Below are positions 1 through 48,349 of a DNA stretch of 48,349 nt, in pieces (within the stretch, counting starts at the first letter, position 1; each line of letters begins with the position of its first letter). Location of the stretch: IMG/VR virus record IMGVR_UViG_3300037110_000132; one strand, written 5' to 3'. This DNA is from a virus. Both the position numbers and the translations under genes were made by a program. The notes beneath the pieces were generated by a model. That model made no database searches and was not told where the DNA came from. It worked only from the letters and a program-made list of their open reading frames with translations.

Positions 1-58
1 TGGTAAGGTCGTCCCTGATGGGGACGTAAATGCGCGGGTTCGAGTCCCGCTCTTGAAG
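1..58 (+). tRNA. tRNA 3' portion (class II, long variable arm), truncated at window start
   Basis: Variable-arm hairpin cgtccc/gggacg, T-arm GCGGG-TTCGAGT-CCCGC and a 3' acceptor strand. The 5' half lies outside the window. Confidence 0.55.
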
Positions 59-62
59 GTAA

Positions 63-135
63 CTTCGGGATAGCTCAGGTGGTAGAGCCGTCGTGGACGT
101 TAAAATGTGGGTTCAAATCCTGCCTAGCGATCAAC
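63..135 (+). tRNA. tRNA-like element (identity unresolved)
   Basis: Canonical D-arm AGCTCAGGTGGTAGAGC and T-loop GGGTTCAAATCC. No clean acceptor or anticodon pairing could be found by eye. Confidence 0.25.
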
Positions 136-148
136 TTGTAGTACAAAT

Positions 149-235
149 GCCGACATTCCTGAGTGGTTAAAGGGGTCTGCCTGTAAAGCAGATGAGTCAT
201 ACTCTTCGGGGGTTCGAATCCCTCTGGCGGCACCA
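149..235 (+). tRNA. tRNA-Tyr (GTA), long variable arm, CCA encoded
   Basis: Anticodon stem tctgc/gcaga with loop ctGTAaa. T-arm GGGGG-TTCGAAT-CCCTC, then acceptor 3' strand and CCA. Confidence 0.7.
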
Positions 236-240
236 ATTTT

Positions 241-330
241 GGAAGGTTGGCCGAGTGGTCTATGGCGCTAGTCTTGAAAACTAGTTGGGCGGTAACGCCT
301 ACGAGAGTTCGAATCTCTCATCTTCCGCCA
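241..330 (+). tRNA. tRNA-Ser (TGA), CCA encoded
   Basis: Acceptor ggaaggt/atcttcc. Anticodon stem ctagt/actag with loop ctTGAaa. Variable arm ttgggcggtaacgcctac. T-arm gagag-ttcgaat-ctctc. Confidence 0.8.
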
Positions 331-342
331 ATCGAAACTGAG

Positions 343-351
343 TGTTATAAT
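343..351 (+). promoter_or_regulatory. Extended -10 promoter element TGtTATAAT
   Basis: gagTGtTATAAT lies immediately after the tRNA-Ser 3' end, about 20 nt upstream of the AGAGGG Shine-Dalgarno and the ATG at 371. Confidence 0.45.
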
Positions 352-370
352 AATCAAAGAGGGTTCTAAG

Positions 371-1018
371 ATGAAACTACATTTAACAGCGTCTGTCAAA
401 GTTCAAGCTGGTTTCTCAAAAGAGCAGATTGATTACACGAATTCGTTCGCGGAACACAAGGGAGCAGAATTCAACTACGACGACCCAAAGCTTCTGTGGG
501 GAGGAAGCCGTTATTACATTTTGAAGACTCCGATCAAGAGCAAGAAATATGGTCTGACTAGATTTGTATTTGACACTGGATTTGGTGGACGAAAAGTATC
601 CCCAACTGGCCAGATGTCTGGTGATGGGACAATGGATGTACATCCCGCGAAAGAAGCTTACGGAGAGTTTGATAGAGATCAAACTCTAACTATAGAAGAT
701 GAAACCTGCAAGAGTCTCCCGATTCGTCACACCTACCACGCACCCCAGGATCTGTCCCCATACAAGAAGCCTTATTCTGGTCCTAAGCTTTTAAAGGCTA
801 AACTAGAGATTTGTGAAGCCAACACTGATGCATATGCCGCTACACTATACTTTCCCCTAGGGACTACTGCGAATCAGGCAAAACATTACCTCGTTAGTGT
901 AGACGGAAATCTCGGCTTGGAATTGGGTGTTGACATTGACGATGTGTTTTTCAGCGTAAAACAAACCAAGAAGCAACCAAAGAATTCAGTAAGATTCCAG
1001 GCTGATCCTTCGGTATAA
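371..1018 (+). CDS. Hypothetical protein carrying the conserved N-terminal leader (MKLHLTASVKVQ)
   Basis: 215-aa ORF with Shine-Dalgarno agaggg. Its N-terminus matches the M-K-L-x-L-K/T-A-x-I/V-K motif shared by about 10 proteins in the window. Confidence 0.65.
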   Translation: MKLHLTASVKVQAGFSKEQIDYTNSFAEHKGAEFNYDDPKLLWGGSRYYILKTPIKSKKYGLTRFVFDTGFGGRKVSPTGQMSGDGTMDVHPAKEAYGEFDRDQTLTIEDETCKSLPIRHTYHAPQDLSPYKKPYSGPKLLKAKLEICEANTDAYAATLYFPLGTTANQAKHYLVSVDGNLGLELGVDIDDVFFSVKQTKKQPKNSVRFQADPSV

Positions 1019-1024
1019 TCCAGA

Positions 1025-1099
1025 GCGATCGTAATTCAGTGGTAGAATGTCTGCTTGCCATGCAGAATGTCGTCGGTTCAAGCCCGATCGATCGCTCCA
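1025..1099 (+). tRNA. tRNA-Gly (GCC)
   Basis: Acceptor gcgatcg/cgatcgc. Anticodon stem tctgc/gcaga with loop ttGCCat. T-arm with ttcaagc loop. CCA encoded. Confidence 0.8.
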
Positions 1100-1116
1100 A
1101 TAAATATATTTTCCAT

Positions 1117-1192
1117 AGATCCGTAGCTAAGTGGTTAAAGCGCATGGTTTTCATCCATGTTAACGCCGGTTCGATCCCGGTCGGGTCTACCA
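1117..1192 (+). tRNA. tRNA-Glu (TTC)
   Basis: Acceptor agatccg/cgggtct (one GU pair). Anticodon stem catgg/ccatg with loop ttTTCat. T-arm gccgg-ttcgatc-ccggt. CCA encoded. Confidence 0.75.
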
Positions 1193-1337
1193 GATTCATA
1201 GAGACATAGTGAGCCAGTAAAGTCCTGCAGCGCACCGGCTGGTCCAGTACGATGGAAAGGTGCCCCATCCCACTATGTCGTTTCCAAGTAGGCGCTGGAG
1301 CTATGAATCCAATCACTGGCAAATCCAGGCGTTCCAA

Positions 1338-1366
1338 TTGCAGGACCGGCAGGTCCGTGGTAAGAT
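1338..1366 (+). promoter_or_regulatory. Sigma70-like promoter TTGCAG-17-TAAGAT with an embedded inverted repeat
   Basis: TTGCAG at 1338-1343, a 17-nt spacer containing the palindrome ggaccggcaggtcc, then TAAGAT at 1361-1366. A gaggt Shine-Dalgarno and the ATG at 1384 follow. Confidence 0.4.
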
Positions 1367-1383
1367 GGGATTTGAGGTAGAAA

Positions 1384-1950
1384 ATGAAGCTGTCTCTTAA
1401 TGCGCATATCAAGAAATCTGAGCGGGATGGGGTTATTCCACAGAAACCAGCGAAAGAAGTTCTTGAGGCGTTAAAGAACTATGTTCTCGTTCCCCCTCCG
1501 TTGAGTCTTGATGAGAAGCTTGAACAATGGAATTGTTGGAATGGAAATCATCTAACAAGGGAAGATGTTCTTGAATTAATTGCCCGGTTCCCTTATCATG
1601 GCGTATTATATCGGGGTCTCACCTTTACATCTCGATCTGATTATGAGACATTCTTGGATGTCATTAAAATGGAGGGATTTGAAGACTATCGTGCGTCCTC
1701 ATGGACCACCGATCTTGAGGTAGCGAGGACTTTTGCAACAGGGAAGCAAACCACCAGAAGGGGTCGATATGGTGTGGTGTTGAAACACGAGGGTGAAGCG
1801 GCTGATTTTAGTGCTTATGCCCAGCAACAACACATTTTTCATAAGAATAAAGCCGAGCAGGAGAAGGAAATGATCGTCGCTCCTGGCAAAATCGATGCAA
1901 AGGTCATTGAGTGGTATGTTAAAACAAAACAAGGCTGGATAGCTCAGTAG
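1384..1950 (+). CDS. Putative ADP-ribosyltransferase (R-S-E type) with the conserved N-terminal leader MKLSLNAHIKK
   Basis: Three catalytic motifs in canonical order: LYRGLTF (Arg), ASSWTTDLEVARTFA (STS-like) and EQEKEM (Q/E-x-E). Confidence 0.6.
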   Translation: MKLSLNAHIKKSERDGVIPQKPAKEVLEALKNYVLVPPPLSLDEKLEQWNCWNGNHLTREDVLELIARFPYHGVLYRGLTFTSRSDYETFLDVIKMEGFEDYRASSWTTDLEVARTFATGKQTTRRGRYGVVLKHEGEAADFSAYAQQQHIFHKNKAEQEKEMIVAPGKIDAKVIEWYVKTKQGWIAQ

Positions 1951-2009
1951 CGAAGAGCGCTGCTCTCATAAGGCAGAGGTCGTGAGTTCGATTCTCACTC
2001 CAGCCACCA
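1933..2009 (+). tRNA. tRNA-Met/Ile2 (CAT), elongator type
   Basis: Acceptor ggctgga/tccagcc with G1-C72 paired. Anticodon loop ctCATaa. T-arm gtgag-ttcgatt-ctcac. CCA encoded. It overlaps the last codons of the upstream ORF. Confidence 0.8.
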
Positions 2010-2147
2010 ATGAGGTAGTTAATGCCGATGGGAAAGATACTCTGGACGTTCGGGCCTGGGATATCTCGTCAAACATTGGAGAACTGGGCCGAATACCTGG
2101 GCTTCCTCGCCAGATCAAGTTGTGATATCCTAGGATAGAGGAATCCG

Positions 2148-2918
2148 ATGGAACTGAGACTGAAAGCATATATAGACAGTGACTGGCGTCGGAAATTTGA
2201 GAGTATTAAAGATTTCGTGAGGTCGTTTCACCGTCTACCTCCCAGAAGTTCTAAATTAGGTGAATTCATTTTTGTTCACGCTAATCCAGAATTTAAGGAA
2301 CAATTTATACCAGAAGTGAAAAAATGGATGGACGAACAAAATCTGGATTTACGAGATTTTGCTACTCCGGCTAAGAGAAAGGAAATGAGGGGAGAAGAGA
2401 AGAAAGTAAGAGAAGAGAAGAAAGCCAAAGAGAGAGTGATCAGAGAGAAGACTTTGGCAGAGAATCGGAAATTTAAAGAAGAAAGACTGAAAGAGAAAAT
2501 TACAGATGATAGAAAACAGAAAAGAATGAACAGAATTGATCGTATAAATAAATGTTTTAAATTCCTCAAATTGTATTGTGAGGGCAAAGATGCTCAAGAG
2601 ATTGCTACTGAAACTGGGATGAGTCTCGGTTACACTGGTATGGCTATTCGTGAAGCGAGAAAGTTGCTAGAGCAAGGGTATTTCACAGATTTTGCAGAGG
2701 ACCTGAGTTCTGATGGAGATATTTCCAGAACCCTTCTTAAATGTTGTTCGGGCAAAAAAATTACAGTAGATGATGCAAAACTAATTCTCAGAAAGAATAA
2801 CGAACTCCCCTGGCTGACAAGGGACATGGTGAAATGTAATCTAGACTGGCTGGGGGTTGAGGGTCTTGTATCCAAAACCGGGGATTGGAGGGAAGGTTGG
2901 ATATACCAATTCATCTAG
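2148..2918 (+). CDS. Hypothetical protein: leader-like N-terminus (MELRLKAYID), a highly charged K/E/R-rich central region and a C-terminal HTH-like segment
   Basis: 256-aa ORF. The K/E/R-rich central region is coiled-coil-like and low in complexity. The segment DAQEIATETGMSLGYTGMAIREARKLL resembles sigma-70 region 4 or a LuxR-type HTH. Confidence 0.55.
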   Translation: MELRLKAYIDSDWRRKFESIKDFVRSFHRLPPRSSKLGEFIFVHANPEFKEQFIPEVKKWMDEQNLDLRDFATPAKRKEMRGEEKKVREEKKAKERVIREKTLAENRKFKEERLKEKITDDRKQKRMNRIDRINKCFKFLKLYCEGKDAQEIATETGMSLGYTGMAIREARKLLEQGYFTDFAEDLSSDGDISRTLLKCCSGKKITVDDAKLILRKNNELPWLTRDMVKCNLDWLGVEGLVSKTGDWREGWIYQFI

Positions 2919-2944
2919 CATGATATCCTAGAGGGAAGGGTGCC

Positions 2945-3301
2945 ATGCTTACCAAGAAGATCAGATATCAGGGTGATTCACTTACGGCTGTCTGCGATGA
3001 GAAGTGCAATAAAGCCTGGGGAAACAATCTAAGGCCAGAGATCATACTATCAGATGACCTTGATGATTATGCCTATCTGGCCGATACGGAGCTTGGTGAT
3101 GCTCCGATTGATCCCGGAACTCGTGTGGGGAAAGTGGCGAAGCCTCTTGAACCCTATGACCGAATGAATAAGTGGTGCATCGGTGAATGCGAACGTTGTA
3201 AGCTCTTTGAGAAAGGCGCTGAGATCGAATTGGACGATTTCAATCAAAGATTCTATAACTACGAGCCACATTATAGGGATCAAGATGAAATTAAACTTTA
3301 A
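2945..3301 (+). CDS. Hypothetical Cys-rich small protein
   Basis: 118-aa ORF. It is preceded by gatatcctagagggaagggtgcc, which shares a GATATCCTAG motif with the sequence upstream of 2148. Confidence 0.5.
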   Translation: MLTKKIRYQGDSLTAVCDEKCNKAWGNNLRPEIILSDDLDDYAYLADTELGDAPIDPGTRVGKVAKPLEPYDRMNKWCIGECERCKLFEKGAEIELDDFNQRFYNYEPHYRDQDEIKL

Positions 3302-3725
3302 AGCAAAAATCGCTGGAGGACGGAAGATAAGGTTGGCTCCCTCTGCAATGTTATATCATGGGGGTCCCAAGGTTCCAACGCTGGAGTTGTATCAACCCTC
3401 ATTTTGGACCGACGATTATGAAGCTGCCGAGACTTACAAACCAAAGGGCGGGAAAATCCACATTGCCCAATTGCTAATTCACAACGCCGCTGATCGTTCA
3501 GCTGTTGATGAAGCGTTGGTAGCTATTGGATTAGACCCAATGTTGTATGATTTCCCATTAGATGGAAACGAAAACTTCAAACATCAGGGAGAGCTTGTGG
3601 CTGAACTGAAGCGACGGGGATTCGATGGTGCTGTTATCGAGGATATTGACCTGAATCAGAATGACATCGAGACATGGTGTGTCTTTGATGCTGACCAGAT
3701 TATTCCTCATGGATACGCAGGGTAG
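3285..3725 (+). CDS. ART-like protein with the N-terminal leader MKLNFKAKIAGG (His replaces the Arg of the R-S-E triad)
   Basis: Internal ATG at 3285 within ORF 3183-3725. Motifs LYHGG, SFWTDDYEAAETY and QGE parallel the ART paralogs at 1384, 12522 and 30980. Confidence 0.4.
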   Translation: MKLNFKAKIAGGRKIRLAPSAMLYHGGPKVPTLELYQPSFWTDDYEAAETYKPKGGKIHIAQLLIHNAADRSAVDEALVAIGLDPMLYDFPLDGNENFKHQGELVAELKRRGFDGAVIEDIDLNQNDIETWCVFDADQIIPHGYAG

Positions 3726-3823
3726 CTTTAAGTAGAACACCGGGAATCATCGCCCGGAGATGAGGGTCAGTGATCTGATCGAGTCCCTCCCCTGCCACCA
3801 ATCTACGCGTGTTCCTGTTCGAC

Positions 3824-4438
3824 TCAGGACGCATGCACCAATCTTTGATCTACAATTCTTTTTATAATTTCCAGATACTTGATATCTTTCTTCGGGCTAA
3901 AGAATTTGCTACCGCTAGTGTCAATTGTGCAAAATTCTATTCCCCTTTCTAAACACGCCTGGAATTTCCGCTGGTCGTTATTCTGAATACCATTCAATTT
4001 GTATTGACCATGAATTGGCTCATAATGGAAAATGCCGTTCAATTCGAAGGCCAGTTTCAATGATGGGACGTAGACATCCAATTCTGAATTGATGGTGTCC
4101 TTGCGATTGAAATGGAACTCAAGTAATGGATATGTCAAAACTAATTGCTCTCCGATCCAGGCTTCTAGTTTTGAACGAGTCGTCCCATGAAGCTTATGTG
4201 CATTACTATACCTTACACTACAGGATAAAGAACAGAAAGCTTTACCCGATTTTGAGTTCTTCATCTCATAAGGTTTCTTTCTTGTCTCTTGTCCACAAAA
4301 ACCACAGGGGATAAAGGTTTTCTGTGTTCTACTTTTGTTAAAGCAATCATAGTTGCAGTAGCATTTCTCCCCTTCTCGAAAGTTCTTCTCATCTCTGTCG
4401 AAACTTTTGCCACAATATTCACAAACTAGTGTTATCAT
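3824..4438 (-). CDS. Putative homing endonuclease: N-terminal zinc-ribbons plus a Vsr/DUF559-like restriction-endonuclease-fold domain
   Basis: CxxC pairs CEYCG, CYCNYDC, CGFCG. ELDVYVPSLKLAFELNG matches the Vsr/DUF559 catalytic core. Minus strand in a + strand context. Confidence 0.55.
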   Translation of the reverse strand: MITLVCEYCGKSFDRDEKNFREGEKCYCNYDCFNKSRTQKTFIPCGFCGQETRKKPYEMKNSKSGKAFCSLSCSVRYSNAHKLHGTTRSKLEAWIGEQLVLTYPLLEFHFNRKDTINSELDVYVPSLKLAFELNGIFHYEPIHGQYKLNGIQNNDQRKFQACLERGIEFCTIDTSGSKFFSPKKDIKYLEIIKRIVDQRLVHAS

Positions 4439-4617
4439 ACTTTAGGATAACACTAATCAACAGAACTGATCTCGGAATGTTAATTCCGCTGATTTCAGTG
4501 TTGAGTAAATTCAAGGTGTTTCCTAGGGGTGCGCACCCCAAAGAGGCTTTATAGGAGTGATCCTAAATTGAAAGCTTTCATAACCTGTAATCGGTTGAGT
4601 TGGGCTACACCAACTTT

Positions 4618-4686
4618 GCAAGCATAACTCAGTTGGCAGAGTATCGCCGCAAGCGGAAGCCACAGGTTCGAATCCTGTTGTTTGCA
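4618..4686 (+). tRNA. tRNA-like gene with an aberrant, shortened anticodon arm
   Basis: Acceptor gcaagca/tgtttgc, D-arm ACTCAGTTGGCAGAGT and T-arm acagg-ttcgaat-cctgt are all good. Only 19 nt separate the D- and T-arms; they form a ccg-CAAG-cgg mini-hairpin instead of a 7-nt anticodon loop. Confidence 0.4.
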
Positions 4687-4692
4687 AAAATT

Positions 4693-4767
4693 GCGCATGT
4701 GACCCGAGTGGTTAGGGGCAGGGCTGCAAACCCTGTGACGCTGGTTCGAATCCGGTCATGCGCTCCA
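4693..4767 (+). tRNA. tRNA-Cys (GCA)
   Basis: Acceptor gcgcatg/catgcgc. Anticodon stem caggg/ccctg with loop ctGCAaa. T-arm gctgg-ttcgaat-ccggt. CCA encoded. Confidence 0.8.
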
Positions 4768-4776
4768 TGTTAGAAT
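4768..4776 (+). promoter_or_regulatory. Extended -10 element aTGtTAGAATaa
   Basis: ATGTTAGAATAA directly follows the tRNA-Cys 3' end. The identical 12-mer recurs at 20903 upstream of tRNA-Ala. An AAGAGG Shine-Dalgarno and the ATG at 4792 follow. Confidence 0.45.
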
Positions 4777-4791
4777 AACAAAGAGGTTCTC

Positions 4792-5082
4792 ATGAAAATC
4801 ATCCTACAAGCTACTGTGAAGACAGCCAACTTCGATGCCAACACGGAATGGCAAATTTCCATCACAAGAGATGATGGCCAAATGCCCACAAGACAAGAAT
4901 GCGAAGCGGTGTGTACAGCTGCTGGTGCTACCCTCGTCAGATACGATCCTGAAGGAGATGGAGAAGGCGTTACTAGCGCGAAGATTGGACCACAAATCGC
5001 GAGAATTAAGCAAGTTGCTGGTTATGTTAAAGGTGTCAAACTTCATGGGACCAAATATTACCTTGAGTTCATGGGAAGATAG
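4792..5082 (+). CDS. Hypothetical small protein with a leader-like N-terminus (MKIILQATVKTANF)
   Basis: 96-aa ORF with Shine-Dalgarno aagagg. Confidence 0.55.
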   Translation: MKIILQATVKTANFDANTEWQISITRDDGQMPTRQECEAVCTAAGATLVRYDPEGDGEGVTSAKIGPQIARIKQVAGYVKGVKLHGTKYYLEFMGR

Positions 5083-5108
5083 AAGGGGTGAGAGATTACC
5101 TCCATTAT

Positions 5109-5183
5109 GGGACTAGGTGCCGCAAGGCATCCACACGGCAAAGGGGTCATGTCCAAGCTTCGGTTCGAATCCGAGTAGTCCCC
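5109..5183 (+). tRNA. tRNA-like gene (perfect 7-bp acceptor and T-arm, non-canonical core)
   Basis: Acceptor gggacta/tagtccc is perfect. T-arm ttcgg-ttcgaat-ccgag. The D-region is a gcc-GCAA-ggc tetraloop hairpin, and no standard anticodon arm could be placed. Confidence 0.35.
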
Positions 5184-5419
5184 CATTTGTATAAACAGTC
5201 TATATGTTATTTCTCTTAATCGCGCATAGACGATCGTAAGAGAAGTTGCGCGAGGGCCAAAGAACTGAGCAATTCACGTCCGGTTGCTCTTCCGACTGGG
5301 GTCAGGTAGATAGTGGATCTGGCACTCACGATCGAGGCAAAAGCGGGTGCTGGAGGAATCTGGCACCCGTTCCTATGTTCAATCGCTCAAGGGTTATTAT
5401 AGGTAGAAAGCGAGGAACA

Positions 5420-5743
5420 ATGGACGTCGAATCAGTCAGGAATTCTCTCCCCAAAGGAACGATTCTCGTTGAACTCACTGAACCAATGAAGGGACTGAAG
5501 GTCGGAAAGAAATCAGTACGATTCGGACCTCAGTCTTTCTCCATGTTGGGCAAGTTAATCACTGCCATTCATGTGCTTAAGGAAGCAGTGAGGAAGCAGG
5601 TCCCGGATCAGGAACCCCAGGTTCTGGTGGCGCTCTATGAGGACCGGACCTGGATTTATGCTTGTCCTGCTGAAACTGAGATCATGGTCGCCCTGGACGA
5701 TAGAAACTACCAGCTGAGTGAGCTTAATACCACGGTGATCTAA
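5420..5743 (+). CDS. Hypothetical protein (start uncertain; the longer ORF begins at 5246)
   Basis: ATG at 5420 is preceded by gcgaggaaca. The N-terminal extension of ORF 5246 is low-complexity and looks non-coding. Confidence 0.45.
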   Translation: MDVESVRNSLPKGTILVELTEPMKGLKVGKKSVRFGPQSFSMLGKLITAIHVLKEAVRKQVPDQEPQVLVALYEDRTWIYACPAETEIMVALDDRNYQLSELNTTVI

Positions 5744-5789
5744 ATGGCGATAAGTTTGAACAATTAATCAAAGCTAGGAGAGGTATCCT

Positions 5790-6071
5790 ATGATCCTTAG
5801 CGCAATCCACAAGCATTTCGAAGCACAGAAAGGAAAACCGGTCACTGTCAAAACCCAAGGTAATAGATTCATTGCTAACTGTCCCAACCCTAGACATGAG
5901 GATAAAAATCCTAGTTGTGTTGGGAGTTTGATCACCGGTCAGTATAAATGCCTTGAATGCGGGGAAACTGGGGTTGTGGATTTTGATACCATTGATTACA
6001 CTCCGCTCACTCCAACTAGGATAGTGACTCTTTCAGCCTACAAACCAGATGAAATATCATCAGAGGCATGA
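5790..6071 (+). CDS. Hypothetical zinc-ribbon protein
   Basis: 93-aa ORF with Shine-Dalgarno aggagagg. Cys pairs CPNPRH...C and CLECGETG. Confidence 0.55.
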   Translation: MILSAIHKHFEAQKGKPVTVKTQGNRFIANCPNPRHEDKNPSCVGSLITGQYKCLECGETGVVDFDTIDYTPLTPTRIVTLSAYKPDEISSEA

Positions 6072-6094
6072 GAAAATAAAGGCTGAGGATCGGC

Positions 6095-6664
6095 ATGAAG
6101 CTAAGATTCATCGCAACTACAGCCAAAATTTTTCTCTACTACCCGACCAAGCATCCTGAAATTGTGCTGGCCAGCGGATTTGATCTACAAAAGGAAAAGA
6201 CTTTTCTTGCCAACAGTTATTGTGTCCACGCATTCTCCTCAGTAGCCGCACTGCGTAAATATCATCGCAGTCCCTTTGTCAGAATTATTAAGTTCATCTT
6301 TGATGGTAATTTCGAGGATCCCTGGAAGGCGGAAGATTTGGTCAAACCATTCCATCCTAGGACTCCGGAAGCCTACGCTGAGATCGTACTAGATGGTGGG
6401 ATAGATGCAGTAGTCCATGGTCCTGGTGGGTTGAAGGGTGACAGAGAGTTTGATGTCTTTAAACTCTCTTGCATCAGCAATATTGAGCTAGTACCAAGTG
6501 AACCAATCAGAGGGAAGATCATCAACCCTCTTAGTGGATTGGAAGAAGGTCAGGAAGTGGTTATCCTGACTGAAGAAGGCAAGTACTACATGATCCAACC
6601 TCCTGCGGGAGTGAGGATGAACAAGCCAATCAAAATGCCAAAAGTAAACGTGACCTTGCTGTAA
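6095..6664 (+). CDS. Hypothetical protein with a leader-like N-terminus (MKLRFIATTAKIF)
   Basis: 189-aa ORF. Confidence 0.55.
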   Translation: MKLRFIATTAKIFLYYPTKHPEIVLASGFDLQKEKTFLANSYCVHAFSSVAALRKYHRSPFVRIIKFIFDGNFEDPWKAEDLVKPFHPRTPEAYAEIVLDGGIDAVVHGPGGLKGDREFDVFKLSCISNIELVPSEPIRGKIINPLSGLEEGQEVVILTEEGKYYMIQPPAGVRMNKPIKMPKVNVTLL

Positions 6665-6689
6665 GGTTATTGACTTGAAGGAGTAAGAA

Positions 6690-6869
6690 ATGCAGACAGA
6701 GCAGGTTCCACCTTCCGAAGTTCCCCAGGGCCTCCCCCTCAATCTCAAGAAAGGTCCTGCCAAGCCTCCTCGTGGTCCAAATAATTACACCCAGGAAAGG
6801 GAACGAAAGGCGAAACAGACACAGCATCTGAACAATAAGCCTCCTTTGGTTCCTAGGAAGGCTAAGTAA
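6690..6869 (+). CDS. Small basic Pro/Lys-rich protein (59 aa)
   Basis: Shine-Dalgarno gaaggag upstream of the ATG at 6690. Falls below the ORF-track threshold. Sequence MQTEQVPPSEVPQGLPLNLKKGPAKPPRG... Confidence 0.35.
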   Translation: MQTEQVPPSEVPQGLPLNLKKGPAKPPRGPNNYTQERERKAKQTQHLNNKPPLVPRKAK

Positions 6870-6874
6870 ATAGA

Positions 6875-6949
6875 TCTCTCGTAGCTCAGTGGCAGAGCAA
6901 TCGGCTGTTAACCGATGGGTCGTCCGTTCAATCCGGACCGAGAGAGCCA
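6875..6949 (+). tRNA. tRNA-Asn (GTT)
   Basis: Acceptor tctctcg/cgagaga. Anticodon stem atcgg/ccgat with loop ctGTTaa. T-arm gtccg-ttcaatc-cggac. CCA encoded. Confidence 0.85.
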
Positions 6950-6954
6950 ATTAG

Positions 6955-6963
6955 TGTTATCAT
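6955..6963 (+). promoter_or_regulatory. Extended -10-like element TGtTATCAT after the tRNA-Asn 3' end
   Basis: ccaattagTGtTATCATtaggtaggagg. Same architecture as 343-351. Confidence 0.3.
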
Positions 6964-6978
6964 TAGGTAGGAGGATTT

Positions 6979-7359
6979 ATGTACTCAGTAACCAAGACCC
7001 CCTACGGCTTTCTGTTGTATTTCTCTGGAACAATCTCTTTGGTAGAGATCACTAGATGGTATAACCAACTGCAACCCCATTTGCAGCCATTATTGACCCC
7101 TAAACCCAAATTTGGAATTGTTGTCCATCGGGAAGGTCTTGCTCCAATGGCCGAAAATGTTAAAGTGATTTATATCAAAGGAATGACTGAATTCAGAACA
7201 GCCGGTATGCTTAGATCTGCCTTCTTGGTTGATACAATCACTGATAAAAACCTAGCCAGGGAGACTGCTGAACCCTGGGAGAGATATTTTGCCCTTGGTG
7301 ATCCTGGACATGAAGTTGCAATAATGGATTGGGTCACTAAGGGGATAGATCCTCATTGA
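6979..7359 (+). CDS. Hypothetical protein
   Basis: 126-aa ORF with Shine-Dalgarno aggtaggagg. Confidence 0.55.
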   Translation: MYSVTKTPYGFLLYFSGTISLVEITRWYNQLQPHLQPLLTPKPKFGIVVHREGLAPMAENVKVIYIKGMTEFRTAGMLRSAFLVDTITDKNLARETAEPWERYFALGDPGHEVAIMDWVTKGIDPH

Positions 7360-7375
7360 TTATAAGGAGACAGAA

Positions 7376-7615
7376 TTGTCACCACTCAGGAAATGGGCTT
7401 TAAGAATCGTTACCGGTCTTGCCATCTCACTGGTTGCGTTGTTTGAACTAGCAAGGCTCTTCTATCATAGTCGTGTTTGGTTTCCTGATTCTATTGCTCG
7501 AAAAGGACTAAAGTTAAGTGTATATTGGCCCTATAGCTCAGCGGTTAGAGCAAGCGGCTCATCGGGTTTGATGAACGTGTTTATTGAACTCCAGCATATA
7601 ATCGCTGGGTCCTAG
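7376..7615 (+). CDS. Possible small membrane protein (TTG start); doubtful because it overlaps the tRNA at 7526
   Basis: Strong Shine-Dalgarno taaggaga 6 nt upstream of the TTG. Hydrophobic N-terminal helix. The 3' third overlaps the intron-containing tRNA. Confidence 0.25.
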   Translation: MSPLRKWALRIVTGLAISLVALFELARLFYHSRVWFPDSIARKGLKLSVYWPYSSAVRASGSSGLMNVFIELQHIIAGS

Positions 7616-7638
7616 GTTCGAATCCTAGTAGGGCCACC
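7526..7638 (+). tRNA. tRNA-Met/Ile (CAT) interrupted by a 37-nt insertion in the anticodon loop
   Basis: Acceptor ggcccta/tagggcc. D-arm gctc-agcggttag-gagc. Anticodon stem agcgg/tcgct spans 44 nt. Mature loop ctC|ATaa is obtained if the insert sits between nt 34 and 35. Confidence 0.65.
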
Positions 7639-8170
7639 AATTGATAATCGAAAGAGGATTGTGAAGTTCACCATGACAATTGGTGCATAAAAGATCGCAT
7701 TTGGCCGCCTCCATGAGAAGATTTTCCCAAGAATGGAATGCACAGTTATTATTATCAAGTTCGAATTCTTTAGTGGTTGGATTTTTGTGATGAAAACTCA
7801 AAACCGAATAGTTCTTATGATATCCACAAGAAATGCATGCGGATCCTGCTGACATGATTAGCTCAATTCTTCTTTTTCTACCAAAAGCGATTTGAATTTT
7901 CCAACTTCTTGATCGAATATTATTGTTACATTCTCTACACCAAGGGTATACTCTACCATCCGCTTTGGTTGGGAATTTGTCGGTTGGCTTCTTCAGATGA
8001 CATTGCGGACAAACTTTTCCCTCCGAATAGTCTGTCTCGTAACGCAGACTCTTCCCACTCTTGAATGGAATACAATCAAGACAAGCTTTCCGATTTCCCA
8101 GATTTCTGGGTTTCCCATCCACAGTGATCCAACTAGGGAATTCTTTTCCACATTTTATGCAATTTTTCAT
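7625..8170 (-). CDS. HNH homing endonuclease
   Basis: Motif HHKNP...KEFELDNNNC...W..L..KCDLLCTNCHGELH, with N-terminal CxxC zinc fingers. Confidence 0.7.
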   Translation of the reverse strand: MKNCIKCGKEFPSWITVDGKPRNLGNRKACLDCIPFKSGKSLRYETDYSEGKVCPQCHLKKPTDKFPTKADGRVYPWCRECNNNIRSRSWKIQIAFGRKRRIELIMSAGSACISCGYHKNYSVLSFHHKNPTTKEFELDNNNCAFHSWENLLMEAAKCDLLCTNCHGELHNPLSIINWWPY

Positions 8171-8251
8171 CTTGGCCTCTGTTTCATTATAGCGTAGCAG
8201 TTAGGGTAACCTTTGTGGATGTGGGGTAAGCTACAGGTTGATTTCACATAA

Positions 8252-8281
8252 TTGACAAATGCTGGGATTTCGTGCTATACT
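8252..8281 (+). promoter_or_regulatory. Strong sigma70 promoter TTGACA-18-TGcTATACT
   Basis: -35 TTGACA at 8252-8257. Extended -10 cgTGcTATACT at 8276-8281. A gaaagg Shine-Dalgarno and the ATG at 8308 follow. Confidence 0.6.
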
Positions 8282-8307
8282 TTGGTTCGGTTTTGAAAGG
8301 AACCAAC

Positions 8308-8607
8308 ATGGCATCTCTCATCAACAAACGTGAAATCATCGCAGCCCAGGTCGCCAGCCAGGGTGGATGCCGAATGCCACTGCTCATCGCTGCCATGATG
8401 CAAGATGGTAGAATGCGGACCGGTGACAAATCCCTGGTGGATATCACCGACCTGATCGAGGAAATGATCGTGGACGGGGATCTCGTGGAAGTGATCTACT
8501 TCCTCCCTCCCGAACTCACTGATTCCGAACAGCCTATATCGTTCCTCTTGCCGAAAGGCACGAGGGTTACAAGCTTGGACGCGATTTTGTCCAAGACCGC
8601 AAGCTAA
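8308..8607 (+). CDS. Hypothetical protein (GC-rich)
   Basis: In-frame ATG at 8308 has a better ribosome-binding site than the ORF start at 8272. Confidence 0.5.
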   Translation: MASLINKREIIAAQVASQGGCRMPLLIAAMMQDGRMRTGDKSLVDITDLIEEMIVDGDLVEVIYFLPPELTDSEQPISFLLPKGTRVTSLDAILSKTAS

Positions 8608-8989
8608 ATCTGATCTTTGATATTGCTGATGGGATTTTGAGGAATGGACCTCTGGGAATTGGACAGAGCTAAATAAACCTCGAGCCTTAATTCCGCTCTT
8701 CGTTAAGCCGCAAGGCGACGTTAAGAGTAGGCCGGGAACCGGTGAATCAGCACAAATCTTGGACCCCTCGCAAGGGGATGAAACCTTGCACCGGCCTTGG
8801 GAATAGGAGTTGCGAATCCCCCAAGCCGTTTGTCACTCATATTGGCTACCAATAGTGCAAGCTGGTAGATCTGGTATGACTAAACCTAGCTCACAAGGCG
8901 ACAGTGGTGGATACGATCAGAGGAAAGCCAATTCCAAGAATCTCTGAGGCCCCGAAAGGGGCCAAAGGGGTGTAACTGATCTTTAACAT

Positions 8990-9066
8990 GCGCCCATAAC
9001 TCAGTTGGTTAGAGTACCCGCCTTTTAAGCGGAAAGTCGCGGGTTCAAGTCCCGCTGGGCGCACCA
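8990..9066 (+). tRNA. tRNA-Lys (TTT)
   Basis: Acceptor gcgccca/tgggcgc. D-arm actc-agttggtta-gagt. Anticodon loop ctTTTaa. T-arm gcggg-ttcaagt-cccgc. CCA encoded. Confidence 0.8.
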
Positions 9067-9084
9067 GTTTCAACCTTCCTTCAT

Positions 9085-9948
9085 ATGAGAAATCTAATGA
9101 GTAAGCCGGAACTGCACTACAACATCGCTCAGCCGGTACTGCACTACAACATCGCTCATAAGGGTGTGGAACTGAAGTTCAGCGAGAAGCCCAATGAGGA
9201 GATTCTCCAACTCCTCAGCAGCAACAGATTCCGCTGGCATCCTACCAGGAAAATCTGGTTCGCCAAGCATAACGAGGCATCTGAATTGATCGCCCGACAA
9301 GTCATCGCCAAGTTCAACGAACCCAAGTTCAACGAACCCAAGTTCAACGAACCCAAGTTCAACGATGGTGATCAGGAATTCAGAAAGTCAGAAGTGGAGG
9401 CATTCCTAGGTTTGAAAGGCCATCCCACCTTCTTGGGAAACCTTAGGGATCGTTCCCTCAATATTCCCTATACCCTTCGAAAGATGCCCACCAAAATCGG
9501 GGCACGGCTAATGGGGATCTACAGGAAGAGCGACGTCCTGGAATTTCGGGAGAAGTGGAACATCCATATCAAATCTCTAAACAGGGAGGGGTCCATCTTC
9601 TTCAACGAGGATTTCTCCCCCTGCGGAATCATCAGGCATTCTGATGCTGCTCCCCGGAAGGAACCGGTCCTGCCAGCCTCCATGCTGCCTTCCACTCCTG
9701 ATCCCTTTATCCCCAAGGCCCTGGAACCCATCATCAGGCTGCTCCAGGAGAAGGATGAAGAGATCACTCATCTGCGGGGTGAACTGCAGAAGAGCCAGCA
9801 CAAATGTCTCCTGGTGGAACAGGATGCCCAGAAGTATCAAGAGTCGAACAAACTGTTCAATGATTTGGTCGCGGAGAATGCTCTGCTGAAGCAGCTCCAT
9901 GTTCAGCTCACCATCAAGCTGGATGCGATTAGGGACTCTCTGAAATAG
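9085..9948 (+). CDS. Hypothetical protein with tandem KFNEP pentapeptide repeats and a C-terminal coiled coil
   Basis: 287-aa ORF. N-terminal duplicated VLHYNIAQP segment. 15-bp unit aagttcaacgaaccc repeated four times. Confidence 0.55.
   Translation: MRNLMSKPELHYNIAQPVLHYNIAHKGVELKFSEKPNEEILQLLSSNRFRWHPTRKIWFAKHNEASELIARQVIAKFNEPKFNEPKFNEPKFNDGDQEFRKSEVEAFLGLKGHPTFLGNLRDRSLNIPYTLRKMPTKIGARLMGIYRKSDVLEFREKWNIHIKSLNREGSIFFNEDFSPCGIIRHSDAAPRKEPVLPASMLPSTPDPFIPKALEPIIRLLQEKDEEITHLRGELQKSQHKCLLVEQDAQKYQESNKLFNDLVAENALLKQLHVQLTIKLDAIRDSLK
9310..9369 (+). repeat. 15-bp tandem repeat x4 (aagttcaacgaaccc) inside the CDS
   Basis: Perfect direct repeats. Confidence 0.9.
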
Positions 9949-9972
9949 GCTGCTGTCGCTGACTATACCACT

Positions 9973-10245
9973 GTGATTCAGTTTCTCGCCAAGGCTTTAC
10001 TTATGCCTGATCAAATGATCGAAGACCTACGCGAAAAGCTCCTTCTGGAGTTACAGACGCTGCAAGAAGCCTTTAATCCCAAGGCTATGCTGTTCGACCA
10101 TAAAGAGAAGGACTCGAAAGAGCAGTACGAGTGGGTCCGCGAGTATAACGTCAACGAACGGCGTTTGGATCGAGTAGCCGGGATCAAACACTTCCTATCG
10201 GACCTCAGCAGGGAATCAGTAGGAGACTCTCATGAAAATGCTTGA
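9973..10245 (+). CDS. Hypothetical protein
   Basis: 90-aa ORF. Confidence 0.45.
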   Translation: MIQFLAKALLMPDQMIEDLREKLLLELQTLQEAFNPKAMLFDHKEKDSKEQYEWVREYNVNERRLDRVAGIKHFLSDLSRESVGDSHENA

Positions 10246-10705
10246 AATCTTCCCTATCAGTCTGCCAAGATATGCACGGAGGCTGTGTGAGAGGTATTGC
10301 TGGACCGAATTCCAGAAGAGGACCTCATTTCAGCCTAACTGTACCAATTATGAGTTTATGGCCTCTCTCCAAGAAAACGGTGACGTCAAGCTATCGGCAT
10401 ATTTCGATTACAACAGCCCTGCAAGAAGCTCGGTTAGCACCTGTCCAGGATCACCTGGACCCCATCTGGAGGAACCATGGAATCAAAACATGGACGATGG
10501 CTTCTGTCAATCTTCCGGTAGTATCGTTCTCGCAACTATCCAACCTTTCAATGAGCAGGAATTGGCAGAGATCATTGAGGCTGAGAAATTCCGTCTGGCT
10601 AAGATAGAATATTCCAAACGCAAGGATGAGGCACTAATCCTGGCAATCAAGCAAATTCAGGATGAAATGTTCGGTCCAATTGACCCTCCAATTGACAATT
10701 GTTAA
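10232..10705 (+). CDS. Hypothetical protein
   Basis: 157-aa ORF, preferred over the overlapping frame 10242-10607. Confidence 0.45.
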   Translation: MKMLEIFPISLPRYARRLCERYCWTEFQKRTSFQPNCTNYEFMASLQENGDVKLSAYFDYNSPARSSVSTCPGSPGPHLEEPWNQNMDDGFCQSSGSIVLATIQPFNEQELAEIIEAEKFRLAKIEYSKRKDEALILAIKQIQDEMFGPIDPPIDNC

Positions 10706-10770
10706 CTATGCAACCTGCCCGATGGAACACCACCGGGATCTTCAAAACCTCTCTTTACAAGGAGAATTCC

Positions 10771-11163
10771 ATGAACAAGTCCACCGAAATTAAGCGTGTG
10801 GAAGGCGTCATCCATCATCACATCCGCAACCAGGAACCCCTCCTTGATAAGGAAGGTAACTGCATCTGGGATGCGGATGGCAAGACCTACAAAGTGAAGA
10901 ACAACCCGATCGGCATCCTGGTCGCCAGCCACGAGAAGATCAACGGTGAGGACATCATCCACATCGGTTGGGCCAAGTGGCATCTGGACAGCAGCATGCC
11001 CTGGCTGATCTACGATGAGCAGAAGGGTTACAACAAGGCCGTGAACCGCATGCGGAATCATGCTCCGATGCCAAAACGGGATTTCGTGATTCCGGCCAAC
11101 GATCTCCAGGTCATCCTGGATCGTGCGGTCAAGTACTTCAAGATCGAGTCGGTTCAGGCTTAA
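10771..11163 (+). CDS. Hypothetical protein
   Basis: ATG at 10771 with a strong Shine-Dalgarno acaaggaga. The longer ORF starts at 10699. Confidence 0.55.
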   Translation: MNKSTEIKRVEGVIHHHIRNQEPLLDKEGNCIWDADGKTYKVKNNPIGILVASHEKINGEDIIHIGWAKWHLDSSMPWLIYDEQKGYNKAVNRMRNHAPMPKRDFVIPANDLQVILDRAVKYFKIESVQA

Positions 11164-11235
11164 GTCTTCAAGATACCTCTGGAGATTGGCTTATGCAGAG
11201 GGTAGCCTGATAGACCATGACTCAGGCAGTTTTAA

Positions 11236-11309
11236 GCTTCTATGGTGTAGCGGTAGCATAAGACCCTTCCAAGGTTAAGGTGTCGGATCATCCCCGACTA
11301 GAAGCTCCA
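11236..11309 (+). tRNA. tRNA-Gly (TCC)
   Basis: Acceptor gcttcta/tagaagc. Anticodon loop ctTCCaa. T-arm gtcgg-atcatcc-ccgac with an atypical T-loop. CCA encoded. Confidence 0.6.
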
Positions 11310-11325
11310 ATAGAAAGGTAATGAA

Positions 11326-11727
11326 ATGGCTCTTGAACGCAAAGGGACCTTCACTCTGCAGTCGGTGTTTGATCACATCGGCAGAGAGGACAAAATCTAT
11401 GAAGGTGATTCCATTCATATGGACAGCCTTCGTTATGAAGTGTTCCGAAATAACCCAGTCTGCGTGAAATGTGGTCTTAAGGGCCAGTATTTCGCGAAGG
11501 AACGAAATATTCTCCTTCGCGAAATACCAGGACAGAATCCTGATCGTTACCATTTCAATATGTATGGGGTGAACGAGAAGGGTGAAGAGATTTTGTTCAC
11601 CAAGGATCACATCATTCCTAGGTCGAAGGGTGGGAATAACGGAATTAAAAATATGCAGACAATGTGTTATCTCTGCAATCAGGAAAAAGCAGACGAGGTT
11701 GAGGTTGCTGATGTTAAAGAAGCCTAA
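11326..11727 (+). CDS. HNH endonuclease
   Basis: KDHIIPRSKGGNNGIKNMQTMCYLCNQEK HNH motif with an upstream CVKCG zinc finger. Confidence 0.7.
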   Translation: MALERKGTFTLQSVFDHIGREDKIYEGDSIHMDSLRYEVFRNNPVCVKCGLKGQYFAKERNILLREIPGQNPDRYHFNMYGVNEKGEEILFTKDHIIPRSKGGNNGIKNMQTMCYLCNQEKADEVEVADVKEA

Positions 11728-11857
11728 TGATCCGAAAGAAATCCAGGAAGACCCAATTGCTCCGGAGCCGCTCTGGGAGAAAATTGAAGTGTGGTTCTGG
11801 ATCGCTCTTCCCATTGCTCTTCTGATTATTGCAATGTATTTCAAGTTCAAGCACTAG
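11711..11857 (+). CDS. Possible small membrane protein (48 aa)
   Basis: ATG preceded by gaggttgagg. C-terminal hydrophobic helix WFWIALPIALLIIAMYF. Confidence 0.3.
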   Translation: MLKKPNDPKEIQEDPIAPEPLWEKIEVWFWIALPIALLIIAMYFKFKH

Positions 11858-11865
11858 GAGATTTC

Positions 11866-12426
11866 ATGAGCCTATTTGGTAGCATGTTCGCGTCAATGGA
11901 TTTCAGCCGGAAGCTCCAGCGTCTGCATGAAGCACGAAATACTGCTGCCAAGGTGGGTTCCACCGAATGCCAGAAATGTGGATTCTGCTGCTGGAGAATG
12001 CCAGGAGGATTGCACCCTGAGAACGTTCTGCCGCTGGCGAAGCGGATGAATATGACTCCTGGGGAATTGTTCAGCAAATGTCTTACGGTCCATGACATGG
12101 GCAAGTACGATGATAAGTACGCCGTGATTCCAATCCGCTATGATCAGCGATGGGAGGCTGGTGGATATCTGAGCGACAAGGGTTCCTTCGATATTGACCG
12201 GCCCTGCATGTTCTTGGATGAGGCTACCAATTTGTGCACCTTACATGGGACTGATGCCCAACCGGCTGATTGTAGTGGGGAAAAGCCTTGCACAATAACG
12301 GAATACAGGGATGATCGGCCTTGGACCCCCGAGATGCTAATGGAAACTTTCGGATTTGATATTCATGCGGCGAAGAGTTGCGATTACGATCAGGACTCTG
12401 ACAATGATGATCCTGACGATGATTAA
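11866..12426 (+). CDS. Putative zinc/iron-chelating CxxCxxCC-domain protein (YkgJ/UPF0153-like) with an acidic C-terminal tail
   Basis: Shine-Dalgarno aggag before the ATG at 11866. Motif CQKCGFCCW. C-terminus DYDQDSDNDDPDDD. Confidence 0.45.
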   Translation: MSLFGSMFASMDFSRKLQRLHEARNTAAKVGSTECQKCGFCCWRMPGGLHPENVLPLAKRMNMTPGELFSKCLTVHDMGKYDDKYAVIPIRYDQRWEAGGYLSDKGSFDIDRPCMFLDEATNLCTLHGTDAQPADCSGEKPCTITEYRDDRPWTPEMLMETFGFDIHAAKSCDYDQDSDNDDPDDD

Positions 12427-12521
12427 AATACTCTGGCCAATCTGTTTCAGTCTGATGGTCGTTGTCGATTCTATGGGCGAAAGAAAGAAAGGTATCTATC
12501 CTCAGCAATTGAATCAAACCG

Positions 12522-12905
12522 ATGTCTGATCCTTCTGCACTTCCCCGATGGGTGATCGAATGGATTTATCGTCGTGTTGAGCCTACCAAGGGCCAATGGC
12601 TGAATTTACTAAGGATCCGACCACTGAAAACCCCAACTGTGCTTTATCGGGGCCTCGAGTGGAGTTCCCGGACTTGGGAGACTCGTAGAGAGAACTATGG
12701 AGTGCATGAATCCTATAACTCATGGACTGGAAGTATCTGGATAGCCAAAGGATTCGGTGGTGCTTCCGCAAGGTTTGGGGTAGTTTTATCTAGGGAATTT
12801 TTGCCAGGGGAAGCCGCTGATATAGCCATTAACATGGAACAGGAATTTCTGGCCCCTCCAGGAAACTACAAGGTTAAGGTAGTAGAGAAATGGGGTTTCC
12901 GTTAG
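12522..12905 (+). CDS. Putative ADP-ribosyltransferase (R-S-E type), no leader
   Basis: Motifs VLYRGLEW, YNSWTGSIWIAKGFG and EQEFLAPPG. Confidence 0.5.
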   Translation: MSDPSALPRWVIEWIYRRVEPTKGQWLNLLRIRPLKTPTVLYRGLEWSSRTWETRRENYGVHESYNSWTGSIWIAKGFGGASARFGVVLSREFLPGEAADIAINMEQEFLAPPGNYKVKVVEKWGFR

Positions 12906-12940
12906 ACGAAATAATCAAGAGTTAAAATAAAGTAGGAAAT

Positions 12941-13080
12941 GCGCACGTGGCGGAAGTGGTAGACGCACTGGATTTATCGAAAGGCTCTAAGGTGAAAGAG
13001 CCTCTCCCATCGGGTCAATGACCCCCAGATAGGTTCCAGCGAGTAAAATCGTGAGGGTTCGAGTCCCTTCGAGCGCACCA
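12941..13080 (+). tRNA. Class II tRNA, probably Leu(TAG), interrupted by a ~55-nt insertion in the anticodon loop
   Basis: Acceptor gcgcacg/cgagcgc (one mismatch). Anticodon stem ctgga/tccag spans 62 nt. Variable-arm hairpin cga-gtaaaa-tcg. T-arm gaggg-ttcgagt-ccctt. CCA encoded. Loop ttT|AGgt is obtained if the insert sits between 34 and 35. Confidence 0.55.
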
Positions 13081-13098
13081 AATTTAAAACTGGACTAT

Positions 13099-13175
13099 TG
13101 AGGAGTAGCCAAGCTGGTAAGGCATCATCCTTTGAAGGTGACCATGCGCTGGTTCGAATCCAGCCTCCTCAGCCA
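13099..13175 (+). tRNA. tRNA-Gln (TTG)
   Basis: Acceptor tgaggag/ctcctca. Anticodon stem tcatc/ggtga with loop ctTTGaa. T-arm gctgg-ttcgaat-ccagc. CCA encoded. Confidence 0.75.
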
Positions 13176-13196
13176 ATACTTGTATTCAATGATTAA

Positions 13197-13229
13197 TTCG
13201 GCCCCTCTGCAGGGGCCGAAACTTTGTCT
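13197..13229 (+). terminator. Rho-independent terminator-like hairpin
   Basis: 9-bp GC-rich stem ttcggcccc/ggggccgaa with a 6-nt loop, followed by a T-rich tail. Confidence 0.5.
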
Positions 13230-13276
13230 AAATTGGCAATTGTTAATTAGATGTGAACTTCCACAGGAGAGCAGAA

Positions 13277-13513
13277 ATGCAAGGAAATATCCGTGTCAAG
13301 CCAACCCCTTCGATCTTGTGGACCGCGATCAAGATCACAGTGGCATTCGTCCTCGCCAGTCTATTCCTGGGAATTGTCCTCCCTTGGTTGCTCAATGGAG
13401 AGGATATTGCGGTGATCATCGGCTATGTGACCATCGTGGCGATTCCCGCTGGAGTTGCTGCCTATATCTGCTTCCTCATCAAGCAGTTCTTCCCCAACAT
13501 TCCTAACTCCTAA
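13277..13513 (+). CDS. Small integral membrane protein (two TM helices)
   Basis: Shine-Dalgarno aggaga before the ATG at 13277. Hydrophobic segments AFVLASLFLGIVLPWLL and VIIGYVTIVAIPAGVAAYICFLI. Confidence 0.55.
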   Translation: MQGNIRVKPTPSILWTAIKITVAFVLASLFLGIVLPWLLNGEDIAVIIGYVTIVAIPAGVAAYICFLIKQFFPNIPNS

Positions 13514-13525
13514 GGAGAAACACCA

Positions 13526-14407
13526 GTGAAAAAGTTCTTCAGTTACCTCACTCTGATCGTCGGGATGCTGTTCCTGACCTTCAACATCGGCTGCGGTCTG
13601 TTCAACCGACAGTACGTAGAGCCGGGATACGTGGGAGTGCGCGTCTACCTCCATGGCTCCAGCAAGGGTGTCGACCATGAAGTGGTCGGGGCTGGCCGCT
13701 ACTATGTGGGAATGAACGAGAAGCTCTACCTGTTCCCGGTCTTCCTGCAGAACTATAACTACACGCAGTCGGCCAACGAAGGCAGGGCTATGGATGAGTC
13801 GTTCTCGTTCCAGGACAAGCAGGGGATGACCATCAAGTCCGATGTCGGCATCAGCTACGCCTTCGACAAGAACCGGATCGATGATATCTTCACCCAGTTC
13901 CATTCTGGCCCTGACGAGATCACCAATGTGTTCCTCCGTTCTCTGCTGCGTGATGCCTTCAACCGTGCGGCTTCCACTCGTGAGATCCAGGACATCTATG
14001 GTCCCGGTAAGTCGGCCTTCGTCAACGAAGTCCAGGCTGATGTGCAGAAGAGAGCCGCTATCGTCGGCGTCAACGTCAAGAGCGTCCTGCTGATCAATGA
14101 ACTTCGACTCCCCGATCAGATCATCAAGGCCCTGAATGACAAGACCGCTGCGACTCAGAGAGCCATGCAATCTGAGAACGAACTCCGAGTGACCCAGGCT
14201 GAAGCTGCGAAGACTGTCGCCCAGGCTGAAGGATACGCCAAGGCTCTGCTGGTCAAGGGTAATGCTGAGGCCACCTACAACCGTCAGATCTCAGCTTCCA
14301 TCACTCCGGTCCTGGTCGACAAGATGAAGGCCGAGAAATGGGATGGCAAGCTGCCCCAGGTCCAGGGTGGTGGTACTCCGTTCATTAGTCTCGGTGGACT
14401 CAAGTAA
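13526..14407 (+). CDS. SPFH/band-7 (prohibitin/HflK/C-like) family lipoprotein
   Basis: Lipoprotein-type signal (LTFNIGCG). SPFH-like core followed by an Ala/Gln-rich coiled coil (AEAAKTVAQAEGYAKALLVKGNAEATYNRQ). GC-rich gene. Confidence 0.65.
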   Translation: MKKFFSYLTLIVGMLFLTFNIGCGLFNRQYVEPGYVGVRVYLHGSSKGVDHEVVGAGRYYVGMNEKLYLFPVFLQNYNYTQSANEGRAMDESFSFQDKQGMTIKSDVGISYAFDKNRIDDIFTQFHSGPDEITNVFLRSLLRDAFNRAASTREIQDIYGPGKSAFVNEVQADVQKRAAIVGVNVKSVLLINELRLPDQIIKALNDKTAATQRAMQSENELRVTQAEAAKTVAQAEGYAKALLVKGNAEATYNRQISASITPVLVDKMKAEKWDGKLPQVQGGGTPFISLGGLK

Positions 14408-14454
14408 CAATTCAAGTGGGTTAACAAGAGACAATTCAAGTGGGTTAACAAGAG
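14407..14454 (+). repeat. 24-bp perfect tandem direct repeat x2
   Basis: Unit acaattcaagtgggttaacaagag is repeated immediately after the SPFH stop codon. Confidence 0.9.
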
Positions 14455-14476
14455 GGGGAGCAATCCCCCTCTTTTC
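14453..14476 (+). terminator. Rho-independent terminator
   Basis: Stem aggggga/tccccct with a GCAA tetraloop, followed by cttttc. Confidence 0.6.
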
Positions 14477-14491
14477 ATATCTGGAGTTAGT

Positions 14492-14743
14492 ATGTCTTTT
14501 AAAACAATCTGGAAATTCTTGTTTGAGAGAGAACTTACTCATCATACTGGAGTGTGGGTCAGAAGATACCAGTGTAAATGTGGGAACCTGGAAGAATGGG
14601 CACACATGACTAGGGTATGTCAGGAATGTGGATATACGGATTCATTTGAGGAAGTCTCAGGAAGGTATGAATGGGATAGAAAAGGGAGTAAAATCCTCAA
14701 TCAAGTGTTTATTCTACATCCAGCGATGAGGGAGAAGAAATGA
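14492..14743 (+). CDS. Small Cys-rich zinc-ribbon protein
   Basis: 83-aa ORF with CKCGN...CQECGY. Confidence 0.5.
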   Translation: MSFKTIWKFLFERELTHHTGVWVRRYQCKCGNLEEWAHMTRVCQECGYTDSFEEVSGRYEWDRKGSKILNQVFILHPAMREKK

Positions 14744-14889
14744 GTATCGAAAATGCTGATCCTGTCGAATTGATTGATGGCCTATGGTATTACTGGGATG
14801 AGGTATGGTGCGATTGTTATGGTCCCTTCGCTACCGAAGAAATCGCACGTGAGGAATTACGCCAGTATTGTGTAGCGGAGGGGCTGTGA
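14740..14889 (+). CDS. Small hypothetical protein (49 aa)
   Basis: ATGA overlap with the upstream stop. Shine-Dalgarno gagggagaag. Below the ORF-track size cut-off. Confidence 0.4.
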   Translation: MSIENADPVELIDGLWYYWDEVWCDCYGPFATEEIAREELRQYCVAEGL

Positions 14890-15290
14890 CTAACAAGGAG
14901 GTCCTCGATCTGATCCTCGCCACTAAATCTAGAGAAGATGATCCCAGCTACGAGAACATGGATGTCTTTGTGGAATTTCTTGACTCCATCCTTGACGGTA
15001 TGCCGCTACCTTCCATTGATCGTCCTGCCATCTATCCCCACGAGTATCAGCCTTGGCTCACTAAGATGGAACAGTTTTTGGATGAGTTCATGGCAGTGGA
15101 CCCTCATCTCAGTTATTGGTTTGCTTGGATGCCTTATCGATCCTTGCTGAAGAGAGAGCGGGGTGGACCCTCCAAATGGTGTGTTTTCGTGGATGCTCAT
15201 GACGCGAAAGTCGAAAGAGAATTTCCAGAGGAACGTTGGCCGAAATTGAAAATTGCCTGGAGCAAAAATGAGAATAGAATTTCTGAATGA
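14886..15290 (+). CDS. Hypothetical protein (GTG start suggested; the ORF track uses TTG at 14868)
   Basis: In-frame GTG preceded by gcggagggg. Confidence 0.45.
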   Translation: MTNKEVLDLILATKSREDDPSYENMDVFVEFLDSILDGMPLPSIDRPAIYPHEYQPWLTKMEQFLDEFMAVDPHLSYWFAWMPYRSLLKRERGGPSKWCVFVDAHDAKVEREFPEERWPKLKIAWSKNENRISE

Positions 15291-15606
15291 GAGATTAATT
15301 GAACAGCAGGGTCTAACAGAGGCTGAGGTCTTAATCCTGGTAGAACTCCATGAGGAACGGGAGAGAATTTTTGATTTGATGACTGACACTGATGATCCTG
15401 ATCTCCTTCAGGAGTTAGCTGCCAAGGTGGAGACTGTGGAGTTTGCCCTCCAGAGGACCTGGAAATTTCCAGAAGATAGTAATTGGCATTGTTGGTGGTA
15501 TCAGGTGCCCAAGTGTTGCTGTCCCAAGCTCGACAACGCGGATAGATGGGGAACTAAGTATCGAATCTTCAATGGTAATTGCCCAGTTCATAGGATGAAA
15601 TCATGA
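15268..15606 (+). CDS. Hypothetical protein
   Basis: ATG at 15268 with Shine-Dalgarno ggagcaaaa. Acidic. CCCP Cys cluster. Confidence 0.5.
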   Translation: MRIEFLNERLIEQQGLTEAEVLILVELHEERERIFDLMTDTDDPDLLQELAAKVETVEFALQRTWKFPEDSNWHCWWYQVPKCCCPKLDNADRWGTKYRIFNGNCPVHRMKS

Positions 15607-16013
15607 TTATTTTCTTGCGTGACAAAAAAGGTAAAACTGTCGCTGAAGTTGAAATCACTAGACAGACTGGTGAGATTACGGGACCAGTGAGATCAGAATC
15701 CTATGATCTTCGAGAGCGAGAGCGTAGTAGGACTGGAGTGATCGCTGATATCGTAAAAGATCTTCATGTATCCATTAATATTCTTGAATATTCCAGGCTG
15801 CTCCTCAGGGTAATTGGCAAAGACCCAGGTGTTCTCTTTAACATCGCAATTCATCAGTTGATTGCGGATTTCTCTGAGTTGGATGAATTGCGAGGGTGGT
15901 ATTGGGAGATGTACTCTATGACCACTAATTCATACAATGAAGTCGTGAAGGAAGTTAGATATCTCTTCAAGATATTGGCCGAGAAATATGAGCTATTCGT
16001 AGTGGAGGACTAA
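15603..16013 (+). CDS. Hypothetical protein
   Basis: 136-aa ORF with ATGA overlap to the upstream gene. Confidence 0.5.
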   Translation: MIIFLRDKKGKTVAEVEITRQTGEITGPVRSESYDLRERERSRTGVIADIVKDLHVSINILEYSRLLLRVIGKDPGVLFNIAIHQLIADFSELDELRGWYWEMYSMTTNSYNEVVKEVRYLFKILAEKYELFVVED

Positions 16014-16014
16014 A

Positions 16015-16308
16015 ATGACGATGATTTTTCTACTGTTTCTCATCGGTTTAACACTCTTTTGTAGTTGGTCTCTTTCGGGATATATTGCAGCACTTCTTGG
16101 CAGGTATTTCCTACCAGAGAATCATCCTATTCGTATTGATAATAGGGAGGAGGCAAAATACGCTACCCTCTGTGGACCAGTTGCCCTCGTTTTGATTGTG
16201 GGTGCAATCATTATTCATAAAACTATTGGGCGCAGACCCCTACAGAGATTAGGGGATTTCTTCTATTCTCATTTTGATCAGCAATCCAAACCTGTTAAAA
16301 ACAAGTAA
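16015..16308 (+). CDS. Small membrane protein
   Basis: Two hydrophobic helices (IFLLFLIGLTLFCSW and LCGPVALVLIVGAIIIH). Confidence 0.5.
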   Translation: MTMIFLLFLIGLTLFCSWSLSGYIAALLGRYFLPENHPIRIDNREEAKYATLCGPVALVLIVGAIIIHKTIGRRPLQRLGDFFYSHFDQQSKPVKNK

Positions 16309-16327
16309 TTCTCACACGGAGAAATTC

Positions 16328-17320
16328 ATGTTGAAGCTAAATAAATCTCTCATCGTGGCAGCGTTATTGCTGATGGTGCCCCTCTTCGCTGGAAAAGGGG
16401 GCGGGGGTGGAAGTTTCAGTTCAGGCTCATCCAGTCGGTCGAGTTCCTTCTCGTCTAGTTCCTCATCGTCCAGGCCGAGCAGCTATTCGAGTCCTTCATC
16501 TTCTTCGAAGTCCAGTGGCTTAAGTTATGGCAGCTTCTCTTCGAAGCCCAGTGCGACTGCCACCGCAAGCAAATCTGGCGGAGGGAGTTTCTCTTCGACC
16601 AGCAAGTCAACTGCTTCGACTCCTTCCCAGCAAGCATGGGTGAGATCTCAGCAGTCCACTCAGGCTGCTGCCCAGTCCAAGGCTTCCTTGGCCCAGTTCA
16701 AGACCGCTTCCGTACCTCCCCCTTCGGCCAAGGTCGCTGCATCCCCAGTGTTCAGCAGGGTCTACACGACATCTGGTGGTACTTCCGCTCCACGTGTTAC
16801 CTACAACACTTATGTGATTCAGCGGCAGGGCTACTACAGCAGCTATCATCCCAATCCTTACGTCTATAATTACCGGCCCAGTTATGGTGCCTGGGATGCG
16901 ATGTTCATGTGGATGATGCTGGACAACATGAACAGCCAGATGTATTACAACCATCGCAATGACGCCGATTACCAGCAGTGGAGAATCGATGCCAACAAAC
17001 AGGCTCAGACTGACGCTGCGGTAGCGGCCAAATTGGCAGATATGGACGCCAAGGTGAAGGCTCTGGAGGCTGCCAAGACCCCAGTTGATCCTGCCTACAT
17101 GCCCCAGGGAGTTGATCCCAGTATCGCCATGGCCCCCGATTTTGCTGCGGCAAATCTGACTCAGGAAGCTCCTGTTTCAGAACCTGCGCCAGAAGCCTCA
17201 GGTGTCAATGGATGGGTAGTCGCAGTGATCATTGCCCTCACCATTGGTATTATCGCCTTGGGCATCTATATTGTCAATCGCCCTCATCGTGGTCCTTATA
17301 AATCCCGTTACGATCTGTAG
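16328..17320 (+). CDS. Secreted or membrane-anchored protein with a Ser-rich low-complexity region
   Basis: ATG with Shine-Dalgarno acggaga. Signal peptide LIVAALLLMVPLFAG, a long poly-Ser/Gly tract, and a C-terminal TM helix WVVAVIIALTIGIIALGIYIV. Confidence 0.55.
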   Translation: MLKLNKSLIVAALLLMVPLFAGKGGGGGSFSSGSSSRSSSFSSSSSSSRPSSYSSPSSSSKSSGLSYGSFSSKPSATATASKSGGGSFSSTSKSTASTPSQQAWVRSQQSTQAAAQSKASLAQFKTASVPPPSAKVAASPVFSRVYTTSGGTSAPRVTYNTYVIQRQGYYSSYHPNPYVYNYRPSYGAWDAMFMWMMLDNMNSQMYYNHRNDADYQQWRIDANKQAQTDAAVAAKLADMDAKVKALEAAKTPVDPAYMPQGVDPSIAMAPDFAAANLTQEAPVSEPAPEASGVNGWVVAVIIALTIGIIALGIYIVNRPHRGPYKSRYDL

Positions 17321-17328
17321 AGGGAATC

Positions 17329-18096
17329 ATGGACTTTCATTTTTTCTCAAAACCGAAGGTAACTGAGTTTGAGTTGGTCACATTGATCTCTGATGGTGAG
17401 AAGTGGGAAATAGAGCGTAAGGATGCTCATCTGCCCAAGGGTCTAAGAATTGGAGCAATTGCCACTATGCCCGAATCGGTCTTCATCGCGGCTCAGGCTT
17501 TCGGCTCTGTAATTCCCAGTAGAACCGGTGATTTTGGGATCAAGAGCATCAGCGCTATTCACGTGCCGTTAGTGCCAGGAATGAAGGTCTATCGAGCCTA
17601 CCTCACCGTCTGTGGTGATAATGACAACTGCAGTTTCATTCAGGCCACTGTTCAAATCAGGGAAGAAACGTCTGATAAAGTGGAGAAGTTGATCGAACTA
17701 GCTTACTTCACGACTGTCTTTACTGACTACCCATCCAGTGAAGAAGATTGGAACAACTACCTTGGAGAAGAAGGAATTGGTTCCATTAACTTCACTGATA
17801 ACGATGGTCATGAATACCATCGGGTCACTGGCAGGGGGGAACATTGCAGATGTCTTACCGCTGAAGAGAAGGGAATCATCACCCCGGCTGGTGATAAGGG
17901 CTGGGCCTCTGAACTCAGTTTCCATGTTTACGAACGAGAGCTTCAAGATGGATCACCGGAATTCTGCACCATCGAAGTGTTCGAAGTCAAAAGCAGCAAT
18001 GTTATGAACGAAGAATCAGGTGGTGTCCGATTCATGGTCGGAATTCCTTTACCCCTTGATATCGTTCTCATCCAAACCAACTCCATCAGGAGCTAA
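17329..18096 (+). CDS. Hypothetical protein
   Basis: 255-aa ORF. Confidence 0.5.
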   Translation: MDFHFFSKPKVTEFELVTLISDGEKWEIERKDAHLPKGLRIGAIATMPESVFIAAQAFGSVIPSRTGDFGIKSISAIHVPLVPGMKVYRAYLTVCGDNDNCSFIQATVQIREETSDKVEKLIELAYFTTVFTDYPSSEEDWNNYLGEEGIGSINFTDNDGHEYHRVTGRGEHCRCLTAEEKGIITPAGDKGWASELSFHVYERELQDGSPEFCTIEVFEVKSSNVMNEESGGVRFMVGIPLPLDIVLIQTNSIRS

Positions 18097-18097
18097 C

Positions 18098-18823
18098 ATG
18101 TCGTTCAAGAAGCTGTTTGCAATGCTCACCGGCCAGGGTCAGGCCGCGATTGATAGCGCCACCATGGCGCTTGAGGCCGCGAATCCTGAGGTCGCCATCA
18201 AGGTCGACAAGCAGGAGATCGAGGACAACCTCCGCACCATCGCTATCTCTCTGGCCCAGGCTGAAGAGAAGCTGAAGGCTGAAGAAGCTGAAGTCGTGGT
18301 GACCCAGGCCAAGATCGACAAGGACCTGAAGGCCGCTGAGATTCTGATTGGCCAGGGTAACGAGGACAAGGCTAATATCCTCATGTCCGAAGTGGAGAAG
18401 CTGAAGAACACCATGGCCCACGAGAAGCGTGAGCGGGATTCTGCCCTGCTGATCGTCAAGAACTTCCACGAAGCCAAGGACAAGCTGCTCAAGACCCTCA
18501 ACGAATATGACGAGAAGTCTAGTGAGGTCGTCAGTGTCCTCCAGGAAGCCAAGTCGGAGAGGGAATCGGCCAAGGCCATTCGTGAATCCGAAGCCCTGTC
18601 CAGTAGTCAGACCAATCTGACCAACGTCAATTCTTCGCTGGCTTCCATGACCGCCATGGCTGCGAAACTCCGCGCCCAGGCTGATGTGGATCGCACCATG
18701 ACCGATCTCAACAAGCCGGTCGCTGAGAAAGATTCCGATATCGCTGCGGCTCTGGCCCAGGTCGAAACCGGAAGTGCAACAAAAGAAACCGCTACGGAAC
18801 GCCTTGCGCGTCTTCGTGGCTAG
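18098..18823 (+). CDS. PspA/IM30-like coiled-coil protein (tentative)
   Basis: Shine-Dalgarno caggagc. N-terminus MSFKKLFAMLTGQ...ALEAANPE resembles the PspA/Vipp1 start. Extended K/E-rich coiled coil. GC-rich. Confidence 0.35.
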   Translation: MSFKKLFAMLTGQGQAAIDSATMALEAANPEVAIKVDKQEIEDNLRTIAISLAQAEEKLKAEEAEVVVTQAKIDKDLKAAEILIGQGNEDKANILMSEVEKLKNTMAHEKRERDSALLIVKNFHEAKDKLLKTLNEYDEKSSEVVSVLQEAKSERESAKAIRESEALSSSQTNLTNVNSSLASMTAMAAKLRAQADVDRTMTDLNKPVAEKDSDIAAALAQVETGSATKETATERLARLRG

Positions 18824-18963
18824 AGGTTCCACGCAAACCCTAAACAACCTCTCGTATCCTGCGTGATGGGGTGGCCACTCTATAACGTTGAAGAGCTAGT
18901 AATATTAGTCCACTGCTAGTGTTACGAGTCAAAGTTGGGCCTAATTAACCGAGGGTGTGGAAA

Positions 18964-19036
18964 CAGTGTTTGGTCTATTGGAAGGGCACCGAGCCGCCAA
19001 GGTTCGGGGGTGGAGGTTCGAATCCTTCAACACTAC
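18964..19036 (+). tRNA. tRNA-like gene with an apparent 9-nt anticodon loop
   Basis: T-arm ggagg-ttcgaat-ccttc. Acceptor cagtgtt/aacacta (6 of 7 paired). Stem ccgag/ttcgg encloses loop ccgccaagg. An alternative perfect acceptor partner, tagtgtt, lies 47 nt upstream. Confidence 0.3.
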
Positions 19037-19049
19037 CAGGAGGTGCAAT

Positions 19050-19355
19050 ATGGATTTCTTCACTATTTTAGACCCTGACGATAGTTGTACTGGACGTTTA
19101 TATCTCATGGTGTCACAAAAGGGACGATTTTCCTCGTCCGTTCGCGATCCTACTGATCTAGAAGTAAACCTTCTCTCCGGCCAGTTAGAGCAGCCCACTG
19201 AAGGATATTTCATTGTCTTCCGCAACTTCTTTGGTTATTATATAATCATTGAAGACTCAAATACTCATGAAGTTCACCATACATTAACTCCGTCCCAGAT
19301 TTGTATTGTAAACCAAATAATCAAAGCTGCGAGTGAAGCCTTGAAGGGGAAGTGA
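19050..19355 (+). CDS. Hypothetical protein
   Basis: ATG at 19050 with Shine-Dalgarno ccaggaggtg. Confidence 0.5.
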   Translation: MDFFTILDPDDSCTGRLYLMVSQKGRFSSSVRDPTDLEVNLLSGQLEQPTEGYFIVFRNFFGYYIIIEDSNTHEVHHTLTPSQICIVNQIIKAASEALKGK

Positions 19356-19549
19356 TGGACTATGAATTTGATTTTGTCAAAGTTGTGCTTGAAACCCTAG
19401 TCAGTATTGATAATTCTATCGATCATGCCTACCCTCTTAATAATTTTGATGAGGATCGAGCGCACGTTGCTCTAGCAGCTATTCGGGGAAAGATTAAGAC
19501 CCTACGTAGCGTAGCCAGTAATATAACTTTGAAACCCGAGATAAAATAA
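19352..19549 (+). CDS. Hypothetical small protein
   Basis: 65-aa ORF with an ATGA overlap to the upstream gene. Confidence 0.45.
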   Translation: MMDYEFDFVKVVLETLVSIDNSIDHAYPLNNFDEDRAHVALAAIRGKIKTLRSVASNITLKPEIK

Positions 19550-19923
19550 TGGACCTGAAACCGGCTACAAAGATCGTCTACGGCATGGACATGGAAGAAC
19601 TCCTAGCTATGACCGAGGGTGCTGTCGAAGCAACCAGCTACGAATCAATGATGCTCTGGTCTGAGAATAACCGGGACGAATCCCCGAAGACCTGGGTTGA
19701 GCATCTTTCCGGCTGGGTTCCCAGGATTGGGTGTATCGATGGCGACGAAGGGAAACCGGTCACTCTCAGTTTGTTCTGGGCCGAAGTAGGAGACAAGATT
19801 ATTTTGTTCTATGACAGTCCCTCCCGATTTGTCGATCATACGATGGTTCGTGAATGGCTCGAGAAATACTGTCCCAATGCCAGATTCACTGATGCCATGA
19901 ACTTCTGTAATATTTTCAGGTAG
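19549..19923 (+). CDS. Hypothetical protein
   Basis: 124-aa ORF, tightly packed against its neighbours. Confidence 0.5.
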   Translation: MDLKPATKIVYGMDMEELLAMTEGAVEATSYESMMLWSENNRDESPKTWVEHLSGWVPRIGCIDGDEGKPVTLSLFWAEVGDKIILFYDSPSRFVDHTMVREWLEKYCPNARFTDAMNFCNIFR

Positions 19924-19926
19924 GCC

Positions 19927-20184
19927 ATGAGAAAGATTATTGATATCATTAATGAAATAGAAGAAGAGATCCTGATTGCAGATGGGTTCGATGATGCTCT
20001 GATCGGTGTAGGCCATAGGTGTGGACAACCTCCAATCGCTGTCTATGACAGAGATAAATGTATAATCCTGATGCAGAGCATGGCCTTGGAAGAGGCTGAG
20101 GAATTTTTTGAATTCAATACAGTAGGTGCATGGGTAGGGGATCAGACCCCAATTTTCGTGGACACTTTCCGAGAGATGCGATGA
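19927..20184 (+). CDS. Hypothetical small protein
   Basis: 85-aa ORF. Confidence 0.45.
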   Translation: MRKIIDIINEIEEEILIADGFDDALIGVGHRCGQPPIAVYDRDKCIILMQSMALEEAEEFFEFNTVGAWVGDQTPIFVDTFREMR

Positions 20185-20270
20185 AAAAAGGGTTTTCTCT
20201 TATCGGCCTCCTTTCTATCCTTGTCATTCTGGGAATTTTTCTCCCCTTCTCAAAATCGAGGAAATCATGA
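20181..20270 (+). CDS. Tiny ORF encoding a truncated prepilin-like N-terminus (MKKGFSLIGLLSILVILGIF...)
   Basis: 29 aa. ATGA overlaps at both ends. The sequence parallels the N-terminus of the next gene. Confidence 0.3.
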   Translation: MKKGFSLIGLLSILVILGIFLPFSKSRKS

Positions 20271-20545
20271 AGGGTTTTAATCTTATCGAACTGTTGCTAG
20301 TTCTGGCAATTCTAGGAATCATTTCTGCTGTTGCCATTCCGGCTCTCATGACCCAGTATGATCGCAACAACCGGAAACCCGGCTCTGTCATGCTTTGGAC
20401 CTCTGATGAATTGGTCCAGAAATGGGGTGCTCCCGATGCTGTGGTGAACGCTAATGATCTGTCCTTCCTGGAATTCAGGAGTCATGGGGTGGTCATTACC
20501 CTCAAAGATGGAAGGGTTATCAGTATTACCCCAAGGAATTTTTAA
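20267..20545 (+). CDS. Prepilin-type N-terminal cleavage/methylation domain protein (type IV pilin or pseudopilin-like)
   Basis: MKGFNLIELLLVLAILGIISAVAIPAL matches the class III signal and N-methylation motif (G-F-x-L-I-E). Confidence 0.55.
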   Translation: MKGFNLIELLLVLAILGIISAVAIPALMTQYDRNNRKPGSVMLWTSDELVQKWGAPDAVVNANDLSFLEFRSHGVVITLKDGRVISITPRNF

Positions 20546-20902
20546 ATGGAAATGCTCTGCCCACAGAAATTTGATCAGTGGAAGTGCGTTGGGGGTTATA
20601 ATAAAGCATTTGAGCGATTAGTATTACCCTCGCTTTCCAGAAGGAACAACATGTTAGCATCAGACGCACGAAAAATGACCGACGAGATAATCTCTAAACG
20701 AGATAATCTTAATGCTGATAAATTGATCGAAACTGTCTTGGCCAAGATCAAGAAACAGGCCCTGGGAGGATATGACTTTTTGGACAGTCCTTTCGGCCAG
20801 ATGGATTCTGACGGTGCCAGAAAGATCGTCCGGAAGCGTTTGACTGAACTGGGCTACTCTTGTACTGGTGATGGGCGTGATGGGGAGCAGATCAGCTGGT
20901 AA
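20546..20902 (+). CDS. Hypothetical protein
   Basis: 118-aa ORF. Confidence 0.45.
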   Translation: MEMLCPQKFDQWKCVGGYNKAFERLVLPSLSRRNNMLASDARKMTDEIISKRDNLNADKLIETVLAKIKKQALGGYDFLDSPFGQMDSDGARKIVRKRLTELGYSCTGDGRDGEQISW

Positions 20903-20903
20903 A

Positions 20904-20912
20904 TGTTAGAAT
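20904..20912 (+). promoter_or_regulatory. Extended -10 element aTGtTAGAATaa (same 12-mer as at 4766)
   Basis: Sits just upstream of tRNA-Ala. Confidence 0.45.
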
Positions 20913-20919
20913 AATATAT

Positions 20920-20999
20920 GGGGTACAGGACTACACGGGGTGGTCACCTCCCTTGCACGGAGGATATTCAGAAGGGTTCGATACCCTTGTGCTCCACCA
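20920..20999 (+). tRNA. tRNA-Ala (TGC) with an unusual 8-nt variable region
   Basis: Acceptor ggggtac/gtgctcc (two GU pairs). Anticodon stem cctcc/ggagg with loop ctTGCac. T-arm aaggg-ttcgata-ccctt. CCA encoded. Confidence 0.55.
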
Positions 21000-21033
21000 A
21001 ACCAGGAATGTTACAAGATGAAGGGAAGATAAA

Positions 21034-21408
21034 ATGTCAACAGTAACCCAAATTCTAGCAGGATCCACTTTCGCAGCAACAGGTGTTTCTACCAATGCAA
21101 CAATTAATGGAGATGCAGACATCACCCTATGGTTGAATACCAGAGGAGGAACTGGTCCCTATAAAGTATTCTTACAAGTTTCTCCTGATGGGCTTATCTG
21201 GGCCAATGTCGGATGCATTGAACCTCAAGTCGAGAAGATGATGCCCAAACCAGAGCCAGGGACTAGTGTAGGGTGGGGATCTTCTGCTGTTGAATCAGTC
21301 CCAATTGGGAGCCTTGATTATTTGAACGTGAGAGTAAAGGGTCTTTATGCCAGGATTTACTGCGAGACAGGCACTGCCAATAACGTTTATGCCTGGATTG
21401 CTAACTAA
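21034..21408 (+). CDS. Hypothetical protein
   Basis: 124-aa ORF with Shine-Dalgarno gaaggg. Confidence 0.5.
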   Translation: MSTVTQILAGSTFAATGVSTNATINGDADITLWLNTRGGTGPYKVFLQVSPDGLIWANVGCIEPQVEKMMPKPEPGTSVGWGSSAVESVPIGSLDYLNVRVKGLYARIYCETGTANNVYAWIAN

Positions 21409-21447
21409 CGAATAAAGCTCAGATTTCTTTCAAATAGGAGAATTCCC

Positions 21448-21867
21448 ATGTTTTGGATCCTCGCTGCCCTTATGAGCCTGATTGTCGCCAGTATTTTTGC
21501 GGCTGGAACCTTTCTCATTACCTTTTGGTTTTGGGAATTATGGGATGGTTTGAGCATAAAGATCAAAAACCCTAGGATTGAGGGTTTGTTCGGATTCGCA
21601 ACGGGTATTCTGATCCTTGGTTTGCCTTGTGCAATTGGAGTCTTTAGCGCTGGTTATTTATATAGAACATTGATGCAGGAGAATGTTCGTTCAGAATGGA
21701 GCCAGGAGCTGAATCATAAAGTGATTGATCTAAAGACCGCTCATATCACATTGCTCAATCAGTCAAGTCTACCAGACTCCAAGAAGATTTTGTTTGAGAA
21801 AGCCCTTCGTGGCTGTGAGACTGAGGCCGAACTCAATATGGTCCTCAAGGAAATAGGTCAAAAATGA
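21448..21867 (+). CDS. Membrane protein (two N-terminal TM helices)
   Basis: Shine-Dalgarno taggagaa. Hydrophobic segments ILAALMSLIVASIFAAGTFLITFWFW and ILILGLPCAIGVFSAG. Confidence 0.55.
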   Translation: MFWILAALMSLIVASIFAAGTFLITFWFWELWDGLSIKIKNPRIEGLFGFATGILILGLPCAIGVFSAGYLYRTLMQENVRSEWSQELNHKVIDLKTAHITLLNQSSLPDSKKILFEKALRGCETEAELNMVLKEIGQK

Positions 21868-22253
21868 AGTGTAGAGAGAGTTTTGATAGCGAGAAGGAAT
21901 ACCAGGATTATTTGGAGAATGAATATTACTCAGGTAGAGCTTTAATCGAAGGCTTAAGCTTCCTACTCACCGTTCTAGTTCTACTCCCCCTCTTGATTCA
22001 ATACCTCTGTAAATAAGAGCGGAATCTATGTCTCCGTTGTCTAAAGAAGATTATTGCATTAAAGATCAGAATGGTTAGAATACTTTCAAAGTGGTCTGCC
22101 CATGGACCCCCTTCTTGACCAAGCGGACATCCTGGCGTTGAAGGTTCAGTAAGACTTGACGGAATGGTAACCCGTTAGCAGTGGACACCACGAACAAAGC
22201 AAAGTCTGAAAACTACAGAGGCCACTGGTTCCAGTTGAAATACTGGATAGGTA

Positions 22254-22281
22254 CCCGGAGCCGACAAATCCGGGACTTTTT
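22254..22281 (+). terminator. Rho-independent terminator
   Basis: Stem cccgga/tccggg with a 9-nt loop, followed by actttttg. Confidence 0.6.
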
Positions 22282-22287
22282 GACAAT

Positions 22288-22404
22288 AGGGGTATAGCTC
22301 AGTTGGTCAGAGCGTCTGGCTTATCACTTTCCATGAAGTTGGTGGTTCGTGCAAAGTATTCCACACCCAGAAGGTCGTAAGTTCGAGCCTTACTGCCCCT
22401 ACCA
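22288..22404 (+). tRNA. tRNA, probably Val(TAC), interrupted by a 40-nt insertion in the anticodon loop
   Basis: Acceptor aggggta/tgcccct. D-arm gctc-agttggtca-gagc. Perfect anticodon stem tctgg/ccaga spanning 47 nt. T-arm gtaag-ttcgagc-cttac. CCA encoded. Loop ctT|ACac is obtained if the insert sits between 34 and 35. Confidence 0.6.
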
Positions 22405-22510
22405 GTTTCTGCCCATCATTTAAAGAAGTCCTAATGATGGGCAGAAAATTTATAAAGGATGATAGAGGTTATCAATTCGAGGACTTCCAACCAGCACATT
22501 ACTATTATCG

Positions 22511-22519
22511 TGCTATACT
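22511..22519 (+). promoter_or_regulatory. Extended -10 promoter cgTGcTATACT for the prkA operon
   Basis: The 11-mer cgtgctatact is identical to that at 8271-8281. A taggagaacc Shine-Dalgarno and the ATG at 22547 follow. Confidence 0.5.
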
Positions 22520-22546
22520 GCAGGTATCACTTAGGAGAACCATCCG

Positions 22547-24469
22547 ATGGCATTAATGGATCGTTATCAGAATCGCCAGATCAGTTCCAAGAAAGAAGAA
22601 TTAACTCTACAGGAATACCTGGATCTCTGCAAAGCCGACCCAACCACCTACGCCAATGTAGCAGAGCGGATGCTAATGGCCATTGGTGAACCCGAAGTAA
22701 TCGATACTCACCTGACTGACAGGAATTCCAGGATCTTCGCTAACAAGATGATCAGGGTCTATCCCGCTTTCAAGGACTTTTATGGCATGGAAGAAGTGAT
22801 TGAGTCTATCGTCGCATATTTCCGACATGCTGCTCAGGGGTTGGAAGAGAAGAAACAGATCCTTTATCTTCTCGGTCCTGTCGGTGGTGGTAAGTCCTCC
22901 CTGGCCGAGGGCCTTAAGTATCTGCTCCAAAAGGTCCCGTTCTTTGCCATTAAGGGTTCTCCCGTCAATGAGTCACCCCTTGGGCTATTTGATGTGGTGA
23001 ACGATGCCAAGGCGTTAGAAGAGGAATATGGCATTCCCAGTCGGTATCTTGGTAGTATTTTGAGTCCTTGGGCGGTCAAGCGTCTGGAAGAGTTTGATGG
23101 TGATATCTCCAAGTTCAAGATCATCAAGCTTTTCCCTTCTACCTTGTCTCAGGTCGCTATCTCCAAGACGGAACCCGGAGATGAAAACAACCAGGATATT
23201 TCTTCACTGGTTGGCAAGGTTGACATCAGGAAGCTGGAAAAGTACAGCCAAAATGATACCGATGCTTATTCTTACTCCGGTGGTCTGTGCCTATCTAATC
23301 AGGGCATCTTGGAATTCGTTGAGATGTTCAAGGCTCCGATTAAAGTACTGCACCCTCTGCTGACTGCTACCCAAGAAGGAAACTACAAGGGAACTGAGGG
23401 CTTTGGTGCTATTCCGTTCAACGGTTTAGTCCTGGCTCACTCAAATGAAGCTGAGTGGCAGACGTTCAGAAATAACAAAAACAACGAAGCCTTCCTGGAC
23501 CGCATCTACATTGTCAAGGTTCCTTATAGCCTTCGTTTCACTGATGAAACTAGAATCTATCAGAAGCTGCTGGATAACTCTAGCTTGAGCGCAGCACCCT
23601 GCGCTCCTGATACCCTCAAGATGCTGGCCCAGTTCTCTGTCCTCTCTAGACTAAAGGTTCCAGAAAATTCCAGCGTCTTCAGTAAGATGAGGATCTATGA
23701 TGGTGAGAACCTCAAGGATATCGATCCCAAGGCAAAGAGCTATCAGGAATACAAGGACTTTGCTGGTGTGGATGAGGGAATGATCGGTCTGTCCACCCGG
23801 TTCGCCTTCAAGATTCTGTCCAAGGTGTTCAACTATGACCACAATGAGATCGCTGCCAATCCAGTCCATCTCATGTACATCCTGGAGACTCAGATCGGAC
23901 AGATGCAATTCCCGACTGCCACTGAGGACATGTATCGCAAGTACATCAAGGAGTACCTCTCACCCAAATACGCGGAATTCATTGGCAAAGAGATCCAGAC
24001 TGCATACCTCGAAAGCTATGGTGAGTATGGACAGAATATCTTCGATCGCTATGTGGTCTATGCTGACTTCTGGATCCAGGATCAGGAATTCAGAGATCCC
24101 AACACTGGCGAGATGCTGGACCGGGCTGCGCTCAACGAGGAACTGGAAAAGATCGAGAAACCAGCTGGTATCTCTAATCCGAAGGACTTCCGTAATGAGG
24201 TAGTCACATTCGCACTCAGAGCGAAAGCCAAGCACGAGGGCAAGAACCCTTTGTGGACCTCTTATGAGAAACTCCGTGCAGTAATCGAGAAGAAGATGTT
24301 CTCTAATACTGAGGAATTGCTCCCTGTCATTTCCTTCAACACCAAGGCAAGCGCGGACGATCAGAAGAAACACAAAGACTTCTTGGACCGGATGATCGCT
24401 AGGGGTTACACTGAGAAGCAAGTCCGTCTGCTGTGTGACTGGTACCTGCGCGTAAGGAAATCTTCATGA
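22547..24469 (+). CDS. prkA: PrkA/YeaG family serine protein kinase (AAA+ N-domain)
   Basis: 640 aa. The N-terminus aligns with E. coli YeaG (TLQEYL...YANAAERLLMAIGEP...YPAFEEFYGMEDAIEQIV...AAQGLEEKKQILYLLGPVGGGKSSLAE). Walker A motif GPVGGGKS. Confidence 0.85.
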   Translation: MALMDRYQNRQISSKKEELTLQEYLDLCKADPTTYANVAERMLMAIGEPEVIDTHLTDRNSRIFANKMIRVYPAFKDFYGMEEVIESIVAYFRHAAQGLEEKKQILYLLGPVGGGKSSLAEGLKYLLQKVPFFAIKGSPVNESPLGLFDVVNDAKALEEEYGIPSRYLGSILSPWAVKRLEEFDGDISKFKIIKLFPSTLSQVAISKTEPGDENNQDISSLVGKVDIRKLEKYSQNDTDAYSYSGGLCLSNQGILEFVEMFKAPIKVLHPLLTATQEGNYKGTEGFGAIPFNGLVLAHSNEAEWQTFRNNKNNEAFLDRIYIVKVPYSLRFTDETRIYQKLLDNSSLSAAPCAPDTLKMLAQFSVLSRLKVPENSSVFSKMRIYDGENLKDIDPKAKSYQEYKDFAGVDEGMIGLSTRFAFKILSKVFNYDHNEIAANPVHLMYILETQIGQMQFPTATEDMYRKYIKEYLSPKYAEFIGKEIQTAYLESYGEYGQNIFDRYVVYADFWIQDQEFRDPNTGEMLDRAALNEELEKIEKPAGISNPKDFRNEVVTFALRAKAKHEGKNPLWTSYEKLRAVIEKKMFSNTEELLPVISFNTKASADDQKKHKDFLDRMIARGYTEKQVRLLCDWYLRVRKSS

Positions 24470-25698
24470 TCATTGATCGAAGATCGGATAGCAAGCATAA
24501 AAGCTCCGTTAACCGAAGTAGATTCATCCAACGCTTTAAAGGCCAGATCAAGAAAGCTGTCTCTGATACAATCAACAAGGACAGCATCAAAGATCTGGCT
24601 GGCAAGAAGATTGGGATTTCCAATAGAAGCATCAAGGAACCACGATTCAGGACTGGGCCTGGAGGGATATCAGAGGATGTCCATCCAGGTAATGATAAAT
24701 ATCATTCAGGTGAAGAAGTAGAAAGGCCCTATGGCGATGATGGCATGGGATCTAGCGCCAGTCCTGATGGAGAGGGTATGGACGAATTCGTCTTCACCCT
24801 TTCTAGAGAAGAATTCCTGGATATCTTCTTTGAGGAACTGGCACTTCCTAATCTGACTAAGAAGTATTTGGCCAGTTTAAAGGAATTCAAGCGGGTAAGG
24901 GCTGGGATTAGTAATGCCGGAACTCCTAATAATATCAATCTCGTCCGGACTTTCAGGAGCGCCACAGGCCGAAGGGTAGCCATCGGTGGTCCTTATGCCA
25001 CTGAATTAGCAGAATTAGAGGAGAAACTAGCTGAAGTCACAGATGAAGAAGAATTCACATTCCTAACAGAAGAAATAGAGAGGGTCAGGACTCGGATTAG
25101 TCACATTCCCTGGATTGATACCTTCGACCTCCGGTATAATTATCATGATAAGGTTCCTCAGCCTTCGGCTCAGGCTGTTATGTTCTGCTTGATGGATGTA
25201 TCTGGATCAATGGACGAGGAGAAGAAGAACATCGCTAAGCGATTCTTCACCCTCTTATATCTGTTTTTGACTCGTACCTACGAGAAAACTGATATCGTCT
25301 TCATTCGCCATCATGTTCATGCCGAAGAAGTGGATGAGGATACTTTCTTCCATTCTCAGGAAACAGGTGGAACTATTGTTTCCTCAGCATTGAAGCTGAT
25401 GCTCCAAATCATCGAAGAGCGTTACAACAACGGTCAATGGAACATCTATGGTGCACAGGCTTCAGATGGTGACAATTGGTTCGAAGATTCCAATGGGTGT
25501 ATTCAGCTATTGGAAGATCAAATTCTTAAGTTGGTCCAGTATTTCGCGTATGTAGAGATTGCTGAGCGCCCACAAAGCTTGTGGGTTGAATATGAATCAA
25601 TCACGCCGAAATATGAAGGGCTGTTTGCGATCAGACGGATTAATAGCGCGGCTGATATCTATCCAGTGTTCTGTGATCTCTTTAAGAAGCACGAGTAA
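24466..25698 (+). CDS. yeaH: YeaH/YhbH (DUF444) vWA-like protein
   Basis: 410 aa. Stop/start overlap with prkA. MIDAS-type DVSGSMDE motif. Canonical partner of PrkA. Confidence 0.75.
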   Translation: MIIDRRSDSKHKSSVNRSRFIQRFKGQIKKAVSDTINKDSIKDLAGKKIGISNRSIKEPRFRTGPGGISEDVHPGNDKYHSGEEVERPYGDDGMGSSASPDGEGMDEFVFTLSREEFLDIFFEELALPNLTKKYLASLKEFKRVRAGISNAGTPNNINLVRTFRSATGRRVAIGGPYATELAELEEKLAEVTDEEEFTFLTEEIERVRTRISHIPWIDTFDLRYNYHDKVPQPSAQAVMFCLMDVSGSMDEEKKNIAKRFFTLLYLFLTRTYEKTDIVFIRHHVHAEEVDEDTFFHSQETGGTIVSSALKLMLQIIEERYNNGQWNIYGAQASDGDNWFEDSNGCIQLLEDQILKLVQYFAYVEIAERPQSLWVEYESITPKYEGLFAIRRINSAADIYPVFCDLFKKHE

Positions 25699-25700
25699 CT

Positions 25701-27224
25701 ATGCGACAGAAAAAGCCCAAGCTCCCAAAGCTCCCCACCCCTCTCCCCACCGGCTCTGAATGGAGCTTTGATTCCATTCAGGCTTTTGATGATGCATGCA
25801 AGAAGGTAGCGGATAGATTCTCATTGGATTCCTATCCTCACCAGCTTGAAATCATCAGTGCTGAGCAGATGATGGATGCCTATGCGAGCATTGGTATGCC
25901 AGTGTTCTATCATCACTGGTCTTTTGGTAAATCCTTCCTAGCCACGGAGAATAAATATAAACGTGGCTACATGGGCTTGGCATACGAGATCGTGATCAAC
26001 TCAGATCCCTGCATTGCCTACCTAATGGAAGAGAACACCCTGACAATGCAAGCACTCGTCATTGCCCATGCCGCATATGGTCATAATAGCTTTTTCAAGG
26101 GCAACCACTTGTTCAAGCAGTGGACCAGTCCAGATTCTATCATCGACTATCTGGTCTTCGCTAAGAATTTCATCACGGAATGTGAAGAAAAATATGGTCA
26201 AGAGACAGTAGAGAAGATGTTAGATGCTTGCCATGCCCTGATGAATCTTGGTGTGGATAGACACAGACGCGCTCCTAAGCTCTCAATGGTGAAAGAGAAG
26301 CTTCGTCAGAAGGAACGTGAGGAATATCTACAGTCACAGGTCAATGAGCTTTGGAAGACTTTACCTTTCCAGTCCAAGAAGGAAGAAGGAAATACAGAGA
26401 AGTTTCCTAAGGAACCAGAGGAGAACGTCCTCTATTTCATCGAGAAGAATGCTCCCCTCCTGGAACCCTGGCAACGAGAAATTATCAGGATTGTCCGTAA
26501 GATCGCACAATACTTCCACCCTCAGAAGCAAACTCAGCTAATGAACGAAGGGTGGGCATGTTTCTGGCACTATAAGATTCTGAACACATTATATGACGAT
26601 AATTTGGTCGGTGATGGGTTCATGCTTGAGTTCCTACAGTCCCATACAAATGTCTGTTATCAACCAGCCTATAGTAGCAAATGGTATTCGGGAATTAGTC
26701 CCTATGCCTTTGGTTTTGCAATGTGGCAAGATATTAAGCGGATTTGCGAGAAGCCAACAAAAGAGGATTCTGAATGGTTCCCTAGCATCGCAGGATCAGA
26801 CTGGCGTGAGACACTTGAGTTCGCTATGAACAATTTCAAGGATGAGAGTTTTGTCTCCCAGTATCTCTCTCCAAAGATGATGAGAGATTTCCATTTATTC
26901 TCTGTGCTAGACGATGATGAGGAAGAAGATCTCATTATCGGCCCAATCCATGATGAGGTTGGTTACTATGGATTGCGTCAGAGATTGTCGGATCAATACA
27001 ACCTGGGCAGTCGTGAACCAAATATTCAGGTTTGGAATCTGGATAAGCGTGGAGATCGGACTCTGACCCTGAGATATTTCAGCTACCATCGGAAACCCCT
27101 TTACAAAGATTTCATTGATGTTGTGAAATACACCGCTTATCTCTGGGGCTTCCCAGTTGCCCTGGAAGAGCAAGATGAAACGGGCTTCGTGGACTTCTTG
27201 GGGATGGAAACTCCTGAAATTTGA
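25701..27224 (+). CDS. spoVR: SpoVR/YcgB family protein
   Basis: 507 aa. Third member of the conserved prkA-yeaH-spoVR triad. Assignment rests on size, operon context and conserved blocks such as YHHWSFGKSF and EGWACFWHYKIL. Confidence 0.7.
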   Translation: MRQKKPKLPKLPTPLPTGSEWSFDSIQAFDDACKKVADRFSLDSYPHQLEIISAEQMMDAYASIGMPVFYHHWSFGKSFLATENKYKRGYMGLAYEIVINSDPCIAYLMEENTLTMQALVIAHAAYGHNSFFKGNHLFKQWTSPDSIIDYLVFAKNFITECEEKYGQETVEKMLDACHALMNLGVDRHRRAPKLSMVKEKLRQKEREEYLQSQVNELWKTLPFQSKKEEGNTEKFPKEPEENVLYFIEKNAPLLEPWQREIIRIVRKIAQYFHPQKQTQLMNEGWACFWHYKILNTLYDDNLVGDGFMLEFLQSHTNVCYQPAYSSKWYSGISPYAFGFAMWQDIKRICEKPTKEDSEWFPSIAGSDWRETLEFAMNNFKDESFVSQYLSPKMMRDFHLFSVLDDDEEEDLIIGPIHDEVGYYGLRQRLSDQYNLGSREPNIQVWNLDKRGDRTLTLRYFSYHRKPLYKDFIDVVKYTAYLWGFPVALEEQDETGFVDFLGMETPEI

Positions 27225-27266
27225 CACCAAGTCGTCCCGGTGTTATCCTAAAGCAGGAGAACTCCA

Positions 27267-28010
27267 ATGATGAATTCGTTTGACTTCGAAGAGGAATCAG
27301 CTAAACATGATGCGATTGTGGCCGCGATGACTCCGTTCGACAAGATCAAGAAGATCAAGAGGAACAATCTCCAATTGATGAAGATGGATAGATACTTGGA
27401 GAAGAAAGTTTCCAGGATTCTCAAGGACTACTTCAAGAAGCCCCTGGATCAGCGTGTTATTTATATCACCAATTATGAGATGATTCACCGCTCTGATTGC
27501 TTTGAAACTCATCCAGGGGCCGTCGTCACTCATACTTCGGATATCTTGGTCAATGGTAGTAGCTATTATTGTGCTATCTGTGGCTATTACATTAGCACCC
27601 ATGAGGGCTGTGGTTCCTGCGATGTGATGATGAGGATCCCTTATTCCCTGTGGGAGCGAGTCTATTCCTGCTTCAGTCAGCTACAATACCTCACTGAGGG
27701 CTGGAAGTGGTTTCGAAAACGATTCTACTGGCTACCCAAACGGGGTTACCATTGGTTCTTCGAAGTCGATGATATCAGCCATTCCTATTTCAACCTGGAA
27801 CTGAAGCCTGATCATGACGGGGATACATGGCTTGAGCGGGATCTCAAGTATATGCTGTCCCGCAGCACTTTCGAATCTGATATCCGCTGGATCGGCACCC
27901 TGCCCGATGGCCTGGGAGAGAAGGACCTGGAAGATGCTGTGAAATGCTGGTTCAAGGACCGGTATGACCTTGAAATTAACGTCAAGTGGGTCCCGAACGA
28001 TCTTGACTAA
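27267..28010 (+). CDS. Hypothetical Cys/Trp-rich protein
   Basis: 247-aa ORF with Shine-Dalgarno aggaga. Motif CAICGYYISTHEGCGSC. Confidence 0.5.
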   Translation: MMNSFDFEEESAKHDAIVAAMTPFDKIKKIKRNNLQLMKMDRYLEKKVSRILKDYFKKPLDQRVIYITNYEMIHRSDCFETHPGAVVTHTSDILVNGSSYYCAICGYYISTHEGCGSCDVMMRIPYSLWERVYSCFSQLQYLTEGWKWFRKRFYWLPKRGYHWFFEVDDISHSYFNLELKPDHDGDTWLERDLKYMLSRSTFESDIRWIGTLPDGLGEKDLEDAVKCWFKDRYDLEINVKWVPNDLD

Positions 28011-29467
28011 AGAATACTTGTGTTAGAAGTCGTGTTGTGGTATAATTTTTTCGGATAAGGCTAACGCCGAATCCCGCTCCCCCGCCAGGGTGCGACTGGT
28101 GTAATCCTGGTGGGTGTAGGTCCGGGGGAGTCAACAAATCTTCCCCGGACCACCGAGATCCTTGACAACTTGGCATGCAGAGATTGTAAGATTAGGATCA
28201 CGAGCCTATTCAAAGCCTTGCGTTGAAGCTATAAACCGACCTGCGAGGGTCTGTTCTTGGTCTGAGTCGATGGAGGGGGCAACTCCTGAGAAATTGGCAA
28301 CATGATACGCGGAGACTAAAAAGGATCTTACTTGTGGAGATATAATCGCCACCTGGACCTAAAAAATCTAGAAATGGATTTGCGTTTCACCGCAACGTGG
28401 GCGGTGCAACTTCCGGTATAAGCTAGCGATAGTGAAGCTGGAGGCCATGATGGTTGAGGGAGAGCCATCTGCTAGGCTACGGTTTGTTGGCTTGTTGCCG
28501 TAGTAAAAGATAGCCTAAAACCAACACCCATTCGGTCTTGCTAACCGGGTGGTTTCGATGGGACCGGCATGAAGGCCGATCACAGCCAGTCATCAGAGCG
28601 CCCTTAGAGCCTGTGGCAAAGAGCCTGAAAGTTAGGCCGCGCCGGTAAAGCAGGATTGGGTGCAATTTCGGAAAAGAACAACTTGGAATCGCCGGGAAAC
28701 CGGAGTCCGCAAAGAGGCCGATGGACTGAGATACTGGTGATGCCCCTGGAAGCATCAAAGGGAATGGAGCGTGGAGCATAAGGGAGATCTAATACAAGCC
28801 CGAAAGCTGTGAAACAATCCATCTGATCTAGACTCACCCTTTGACGCTGGATGACTCCTGATAGATTAGGTGCATCTCAATTTGATATCAGGATAAGCGA
28901 AGAATTCTGGACCCAGCGGATGAATTCGTCGAAAACCCCCTATGCAGTGACATGGGATGGTTGCAGGTATGAGAAACCTGATACTTTCAGTTGAGAAAGA
29001 CTGGATTACTTACACGTGGTAAAGAACGTGAGGTCCTGGACACGCTTGAATTTGCTAAGGGCGTGGATGCGGTGAGCCAGGATGCTGGGGAGAGGGTACC
29101 AGCAGGGGTGAAGTTTCGCATTGACTCCTTAGTCCTTCTTAGGATAAGCTGCGAGATAGGGTGATGATTTCCCTAGACGAATGGACGAGGAATAAGACGC
29201 TGAGTCCAGAAACTATAATCCGGTGCTCGATCTTCCGCCGTGAGTGGAGATCCGGTAATTGAGACACCCTCCTCGTAAATAGGGAATCTCCGGTGACAAT
29301 GAGAACTAACGCCATCAGGAAACATCGTCCAGTTCTACAGTCAGCTGCTACACCGGTAGTTTCGCCTCATAAGGTGCATGCTGGTTACGCTGCGAAATGT
29401 TGACGTCTTGACCGAGGGCATGAGGTCATGCAAATTGAGGGGGAGCCTAAAAACTCCCCCTCAATAT
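28011..29467. ncRNA. Candidate large structured non-coding RNA (1.45 kb ORF-free region)
   Basis: No ORF of 60 aa or more on the + strand, in an otherwise gene-dense window. Contains a 9-bp perfect hairpin ggtccgggg/ccccggacc (28119-28151), a hairpin tgatgc/gcatca (28735-28754) and several GNRA-type tetraloop hairpins. Confidence 0.3.
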
Positions 29468-30805
29468 TTATATATGAACGAGTGGAGCAAATCTATCTTG
29501 TCCGTCATAATATTCAGTAAACCCAAGTTCTTTAGCTCTCTTTATAAGAGTAGCCTTATCCTCATTAGCTCCTCTTAACTGCAAATCTCTATAAGTCTCG
29601 CTGGCAAACAAAACATACCAAGGGCGCTTGGAAGCTTTTAGATTCTCATAGATAAAACATTCCACCACAAATTTTTTTATCTTGATCTTGATTGGTAGTT
29701 TCTTGCCTCTAGGCTTAATATAGTTTTCAGATTCTCCAATGAAACCCCCAGGCCATTCTCCATTGATAACTGCTCCATTAATGAGTTTTATCCCATCGAA
29801 CCCAACTGAGAACCAACTCCATATTAGTTCGATTGCAGCGTTCTCAAATTCGCATTGAATTCCATTTGGTAATTCATACCAACCATCTACTTCTTTGTAT
29901 CCATAATCACCCTTTGTGAATTTCTGTAATCCCAGAGGATCTTTCGGCATATTGTTGGTTTCTAGGGTCTTCCCGGTTAGTGCATGCACTGCTTTTGCGA
30001 AAGGCCCTCTTAATTGTCCTGACACTTTATGATATAGCTCAAATTCGTCTTCTAATTTATATTTGTTGTTCAATGCTTTCTGAAGAGGAAATGCCATTTC
30101 ATGATATTTATTGTCAAAATGATCCCAAATGCTCCCATTATGATGGCAGACATCATAAGCATGGTCTATGGCGATTACCTTTTCTATTAAACTGTTTGCG
30201 GATAACAACCTCTTATATCCTGGTACCACCTGCAAGTACCAAGGATCTTTCTCTCCTCCCATGGACAAGTATTCATGGACAGTCTCACAAAATAGTAATC
30301 CCTTGTTTCCCAAAAGTTTTAATTGGGCTTTTATATTATTATCCTGAATGTTCGCTCGTTCTTCTTGGATTTCCTTAGCCTTTTCAGGGTCTTTGGTATA
30401 TAGAACCGGAGACAGATCAGGTAAAGGTTTAATAGTATTTTTATCAAATAATAATTCGTAATTTGGGAACACTTTAGAGACTTTGGCTAAACCTCTACGA
30501 CGTTTCTCTTCTAGTCTTTCCGTTATTTCCTTTGTAGCACATTCAGTATGTTGCATCGCATCTTTTAATTCATCAATTGCTCTCCAATAAACCGCTTGCT
30601 TGAAATTCTCCAAAAGATCCCGATGAAGGTAATCAATCAATTTCTCTTCTGCATCTTTGACGTAAGACTCTAGGTCAATATCTAGTTCTTTAGCCCTATG
30701 AGTAACTAAAGATAAAGCGTAAAAATCGTACAAACACAAAATCGGGTCCTTCGGAATCTCGTAGGACCGAGAAGATGCAATTTTAGCCTTCAGATATAAT
30801 TTCAC
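29468..30805 (-). CDS. Hypothetical protein (445 aa) with the N-terminal leader MKLYLKAKIASS
   Basis: Minus strand, AT-rich. N-terminus matches the leader family. Confidence 0.6.
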   Translation of the reverse strand: MKLYLKAKIASSRSYEIPKDPILCLYDFYALSLVTHRAKELDIDLESYVKDAEEKLIDYLHRDLLENFKQAVYWRAIDELKDAMQHTECATKEITERLEEKRRRGLAKVSKVFPNYELLFDKNTIKPLPDLSPVLYTKDPEKAKEIQEERANIQDNNIKAQLKLLGNKGLLFCETVHEYLSMGGEKDPWYLQVVPGYKRLLSANSLIEKVIAIDHAYDVCHHNGSIWDHFDNKYHEMAFPLQKALNNKYKLEDEFELYHKVSGQLRGPFAKAVHALTGKTLETNNMPKDPLGLQKFTKGDYGYKEVDGWYELPNGIQCEFENAAIELIWSWFSVGFDGIKLINGAVINGEWPGGFIGESENYIKPRGKKLPIKIKIKKFVVECFIYENLKASKRPWYVLFASETYRDLQLRGANEDKATLIKRAKELGFTEYYDGQDRFAPLVHI

Positions 30806-30979
30806 AAGTTCCTCTAAATTTCATTTTAACATTTGAGTGATATACTTGGATAAGGAGGTCAGATTTATGGATTTCATTGAGAAGCGTAAACACAAACATT
30901 TTAGACTCCTCTTCATTAGCTTCCATGATTTATGGATTAGACATATCAAACCAGATATTTACTCGGCTTTCTCTGATCA

Positions 30980-32023
30980 CTAAATCTTTTTCTTTCGTGG
31001 ATTCTTTTCGTGTTGTCCAGCCCAAAGTTCATCAAAGATCTTCTCGATTCTGCCAGTAACTAATAGATCTAGGAATTCTCTCTTTGAGCTATTTTTAATA
31101 TCAAATTGGAAAGTATCACAAGGTCTATGATCACTATTATTCCATTTGTTGTATTCACACTGGAAATGATCGGGGTCAAGGATAGCAAGAGACAGATTGC
31201 CACCTTTATTGGGTAAATCAAAGCTCCAGCCGGGGTCGCTATTCCAGGTTTTATGGGGTGTCCCACCACCGAATTTTTGAGATAATTTTTCACCCAATTT
31301 CTTCATTTCCCTTTTGATTAGTGCATCAATTTGGAGGCCCTCTTGCCCTCCCCACTCTCCGAATAACTTACAAATTTCCACAGGGTAGGAACCGCCTTTA
31401 AGCAGATATTCCTTCTGGTGGAATCTCACAATATGATCCAGGATCTCATCCGGGAGGTCCGACATAGCAATACCAATTTGGTCGGGTGTGACGGTAGTCT
31501 TTAGGATCACCCCCAGAGAATCTGGGTCCCGACCCACAATAGAGAAGGTGCCTGCAAACTGTTCAGCAATTTCTGGGTTTGAACTCCAAGATTGCACCTT
31601 GAGGGTCTTATAGATCCCAGTACTCCCTACTTGAGGATCTTTGATACCCAATTTCTTCATGAAAGGAGCACCATTGATGGATTTGAAACCTAAGCCTCTA
31701 TAGAGGACTATTGGCTGGGTTGGGCAGAAGCGTTCGAAATAGGGAAAGATGTCCTTGTCAACGATCTTGCCTGCGTTGTTGTTATATCGATTTAGTTCTT
31801 CTGCGGCCCAAGTAGGGATTTTGTTATCTCTTAGATAATTTTCATAATTTTCTCTGATTTGGCTCTGGACCTTGCGATATTGACGATCAATTTTTTCCGT
31901 CTTGGAATTTTCATCCCAACTGTTGACTCCCCGTGCTCGCTCCTCGTCATTGACCCTGATGTACTCCTCCCTCAATTTAGTGAGTTTATCACGTAGAGGA
32001 CCAGCTATCATGGTTAGTTTCAT
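30980..32023 (-). CDS. Putative ADP-ribosyltransferase (R-S-E type), 347 aa
   Basis: Motifs VLYRGLGF, VQSWSSNPEIAEQFA and HQKEYLLKGG (Q-x-E). N-terminus MKLTMIAGPL is weakly leader-like. Confidence 0.55.
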   Translation of the reverse strand: MKLTMIAGPLRDKLTKLREEYIRVNDEERARGVNSWDENSKTEKIDRQYRKVQSQIRENYENYLRDNKIPTWAAEELNRYNNNAGKIVDKDIFPYFERFCPTQPIVLYRGLGFKSINGAPFMKKLGIKDPQVGSTGIYKTLKVQSWSSNPEIAEQFAGTFSIVGRDPDSLGVILKTTVTPDQIGIAMSDLPDEILDHIVRFHQKEYLLKGGSYPVEICKLFGEWGGQEGLQIDALIKREMKKLGEKLSQKFGGGTPHKTWNSDPGWSFDLPNKGGNLSLAILDPDHFQCEYNKWNNSDHRPCDTFQFDIKNSSKREFLDLLVTGRIEKIFDELWAGQHEKNPRKKKI

Positions 32024-32401
32024 ACAATCATCCCATTTAATTTTAACCTGAATGGATGGAGTTAATATTTAATAAATTCAGGTTATAATTAAAACACTGG
32101 GATTTAGGCTAGTTGGCAAACCTGAGGACTCTGACTCCTCCATCCTCCGTTCAAACCGGAGAGTCCCAACCAAAACGAGGGGTTCATGTGGCCCATAAAT
32201 CAACTCCCAAATTACACCTCCATTGAACCAACGAAATCCACAAAGGTCATTATTCCTGTTGGCAAGGTGGAGAAAGCGAATTGCCAGTCTTTTAATCCGG
32301 ATAGTCTTATTGGCCTCATCATTGATATTTGGGGTTAAAATGAAAAAGATCAAAATTACCGCTATCGGGCACACTACCTGACCGACGAGGACTTTGCGAC
32401 G

Positions 32402-32662
32402 ATGCAACTGGAAATGATGGCGAATCCGGAAATGGGCGATGTGATTGAAAATACGGGCGGTCTCAGAAAGCTGAGGCAACCGGATCCCAAGCGAGGGAAA
32501 GGGAAACGCGGCGGTCTGCGGGTGATCTACTACTGGTGGGAATCGGGTCGGCAGTTCTGGCTGTTCACCCTCTATAACAAGGATGAGGTCAGTGACCTGA
32601 CCGCCCAGGAGCGCAAGGCTTTCAAGGGAATGCTGAAGCGGGAACTTGAGGTGCGACGATGA
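32402..32662 (+). CDS. Type II toxin, RelE/HigB superfamily
   Basis: GGLRKLR...GKGKRGGLRVIYYW...LFTLYNKDEVSDLT signature. GC-rich. 4-bp overlap with the downstream antitoxin. Confidence 0.6.
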   Translation: MQLEMMANPEMGDVIENTGGLRKLRQPDPKRGKGKRGGLRVIYYWWESGRQFWLFTLYNKDEVSDLTAQERKAFKGMLKRELEVRR

Positions 32663-33012
32663 AGAAGCGGAATCTGTTCGAGGAAATCCAGGAGGGTTTC
32701 GAGGCCTTGGCCGAGGCGAGGGCTGGGAAGCTAACCTTGCGCACCCATCGCGTGGAGATGGCTGCCGTGTCTGAGGTAACTCCCGGCGAAGTGCTTGCTC
32801 TGCGTGAGAAGCTGAACCTGTCGCGTGCCGTGTTCGCCCGCTATCTGCGAACCAACCCCCGGACCGTCGAGAACTGGGAACAGGGTCGGGTCCATCCCAA
32901 CGCCCAAGCCAGCCTATTATTGCAGAAAAGCAGAAGACCATCTTTGGGATTAGAATCCCTTTTTTGGTGGTATTCCTGCGAAATCGAAATTGAGGACGAT
33001 TTATCCCTCTAA
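32659..33012 (+). CDS. HTH (XRE/HigA-like) antitoxin
   Basis: Helix-turn-helix LSRAVFARYLRTNPRTVENWEQGR. Translationally coupled to the upstream toxin. Confidence 0.6.
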   Translation: MKKRNLFEEIQEGFEALAEARAGKLTLRTHRVEMAAVSEVTPGEVLALREKLNLSRAVFARYLRTNPRTVENWEQGRVHPNAQASLLLQKSRRPSLGLESLFWWYSCEIEIEDDLSL

Positions 33013-33018
33013 TACCCT

Positions 33019-33094
33019 GGGTGCGTGGGAAAGTGGTTAATCCGCTAGCTTGTCACGCTAGAGAACGCCAGTTCGAAACTGGTCGCACCCGCCA
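33019..33094 (+). tRNA. tRNA-Asp (GTC)
   Basis: Acceptor gggtgcg/cgcaccc. Anticodon stem ctagc/gctag with loop ttGTCac. T-arm gccag-ttcgaaa-ctggt. CCA encoded. Confidence 0.8.
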
Positions 33095-33130
33095 TTGACA
33101 CACAATAAGAAGGAGTTAAAAGCATGTAAA

Positions 33131-33276
33131 CTTCCTATGGCGGATTGGTAGACGCAGCGGACTTTTCGGGGATGGAGAGAAACATCCCCACCATATCGTG
33201 AGGTCTTGAGGGACCCACACAGGAAAAATCCGCCGCCCGAAAAGGCGTTCCGGTTCGACTCCGGATAGGAAGACCA
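33131..33276 (+). tRNA. Class II tRNA, probably Leu(TAA), interrupted by a ~60-nt insertion in the anticodon loop
   Basis: Perfect acceptor cttccta/taggaag. Perfect anticodon stem gcgga/tccgc spanning 67 nt. Variable-arm hairpin cgcc-cgaaaa-ggcg. T-arm tccgg-ttcgact-ccgga. CCA encoded. Loop ctT|AAaa is obtained if the insert sits between 34 and 35. Confidence 0.6.
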
Positions 33277-33313
33277 AAAAATTTCGCATAGAATTGACTT
33301 CTAGATTTCCTTC

Positions 33314-33322
33314 TGTTATAAT
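33314..33322 (+). promoter_or_regulatory. Extended -10 element cTGtTATAATtgg
   Basis: Follows the tRNA 3' end. A gaggt Shine-Dalgarno and the ATG at 33340 follow. Confidence 0.4.
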
Positions 33323-33339
33323 TGGTGACTGAGGTTCTC

Positions 33340-33996
33340 ATGAGGCCCAAGACCGCAGGATGGCAGAATGGAGTGAAATTGGTTGAGCTTTGGCATGTCA
33401 GCCCATTTAAGCTCACTAGCCTTCAGCCCCGGTCGATCTTTTGGGGTCATAGTGGTCTTTACATGTCACCCAGCTACCAGTCTATGATTGAGGACTGGTG
33501 CCCTGTGATTTTCCACCGCAAGGGGAAGAAGCACCCCTATCTTGAATTCCGCAATAAAGCCTGTGATCGCTCCTTGGAACTTGAGGATCTGGAATCGCGG
33601 ACTCCTGGACAGGAAAAGGAACTTGAACGGCTCAATCGAATCCTGGATGACAACCGGGATTACGAGCGCGAACACTATTCACGTGTCTACCTGCATCGGG
33701 TTCTCTGCCCCAGGAACGTCTATGATGCGGCAGCCAAGCACTATCAGGCTACCCATGATGAGAAGAACAGCGATGATTCTAATACTAGCCAGTGGGCCTT
33801 CTGGTATTGGGGTGAGCAGGTGTTCTTCACCGACAGCTTCCTGCCCAGTCTTACCATTAGCAGGATCACCGAAATGAATTTTGCCGAATATAAGGTGGAA
33901 TACAAGCAGATGCAGAGGAGCCGAGAGTATCGGAATTTTCATCTCTATCGCTTGATGGCTGAGGAAACTAAGAAGCGTGAGGCGAAAAAAACATGA
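33340..33996 (+). CDS. Hypothetical protein
   Basis: ATG at 33340. The ORF track starts at 33322. Confidence 0.5.
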   Translation: MRPKTAGWQNGVKLVELWHVSPFKLTSLQPRSIFWGHSGLYMSPSYQSMIEDWCPVIFHRKGKKHPYLEFRNKACDRSLELEDLESRTPGQEKELERLNRILDDNRDYEREHYSRVYLHRVLCPRNVYDAAAKHYQATHDEKNSDDSNTSQWAFWYWGEQVFFTDSFLPSLTISRITEMNFAEYKVEYKQMQRSREYRNFHLYRLMAEETKKREAKKT

Positions 33997-34178
33997 TTCG
34001 TTTGGTCCCGCTCCTCTTCTTGGTTCAGGTCTACATCACCACGTTGGTGGCAGTTGATCTGCTGCTCCTGAGCTACTTTTGGGCGGGATTCTTCTTCATT
34101 GTCGGGATGATTAATCTCAGGATTATCGATCTCGCCTGTCACCCTAAGGAATCCAAACATGATTCTCTGTCGAAATGA
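33993..34178 (+). CDS. Small membrane protein
   Basis: ATGA overlap with the upstream gene. Hydrophobic LLFLVQVYITTLVAVDLLLLSYFWAGFFFIVGMI. Confidence 0.45.
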   Translation: MIRLVPLLFLVQVYITTLVAVDLLLLSYFWAGFFFIVGMINLRIIDLACHPKESKHDSLSK

Positions 34179-34371
34179 TTACCAGAGAAAATCCAGCTAT
34201 CTACTGCGCTGGCTCATGGGTCCTGCCTCAATTGTGGACGGTGTTATACGAACCGTGACCCTGGGATTTGTTTCTTCCGGATTGGAGTATCAGTGCGCTA
34301 TGTGCATCTTGAAAAACGAGTCGGTGAATGGTCAAATCATCGATGTTGAGGAGGCCGAGCATGAAAAATGA
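34159..34371 (+). CDS. Hypothetical small protein
   Basis: 70-aa ORF. Confidence 0.4.
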   Translation: MILCRNDYQRKSSYLLRWLMGPASIVDGVIRTVTLGFVSSGLEYQCAMCILKNESVNGQIIDVEEAEHEK

Positions 34372-34564
34372 GGAACTGATTGGCAAACGGGTTCAGTGGC
34401 AAGAAGTGATCAGCCGGGTCAAGGGAACTTTCAAGACCTGCAGGGGAAAGGTCGCTGAGGTTCGGGGTCAGGAAATCAAAATTGACAAAGTGTGGCGTTG
34501 GCTTCCCCGTTTGGAGAATCTCGCAGTGGTCGAAAAGAAGAAAAGGGGTAGACCGTGTTCATAA
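34361..34564 (+). CDS. Hypothetical small protein
   Basis: ATG with Shine-Dalgarno gaggaggccgagc. Confidence 0.4.
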   Translation: MKNEELIGKRVQWQEVISRVKGTFKTCRGKVAEVRGQEIKIDKVWRWLPRLENLAVVEKKKRGRPCS

Positions 34565-34905
34565 CGATGTGCAAATCGAAGATTCATCGTGCGACCGTCA
34601 CTGGAGCGAAGCTGGATTATACCGGAAGCATTACCATCGATACTAATTTGATGGAAGCTGCAGGAATTCTCCCGTTCGAAATGGTACATATCAACAGCAT
34701 GTCGAATGCGGCTCATTGGGAAACCTATGCAATCCCCGGAGGGGATGGGGAGATTACCCTAAATGGCTGTCCCGCCAGACTCTTCATGCCAGGGGATGAA
34801 GTTGTGATCCTTTCGTTGGTACAAGTTACACCCGAAGAAGCCAGAACCTTAGCTGACCGGATGCATAGAACCGTCCAGGTGGACAAACAGAACCATAGGT
34901 GGTGA
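34555..34905 (+). CDS. panD: Aspartate 1-decarboxylase (pyruvoyl-dependent)
   Basis: Aligns with E. coli PanD across its length: KIHRATVT, the Gly-Ser self-cleavage site YTGSITID, AAGILPFE, TYAIPG and NGCPARLFMPGDEVVI. Start is GTG at 34555 or ATG at 34567. Confidence 0.8.
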   Translation: MFITMCKSKIHRATVTGAKLDYTGSITIDTNLMEAAGILPFEMVHINSMSNAAHWETYAIPGGDGEITLNGCPARLFMPGDEVVILSLVQVTPEEARTLADRMHRTVQVDKQNHRW

Positions 34906-35271
34906 ATGAAAGCAAAAGACCTGCTCAACAAAGAGATCTCTTGGACTGAGGAGTTCGATCCTTATCAGGGGATTTATACAACTAAATCGGGCCGAGTGGT
35001 TGCGGCCCAGGGCAGGAACATCATGGTAGATGGCAATTGGTTGTGGCTTCCGAGTCTTCGTAGGATCAAGGCGATAAGTTATACCTTCACCATCGAAGAA
35101 CCAACCATTAAGTATCAGGTCGTTCACAGTCTGAACAAGAACATTGAATCCCTTAATGTGGTTGCTGACGAGAGAATCACCATTCATGAAGAGGAACAGG
35201 ACCATAAGGATCCAAATTGGGTGCAAATTACCACCTATGTGCCCCATACAACGATCAAAATTTTCAGCTGA
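34906..35271 (+). CDS. Hypothetical protein
   Basis: 121-aa ORF starting 1 nt after the panD stop. Confidence 0.5.
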   Translation: MKAKDLLNKEISWTEEFDPYQGIYTTKSGRVVAAQGRNIMVDGNWLWLPSLRRIKAISYTFTIEEPTIKYQVVHSLNKNIESLNVVADERITIHEEEQDHKDPNWVQITTYVPHTTIKIFS

Positions 35272-35279
35272 GGTATACT

Positions 35280-36008
35280 ATGGACAGAGATAAGAAATAC
35301 GAAACCCATCCTTCGTTCGGTATGATCAGCTTCTCTCGCATCCACAGTGGTGGCAAGGGACCCCGGCTGTTCCAGTCTTTCACCGATAATAGCACCTTTA
35401 TTAGTTGCAAAATCAAAGGGGCCGAAGTCGGTCATGATCTTGGCCGTGATTGGGTCCATGGCAATAAGACCATGATCGAGGTTTATATCTCGGCTTCCCA
35501 GTTCGCTGAGCTTCTGACCTCAATGAATATTGGGGATGGGGTTCCCTGTACCATCAAACAGGTCGCTGGCGTGGAAATTCCCAAGGCTCCGCTTTGTGAA
35601 ACAGTGGCGTCTAAGGTCCGCAATACTTTCAAGAACGAAGTGAAAGACAAGATCAACGATCTCCAGAAAGTGGCCAAGGAGATCGAAACAATGCTGGCTG
35701 GTTCCAAGCTGAGCAAGGAGAATCAGAAACAATTGAACTGGAAAATTCAGGAGTTGGCTGGTTTGTTCTCCGATCACGCCCCATTCATGCTTGATTCGTT
35801 CGAAGAGGCAGTCGAGAAGACTGTCGTCGGGGCCAAGGCTGAATGTGACGCATGGCTCACCCATAATATCATGAGAGCGGGACTTGAAAGTTTGCTGAAT
35901 CAAGCACCCTCGCTCAGTAACAATTCGAATCCCGCTCTGGAGTGCAAGGACGATATCGCGCATGGCCTCTCGCAGGACAGCATCGAGAAGATCATGGGGT
36001 GGGAATGA
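35280..36008 (+). CDS. Hypothetical protein
   Basis: ATG at 35280 preceded by gaggtatact. The ORF track starts at 35217. Confidence 0.5.
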   Translation: MDRDKKYETHPSFGMISFSRIHSGGKGPRLFQSFTDNSTFISCKIKGAEVGHDLGRDWVHGNKTMIEVYISASQFAELLTSMNIGDGVPCTIKQVAGVEIPKAPLCETVASKVRNTFKNEVKDKINDLQKVAKEIETMLAGSKLSKENQKQLNWKIQELAGLFSDHAPFMLDSFEEAVEKTVVGAKAECDAWLTHNIMRAGLESLLNQAPSLSNNSNPALECKDDIAHGLSQDSIEKIMGWE

Positions 36009-36418
36009 GATATACTGAGCCGAACATCACACGCTTGGAACCGAACGAGATCTTCGTCTTCGGTTCTAACGAGGGCGGGAAACATGGTAAGGGGGCCGCT
36101 CTGACCGCCAAGAGATATTTTGGCGCTATTCAATACCAGCCAGAGGGTCTTATGGGTCAGAGCTATGCCCTGCCGACTGTCGATGAAGAGATTCGCAACA
36201 AGCTTCCTCTTGATCAGATCAAGCGATATATTGGCAATTTCATCGAGTGCGCCAAGGCTCATCCCGAATTGACTTTCCTCGTCACTGAGATTGGTTGTGG
36301 GCTGGCTGGCTGGAAGGTTGGCTATATCGCTCCGCTCTTCAACAATTTCAAACCTCTTCCGGATAATATAGTTTTACCCTACAGTTTCCATCTTAAACCA
36401 GAATTTCAGGAGAAATGA
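36005..36418 (+). CDS. Conserved small-domain protein with an FGSNxxGxHGKGAA motif (function unassigned)
   Basis: ATGA overlap with the upstream gene. Motif IFVFGSNEGGKHGKGAALTAKRYFGA...GQSYALPT...VTEIGCGLAG. Confidence 0.45.
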   Translation: MRYTEPNITRLEPNEIFVFGSNEGGKHGKGAALTAKRYFGAIQYQPEGLMGQSYALPTVDEEIRNKLPLDQIKRYIGNFIECAKAHPELTFLVTEIGCGLAGWKVGYIAPLFNNFKPLPDNIVLPYSFHLKPEFQEK

Positions 36419-36532
36419 AATGTGGTATGCCCTTGGAGTTACTTCTTTTTGTTTGATGGTGGCTGTAAGCTGCGCTGGCTGGCCCTCTTTCATTACTATC
36501 AACCATTATCACAACGATGATAAGGAAAAGTA

Positions 36533-36826
36533 ATGTTCACGCCCTGGGATAATGACAAAGAGATTCCTTCCCCAGTATTCATCAATAAACTTGGTACAAA
36601 ATGGTGGTTGGATCCCAGTAGTACAGACTATCTTCATAACGAGGATGTCCATGGGACTAGGATCTTGGATGCCAATGTATTCTTCACTGAAACCAGGGAT
36701 GCCTCTAGGGCTCGTGTCATTGTCTACAAGGACCAAGTTGTTCATGAGAGTCAATCCCTAGAAGCGACCGGTCGCTTCATTGACATCATGAAGAGGATGA
36801 AGCGTGATGGGACTCTGGATAAATAA
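36533..36826 (+). CDS. Hypothetical protein
   Basis: 97-aa ORF. Confidence 0.5.
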   Translation: MFTPWDNDKEIPSPVFINKLGTKWWLDPSSTDYLHNEDVHGTRILDANVFFTETRDASRARVIVYKDQVVHESQSLEATGRFIDIMKRMKRDGTLDK

Positions 36827-36843
36827 TCAAGGGAAGAAGATTT

Positions 36844-39043
36844 ATGATAAGTAAAGCTGATAGGCTAGAATGGGGAATAGACCTTATTCCTGAAACATTC
36901 TATCTAATCAAAATCAAAAATTGGTCGCAGAGTGGTGATCCCTGGCCCTGCTTATTTCCCACTCTGGCCCCGTCAGTCCCATACGGTCATCAGCGGTCAT
37001 CAGCTTCGTTCGAATCAGTACCTTCTGGTGCGGGTCTACAATGATCATGAAGCTGCTGCTAACTGGGACAAGGCAGTCATTAAGAAGGCCAGCCATGATT
37101 CGAAGAGCGAAGTGGCTAAGCCCGAGCAGCTTACCACCGGCCAGCTACTGATCATCAAAGGCACCGAAGTATCCTTCTACATTCCACCGACTGGAATCGA
37201 AGTGGTCGCGGATCGTGTTGGCAACTTCGTCCGTGAAGCGGTCACCTTGGAACGGATGGAATTCTGCATCCTGAAGGAAGAGCGTGGTGAGAAACGCTAC
37301 GTTCAGGGTCCTGATGTTGTATTCCCCTCTCCCACGGAAACCTTCGTGGAAATGAATGGGGAAATGAAGTTCAAGCCCATCGAACTCACTCCTATTTCGG
37401 GCCTGTACATCAAGGTTATCGCGGATTACACGGAAGGTGGGACCGAATACAAGAAGGGTGACGAACTCTTCATTACTGGCAACCAGCAAGCCATTTACTA
37501 CCCCCGTCCTGAACACAATATCATCAAATATGGGGATCGGACCGTTCATCATGCGGTTGCGGTCCCCAGGGGTGAGGGCCGGTATGTGCTGAACCGCGAA
37601 ACCGGTGAAGTGGGTCTGATTAAGGGACCCCTGATGCTCCTGCCCGATCCGCGTCGGGAAGTGATCGTGCGTCGGGTGCTGGATGCGAATCAAGTGTCTC
37701 TCATGTATCCGGGGAACCAGCAAGCCCTAGAAGTGAACAAGCTACTCAAGGCTGAACTGGAATCCTCCCCCAAGCAGGAAGCTACCTTCTCTCGTGGACT
37801 GATCGCTTCGGCTGCTTCGGCTATGAACACCTTCGCGGGAGATGCGCTGACTCGTAGCACCAGCTATAATCCTCCTCGCACGATCACCCTGGACACCAAG
37901 TATGACGGAGCCGTGGCGATCAGCCTTTATTCCGGATTCGCTGTGCTGATCGTCAACAAGTCTGGTGACAGAAAGGTCGTCGAAGGTCCCGCCGCGATTC
38001 TGCTGGAATACGACGAGACTCTTATGCCCATGGCTCTGTCCACCGGCAAGCCCAAGACCAACAACACCCTCATTCACACCGTCTACCTACAGGTCAAGAA
38101 CAACCGGATCAGCGACAAGATCATGGGAGTGGAAACCAAGGATCTGGTGCGAGTGGATATCACTCTGGCCTACCGGGTCCATTTCGAAGGCAATGATCCG
38201 CTCAAATGGTTCCAGGTCGACAACTACGTTCACCATCTGGTGGAACATGGCCGGTCCATGCTGCGCAACGCGGTCAAGCAGGTGGGGATCGAGGAATTCT
38301 ACAACAACCCGATCGCCATGGTGCGTGATACCCTGCTGGGTCCCGCCTCTGACAATGAAAGTCGCAGAGGACTCGTGTTCAAGGAAAATGGCATGCGGGT
38401 CTATGATGTCGACGTCCTGATGGTCGAGATCGAAGATTCGAAGATTGCCAGTCTGCTCGAAACCGCCCAGGAGGAGGTCATCGCTACTACCCTGGTGATC
38501 GCTGGCAAGGAACGGGAACTGCAGAAGGTGATGCGGGTTGAGGAAATCAACCGCAACATCGAGAAGGAACAGGCTATCACCGTGGCGACCAGGGTTGACC
38601 TGGAAATCGAGAAGGCCAAGAATCAGCTGAAGAAGAGATTGGAAGAACTCACTGGCAACGCCCTGGTAGAATCCTCCCGCCTCCAAGCTGAAGAAGATCG
38701 ACTGGCTCTGGTGGACAACATTTCCACTGCGGAATTAGCCCGTCGCAAGGCTGAGAAAGATCAGGAGATCGAATTCACTCGTCAGGAGATCGAACAGGAA
38801 CTGAAGCGGCTTCATGGTGAGACTGAGGAAATCGTCCAGCGGTCCACTGCAGTCAGTGAGAAGCTCATTTCCGCGCTCCAGGCTTTCGGGGACAAGGCTC
38901 TGCTGGAGAAGGTGGCTGAAGCGATGGCCCCGCTGGCTATCCTGCGTAATAGTGGAGTGGTGGAAGCTTTCACCGGTCTGCTGAAGGGAACCCCCTACGC
39001 GGATATCCTCCTCAAGAGCACTGTGGCCAAAGTCATCAAATAA
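36844..39043 (+). pseudogene. Major vault protein (MVP)-like gene, split by a frameshift at a 10-bp tandem duplication; the downstream frame 36932-39043 is intact
   Basis: MVP-repeat-like segments (compare RYVLNRETGEVGLIKGPLMLLPD with human [24 protein letters not shown]). Shoulder/SPFH-like block ITLAYRVHFEGNDP (compare LQLAYNWHFEVNDR). Long C-terminal cap-helix-like coiled coil. Deleting one copy of GGTCATCAGC (36985-37004) joins the ATG at 36844 (frame 1) to the 703-aa frame 2. Confidence 0.6.
36985..37004 (+). repeat. 10-bp perfect tandem duplication GGTCATCAGC x2 that causes the frameshift
   Basis: Read directly from the sequence. Confidence 0.95.
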
Positions 39044-39071
39044 TTGCCAACAGCCAATAACTGTGATTTAA

Positions 39072-39105
39072 TTGACCCTGGGTGTCCAAAGGCATCCAGG
39101 GTCAA
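39072..39105 (+). terminator. Terminator-like hairpin after the MVP-like gene
   Basis: 10-bp perfect inverted repeat ttgaccctgg/ccagggtcaa with a 14-nt loop, followed by attctaa. Confidence 0.45.
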
Positions 39106-39121
39106 TTCTAAGGAGTGAACC

Positions 39122-39751
39122 ATGAAATTGAATATTACCCCGGAATGGCTGGGATGTCAATCTGATGATCCCGGAGGTTTACTCGCCATCAGTCCAGAAC
39201 TGCTCCATCAAATCAAGAATCAGTATAAATTTGATGCCCCAGATCACATGACTGGTGATCCCCTAGTTTATATTCTCACCGATGGCAAGAAATTCAAGGC
39301 TGAAGTCACAGCCTGTTTCTTTGCCAAGATGAAAGATGATGAGGATTTCTTCTTCCTCTACATCCACTGTGATCAGCCCAGTCTTGGGATTCAATTGTCG
39401 TTTAATAAGGATCTCAAACCGACTTGGATTGAGGAGGGTCATTATGTCCAAGGTGATCATGGATACTACCAAGTGGATGGGACTGAGAAGAACATCAAGG
39501 TTGCTAAGAAGCTGATCAAGGCTGTCCTGCACACGATGCGATCACTTCCGATCAAACCCTGTGAGGACTGCGGAGGTCGTGGTCTGATTGGATCTGATGA
39601 GGAGATCACGCTCGACGCGAGAATTTGCAAGGACCTGGGTATGCCAGTGGATATGGATGCGCTCAACGCGAGAATTTGCAAGGCTTGTCACTTGAGCGGC
39701 AGTACTCCGCTGACCGCTCCCAAAGAGATTAGGGTTAAAATCAGGTGGTAG
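39122..39751 (+). CDS. Hypothetical protein with an internal 22-bp direct repeat (leader-like MKLNI start)
   Basis: Shine-Dalgarno taaggagtg. The sequence ct(c/a)(g/a)acgcgagaatttgcaagg is duplicated at 39611-39632 and 39662-39683, encoding LDARICK and LNARICK. Confidence 0.5.
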   Translation: MKLNITPEWLGCQSDDPGGLLAISPELLHQIKNQYKFDAPDHMTGDPLVYILTDGKKFKAEVTACFFAKMKDDEDFFFLYIHCDQPSLGIQLSFNKDLKPTWIEEGHYVQGDHGYYQVDGTEKNIKVAKKLIKAVLHTMRSLPIKPCEDCGGRGLIGSDEEITLDARICKDLGMPVDMDALNARICKACHLSGSTPLTAPKEIRVKIRW

Positions 39752-39854
39752 GTGATTTGTGTGTAAAGAATGTCAAATAAAATCACGCCTCGGTGTGCGA
39801 CGAGGCCTACAGGTGCGCCAATCCCGTCCAGATCCTGTGGCTCTAGGAGGAACG

Positions 39855-40031
39855 ATGGAACCTCAGGAGATCATCGATATTATGTTTCAGATTGCCTTCA
39901 CCGCTAAAGAGAATGAGTGGTGCAGGAAAGCTGATTCAGAGGAATTCGCCGCCTGGATCCGAAACCAGTATAAACAATGCGGCCTAGAACTGGTTCCTGT
40001 GGGCTCCAGTCATGGAAGTATCAGCACCTAG
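39855..40031 (+). CDS. Hypothetical small protein
   Basis: ATG with Shine-Dalgarno ctaggagg. The ORF track starts at 39759. Confidence 0.4.
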   Translation: MEPQEIIDIMFQIAFTAKENEWCRKADSEEFAAWIRNQYKQCGLELVPVGSSHGSIST

Positions 40032-40254
40032 GGAGAGAGATGGACGAGGACCCCATGTTCGAGGGGGCGCTGTAACGGCCCCGTTCCCCACCCGGCGTGG
40101 TATTATAGACCTCCAGGAGCAGCATGATCAAATCAAATATATGGAAGAAATGTTGGCCAAGAAAATAACCAAGGAGGAAGCGTTATCTTTTCTCCAAAGA
40201 GCGGGAATTCTTGGTAAAGATGGTAAGCTAACTGAGCCTTACCGTCCAGTATGA
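40012..40254 (+). CDS. Hypothetical small protein (weak)
   Basis: 80-aa ORF with a Gly/Arg-rich N-terminus. It ends 6 nt before a tRNA. Confidence 0.25.
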   Translation: MEVSAPRERDGRGPHVRGGAVTAPFPTRRGIIDLQEQHDQIKYMEEMLAKKITKEEALSFLQRAGILGKDGKLTEPYRPV

Positions 40255-40259
40255 AACAT

Positions 40260-40345
40260 GGCCCTGTGGTGAAATTGGTGAGACACAGCAGTCTCAAAAA
40301 CTGCCGCTTTAGTGCATGCCGATTCGACTTCGGCCAGGGCCACCA
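40260..40345 (+). tRNA. tRNA-Leu (CAA)
   Basis: Acceptor ggccctg/cagggcc. Anticodon stem gcagt/actgc with loop ctCAAaa. 13-nt variable arm. T-arm gccga-ttcgact-tcggc. CCA encoded. Confidence 0.75.
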
Positions 40346-40401
40346 ATTTTCTGATTCACGATCTGTTGTATGATTTCTAAGAACTTGACCGGAGGTATAA
40401 T

Positions 40402-40866
40402 ATGTCTGATTGGGATCGACGCTTCTTAGATCTTGCGAAGCTGGTTTCCACTTGGAGTAAAGATCCCAGTACGCAAACCGGAGCGGTCATCGTCCGACCG
40501 GATAAGACTGTTGTCTCTATCGGATTCAATGGTTTCCCTCAGAGCATGCAGGATTATCCACATCTTTACGCCGACAGGGAAAAGAAGCTATCTCGGATTG
40601 TACATTGTGAGATCAATGCTCTGATTTTCGCTAACGGACCAATCAGAGGATGCACACTATATACCTATCCCTTCATATCCTGTGATCGTTGTTGTGTCCA
40701 GATGATTCAGGCAGGAATCGTAAGGATAGTGGCCCCAAGAGCCTCTGGTGAACAGCTTGTGCGGTGGGAAGAATCTTTTAATAAGACTAGAAGTTATTGT
40801 AAGGAGGCCGGTATAGAGCTGGTTGAGTTTTCAGAGGATTCATGTGGGAACGACTTAAGGGGTTAA
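40402..40866 (+). CDS. dCMP/cytidine deaminase family zinc enzyme
   Basis: Motifs VHCEINALIFA (H-x-E) and PCxxC-like ISCDRCC. Shine-Dalgarno ggaggtataat. Confidence 0.7.
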   Translation: MSDWDRRFLDLAKLVSTWSKDPSTQTGAVIVRPDKTVVSIGFNGFPQSMQDYPHLYADREKKLSRIVHCEINALIFANGPIRGCTLYTYPFISCDRCCVQMIQAGIVRIVAPRASGEQLVRWEESFNKTRSYCKEAGIELVEFSEDSCGNDLRG

Positions 40867-41141
40867 TTGGTTATTATCCAGAAGAGTATGAATATCTTGG
40901 GGAATTCCAGACCGTTCTTATTTGTAGATGTAGGACCGTGTTTGACCTTTCTCATGTCGTACTATTAGGCAATCGTGGACCCCGTTATAACAGCGAACCG
41001 GTAGTAAACTGCCCTTTCTGTGGCAAGGAACTAGATAAAAATACGAAGAAGTTAACTGGATACTGGATCATGAAGTATACCAGGAGATTCGGAAAGGATA
41101 GCGAGGGAACAAGAGCCAGATTCGTTGAAATAGCAGACTAA
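40842..41141 (+). CDS. Hypothetical zinc-ribbon protein
   Basis: 99-aa ORF with CRCR...CPFCG. Confidence 0.45.
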   Translation: MWERLKGLIGYYPEEYEYLGEFQTVLICRCRTVFDLSHVVLLGNRGPRYNSEPVVNCPFCGKELDKNTKKLTGYWIMKYTRRFGKDSEGTRARFVEIAD

Positions 41142-41156
41142 TGTTAAAATTAGTAT

Positions 41157-42590
41157 ATGGAACTGTGTCTGAAGGCCCACATCAAGAAGTCTTTTCGTAG
41201 GAGATCAACCTACGATATACCTTTGCACTTTTGGGTAGCATTAGCGGAAGTTAATTGGATTGGTGGGAGAGCAAGGGGATTGCCTTTAGATAAGTTCCTC
41301 CAGGATATGTCCCAGCAATATTTCCCAGAGATAGTCGGGATCTCCTCTCACCCTCGTGTCATTCAAAGATTCGCCACCGCTGGCTATCATACAATCCTCC
41401 GGATGCCTGGACCAGAAACACTTAAGGCCAATCCTGGTCTGAAGCCTATGCCCTATGGCGATCCCAAGGGATTATTAGCTAATAACGCAGAATTAATGAG
41501 GCGTAAACACGCAGACCCAGAGGATCCAGACAGCTGGCTTATGAGCATCGGCTGGGATACTCTTGGTGAGATGTTTGAGATGGGCGATGACGATGGAGAG
41601 TTGGAATCTTATGTTGAAGGGCTTCTACGGGATTATCTGCCAGAGGAACCAATTATTAATTGTGTAGAGGATCTTTGTAGTGTGATGAAGATTCCTATGC
41701 GTGACCTCATGGCCAAGTTGTCCTGGCGCACTAATATGAAGTGGAACTGGGATGAGGATAACTATTATGATGCTATCGAGCTTGTAATTCCAAATTACTT
41801 AAATCAATTCGACTTTGAGAGGGAATGGATCCTAGGTGGTGGGTTGCACGTTCCTGCTGGATCTACCTATATCTTCCAGGCTGATCTGCACCAGATTGAT
41901 GTCTACAAGCAGCTGTTGAAGACCTCAGGAGATCAGGCTTGGGCCTCTTTGACCCCAGATCAGCAATATGGTGCCGGGGCATTCCGTTATTTACCAAAGT
42001 TACAGGAATATGCTAGGGGTAGCAAGGTAACCATAGCAGACCGCACACGTACTAACAAATTACTAAGAGATTCATTTGGGAAGGATCGACCGGCTGAAAC
42101 CCCTCAGGACTATCCTAGAAGCAAGACTGCATCAACTCCAGTCATTAGAAAGATGAAACCCAAAGAACTCGCTAGCGCTATTCACGTGGCTCATCAATGC
42201 TTCACGCTGGATATGAGTGAAGAGTATATGGCGGAAATCATCCACGACGAGCTTGGAACTAATCTCTCTAGATGTTATGTGGCAACTGATCATGATAAAA
42301 TCATCGGCGGATATTTAATTTCCATGGATGGCTTGGGTCCAGGGAATGAAAAGGAATTAGAGCTAAAAGGACCAGGAGCACAAGGAGTTATCCTATTTCT
42401 ACTGCCTGAATATCGAGGCAGAGGAATTGGACGCGAATTGAGAGAGCTTCCAAGAAAACTCGGTCTTAGCTATATCTATGGTTGTCATTACAGAGAACTT
42501 GGCAATTTGAAGAACTGGACCGATTATGGACGCGAAGTAATTGGTGAGAATGAAATGGTTTATTACACTCTCATGCGGTATAAGAAATGA
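41157..42590 (+). CDS. Protein with the N-terminal leader (MELCLKAHIKKSF) and a C-terminal GNAT N-acetyltransferase-like domain
   Basis: 477 aa. GNAT motif A YRGRGIGRELRE near the C-terminus. Confidence 0.55.
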   Translation: MELCLKAHIKKSFRRRSTYDIPLHFWVALAEVNWIGGRARGLPLDKFLQDMSQQYFPEIVGISSHPRVIQRFATAGYHTILRMPGPETLKANPGLKPMPYGDPKGLLANNAELMRRKHADPEDPDSWLMSIGWDTLGEMFEMGDDDGELESYVEGLLRDYLPEEPIINCVEDLCSVMKIPMRDLMAKLSWRTNMKWNWDEDNYYDAIELVIPNYLNQFDFEREWILGGGLHVPAGSTYIFQADLHQIDVYKQLLKTSGDQAWASLTPDQQYGAGAFRYLPKLQEYARGSKVTIADRTRTNKLLRDSFGKDRPAETPQDYPRSKTASTPVIRKMKPKELASAIHVAHQCFTLDMSEEYMAEIIHDELGTNLSRCYVATDHDKIIGGYLISMDGLGPGNEKELELKGPGAQGVILFLLPEYRGRGIGRELRELPRKLGLSYIYGCHYRELGNLKNWTDYGREVIGENEMVYYTLMRYKK

Positions 42591-43252
42591 AACTCCATCT
42601 AAAGGCCAAAATCAAAGACAACTTCGTTCTCCCCTCGCAGGAAGAATTCGAAATTGTCTACAAATGGTTTCAAGGCGAATATATGGTTACTCCGGGGAAA
42701 GAACAGATGCCTTCTTCGGTGGAAAAGGCATTCAGGTCCTTTAATCTTCACTACGCTTCTCAACAGCTTTATCGATACTGCTGGCTTAAGAAATCTGAGG
42801 TAAAACAACTTAGACTTACTCCCACTATGCCATTTAAGATCCCTAATAAATACAATACGGTTCAAAGCTGGACTGAAGACGTACAATTTGCTCATGAGGC
42901 TAGTGATTTCTTGAGCCTGCCAGGGAAATTTCATGAGGACAAGGTAGGAGCGGTCATTGGTCATTGGACTCTGGGTTCTAGTATTCTAGCTAGTCACACT
43001 GATTTGAGAACCATTTGTGAAAGAGAAAGACACAAATATCTTAAGGCCAATCCTGTTCCCAAAGGAAATGAATGGGACATGTGGAATGAAGAAGGTGGGT
43101 CAATCGCTAGCCTTGGTGGCATTTTAACTGATTTCAGTGAACAGAAAGAATGGGTCGTTTGCAATCCTTCTGAAATTCAGTTGAATTATCTGAGTGTGGA
43201 CATGGGAACTGGGATGCTTGATCACCCCGAGTATATTCTAATCAATCAATAG
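42587..43252 (+). CDS. Hypothetical protein with the N-terminal leader (MKLHLKAKIKDNF)
   Basis: 221 aa. ATGA overlap with the upstream gene. Confidence 0.6.
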   Translation: MKLHLKAKIKDNFVLPSQEEFEIVYKWFQGEYMVTPGKEQMPSSVEKAFRSFNLHYASQQLYRYCWLKKSEVKQLRLTPTMPFKIPNKYNTVQSWTEDVQFAHEASDFLSLPGKFHEDKVGAVIGHWTLGSSILASHTDLRTICERERHKYLKANPVPKGNEWDMWNEEGGSIASLGGILTDFSEQKEWVVCNPSEIQLNYLSVDMGTGMLDHPEYILINQ

Positions 43253-43272
43253 ATGTTAAACTAGAGAACACG

Positions 43273-43350
43273 GAGAGTTGGCAGAGTGGTCGATCGCGTT
43301 GCACTTGAAATGCAAAGGACTGCAAGGTTCCGTGGGTTCGAATCCAAGTT
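43273..43350 (+). pseudogene. Degenerate tRNA-Ser(TGA)-like copy
   Basis: The D-arm, the anticodon arm ttgca-ctTGAaa-tgcaa and the variable arm are intact. The T-stem and acceptor no longer pair. It is preceded by gATGtTAAACTag. Confidence 0.35.
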
Positions 43351-43367
43351 TGAATCATGAGAGGAAG

Positions 43368-43472
43368 ATGATGAGTAAACATACTGAATCACCAACATAT
43401 GTTTTTATTTGGTCTATTCTAGGTATTACTTTAGGTATTTACGCTGTAATAAAGGCTTTAATTGGTCAATAG
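43368..43472 (+). CDS. Possible small membrane protein (34 aa)
   Basis: Shine-Dalgarno gagaggaag. Hydrophobic VFIWSILGITLGIYAVIKALIG. Confidence 0.3.
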   Translation: MMSKHTESPTYVFIWSILGITLGIYAVIKALIGQ

Positions 43473-43493
43473 ATCAGACGAATAGGAGGTCTT

Positions 43494-48349: not shown

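Follow-up and report, generated by a model that had tools for sequence, protein, structure and literature searches.

A panD-like gene on a tRNA-rich, phage-like contig and a PanD-family branch with an altered side-chain pocket

The panD-like gene and its surroundings

The window analysed here comprises the whole 48,349-nucleotide stretch of the IMG/VR virus record IMGVR_UViG_3300037110_000132. It is a tRNA-rich, phage-like contig whose 17 tRNA genes share the + strand, in keeping with the large tRNA complement described by the first-pass annotation. Other phage signs included PHROG matches (phrog_200 and phrog_6452), HNH endonucleases, an ORF at 35217-36008 with homologues in 92 phage records, and a PrkA that was 60-64% identical to the PrkA of uncultured phages of 630-640 kb. 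No capsid, terminase or tail genes were found in the 48-kb window, and a nucleotide search of the region against a phage genome collection returned no match. Two further enzymes had been proposed nearby; the dCMP deaminase (40402-40866) was recovered with PF00383 (2e-14), and the PTH2-like domain (45608-46210) could not be upheld, having no Pfam match and only a PHROG of unknown function at 6.7e-5.

The panD-like gene occurs singly within a series of small ORFs; the features relevant here are as follows.

34555..34905, + strand: panD-like proenzyme ORF with GTG start and TGA stop, 116 aa, 12.9 kDa (ORF list)
34543..34548, + strand: Shine-Dalgarno-like AAGGGG box, 6 nt upstream of the GTG (read from the sequence)
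34624..34629, + strand: Gly24-Ser25 codons, the predicted autocatalytic cleavage site (alignment to M. tuberculosis, Francisella and E. coli PanD)
34714..34719, + strand: His54-Trp55 codons CAT TGG, replacing the canonical Arg54-(Leu/Phe)55 (sequence, alignments and tree)
34768..34773, + strand: Cys72-Pro73 codons TGT CCC, replacing Ala74-Ala75 in M. tuberculosis/E. coli numbering (alignment of NGCPAR with NGAAAH)
34361..34564, + strand: small upstream ORF, likely ATG at 34361, longest ORF from 34328 (ORF list)
34906..35271, + strand: small downstream ORF of 121 aa, its ATG directly after the panD-like TGA
33294..33322, + strand: near-consensus sigma-70-like promoter, TTGACT-17-TATAAT with extended TG, 11/12 (consensus scan, a pattern match only)

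The JGI annotation took the ATG at 34567 as the start of the gene, giving a 112-aa product (P0001). The GTG at 34555 nonetheless appears preferable because of the AAGGGG box and the N-terminal alignments, in which MFITMCKSK lined up, from its first residue, with the N-terminus of the family (M-x-I-T-x-C-x-G-K). The G+C content of the gene matched that of the window. The candidate promoter follows a tRNA-Asp gene and heads the series of + strand ORFs to which the panD-like gene belongs; from there to position 36600, no terminator-like site was detected on the + strand.

The stop of the upstream ORF overlaps the panD-like GTG by 10 nt, and the two flanking ORFs are paralogues of each other, sharing the motif G-x-V-x3-G-x2-I-x-(I/V)-D-x2-W-x-W-L-P-x-L. 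Pfam searches returned no match for the upstream ORF and no significant match for the downstream one. These paralogues were rejected as functional partners of the panD-like gene, since their motif did not turn up next to the panD-like gene at other phage loci.

Family membership, fold and self-processing residues

The ORF was confirmed to encode an intact, full-length PanD-family protein, as the first-pass annotation had claimed from its alignment with bacterial PanD over the whole length. The profile search that it had proposed matched Pfam PF02261 (Asp_decarbox) to residues 1-114 over profile positions 1-113 of 115 (E 1.9e-36), scoring 124.9 bits against a gathering cutoff of 25, and a phmmer search of the PDB retrieved aspartate decarboxylases only, the best being that of M. 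tuberculosis (2c45, 1.2e-21). The protein also models as a PanD double-psi beta-barrel in AlphaFold2 (pLDDT 93.8, pTM 0.87), with a TM score of 0.88 to both E. coli and M. tuberculosis PanD; in Foldseek, the best 40 matches to the model were all PanD structures, headed by the PanD precursors 1pqe, 2c45 and 1ppy (TM 0.86-0.89, rmsd 1.6-1.9 A). No family was found for the protein in PHROGs, nor any PanD-like match among the BFVD viral structures. Identity ranged from 35 to 47% with solved PanD structures and from 43 to 52% with canonical Arg54 PanDs. Against the NCBI panD equivalog model, TIGR00223, the protein scored 99.5 bits, under the trusted cutoff of 106.

The self-processing site, the loss of which on careful alignment would have counted against the first-pass reading, was intact at Gly24-Ser25, within the motif DYTGSITID at residues 21-29. 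Alignment showed that Lys9, His11, Tyr22, Thr57, Tyr58 and Asn70 (canonical Asn72) are likewise kept, as are Gly73 and Asn112 of canonical PanD, the latter being Asn113 in the panD-like protein. Six of these residues (G24, S25, T57, N70, K9 and Y58) were invariant in the 120 closest homologues. In PanD, Thr57 is required for pyruvoyl formation (PMC3975893), whilst Tyr58 donates the proton and Lys9 is the partner of the alpha-carboxylate (PMC3314653). Cleavage would be expected to yield a beta chain of residues 1-24 (2.7 kDa) and an alpha chain of residues 25-116 (10.2 kDa), and we infer that Ser25 would then become the pyruvoyl group.

The gene is under strong purifying selection, with a pN of 0.215 and a pS of 0.94 (saturated) relative to its counterpart on another phage-like contig (L001). 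This selection and the confident fold model both argue against the protein being a PanD relic that has lost catalysis or processing, and against a role in binding or as a decoy, as does the invariance of Gly24, Ser25, Thr57, Tyr58, Lys9, His11, Tyr22 and Asn70 throughout the clade described below. E. coli-type PanDs need a helper, PanZ/PanM, and no gene for it was identified in the window; this was the nearest thing to an indication of a relic, for which we found no direct support and which we regard as scarcely credible.

The His54-Trp55 clade and its genomic contexts

Aspartate decarboxylases have been described as having 13 strictly conserved residues (PMC3314653), three of which are changed in the panD-like protein, namely Arg54 to His, Ala74 to Cys and Ala75 to Pro. 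In PanD, the side-chain carboxylate of the substrate is held by two backbone NH groups, those of Ala74 and Ala75, together with Arg54, which contributes this contact in every PanD studied (PMC6969166; PMC3975893; PMC3314653), and the R54A form of M. tuberculosis PanD is inactive (PMC6969166; PMC3975893). Proline has no backbone NH, and the replacement of Ala75 by Pro73 therefore removes one of these groups, such that two of the three donors for the aspartate beta-carboxylate (the Arg54 guanidinium and the Ala75 NH) are gone, and His, Trp, Asn47 and Pro occupy the region of the former site. The protein is like canonical PanDs (E. coli, M. tuberculosis, H. pylori and T. thermophilus; EC 4.1.1.11) in length, fold, self-cleavage site and catalytic residues, but further differs from them in the change of Gly52 to Ala and in position 55, which is always Trp in the clade; His45 and Asn47 are also invariant in the clade, where E. 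coli PanD has Asp45 and Trp47.

The changes at positions 54, 74 and 75 were invariant in the 120 closest relatives. In the tree, all non-Arg54 sequences (44/44) fell within one 45-leaf clade, in which those with His54 formed a pure 33-leaf clade, and in the sister branches position 54 was Leu, Phe, Ser, Thr or Pro, with Trp55 next to it in every case. On the basis of these alignments and the tree, the branch of the panD-like protein is a monophyletic, previously undescribed clade of the PanD family, with the signature H54-W55 plus NG[C/P]PA. One search alone returned at least 1,685 sequence clusters of the clade; its members include genes in MAGs, genes on 16 or more further phage-like contigs and a gene of the isolate Achromobacter phage 2-1. 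Complete genomes such as CP053389.1 also carry the His54 type. A literature search on clade members found no biochemical work, and searches on PanD-like paralogues, R54 variants and phage panD as an auxiliary metabolic gene found nothing pertinent beyond structural papers.

It had been claimed at first pass that the gene is a PanD auxiliary metabolic gene making beta-alanine for pantothenate and CoA. A PanD-family ORF on a phage-like contig is indeed present, but the step from aspartate to beta-alanine for CoA is not established, given the loss of Arg54 and of the Ala75 NH, the score below the TIGR00223 cutoff and the lack of any other CoA-pathway gene in the window. The same observations weigh against a genuine aspartate 1-decarboxylase in which His54, Trp55 and Asn47 would offer another grip on the beta-carboxylate, and with which the phage would increase beta-alanine and thereby the supply of pantothenate and CoA, free of the control exerted on host PanD; so too do the hydrophobic or small residues at position 54 in the sister branches. 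Such an enzyme would, however, agree with the full-length PF02261 match and PanD fold, with the presence of all processing and catalytic residues at 43-52% identity to canonical PanDs, and with the labelling of the ORF and its relatives as aspartate 1-decarboxylase by JGI and NCBI, and a lone phage gene would suit an enzyme feeding a pathway in one step. Taken together, we consider this explanation less likely than not, but a serious rival.

The distribution of the family in phages bears on the same question. Initial scans with window-specific peptides retrieved no relatives from viral contigs, and only five canonical PanDs from genome contigs; the viral-contig relatives were recovered with an alignment-based scan. 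The clade was found on 15 IMG/VR contigs, on L001 and in Achromobacter phage 2-1, with mixed phage genes as neighbours; some of the contigs carry DNA polymerase, tail and T4 gp13-like genes. The 'panD' of Achromobacter phage 2-1 (OQ974181.1, WKV22060.1), labelled an aspartate 1-decarboxylase by annotation alone, belongs to the same clade and has His54-Trp55 (KHWETY ... HGPPAH), but is of the Pro-Pro subtype and is situated in a replication module between RNaseH and DNA polymerase, whereas the window gene is of the Cys-Pro subtype and lies among small ORFs. The 'aspartate decarboxylase' gp87 of the cultured Rhodococcus (Gordonia) phage Jace (NC_047974.1) is likewise a stand-alone gene, and its product is 46% identical to the window protein. 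Since Arg54 is retained (NGERWTTY) and positions 72-73 are Gly-Gly, gp87 is an intermediate type, still able to pair with a carboxylate. Canonical Arg54 PanDs were also found on 41 IMG/VR contigs, and, with phage Jace, these may point to beta-alanine supply as a recurrent phage theme. The 41 contigs were not relied on as proof that such supply is common, as at least one of them has a flank with a pyrD-like gene and a cellular appearance, a finding that counts against aspartate decarboxylation as a phage function.

In cellular genomes, the clade has a conserved gene neighbourhood of its own, though the bacterial context is heterogeneous. The recurrent neighbours were a PLP enzyme and TPR/ATP-grasp ligases, with radical SAM genes seen less often. 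At 19 of the 22 loci whose flanks ran to 3 kb or more in each direction, a gene within 5 kb encoded a fold-type-I PLP enzyme, an ATPgrasp_ST ligase or a TPR protein carrying ATP-grasp-like motifs at its C-terminus, and GATase1/gamma-glutamyl-peptidase-like and cysteine-synthase-like genes were also seen. Neither panB, panC nor coaX occurred among the recurrent or inspected neighbours at approximately 65 metagenome loci and five MAG/genome loci of the clade, in contrast to a canonical Acidobacteriota panD, which directly follows the type III pantothenate kinase gene, and this difference argues further against aspartate decarboxylation. Many canonical panD genes are likewise unlinked to panBC.

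Two candidate functions drawn from individual neighbourhoods were rejected. Diaminobutyrate decarboxylation was considered from an Aminotran_3 gene beside a Pirellulales homologue, but this neighbour proved to be HemL, glutamate-1-semialdehyde aminomutase (642 bits). A link to RiPPs was considered from a PapB-like rSAM/SPASM gene and an ORF of 257-264 aa beside the homologue, a pair present at only three loci (bacterium BFN5, L034 and L072) and absent from the window.

Neighbouring genes in other phage-like loci also led us to weigh the decarboxylation of an amino acid whose side chain is already joined to a nucleotide or macromolecule, such as an amino acid-nucleobase conjugate in phage DNA hypermodification. 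There is precedent in DNA-linked amino acids that are decarboxylated by PLP-dependent enzymes with rSAM partners (PMC8989533). The position of the His54-type gene of Achromobacter phage 2-1 beside replication genes would fit such a role, as would the radical SAM genes within 10 kb in L017, L020, L021, L025, L027 and L028 and a PP-loop ATPase (QueC/MnmA-like) that directly adjoins the gene in L017 and L024. The window, however, holds no radical SAM, 5-hmdU kinase, amino-acid:DNA transferase or DpdA-like gene, and the neighbours in phage loci are heterogeneous. The active site of PanD is small and buried between subunits (PMC3314653), which speaks against a substrate of this kind; the clade is moreover common in cellular genomes, where its ATP-grasp and PLP partners point to small-molecule chemistry. 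We therefore hold DNA hypermodification to be quite improbable, and a 7-deazaguanine or thymidine-hypermodification role, to which the radical SAM and PP-loop neighbours elsewhere had pointed, was set aside except as part of this low-probability alternative, the required genes being absent from the window.

Proposed activity and its implications

We favour, at a probability of roughly 0.55, the reading that the product of the ORF is a pyruvoyl-dependent alpha-amino-acid decarboxylase that is active, processes itself and belongs to a distinct clade with a rebuilt side-chain pocket, and that its substrate is most likely not canonically bound L-aspartate, because the Arg54 guanidinium and the Ala75 NH are both lost. 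By homology, the 116-aa proenzyme would fold into the double-psi beta-barrel and oligomerize, after which an N-to-O acyl shift at Gly24-Ser25 would be promoted by Thr57 and Asn70. Cleavage there would yield the 2.7-kDa beta and 10.2-kDa alpha chains, with the N-terminal Ser25 of the latter converted to the pyruvoyl group. The alpha-amine of the substrate would form a Schiff base with this group whilst the alpha-carboxylate is paired with Lys9 from the adjacent subunit, and loss of CO2 would be followed by reprotonation of C-alpha by Tyr58 and release of the amine. The substrate would probably be another small amino acid rather than L-aspartate. As the panD-like gene is alone among small ORFs, the phage may convert an amino acid of the host pool into an amine during infection by means of this single gene.

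Some features speak against a non-aspartate substrate. With approximately 50% identity to canonical PanDs and all processing and decarboxylation residues kept, the protein may have retained aspartate activity, and a protonated His54, the indole NH of Trp55 and Asn47 could form an alternative carboxylate site.

Changes of substrate are known for other small pyruvoyl enzymes. CrpG, a PanD homologue, is the beta-methylaspartate alpha-decarboxylase of cryptophycin biosynthesis; by this description, the PanD scaffold can serve a substrate other than aspartate, although one that keeps its beta-carboxylate and in an enzyme that has no phage context. Phage AdoMetDC/SpeD homologues have been determined biochemically to be neofunctionalised into pyruvoyl-dependent ornithine and arginine decarboxylases (PMC9992855, PMC10407285). 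They resemble the panD-like protein in being small, self-processing pyruvoyl decarboxylases that are phage-borne and named by homology after the ancestral enzyme, but are unrelated to PanD in fold and family.

For the His54-Trp55/x-Pro73 branch as a whole, we consider the odds about even that it is neofunctionalised, with L-aspartate no longer the main substrate, that it serves in cells in an undescribed amine or amide pathway with a PLP enzyme and ATP-grasp ligases, and that phages, among them this tRNA-rich one and Achromobacter phage 2-1, have repeatedly captured it as a one-gene route to that amine in infected cells.

If the window gene encodes a plain PanD, it would be a modest addition to the auxiliary metabolic genes of phages; beta-alanine and CoA supply is seldom discussed for phages, and a handful of phage records already contain PanD-labelled genes. 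Of greater use is the finding that the gene belongs to a large PanD-family clade lacking the aspartate-recognition residues, which calls for caution in surveys of auxiliary metabolic genes before this panD-like gene is scored as CoA reprogramming. If the clade is neofunctionalised, the database label 'aspartate 1-decarboxylase' would be wrong for well over a thousand proteins. Either outcome would be informative, the one widening the sequence space of aspartate decarboxylases, and the other adding a new pyruvoyl-dependent activity to bacteria and phages, in parallel with the phage AdoMetDC homologues that turned out to be ornithine and arginine decarboxylases.

Position, family and setting of the PanD-like gene

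The first-pass annotation had claimed a PanD-family open reading frame (ORF) with an intact Gly-Ser self-processing site, and both claims were borne out. The ORF was recovered at the same coordinates, within a tightly packed run of plus-strand ORFs, and Gly24-Ser25 (in the DYTGSITID motif, residues 21-29) was intact on alignment.

The PanD-like gene and its immediate surroundings
33294-33322: near-consensus (11/12) sigma-70-like promoter, 3' of tRNA-Asp
34361-34564, plus strand: small upstream ORF, overlapping the PanD-like GTG by 10 nt
6 nt upstream of the GTG: AAGGGG box
34555..34905, plus strand: PanD-like ORF, GTG start, 116 aa
34906-35271, plus strand: small downstream ORF, its ATG directly after the PanD-like TGA
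35217-36008: 263-aa protein matching phrog_6452 (7e-42)

The JGI gene call begins instead at an ATG at 34567, giving a 112-aa product (P0001). The GTG start appears the better choice, since the residues it adds (MFIT) align with the N-terminus of the PanD family and the AAGGGG box lies just upstream. A Pfam profile search matched the protein to PF02261 (Asp_decarbox; E 1.9e-36, 124.9 bits, gathering cutoff 25 bits), with residues 1-114 aligned to profile positions 1-113 of 115, whilst all matches in a PDB sequence search were aspartate decarboxylases, led by the Mycobacterium tuberculosis precursor 2c45 (1.2e-21). An AlphaFold2 model built from 36 homologs (mean pLDDT 93.8) likewise had the PanD fold; the top Foldseek matches were the PanD structures 1pqe, 2c45 and 1ppy (TM 0.86-0.89, rmsd 1.6-1.9 Å), and the second-ranked fold class, Cdc48 N-domains, first appeared at E of about 1e-3.

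The two small flanking ORFs were found to be paralogs with the common motif G-x-V-x3-G-x2-I-x-(I/V)-D-x2-W-x-W-L-P-x-L, which was not found beside the panD-like genes of other phage loci. No plus-strand terminator-like site was found between the promoter and position 36600. The G+C content of the gene (0.493) was in line with that of the window's ORFs (0.466 +/- 0.043), and comparison with the homolog on a phage-like contig (L001) gave a pN of 0.215 with pS saturated at 0.94, hence the gene is under strong purifying selection.

Active-site residues and the His54-Trp55 clade

Residues strictly conserved in aspartate decarboxylases comprise Lys9, His11, Tyr22, Gly24, Ser25 (the pyruvoyl residue), Arg54, Thr57, Tyr58, Gly73, Ala74, Ala75, Ile86 and Asn112 (PMC3314653), and Thr57 has been shown to be necessary for PanD activation (PMC3975893). 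On alignment, the window protein kept Lys9, His11, Tyr22, Gly24, Ser25, Thr57 and Tyr58, together with Asn70 (equivalent to Asn72), Gly71 (Gly73), Val84 (at Ile86) and Asn113. With these retained, the residue set for self-cleavage and decarboxylation chemistry is complete.

Three groups grip the side-chain carboxylate of the ligand in the structure of M. tuberculosis PanD with pyrazinoate and in the Helicobacter pylori isoasparagine complex: the Arg54 guanidinium, contributed by the neighbouring subunit, and the backbone NHs of Ala74 and Ala75 (PMC6969166; PMC3975893). The R54A form of PanD is inactive (PMC6969166; PMC3975893), and Arg54 has been described as the specificity determinant (PMC3314653). 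These were the three positions changed in the window protein, namely Arg54 to His, Ala74 to Cys and Ala75 to Pro. As proline has no backbone NH, the His and Pro replacements take away two of the three groups that donate to the beta-carboxylate of aspartate. Consistent with this loss, the protein scored 99.5 bits against TIGR00223, the NCBI panD equivalog model, for which the trusted cutoff is 106. Its lack of Arg54 and of the Ala74-Ala75 loop, together with a score under the equivalog cutoff, placed it on three tested counts outside strict isofunctional 'aspartate 1-decarboxylase' membership, and the corresponding pathway context was also absent. A true aspartate decarboxylase, holding the beta-carboxylate through a His/Trp/Asn site, would agree with the retained chemistry and was considered a serious but less likely alternative, given the altered grip. 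An inactive protein was deemed highly improbable beside the complete catalytic set and the purifying selection.

The altered residues were not peculiar to this gene. When the best 120 matches from a 5.8-billion-protein collection were compared, all (the window gene's own shorter JGI call aside) were 59-75% identical to the window protein, and all shared Lys9, His11, Tyr22, Gly24-Ser25, His45, Asn47, Ala52, the run His54-Trp55-Glu56-Thr57-Tyr58 and Asn-Gly-(Cys)-Pro-Ala-Arg. A wider sample, taken from an exhaustive HMMER search, consisted of the best 150 representatives of 50%-identity clusters and included 109 canonical sequences (Arg54 with Ala-Ala) and about 24 in which Arg54 was replaced by His, Leu, Phe, Ser, Thr or Pro, nearly all of the latter with Trp55 and a loop Pro. 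Neighbour joining gathered all 44 non-Arg54 sequences into one 45-leaf clade, within which the His54 sequences, including that of the window, formed a pure 33-leaf subclade that mixed metagenome-assembled genome (MAG), metagenome and phage sequences. Canonical MAG PanDs were 43-52% identical to the window protein. No solved structure of a clade member was found in the PDB sequence search, and no description of the His54-type clade in the papers searched.

Neighbourhoods of His54-type genes in cells and phages

Neighbouring genes were clustered across 80 metagenome loci plus Pirellulales, Saccharimonadia, bacterium BFN5 and other loci. Two families each occurred in 27 loci, in several relative orientations. 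The first (about 470-630 aa) had no Pfam, NCBIfam or PDB sequence match, but a confident model (pLDDT 89.8) showed it as a PLP fold-type-I enzyme similar to SufS and the group II decarboxylases; it comprises more than 1,700 clusters with an invariant D-A-C-Q...G-S-K-F motif, and no Pfam model exists for it. The second is a TPR protein with ATP-grasp-like motifs in its conserved C-terminal half. Other neighbours were PF14397 'sugar-transfer associated ATP-grasp' proteins (nine loci), PapB-like rSAM/SPASM enzymes (three), GATase1/gamma-glutamyl-peptidase-like proteins (two) and cysteine-synthase-like proteins (two). Among the 22 loci whose flanks extended for 3 kb or more in both directions, 19 had at least one of the three main partners (PLP, TPR/ATP-grasp, PF14397) within 5 kb, and panB, panC and coaX were absent among the recurrent or inspected neighbours; in contrast, one of five canonical MAG panD loci lay directly 3' of a type III pantothenate kinase gene. 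Neighbours of this kind argue that the cellular members of the clade work in an amine/amide-forming pathway distinct from pantothenate synthesis. The conserved neighbourhood is so far undescribed (exemplified by loci L008, L037, L044, L050, L068, L075, L088, L093, L101 and others).

The bacterium BFN5 locus (L003, CP053389.1 3256625-3272990) was duplicated as a perfect mirror image about the panD-like gene, with PHP, Amidase_3, a 264-aa uncharacterised protein and rSAM on both flanks in opposite orientation, and a second, truncated panD copy. The arrangement is due either to an assembly artefact or to a hairpin/inverted-repeat element.

An alignment-based scan placed His54-type genes on 15 IMG/VR viral contigs, the largest of 281 kb, where the neighbours (family A DNA polymerase, tail proteins, ThyX, UvrD-like helicases, homing endonucleases) are ordinary phage genes, unrelated between loci. 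The closest long-contig relative (P0003, 74% identical) was encoded on an 88.9-kb MAG contig that also bears a T4 gp13-like gene and a GIY-YIG endonuclease. Amongst cultured phages, Achromobacter phage 2-1 encodes a His54-Trp55/Pro-Pro 'panD' between RNaseH and DNA polymerase genes, whilst gp87 of Rhodococcus phage Jace, which retains Arg54, is of an intermediate type. The remaining 'phage' matches in the phage collection were mostly unannotated fragments resembling host DNA. No PanD-like families or structures were found in PHROGs or BFVD. Canonical Arg54 PanD was seen on two IMG/VR groups (L131-L153; about 17 contigs with MEI(K/Q)ILKSKIH... and six with MLITVLKSKIH...), some of which may be cellular DNA, since the one flank checked encodes a dihydroorotate-dehydrogenase-like protein.

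Action on a side-chain-tethered amino acid, for example in DNA hypermodification, was thought very unlikely: a few radical SAM and PP-loop ATPase genes do lie near the IMG/VR His54-type genes, but no radical SAM, nucleobase kinase or transferase genes were found in the 48-kb window.

The phage-like window and the proposed reaction

Further features of the window
22547-27224: complete trio of PrkA (AAA_PrkA + PrkA), DUF444 (YeaH-like) and SpoVR (YcgB-like), each E below 1e-160
36932-39043: 703-aa protein with a Major Vault Protein shoulder domain (8.7e-25) and Vault_3 repeat (6.3e-9)
371, 1384, 2148, 3285, 6095, 41157, 42587, 44916, plus strand: MKL-x-L ORF starts
32023, 30805, minus strand: MKL-x-L ORF starts

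The window is likely of phage origin, as indicated by 17 tRNA genes, HNH genes, PHROG matches, the 35217-36008 protein and the PrkA/DUF444/SpoVR trio. Homologs of the 35217-36008 protein occur in 92 phage records, including Caulobacter, Microbacterium and jumbo phages (phiR1-37, BcepSauron), and in one IMG/VR locus (L025) a 31%-identical homolog is encoded 5 kb away from the panD-like gene. PrkA shared 60-64% identity with its counterparts in three 'uncultured phage' genomes of 630-640 kb (LR756502, LR745206, LR756504) and 56% with the PrkA of Ralstonia phage RsoM2USA; this stress/sporulation-type kinase module thus seems to be a trait of huge phages. What tempers the case for a phage origin is that neither a structural nor a packaging gene was found in the window, and no nucleotide match of the PanD-like region in the phage collection. 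The vault-protein homolog, which had no PHROG match, is unusual on a phage-like contig.

The large tRNA complement and the dCMP deaminase at 40402-40866 (PF00383, 2e-14) were as first annotated, whilst the PTH2-like domain proposed at 45608-46210 was not upheld: Pfam gave nothing for it at E below 0.01, and PHROGs only a weak match to phrog_1866, of unknown function (6.7e-5). The tRNA genes (149-44889, all plus strand) are dispersed between small ORFs, unclustered, with Gly, Gln and Trp tRNAs each present twice; several lie directly 5' of MKL-x-L-K-A ORFs. A common N-terminal peptide, MKL-x-L-(K/T/N)-A-x-(I/V)-K, opens at least nine or ten ORFs of 96-477 aa with very different bodies, one with a GNAT domain, and in none did this N-terminus match Pfam or PHROG. 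It may act as a common targeting sequence or propeptide, comparable to the capsid-targeting sequence of T4, or it may represent a mobile 5' cassette.

As a PF02261 member, the window protein is predicted to work like PanD. By homology, the 12.9-kDa proenzyme would oligomerise and cleave itself at Gly24-Ser25, aided by Thr57 and Asn70, into a beta chain of 2.7 kDa and an alpha chain of 10.2 kDa starting with pyruvoyl (computed masses). The substrate amine would form a Schiff base with the pyruvoyl group, its alpha-carboxylate paired with Lys9 of the adjacent subunit; CO2 would leave, C-alpha would be protonated by Tyr58 and the amine would be freed.

Judging from the remodelled pocket and the gene context, the enzyme probably does not recognise the aspartate carboxylate in its canonical pose, and we favour, at a probability of roughly 0.55, a main substrate changed from aspartate. 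The auxiliary role in beta-alanine and CoA supply first proposed for the gene is plausible, but was judged less likely than changed specificity; no CoA-pathway or cellular partner genes were found elsewhere in the 48-kb window. The best analogy is with the phage AdoMetDC/SpeD homologs, which proved to be pyruvoyl-dependent ornithine/arginine decarboxylases (PMC9992855, PMC10407285). A new substrate, if demonstrated, would make the PanD-like gene of greater interest.

Follow-up and report, generated by a model that had tools for sequence, protein, structure and literature searches.

Within the window analysed here, a 48,349-nucleotide phage-like contig (IMG/VR record IMGVR_UViG_3300037110_000132), a gene resembling the eukaryotic major vault protein (MVP) begins in a frame whose GTG starts have no Shine-Dalgarno sequence, and this locus raises two questions: whether the gene is a true MVP homolog, and what has happened to its 5′ end.

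The open reading frame (ORF) at 36932–39043 is a true MVP homolog. As described in the first-pass annotation, it encodes 703 aa and bears the MVP hallmarks of repeat domains, an SPFH-like shoulder and a cap helix; its start codon is GTG. Specifically, the protein matches Pfam MVP_shoulder (PF11978) with an E-value of 8.7e-25 and 87.5 bits against a cut-off of 25 (residues 391–502, profile positions 3–118 of 118), Vault_3 above the gathering score (E 6.3e-9, residues 344–387), and the rat and human MVP chains in the PDB at E 1.5e-16. Tandem MVP repeat domains lie N-terminal to the shoulder, with the family profile aligning to rat R6–R7, and the shoulder is followed by a single predicted helix of 128 residues (503–630) that aligns to the MVP cap helix; two motif pairings with MVP proposed earlier are recovered in the profile alignments. 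The N-terminal repeats R1–R2, corresponding to the waist end, are incomplete in this copy. In a Foldseek search of the PDB with the 703-aa model, the top 12 matches are all MVP (E 2e-19 to 2e-16), and the shoulder-less murine R1–R7 fragment is matched at E 1.8e-5 by the window model and 5e-12 by a full-length homolog. The resemblance extends beyond generic SPFH or coiled-coil similarity: HflK/C, flotillin, stomatin and prohibitin share an SPFH-fold shoulder that leads into a long helix, with Foldseek E-values of 1e-7 to 1e-4, but these cage proteins are membrane-anchored and lack MVP repeat domains, and MVP chains score 10–12 orders of magnitude better. Homology to the eukaryotic protein (rat and human; PDB 4V60, 9BW5 and others) runs from repeat 6 through the cap ring, with an hhalign probability of 99.6% over family residues 211–813 and human residues 273–865. 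At the same time, identity is about 20%, and upstream of the R6 equivalent the bacterial family is shorter by about one repeat; it also has a low-confidence insert of ~45 residues before the last repeat.

Table 1. Features of the MVP locus in the window.
Feature	Positions	Strand	Remarks
RBS-like AAGGGAAG, ATG 36844 and 66-codon ORF	36829..37044	+	Ends at TGA 37042–37044; first 25 codons AT-rich and non-MVP, remainder out-of-frame MVP gene
TAA stop in MVP frame	36905..36907	+	Closes the frame 5 codons ahead of the homology start
Junction with A5 run (36916–36920)	36916..36923	+	Homology start, GC jump and +1-shift site coincide
MVP-homologous coding region	36920..39043	+	tblastn/profile HMM starts 36917/36920; PDB MVP E 1.5e-16; residues ~103 to end of full-length bacterial/phage MVPs; stop TAA 39041–39043
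703-codon ORF, counted from first GTG	36932..39043	+	Alternative GTG 36935 gives 702 aa (gene caller)
Perfect 10-bp tandem repeat, 2.1 copies	36984..37004	+	In-frame coding, T-V-I-S-G-H-Q-L
Last MVP repeat domain (Pfam Vault_3, residues 344–387)	37961..38092	+	Pfam
SPFH-like shoulder (Pfam MVP_shoulder, residues 391–502)	38102..38437	+	Pfam; AF2 pLDDT 75–87
Cap helix, residues 503–630	38438..38821	+	Predicted; aligned to MVP cap helix
Inverted repeat, 15-nt arms, 93% complementary, 8-nt loop, without T-run	39070..39107	+	27 nt past MVP stop

MVP had been described as rare outside eukaryotes, a view that neither our searches (1,123 clusters at 50% identity, 379 GTDB species genomes and 203 IMG/VR contigs) nor prior literature sustains. 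Bacterial homologs were already known in Corallococcus, Plesiocystis, Microscilla, Saprospira and others (Daly et al. 2013, PMC3762200), and the Caudoviricetes ctOa11 and ct2Ri15 encode MVPs, given as about 811 aa long (Santos et al. 2023, bioRxiv 10.1101/2023.11.10.566534). Additionally, we find relatives in Nannocystis, Thermoflexibacter, Sericytochromatia, Saccharibacteria, Riflebacteria and Vulcanimicrobiota. The window copy has the domain order of the bacterial proteins (repeats, shoulder, cap helix, C-terminal tail) and is 49–71% identical to them across its whole retained length, but they are chromosomal, 805–870 aa long and possess a conserved N-terminus, whereas it is truncated and lies on a phage-like contig. 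Like the MVPs of ctOa11, ct2Ri15, the huge phages LR756500 and LR756501 and IMG/VR contigs, it is a solitary bacterial-type gene; the phages are often very large, and no TEP1 or PARP partner has been reported for them, and no PARP or ADP-ribosyltransferase (ART) is found in the window. Unlike it, those phage proteins are complete, with 809 and 827 aa in LR756500 and LR756501, and just 42–49% identical to the window copy, which is closer to bacterial genes.

That the 5′ end of the gene is abnormal, as had been claimed, is borne out, and the interruption lies at 36905–36923, the real discontinuity being 65 bp upstream of the 10-bp tandem repeat previously held responsible. Homology to full-length relatives starts abruptly at 36917–36923, their residue ~103. 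In particular, tblastn, an N-terminal profile and DNA comparison all place the start at homolog residue 102–104: the 147-node profile matches the window only from node 101, and position 36923 aligns to codon 104 of a bacterial MVP gene (L004), with 70% DNA identity over 36923–38996. In line with this boundary, GC content is 32% at 36844–36919 versus 54% in the MVP part, and the 5′ ends of the homologs have no comparable drop. Repeat 1 and half of repeat 2 are therefore missing from this MVP copy. Of repeat 2, the first two strands and the long loop are lost; about six repeats are retained, together with the shoulder, the cap helix and the native C-terminal end. The cut falls inside a domain, as seen in the AF2 model of a full-length homolog (P0005), in which the repeat 2 strands (68–70, 74–79, 106–110, 113–115 and 122–127) have pLDDT ~90; in the window protein, the orphaned residues 1–23 fall to pLDDT 25–34.

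The missing N-terminus was sought as a split gene, an intron product or a separate ORF, and none was found in the 48-kb contig by tblastn with six homolog N-termini or by a six-frame profile search. Correcting the frame, after which the N-terminus was to be compared with MVP repeat 1, does not restore that repeat; nowhere does the contig encode the family's first ~101 residues. As had been noted, ATG 36844 follows an RBS-like AAGGGAAG at 7 nt and differs in frame from MVP, being one base out; it is the only nearby start with a ribosome-binding site. The 25-residue leader that it opens was considered as a diverged remnant of repeat 1 or 2 and rejected, having no repeat-1 profile score and a GC content of 32%; on repeat 2 it scores only marginally, with p 0.03 in shuffling and 0.10 relative to other N-termini. 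Stop-codon recoding was likewise rejected as a rescue of the upstream MVP frame, with several stops between 36824 and 36907, two of which, read at the DNA level, are both TAA (36824–36826 and 36905–36907). Among the loci surveyed, the truncation is singular. Every other locus that is free of a contig-end cut (165 of 165) keeps the N-terminus, as do almost all of the 150 best library representatives, leaving the window gene as the only truncated copy among 166 loci. Three apparent further cases were discarded: P0318 (703 aa, starting MPDLDVGRR) is a contig-edge fragment, and L125 and L164 are both cut by contig ends.

All 107 invariant family positions and 209 of 211 near-invariant ones in the retained part are kept, without rate acceleration, and a neutral 703-codon ORF gains a stop at a median divergence of 0.95%. 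The truncation is thus either recent or tolerated. The nearest relatives, 66–71% identical, are chromosomal genes of uncultured bacteria, and the neighbours of the nearest bacterial homologs include rplJ/rplL, rpsF-ssb-rpsR and ftsH; the FtsH adjoining one close homolog has its best named matches at 58–61% identity and is uninformative about host taxonomy. Close phage relatives that would represent the ancestral locus were not found, as two upstream genes match IMG/VR at 30–35% or not at all; the 97-aa upstream ORF is an ORFan, and exact 50-mers are absent from the viral and JGI collections. The nearest homolog, just 71% identical, is too distant to point to a donor or an age for the event.

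Taken together, these findings point, with fair probability, to a phage-borne, 5′-truncated copy of a bacterial-type MVP gene, an ordinary family member that is probably crippled. At 36916–36923, a junction left by deletion or illegitimate recombination connects AT-rich sequence, in which no MVP homology is detectable, with MVP codon ~103. The truncation would be recent, and the gene may be a not-yet-decayed remnant or yield a low-level product from GTG 36932 or 36935. For this copy, initiation could proceed without a Shine-Dalgarno sequence, and a functional gene would likewise present a 703-codon ORF with its invariant residues complete, which leaves the remnant reading unproven. The cap-helix bundle and the shoulder drive lateral assembly in MVP and other SPFH cages, and the N-terminal end of MVP in eukaryotic vaults is the waist where two half-shells meet. 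With the parts for side-by-side assembly kept and the closing end lost, the truncated protein, if made, could form open cups at most, or co-assemble with full-length MVP; the phage may carry a full-length copy in a part of its genome that the contig does not cover.

It is also possible, if unlikely, that selection maintains a functional phage protein here: translated from GTG 36932/36935, the truncated MVP would serve as an open half-vault or, by co-assembling with host MVP, as a dominant-negative subunit blocking its closure. The full set of invariant residues, the unaccelerated rates and the preserved shoulder and cap helix would suit such a role, and since the closest relatives are bacterial chromosomal genes, a host with its own MVP is plausible. 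However, the cut lies within a domain and not at a boundary, neither GTG has a ribosome-binding site (AGGAG or GAGG is present at most window genes), and the only truncated copy among the surveyed loci gives no evidence that the form persists.

Somewhat more doubtful is translation from ATG 36844 with +1 slippage on A5 (AUC AAA AAU to AAA AUU), or with a true A4 there, which would yield a 732-aa chimera of the 25-residue non-MVP N-terminus and MVP from residue ~103; sequencing error, population polymorphism and programmed or phase-variable frameshifting are the conceivable causes. This reading would employ the sole RBS-bearing start, the frames are apart by exactly +1, and A5 falls within the 13 nt that separate the frame-0 stop from the homology start, where a Lys-tRNA slipping from AAA to AAA would give IKIK-IGRRVV; that the ORF is intact and fully conserved likewise argues for expression. 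On the other hand, no known +1 stimulator is present: in contrast to prfB-type genes, the A-site codon is AAU, neither slow nor a stop, with no upstream SD-like element, although the AAA-to-AAA slip is possible, and scans for promoters and terminators and RNA folding at the junction (fold z −1.2) reveal nothing remarkable. A5 is also too short for efficient transcriptional slippage. Moreover, A5 stands in both assemblies, no other family member needs a frameshift, and the chimera would still miss repeat 1 and half of repeat 2.

More speculative still, and improbable on present evidence, is that a waist-less MVP serves as a phage counter-measure, dominant-negative in effect, that holds a host vault-like cage open, whether translated from GTG 36932/36935 or through the +1 shift at A5.

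The first-pass annotation had further envisaged a nanocompartment in which MVP packages neighbouring proteins tagged with a shared leader together with several ADP-ribosyltransferases, in analogy to eukaryotic vaults and PARP4, which we regard as very unlikely. The leader itself is real: the MKLxLKAxIK motif is N-terminal in at least ten otherwise unrelated ORFs, three of them within 6 kb downstream of MVP. Nothing, however, ties it to MVP, and the MVP neighbourhoods of three other phages lack it. One leader protein resembles a segment of a phage "minor head protein" (phrog_16619, E 1.6e-5), hinting at capsid targeting instead of MVP packaging. The ADP-ribosyltransferases did not materialize: none of the 30 window ORFs matches an ART or PARP family in Pfam, nor TROVE or NACHT; in eukaryotic vaults the minor components are a PARP4-type ADP-ribosyltransferase, TEP1 and vault RNA. 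The ten leader-bearing ORFs have no NCBIfam match either, and no ART occurs among MVP neighbours in Pfam, NCBIfam or PHROGs. There is no conserved MVP neighbour across 167 loci, Rfam yields only tRNAs and no vault RNA, and the window MVP lacks its closing end.

An assembly chimera of phage DNA and a bacterial MVP gene would account for the sharp GC change at the junction and for the GC3 of the MVP gene (0.66, near the 0.69 of a bacterial homolog), yet is still less credible, given that an independent assembly from Logan matches throughout 17.6 kb at 100% identity, junction included, so that two assemblers give the same sequence, that GC3 is equally high in several other window genes, and that phage-type genes (leader ORFs, tRNAs, a promoter-like motif) flank both sides, so that a chimera would need two joints.

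Finally, we give almost no credence to the earlier reading in which a recent 10-bp duplication (an inactivating mutation, an assembly error or a slippage-prone site) frameshifted an MVP gene starting at ATG 36844. The perfect repeat exists (36985–37004, period 10) and is rare by chance (0.01 expected per window in Markov simulations), and deleting one copy does mechanically fuse the two ORFs; the true break nevertheless lies upstream, and the repeat is not the lesion. The MVP frame is already conserved across 22 codons 5′ of the repeat, with GRRVVIPGPAYFPLWPRQSHTVISGHQLRSNQYLLVRVYND in the window against GRRVVIPGPAYFALWPRQSHKVISGHQLRSNQYLLVRVYND in 70%-identical homologs, and these codons belong to the 703-aa frame, not to the ATG frame. 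Over the repeat itself, a codon alignment with four bacterial and phage homologs shows zero extra bases; T-V-I-S-G-H-Q-L is encoded codon for codon as in intact homologs, with identical codon number and residues in L004, L086, L089, L001 and L002. Removing a copy would therefore destroy conserved sequence, and the "repaired" protein would trade GRRVVIPGPAYFPLWPRQSHTVIS for out-of-frame sequence and still lack repeats 1–2. The duplication as an ancestral event is thereby refuted, and on this codon comparison the repeat is a chance outcome of synonymous codons, neither an insertion nor a part of the break.

Comparison with homologs thus corrects a tempting misreading, in which a short perfect repeat beside a frame change looked like the lesion and was innocent. 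Vault-shell homologs are widespread in uncultured bacteria and large phages, always as solitary genes, a fact that does not derive from this window, whose copy stands apart through its truncation. The truncated MVP would matter only if expressed. In that case, it would represent a natural dissection of the assembly end of the vault protein from its closing end, possibly an anti-host tool; and if the counter-measure reading were true, bacterial vaults would matter during infection.

The product of the MVP ORF is a major vault protein (MVP) homolog. Two Pfam families are matched above their curated cut-offs, Vault_3 at residues 344-387 (E 6.3e-9) and MVP_shoulder at residues 391-502 (E 8.7e-25), and the only significant phmmer matches among PDB sequences are MVP chains (E 1.5e-16), with query residues 212-632 aligned to MVP 341-776. 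A family profile built from 42 members reaches E 1e-31, and profile alignments recover both motif pairings with MVP made in the first-pass annotation; the MVP segments shown in the phmmer and profile alignments are those of rat. In hhalign, family positions 211-813 align with human MVP 273-865 (hand-entered human sequence) at a probability of 99.6%, covering repeat 6 to the cap ring. AF2 gives the window protein a mediocre model overall (pLDDT 60), with confidence in the shoulder and in one 128-residue helix (503-630). In Foldseek, all 12 of its best PDB matches (E 2e-19 to 2e-16) are MVP chains, ahead of generic SPFH cages (E 1e-7 or worse), and a murine R1-R7 fragment without the shoulder is matched at E 1.8e-5. 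For a better model, that of the full-length homolog P0005 (pLDDT 70), the E values are 2.5e-29 with MVP and 5e-12 with the R1-R7 fragment. Because MVP repeats and MVP chains are matched, the likeness is not confined to generic SPFH or coiled-coil similarity, and the homology proposed earlier is upheld by Pfam, phmmer, profile, hhalign and Foldseek alike.

The homology begins abruptly. In tblastn, six homolog N-termini match the window no earlier than their residue 102-103, at 36917/36920, and the first ~101 family residues are matched nowhere in the 48 kb. With a 147-node family N-terminus profile, searched in all six frames, matches are confined to node 101 onwards, and the 70% DNA identity to the gene of the bacterial locus L004 runs from 36923 (L004 codon 104) to 38996, slightly before the stop. 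A TAA at 36905-36907 closes the MVP frame, and GC content is 32% in 36844-36919 versus 54% in the MVP part; no comparable drop was found at the homologs' 5' ends. The ORF from ATG 36844 is offset by +1 from the MVP frame, and the 25-residue peptide from this ATG shows no significant similarity to repeat 1 or repeat 2. The sole point at which the two frames can be joined without loss of homology is an A5 run at 36916-36920. An RBS of AGGAG or GAGG type precedes most contig genes; ATG 36844 has one (AAGGGAAG), and a survey of the contig genes found none at GTG 36932 or GTG 36935. Over 17,583 bp that include the MVP region and the junction, the window and a Logan assembly of SRR11596275 are 100% identical. 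The window appears to correspond to one entire JGI contig (48,349 bp).

The first-pass annotation had instead placed the interruption at a 10-bp tandem duplication. The perfect repeat exists and is unusual (0.01 per window in Markov-1 simulations), and deleting one copy mechanically fuses the ORF from ATG 36844 with the MVP ORF; its reading as a lesion, however, does not stand. The repeat lies 22 conserved codons into the MVP frame, where the nearest relatives (810-814 aa, 66-71% identity) have ...FGRRVVIPGPAYFALWPRQSHKVISGHQLRSNQYLLVRVYND... and the window, in the 703-aa frame, has ...IGRRVVIPGPAYFPLWPRQSHTVISGHQLRSNQYLLVRVYND.... The window codons ACG GTC ATC AGC GGT CAT CAG CTT (T V I S G H Q L) are matched codon by codon in the bacterial locus L086 by AAA GTT ATC AGC GGA CAC CAA CTC (K V I S G H Q L), and in a codon alignment 0 bases are gained or lost at the repeat relative to L086, L004, a further homolog (L089) and two huge-phage genes. 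Since the codons match those of homologs without any indel, the repeat is an outcome of synonymous codon choice over V-I-S/G-H-Q, and removal of one copy would swap conserved sequence for an out-of-frame read.

AF2 models residues 1-210 of P0005 with confidence (pLDDT 80-92). The window copy starts at residue ~103, so repeat 1 and two of repeat 2's five strands are missing from it, and the cut lies within a domain. In the window model, pLDDT drops to 25-34 over the orphaned residues 1-23. The waist of eukaryotic vaults, at which two half-shells meet, is made up of the N-terminal repeats, and lateral assembly is driven by the cap helix and shoulder (Tanaka 2009, as relayed in bioRxiv 10.1101/2023.11.10.566534).

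We compared 169 related loci (80 GTDB genomes, 81 IMG/VR contigs, 2 huge phages, 5 bacterial metagenome contigs and the Logan window copy). A complete N-terminus in one ORF is found in 166 (165 when the identical loci L087 and L088 are counted once); two of the other three are cut by a contig end, and one is the window itself. An exhaustive HMMER search covered 1.84 billion representatives; in nearly all of the matches listed, window residue 2-3 pairs with residue ~104-130 of the match. A 703-aa look-alike considered as a second truncated MVP was rejected as a contig-edge fragment. The retained 703 residues keep 107/107 invariant positions and 209/211 positions conserved at 90% or more, equal to any intact member, and diverge from distant members (51.1%) no more than bacterial cousins do (50-52%). 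In simulation, a neutral ORF of equal length gains a stop after a median of 0.95% divergence, and by 4% in 95% of runs. Given the kept residues and this rapid stop gain, the truncation is either recent or tolerated. We lean modestly towards a recent, largely disabling event, because the cut falls mid-domain, there is no in-frame RBS and no other genome has such a form.

Coordinates of features in the window and of repeat strands in the P0005 model
Feature	Position	Strand	Details
MVP ORF	36932-39043	+	703 codons, GTG start
Second ORF	from ATG 36844	+	66 codons, frame other than MVP frame
Perfect tandem repeat	36984-37004	+	CGGTCATCAG x 2.1
Repeat 1 (P0005 residues)	17-23, 28-33, 44-50, 53-56		strands
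Repeat 2 (P0005 residues)	68-70, 74-79, 106-110, 113-115, 122-127		strands; loop 80-105
MKLxLKAxIK leader ORF starts	371, 1384, 2148, 3285, 4792, 6095, 41157, 42587, 44916	+	at least 10 over both strands
MKLxLKAxIK leader ORF start	30805	-
GKTAWAAT sites (examples)	344, 30830(-), 32047(-), 39734, 41143, 44047, 44892
Rfam-added tRNA loci	22288-22401, 7527-7636, 4618-4686		tRNA span 149-44889
PrkA (AAA_PrkA + PrkA), DUF444 (YeaH), SpoVR	22547-27224		complete triad, E 1e-164 to 1e-171
Second SPFH-superfamily gene	13526-14407		Band_7 E 1.9e-19; phrog_200 "lipoprotein" E 2e-64
Short perfect tandem arrays	9104-9365, 14401-14454, 47591-47624, 47972-48004		periods 12-27 nt

The bodies of the leader ORFs are mutually unrelated in BLASTP and contain no Pfam family except a C-terminal GNAT domain in 41157-42590; ORF 1384-1950 matches part of phrog_16619, a phage "minor head protein" family (E 1.6e-5). 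The leader looks like a common targeting or processing signal, possibly capsid-directed; it is real, yet without any tie to MVP. The motif GKTAWAAT (GTTAAAAT or GTTATAAT) is enriched (19 sites versus 5.2 expected), lies mostly immediately 5' of genes and tRNAs, and is probably the -10 promoter box of the element. No plus-strand copy occurs between 33322 and 39734, the single copy there (34616-34623) being on the minus strand, which would place MVP within a long transcription unit.

An inverted repeat at 39070-39107 (15-nt arms, 93% complementary, no T-run), 27 nt past the MVP stop, could be the 3' boundary of an acquired segment or an RNA-stabilising hairpin. MVP is clearly GC-richer than its surroundings in the window (GC3 0.66 versus a mean GC3 of 0.50 in other window genes) and in L004 10001-12442 (GC3 0.69 versus an overall locus GC of 0.49), which may reflect codon bias tied to high expression, or recurrent horizontal transfer. 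The second SPFH-superfamily gene has a lipoprotein-like N-terminus and a GC3 of 0.72, high as in MVP. By eye, the N-terminus of ORF 20267-20545 (MKGFNLIELLLVLAILGIISAVAIPAL) looks like a type IV pilin/pseudopilin prepilin signal. One tandem array lies inside ORF 9085-9948, which begins with a repeated PELHYNIAQ/PVLHYNIAH peptide.

The contig looks to be a piece of a large phage. Several ORFs match PHROG families, HNH and His-Me endonuclease-like genes are present, and ARAGORN finds 17 tRNAs, to which Rfam adds 3-4 further loci. Such tRNA density suggests a very large phage; two of the added tRNAs are 110-114 nt long and may contain introns. The PrkA/DUF444/SpoVR triad carried by this phage-like contig is a module associated in bacteria with stress and sporulation. 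No close relatives of the contig were found. The analogy with PARP cargo drawn earlier lost its footing, as no ADP-ribosyltransferase was found among 30 window ORFs and no MVP neighbour is conserved, the most recurrent gene cluster occurring in 12/167 loci. In one bacterial relative, NAD-salvage genes lie near MVP: L086 14888-18610 holds a NUDIX/NrtR regulator, a nucleoside deoxyribosyltransferase-like gene, NAD synthase and NAPRTase 6-10 kb away, a proximity that is curious in that NAD+ and ADP-ribose are ligands of human MVP (PMC12280208).

Descriptions of bacterial MVP homologs date from 2013 (PMC3762200) and of two phage MVPs from 2023 (bioRxiv 10.1101/2023.11.10.566534), and "major vault protein" is already the JGI label on many such proteins. 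At 50% identity the family comprises 1,123 clusters with E <= 1e-3 (572 with E <= 1e-30), and it occurs in 379 GTDB species and 203 IMG/VR contigs, which contradicts the claim that MVP is rare outside eukaryotes. The window gene adds a new, truncated member to this known family, whose bacterial and phage members compared here, contig-end fragments aside, have the complete N-terminus that the window copy lacks. Its nearest relatives are genes of bacterial chromosomes, some adjoining ftsK and rplJ/rplL and others ftsH, rpsR, ssb and rpsF, which fits capture of the window MVP from a host lineage.
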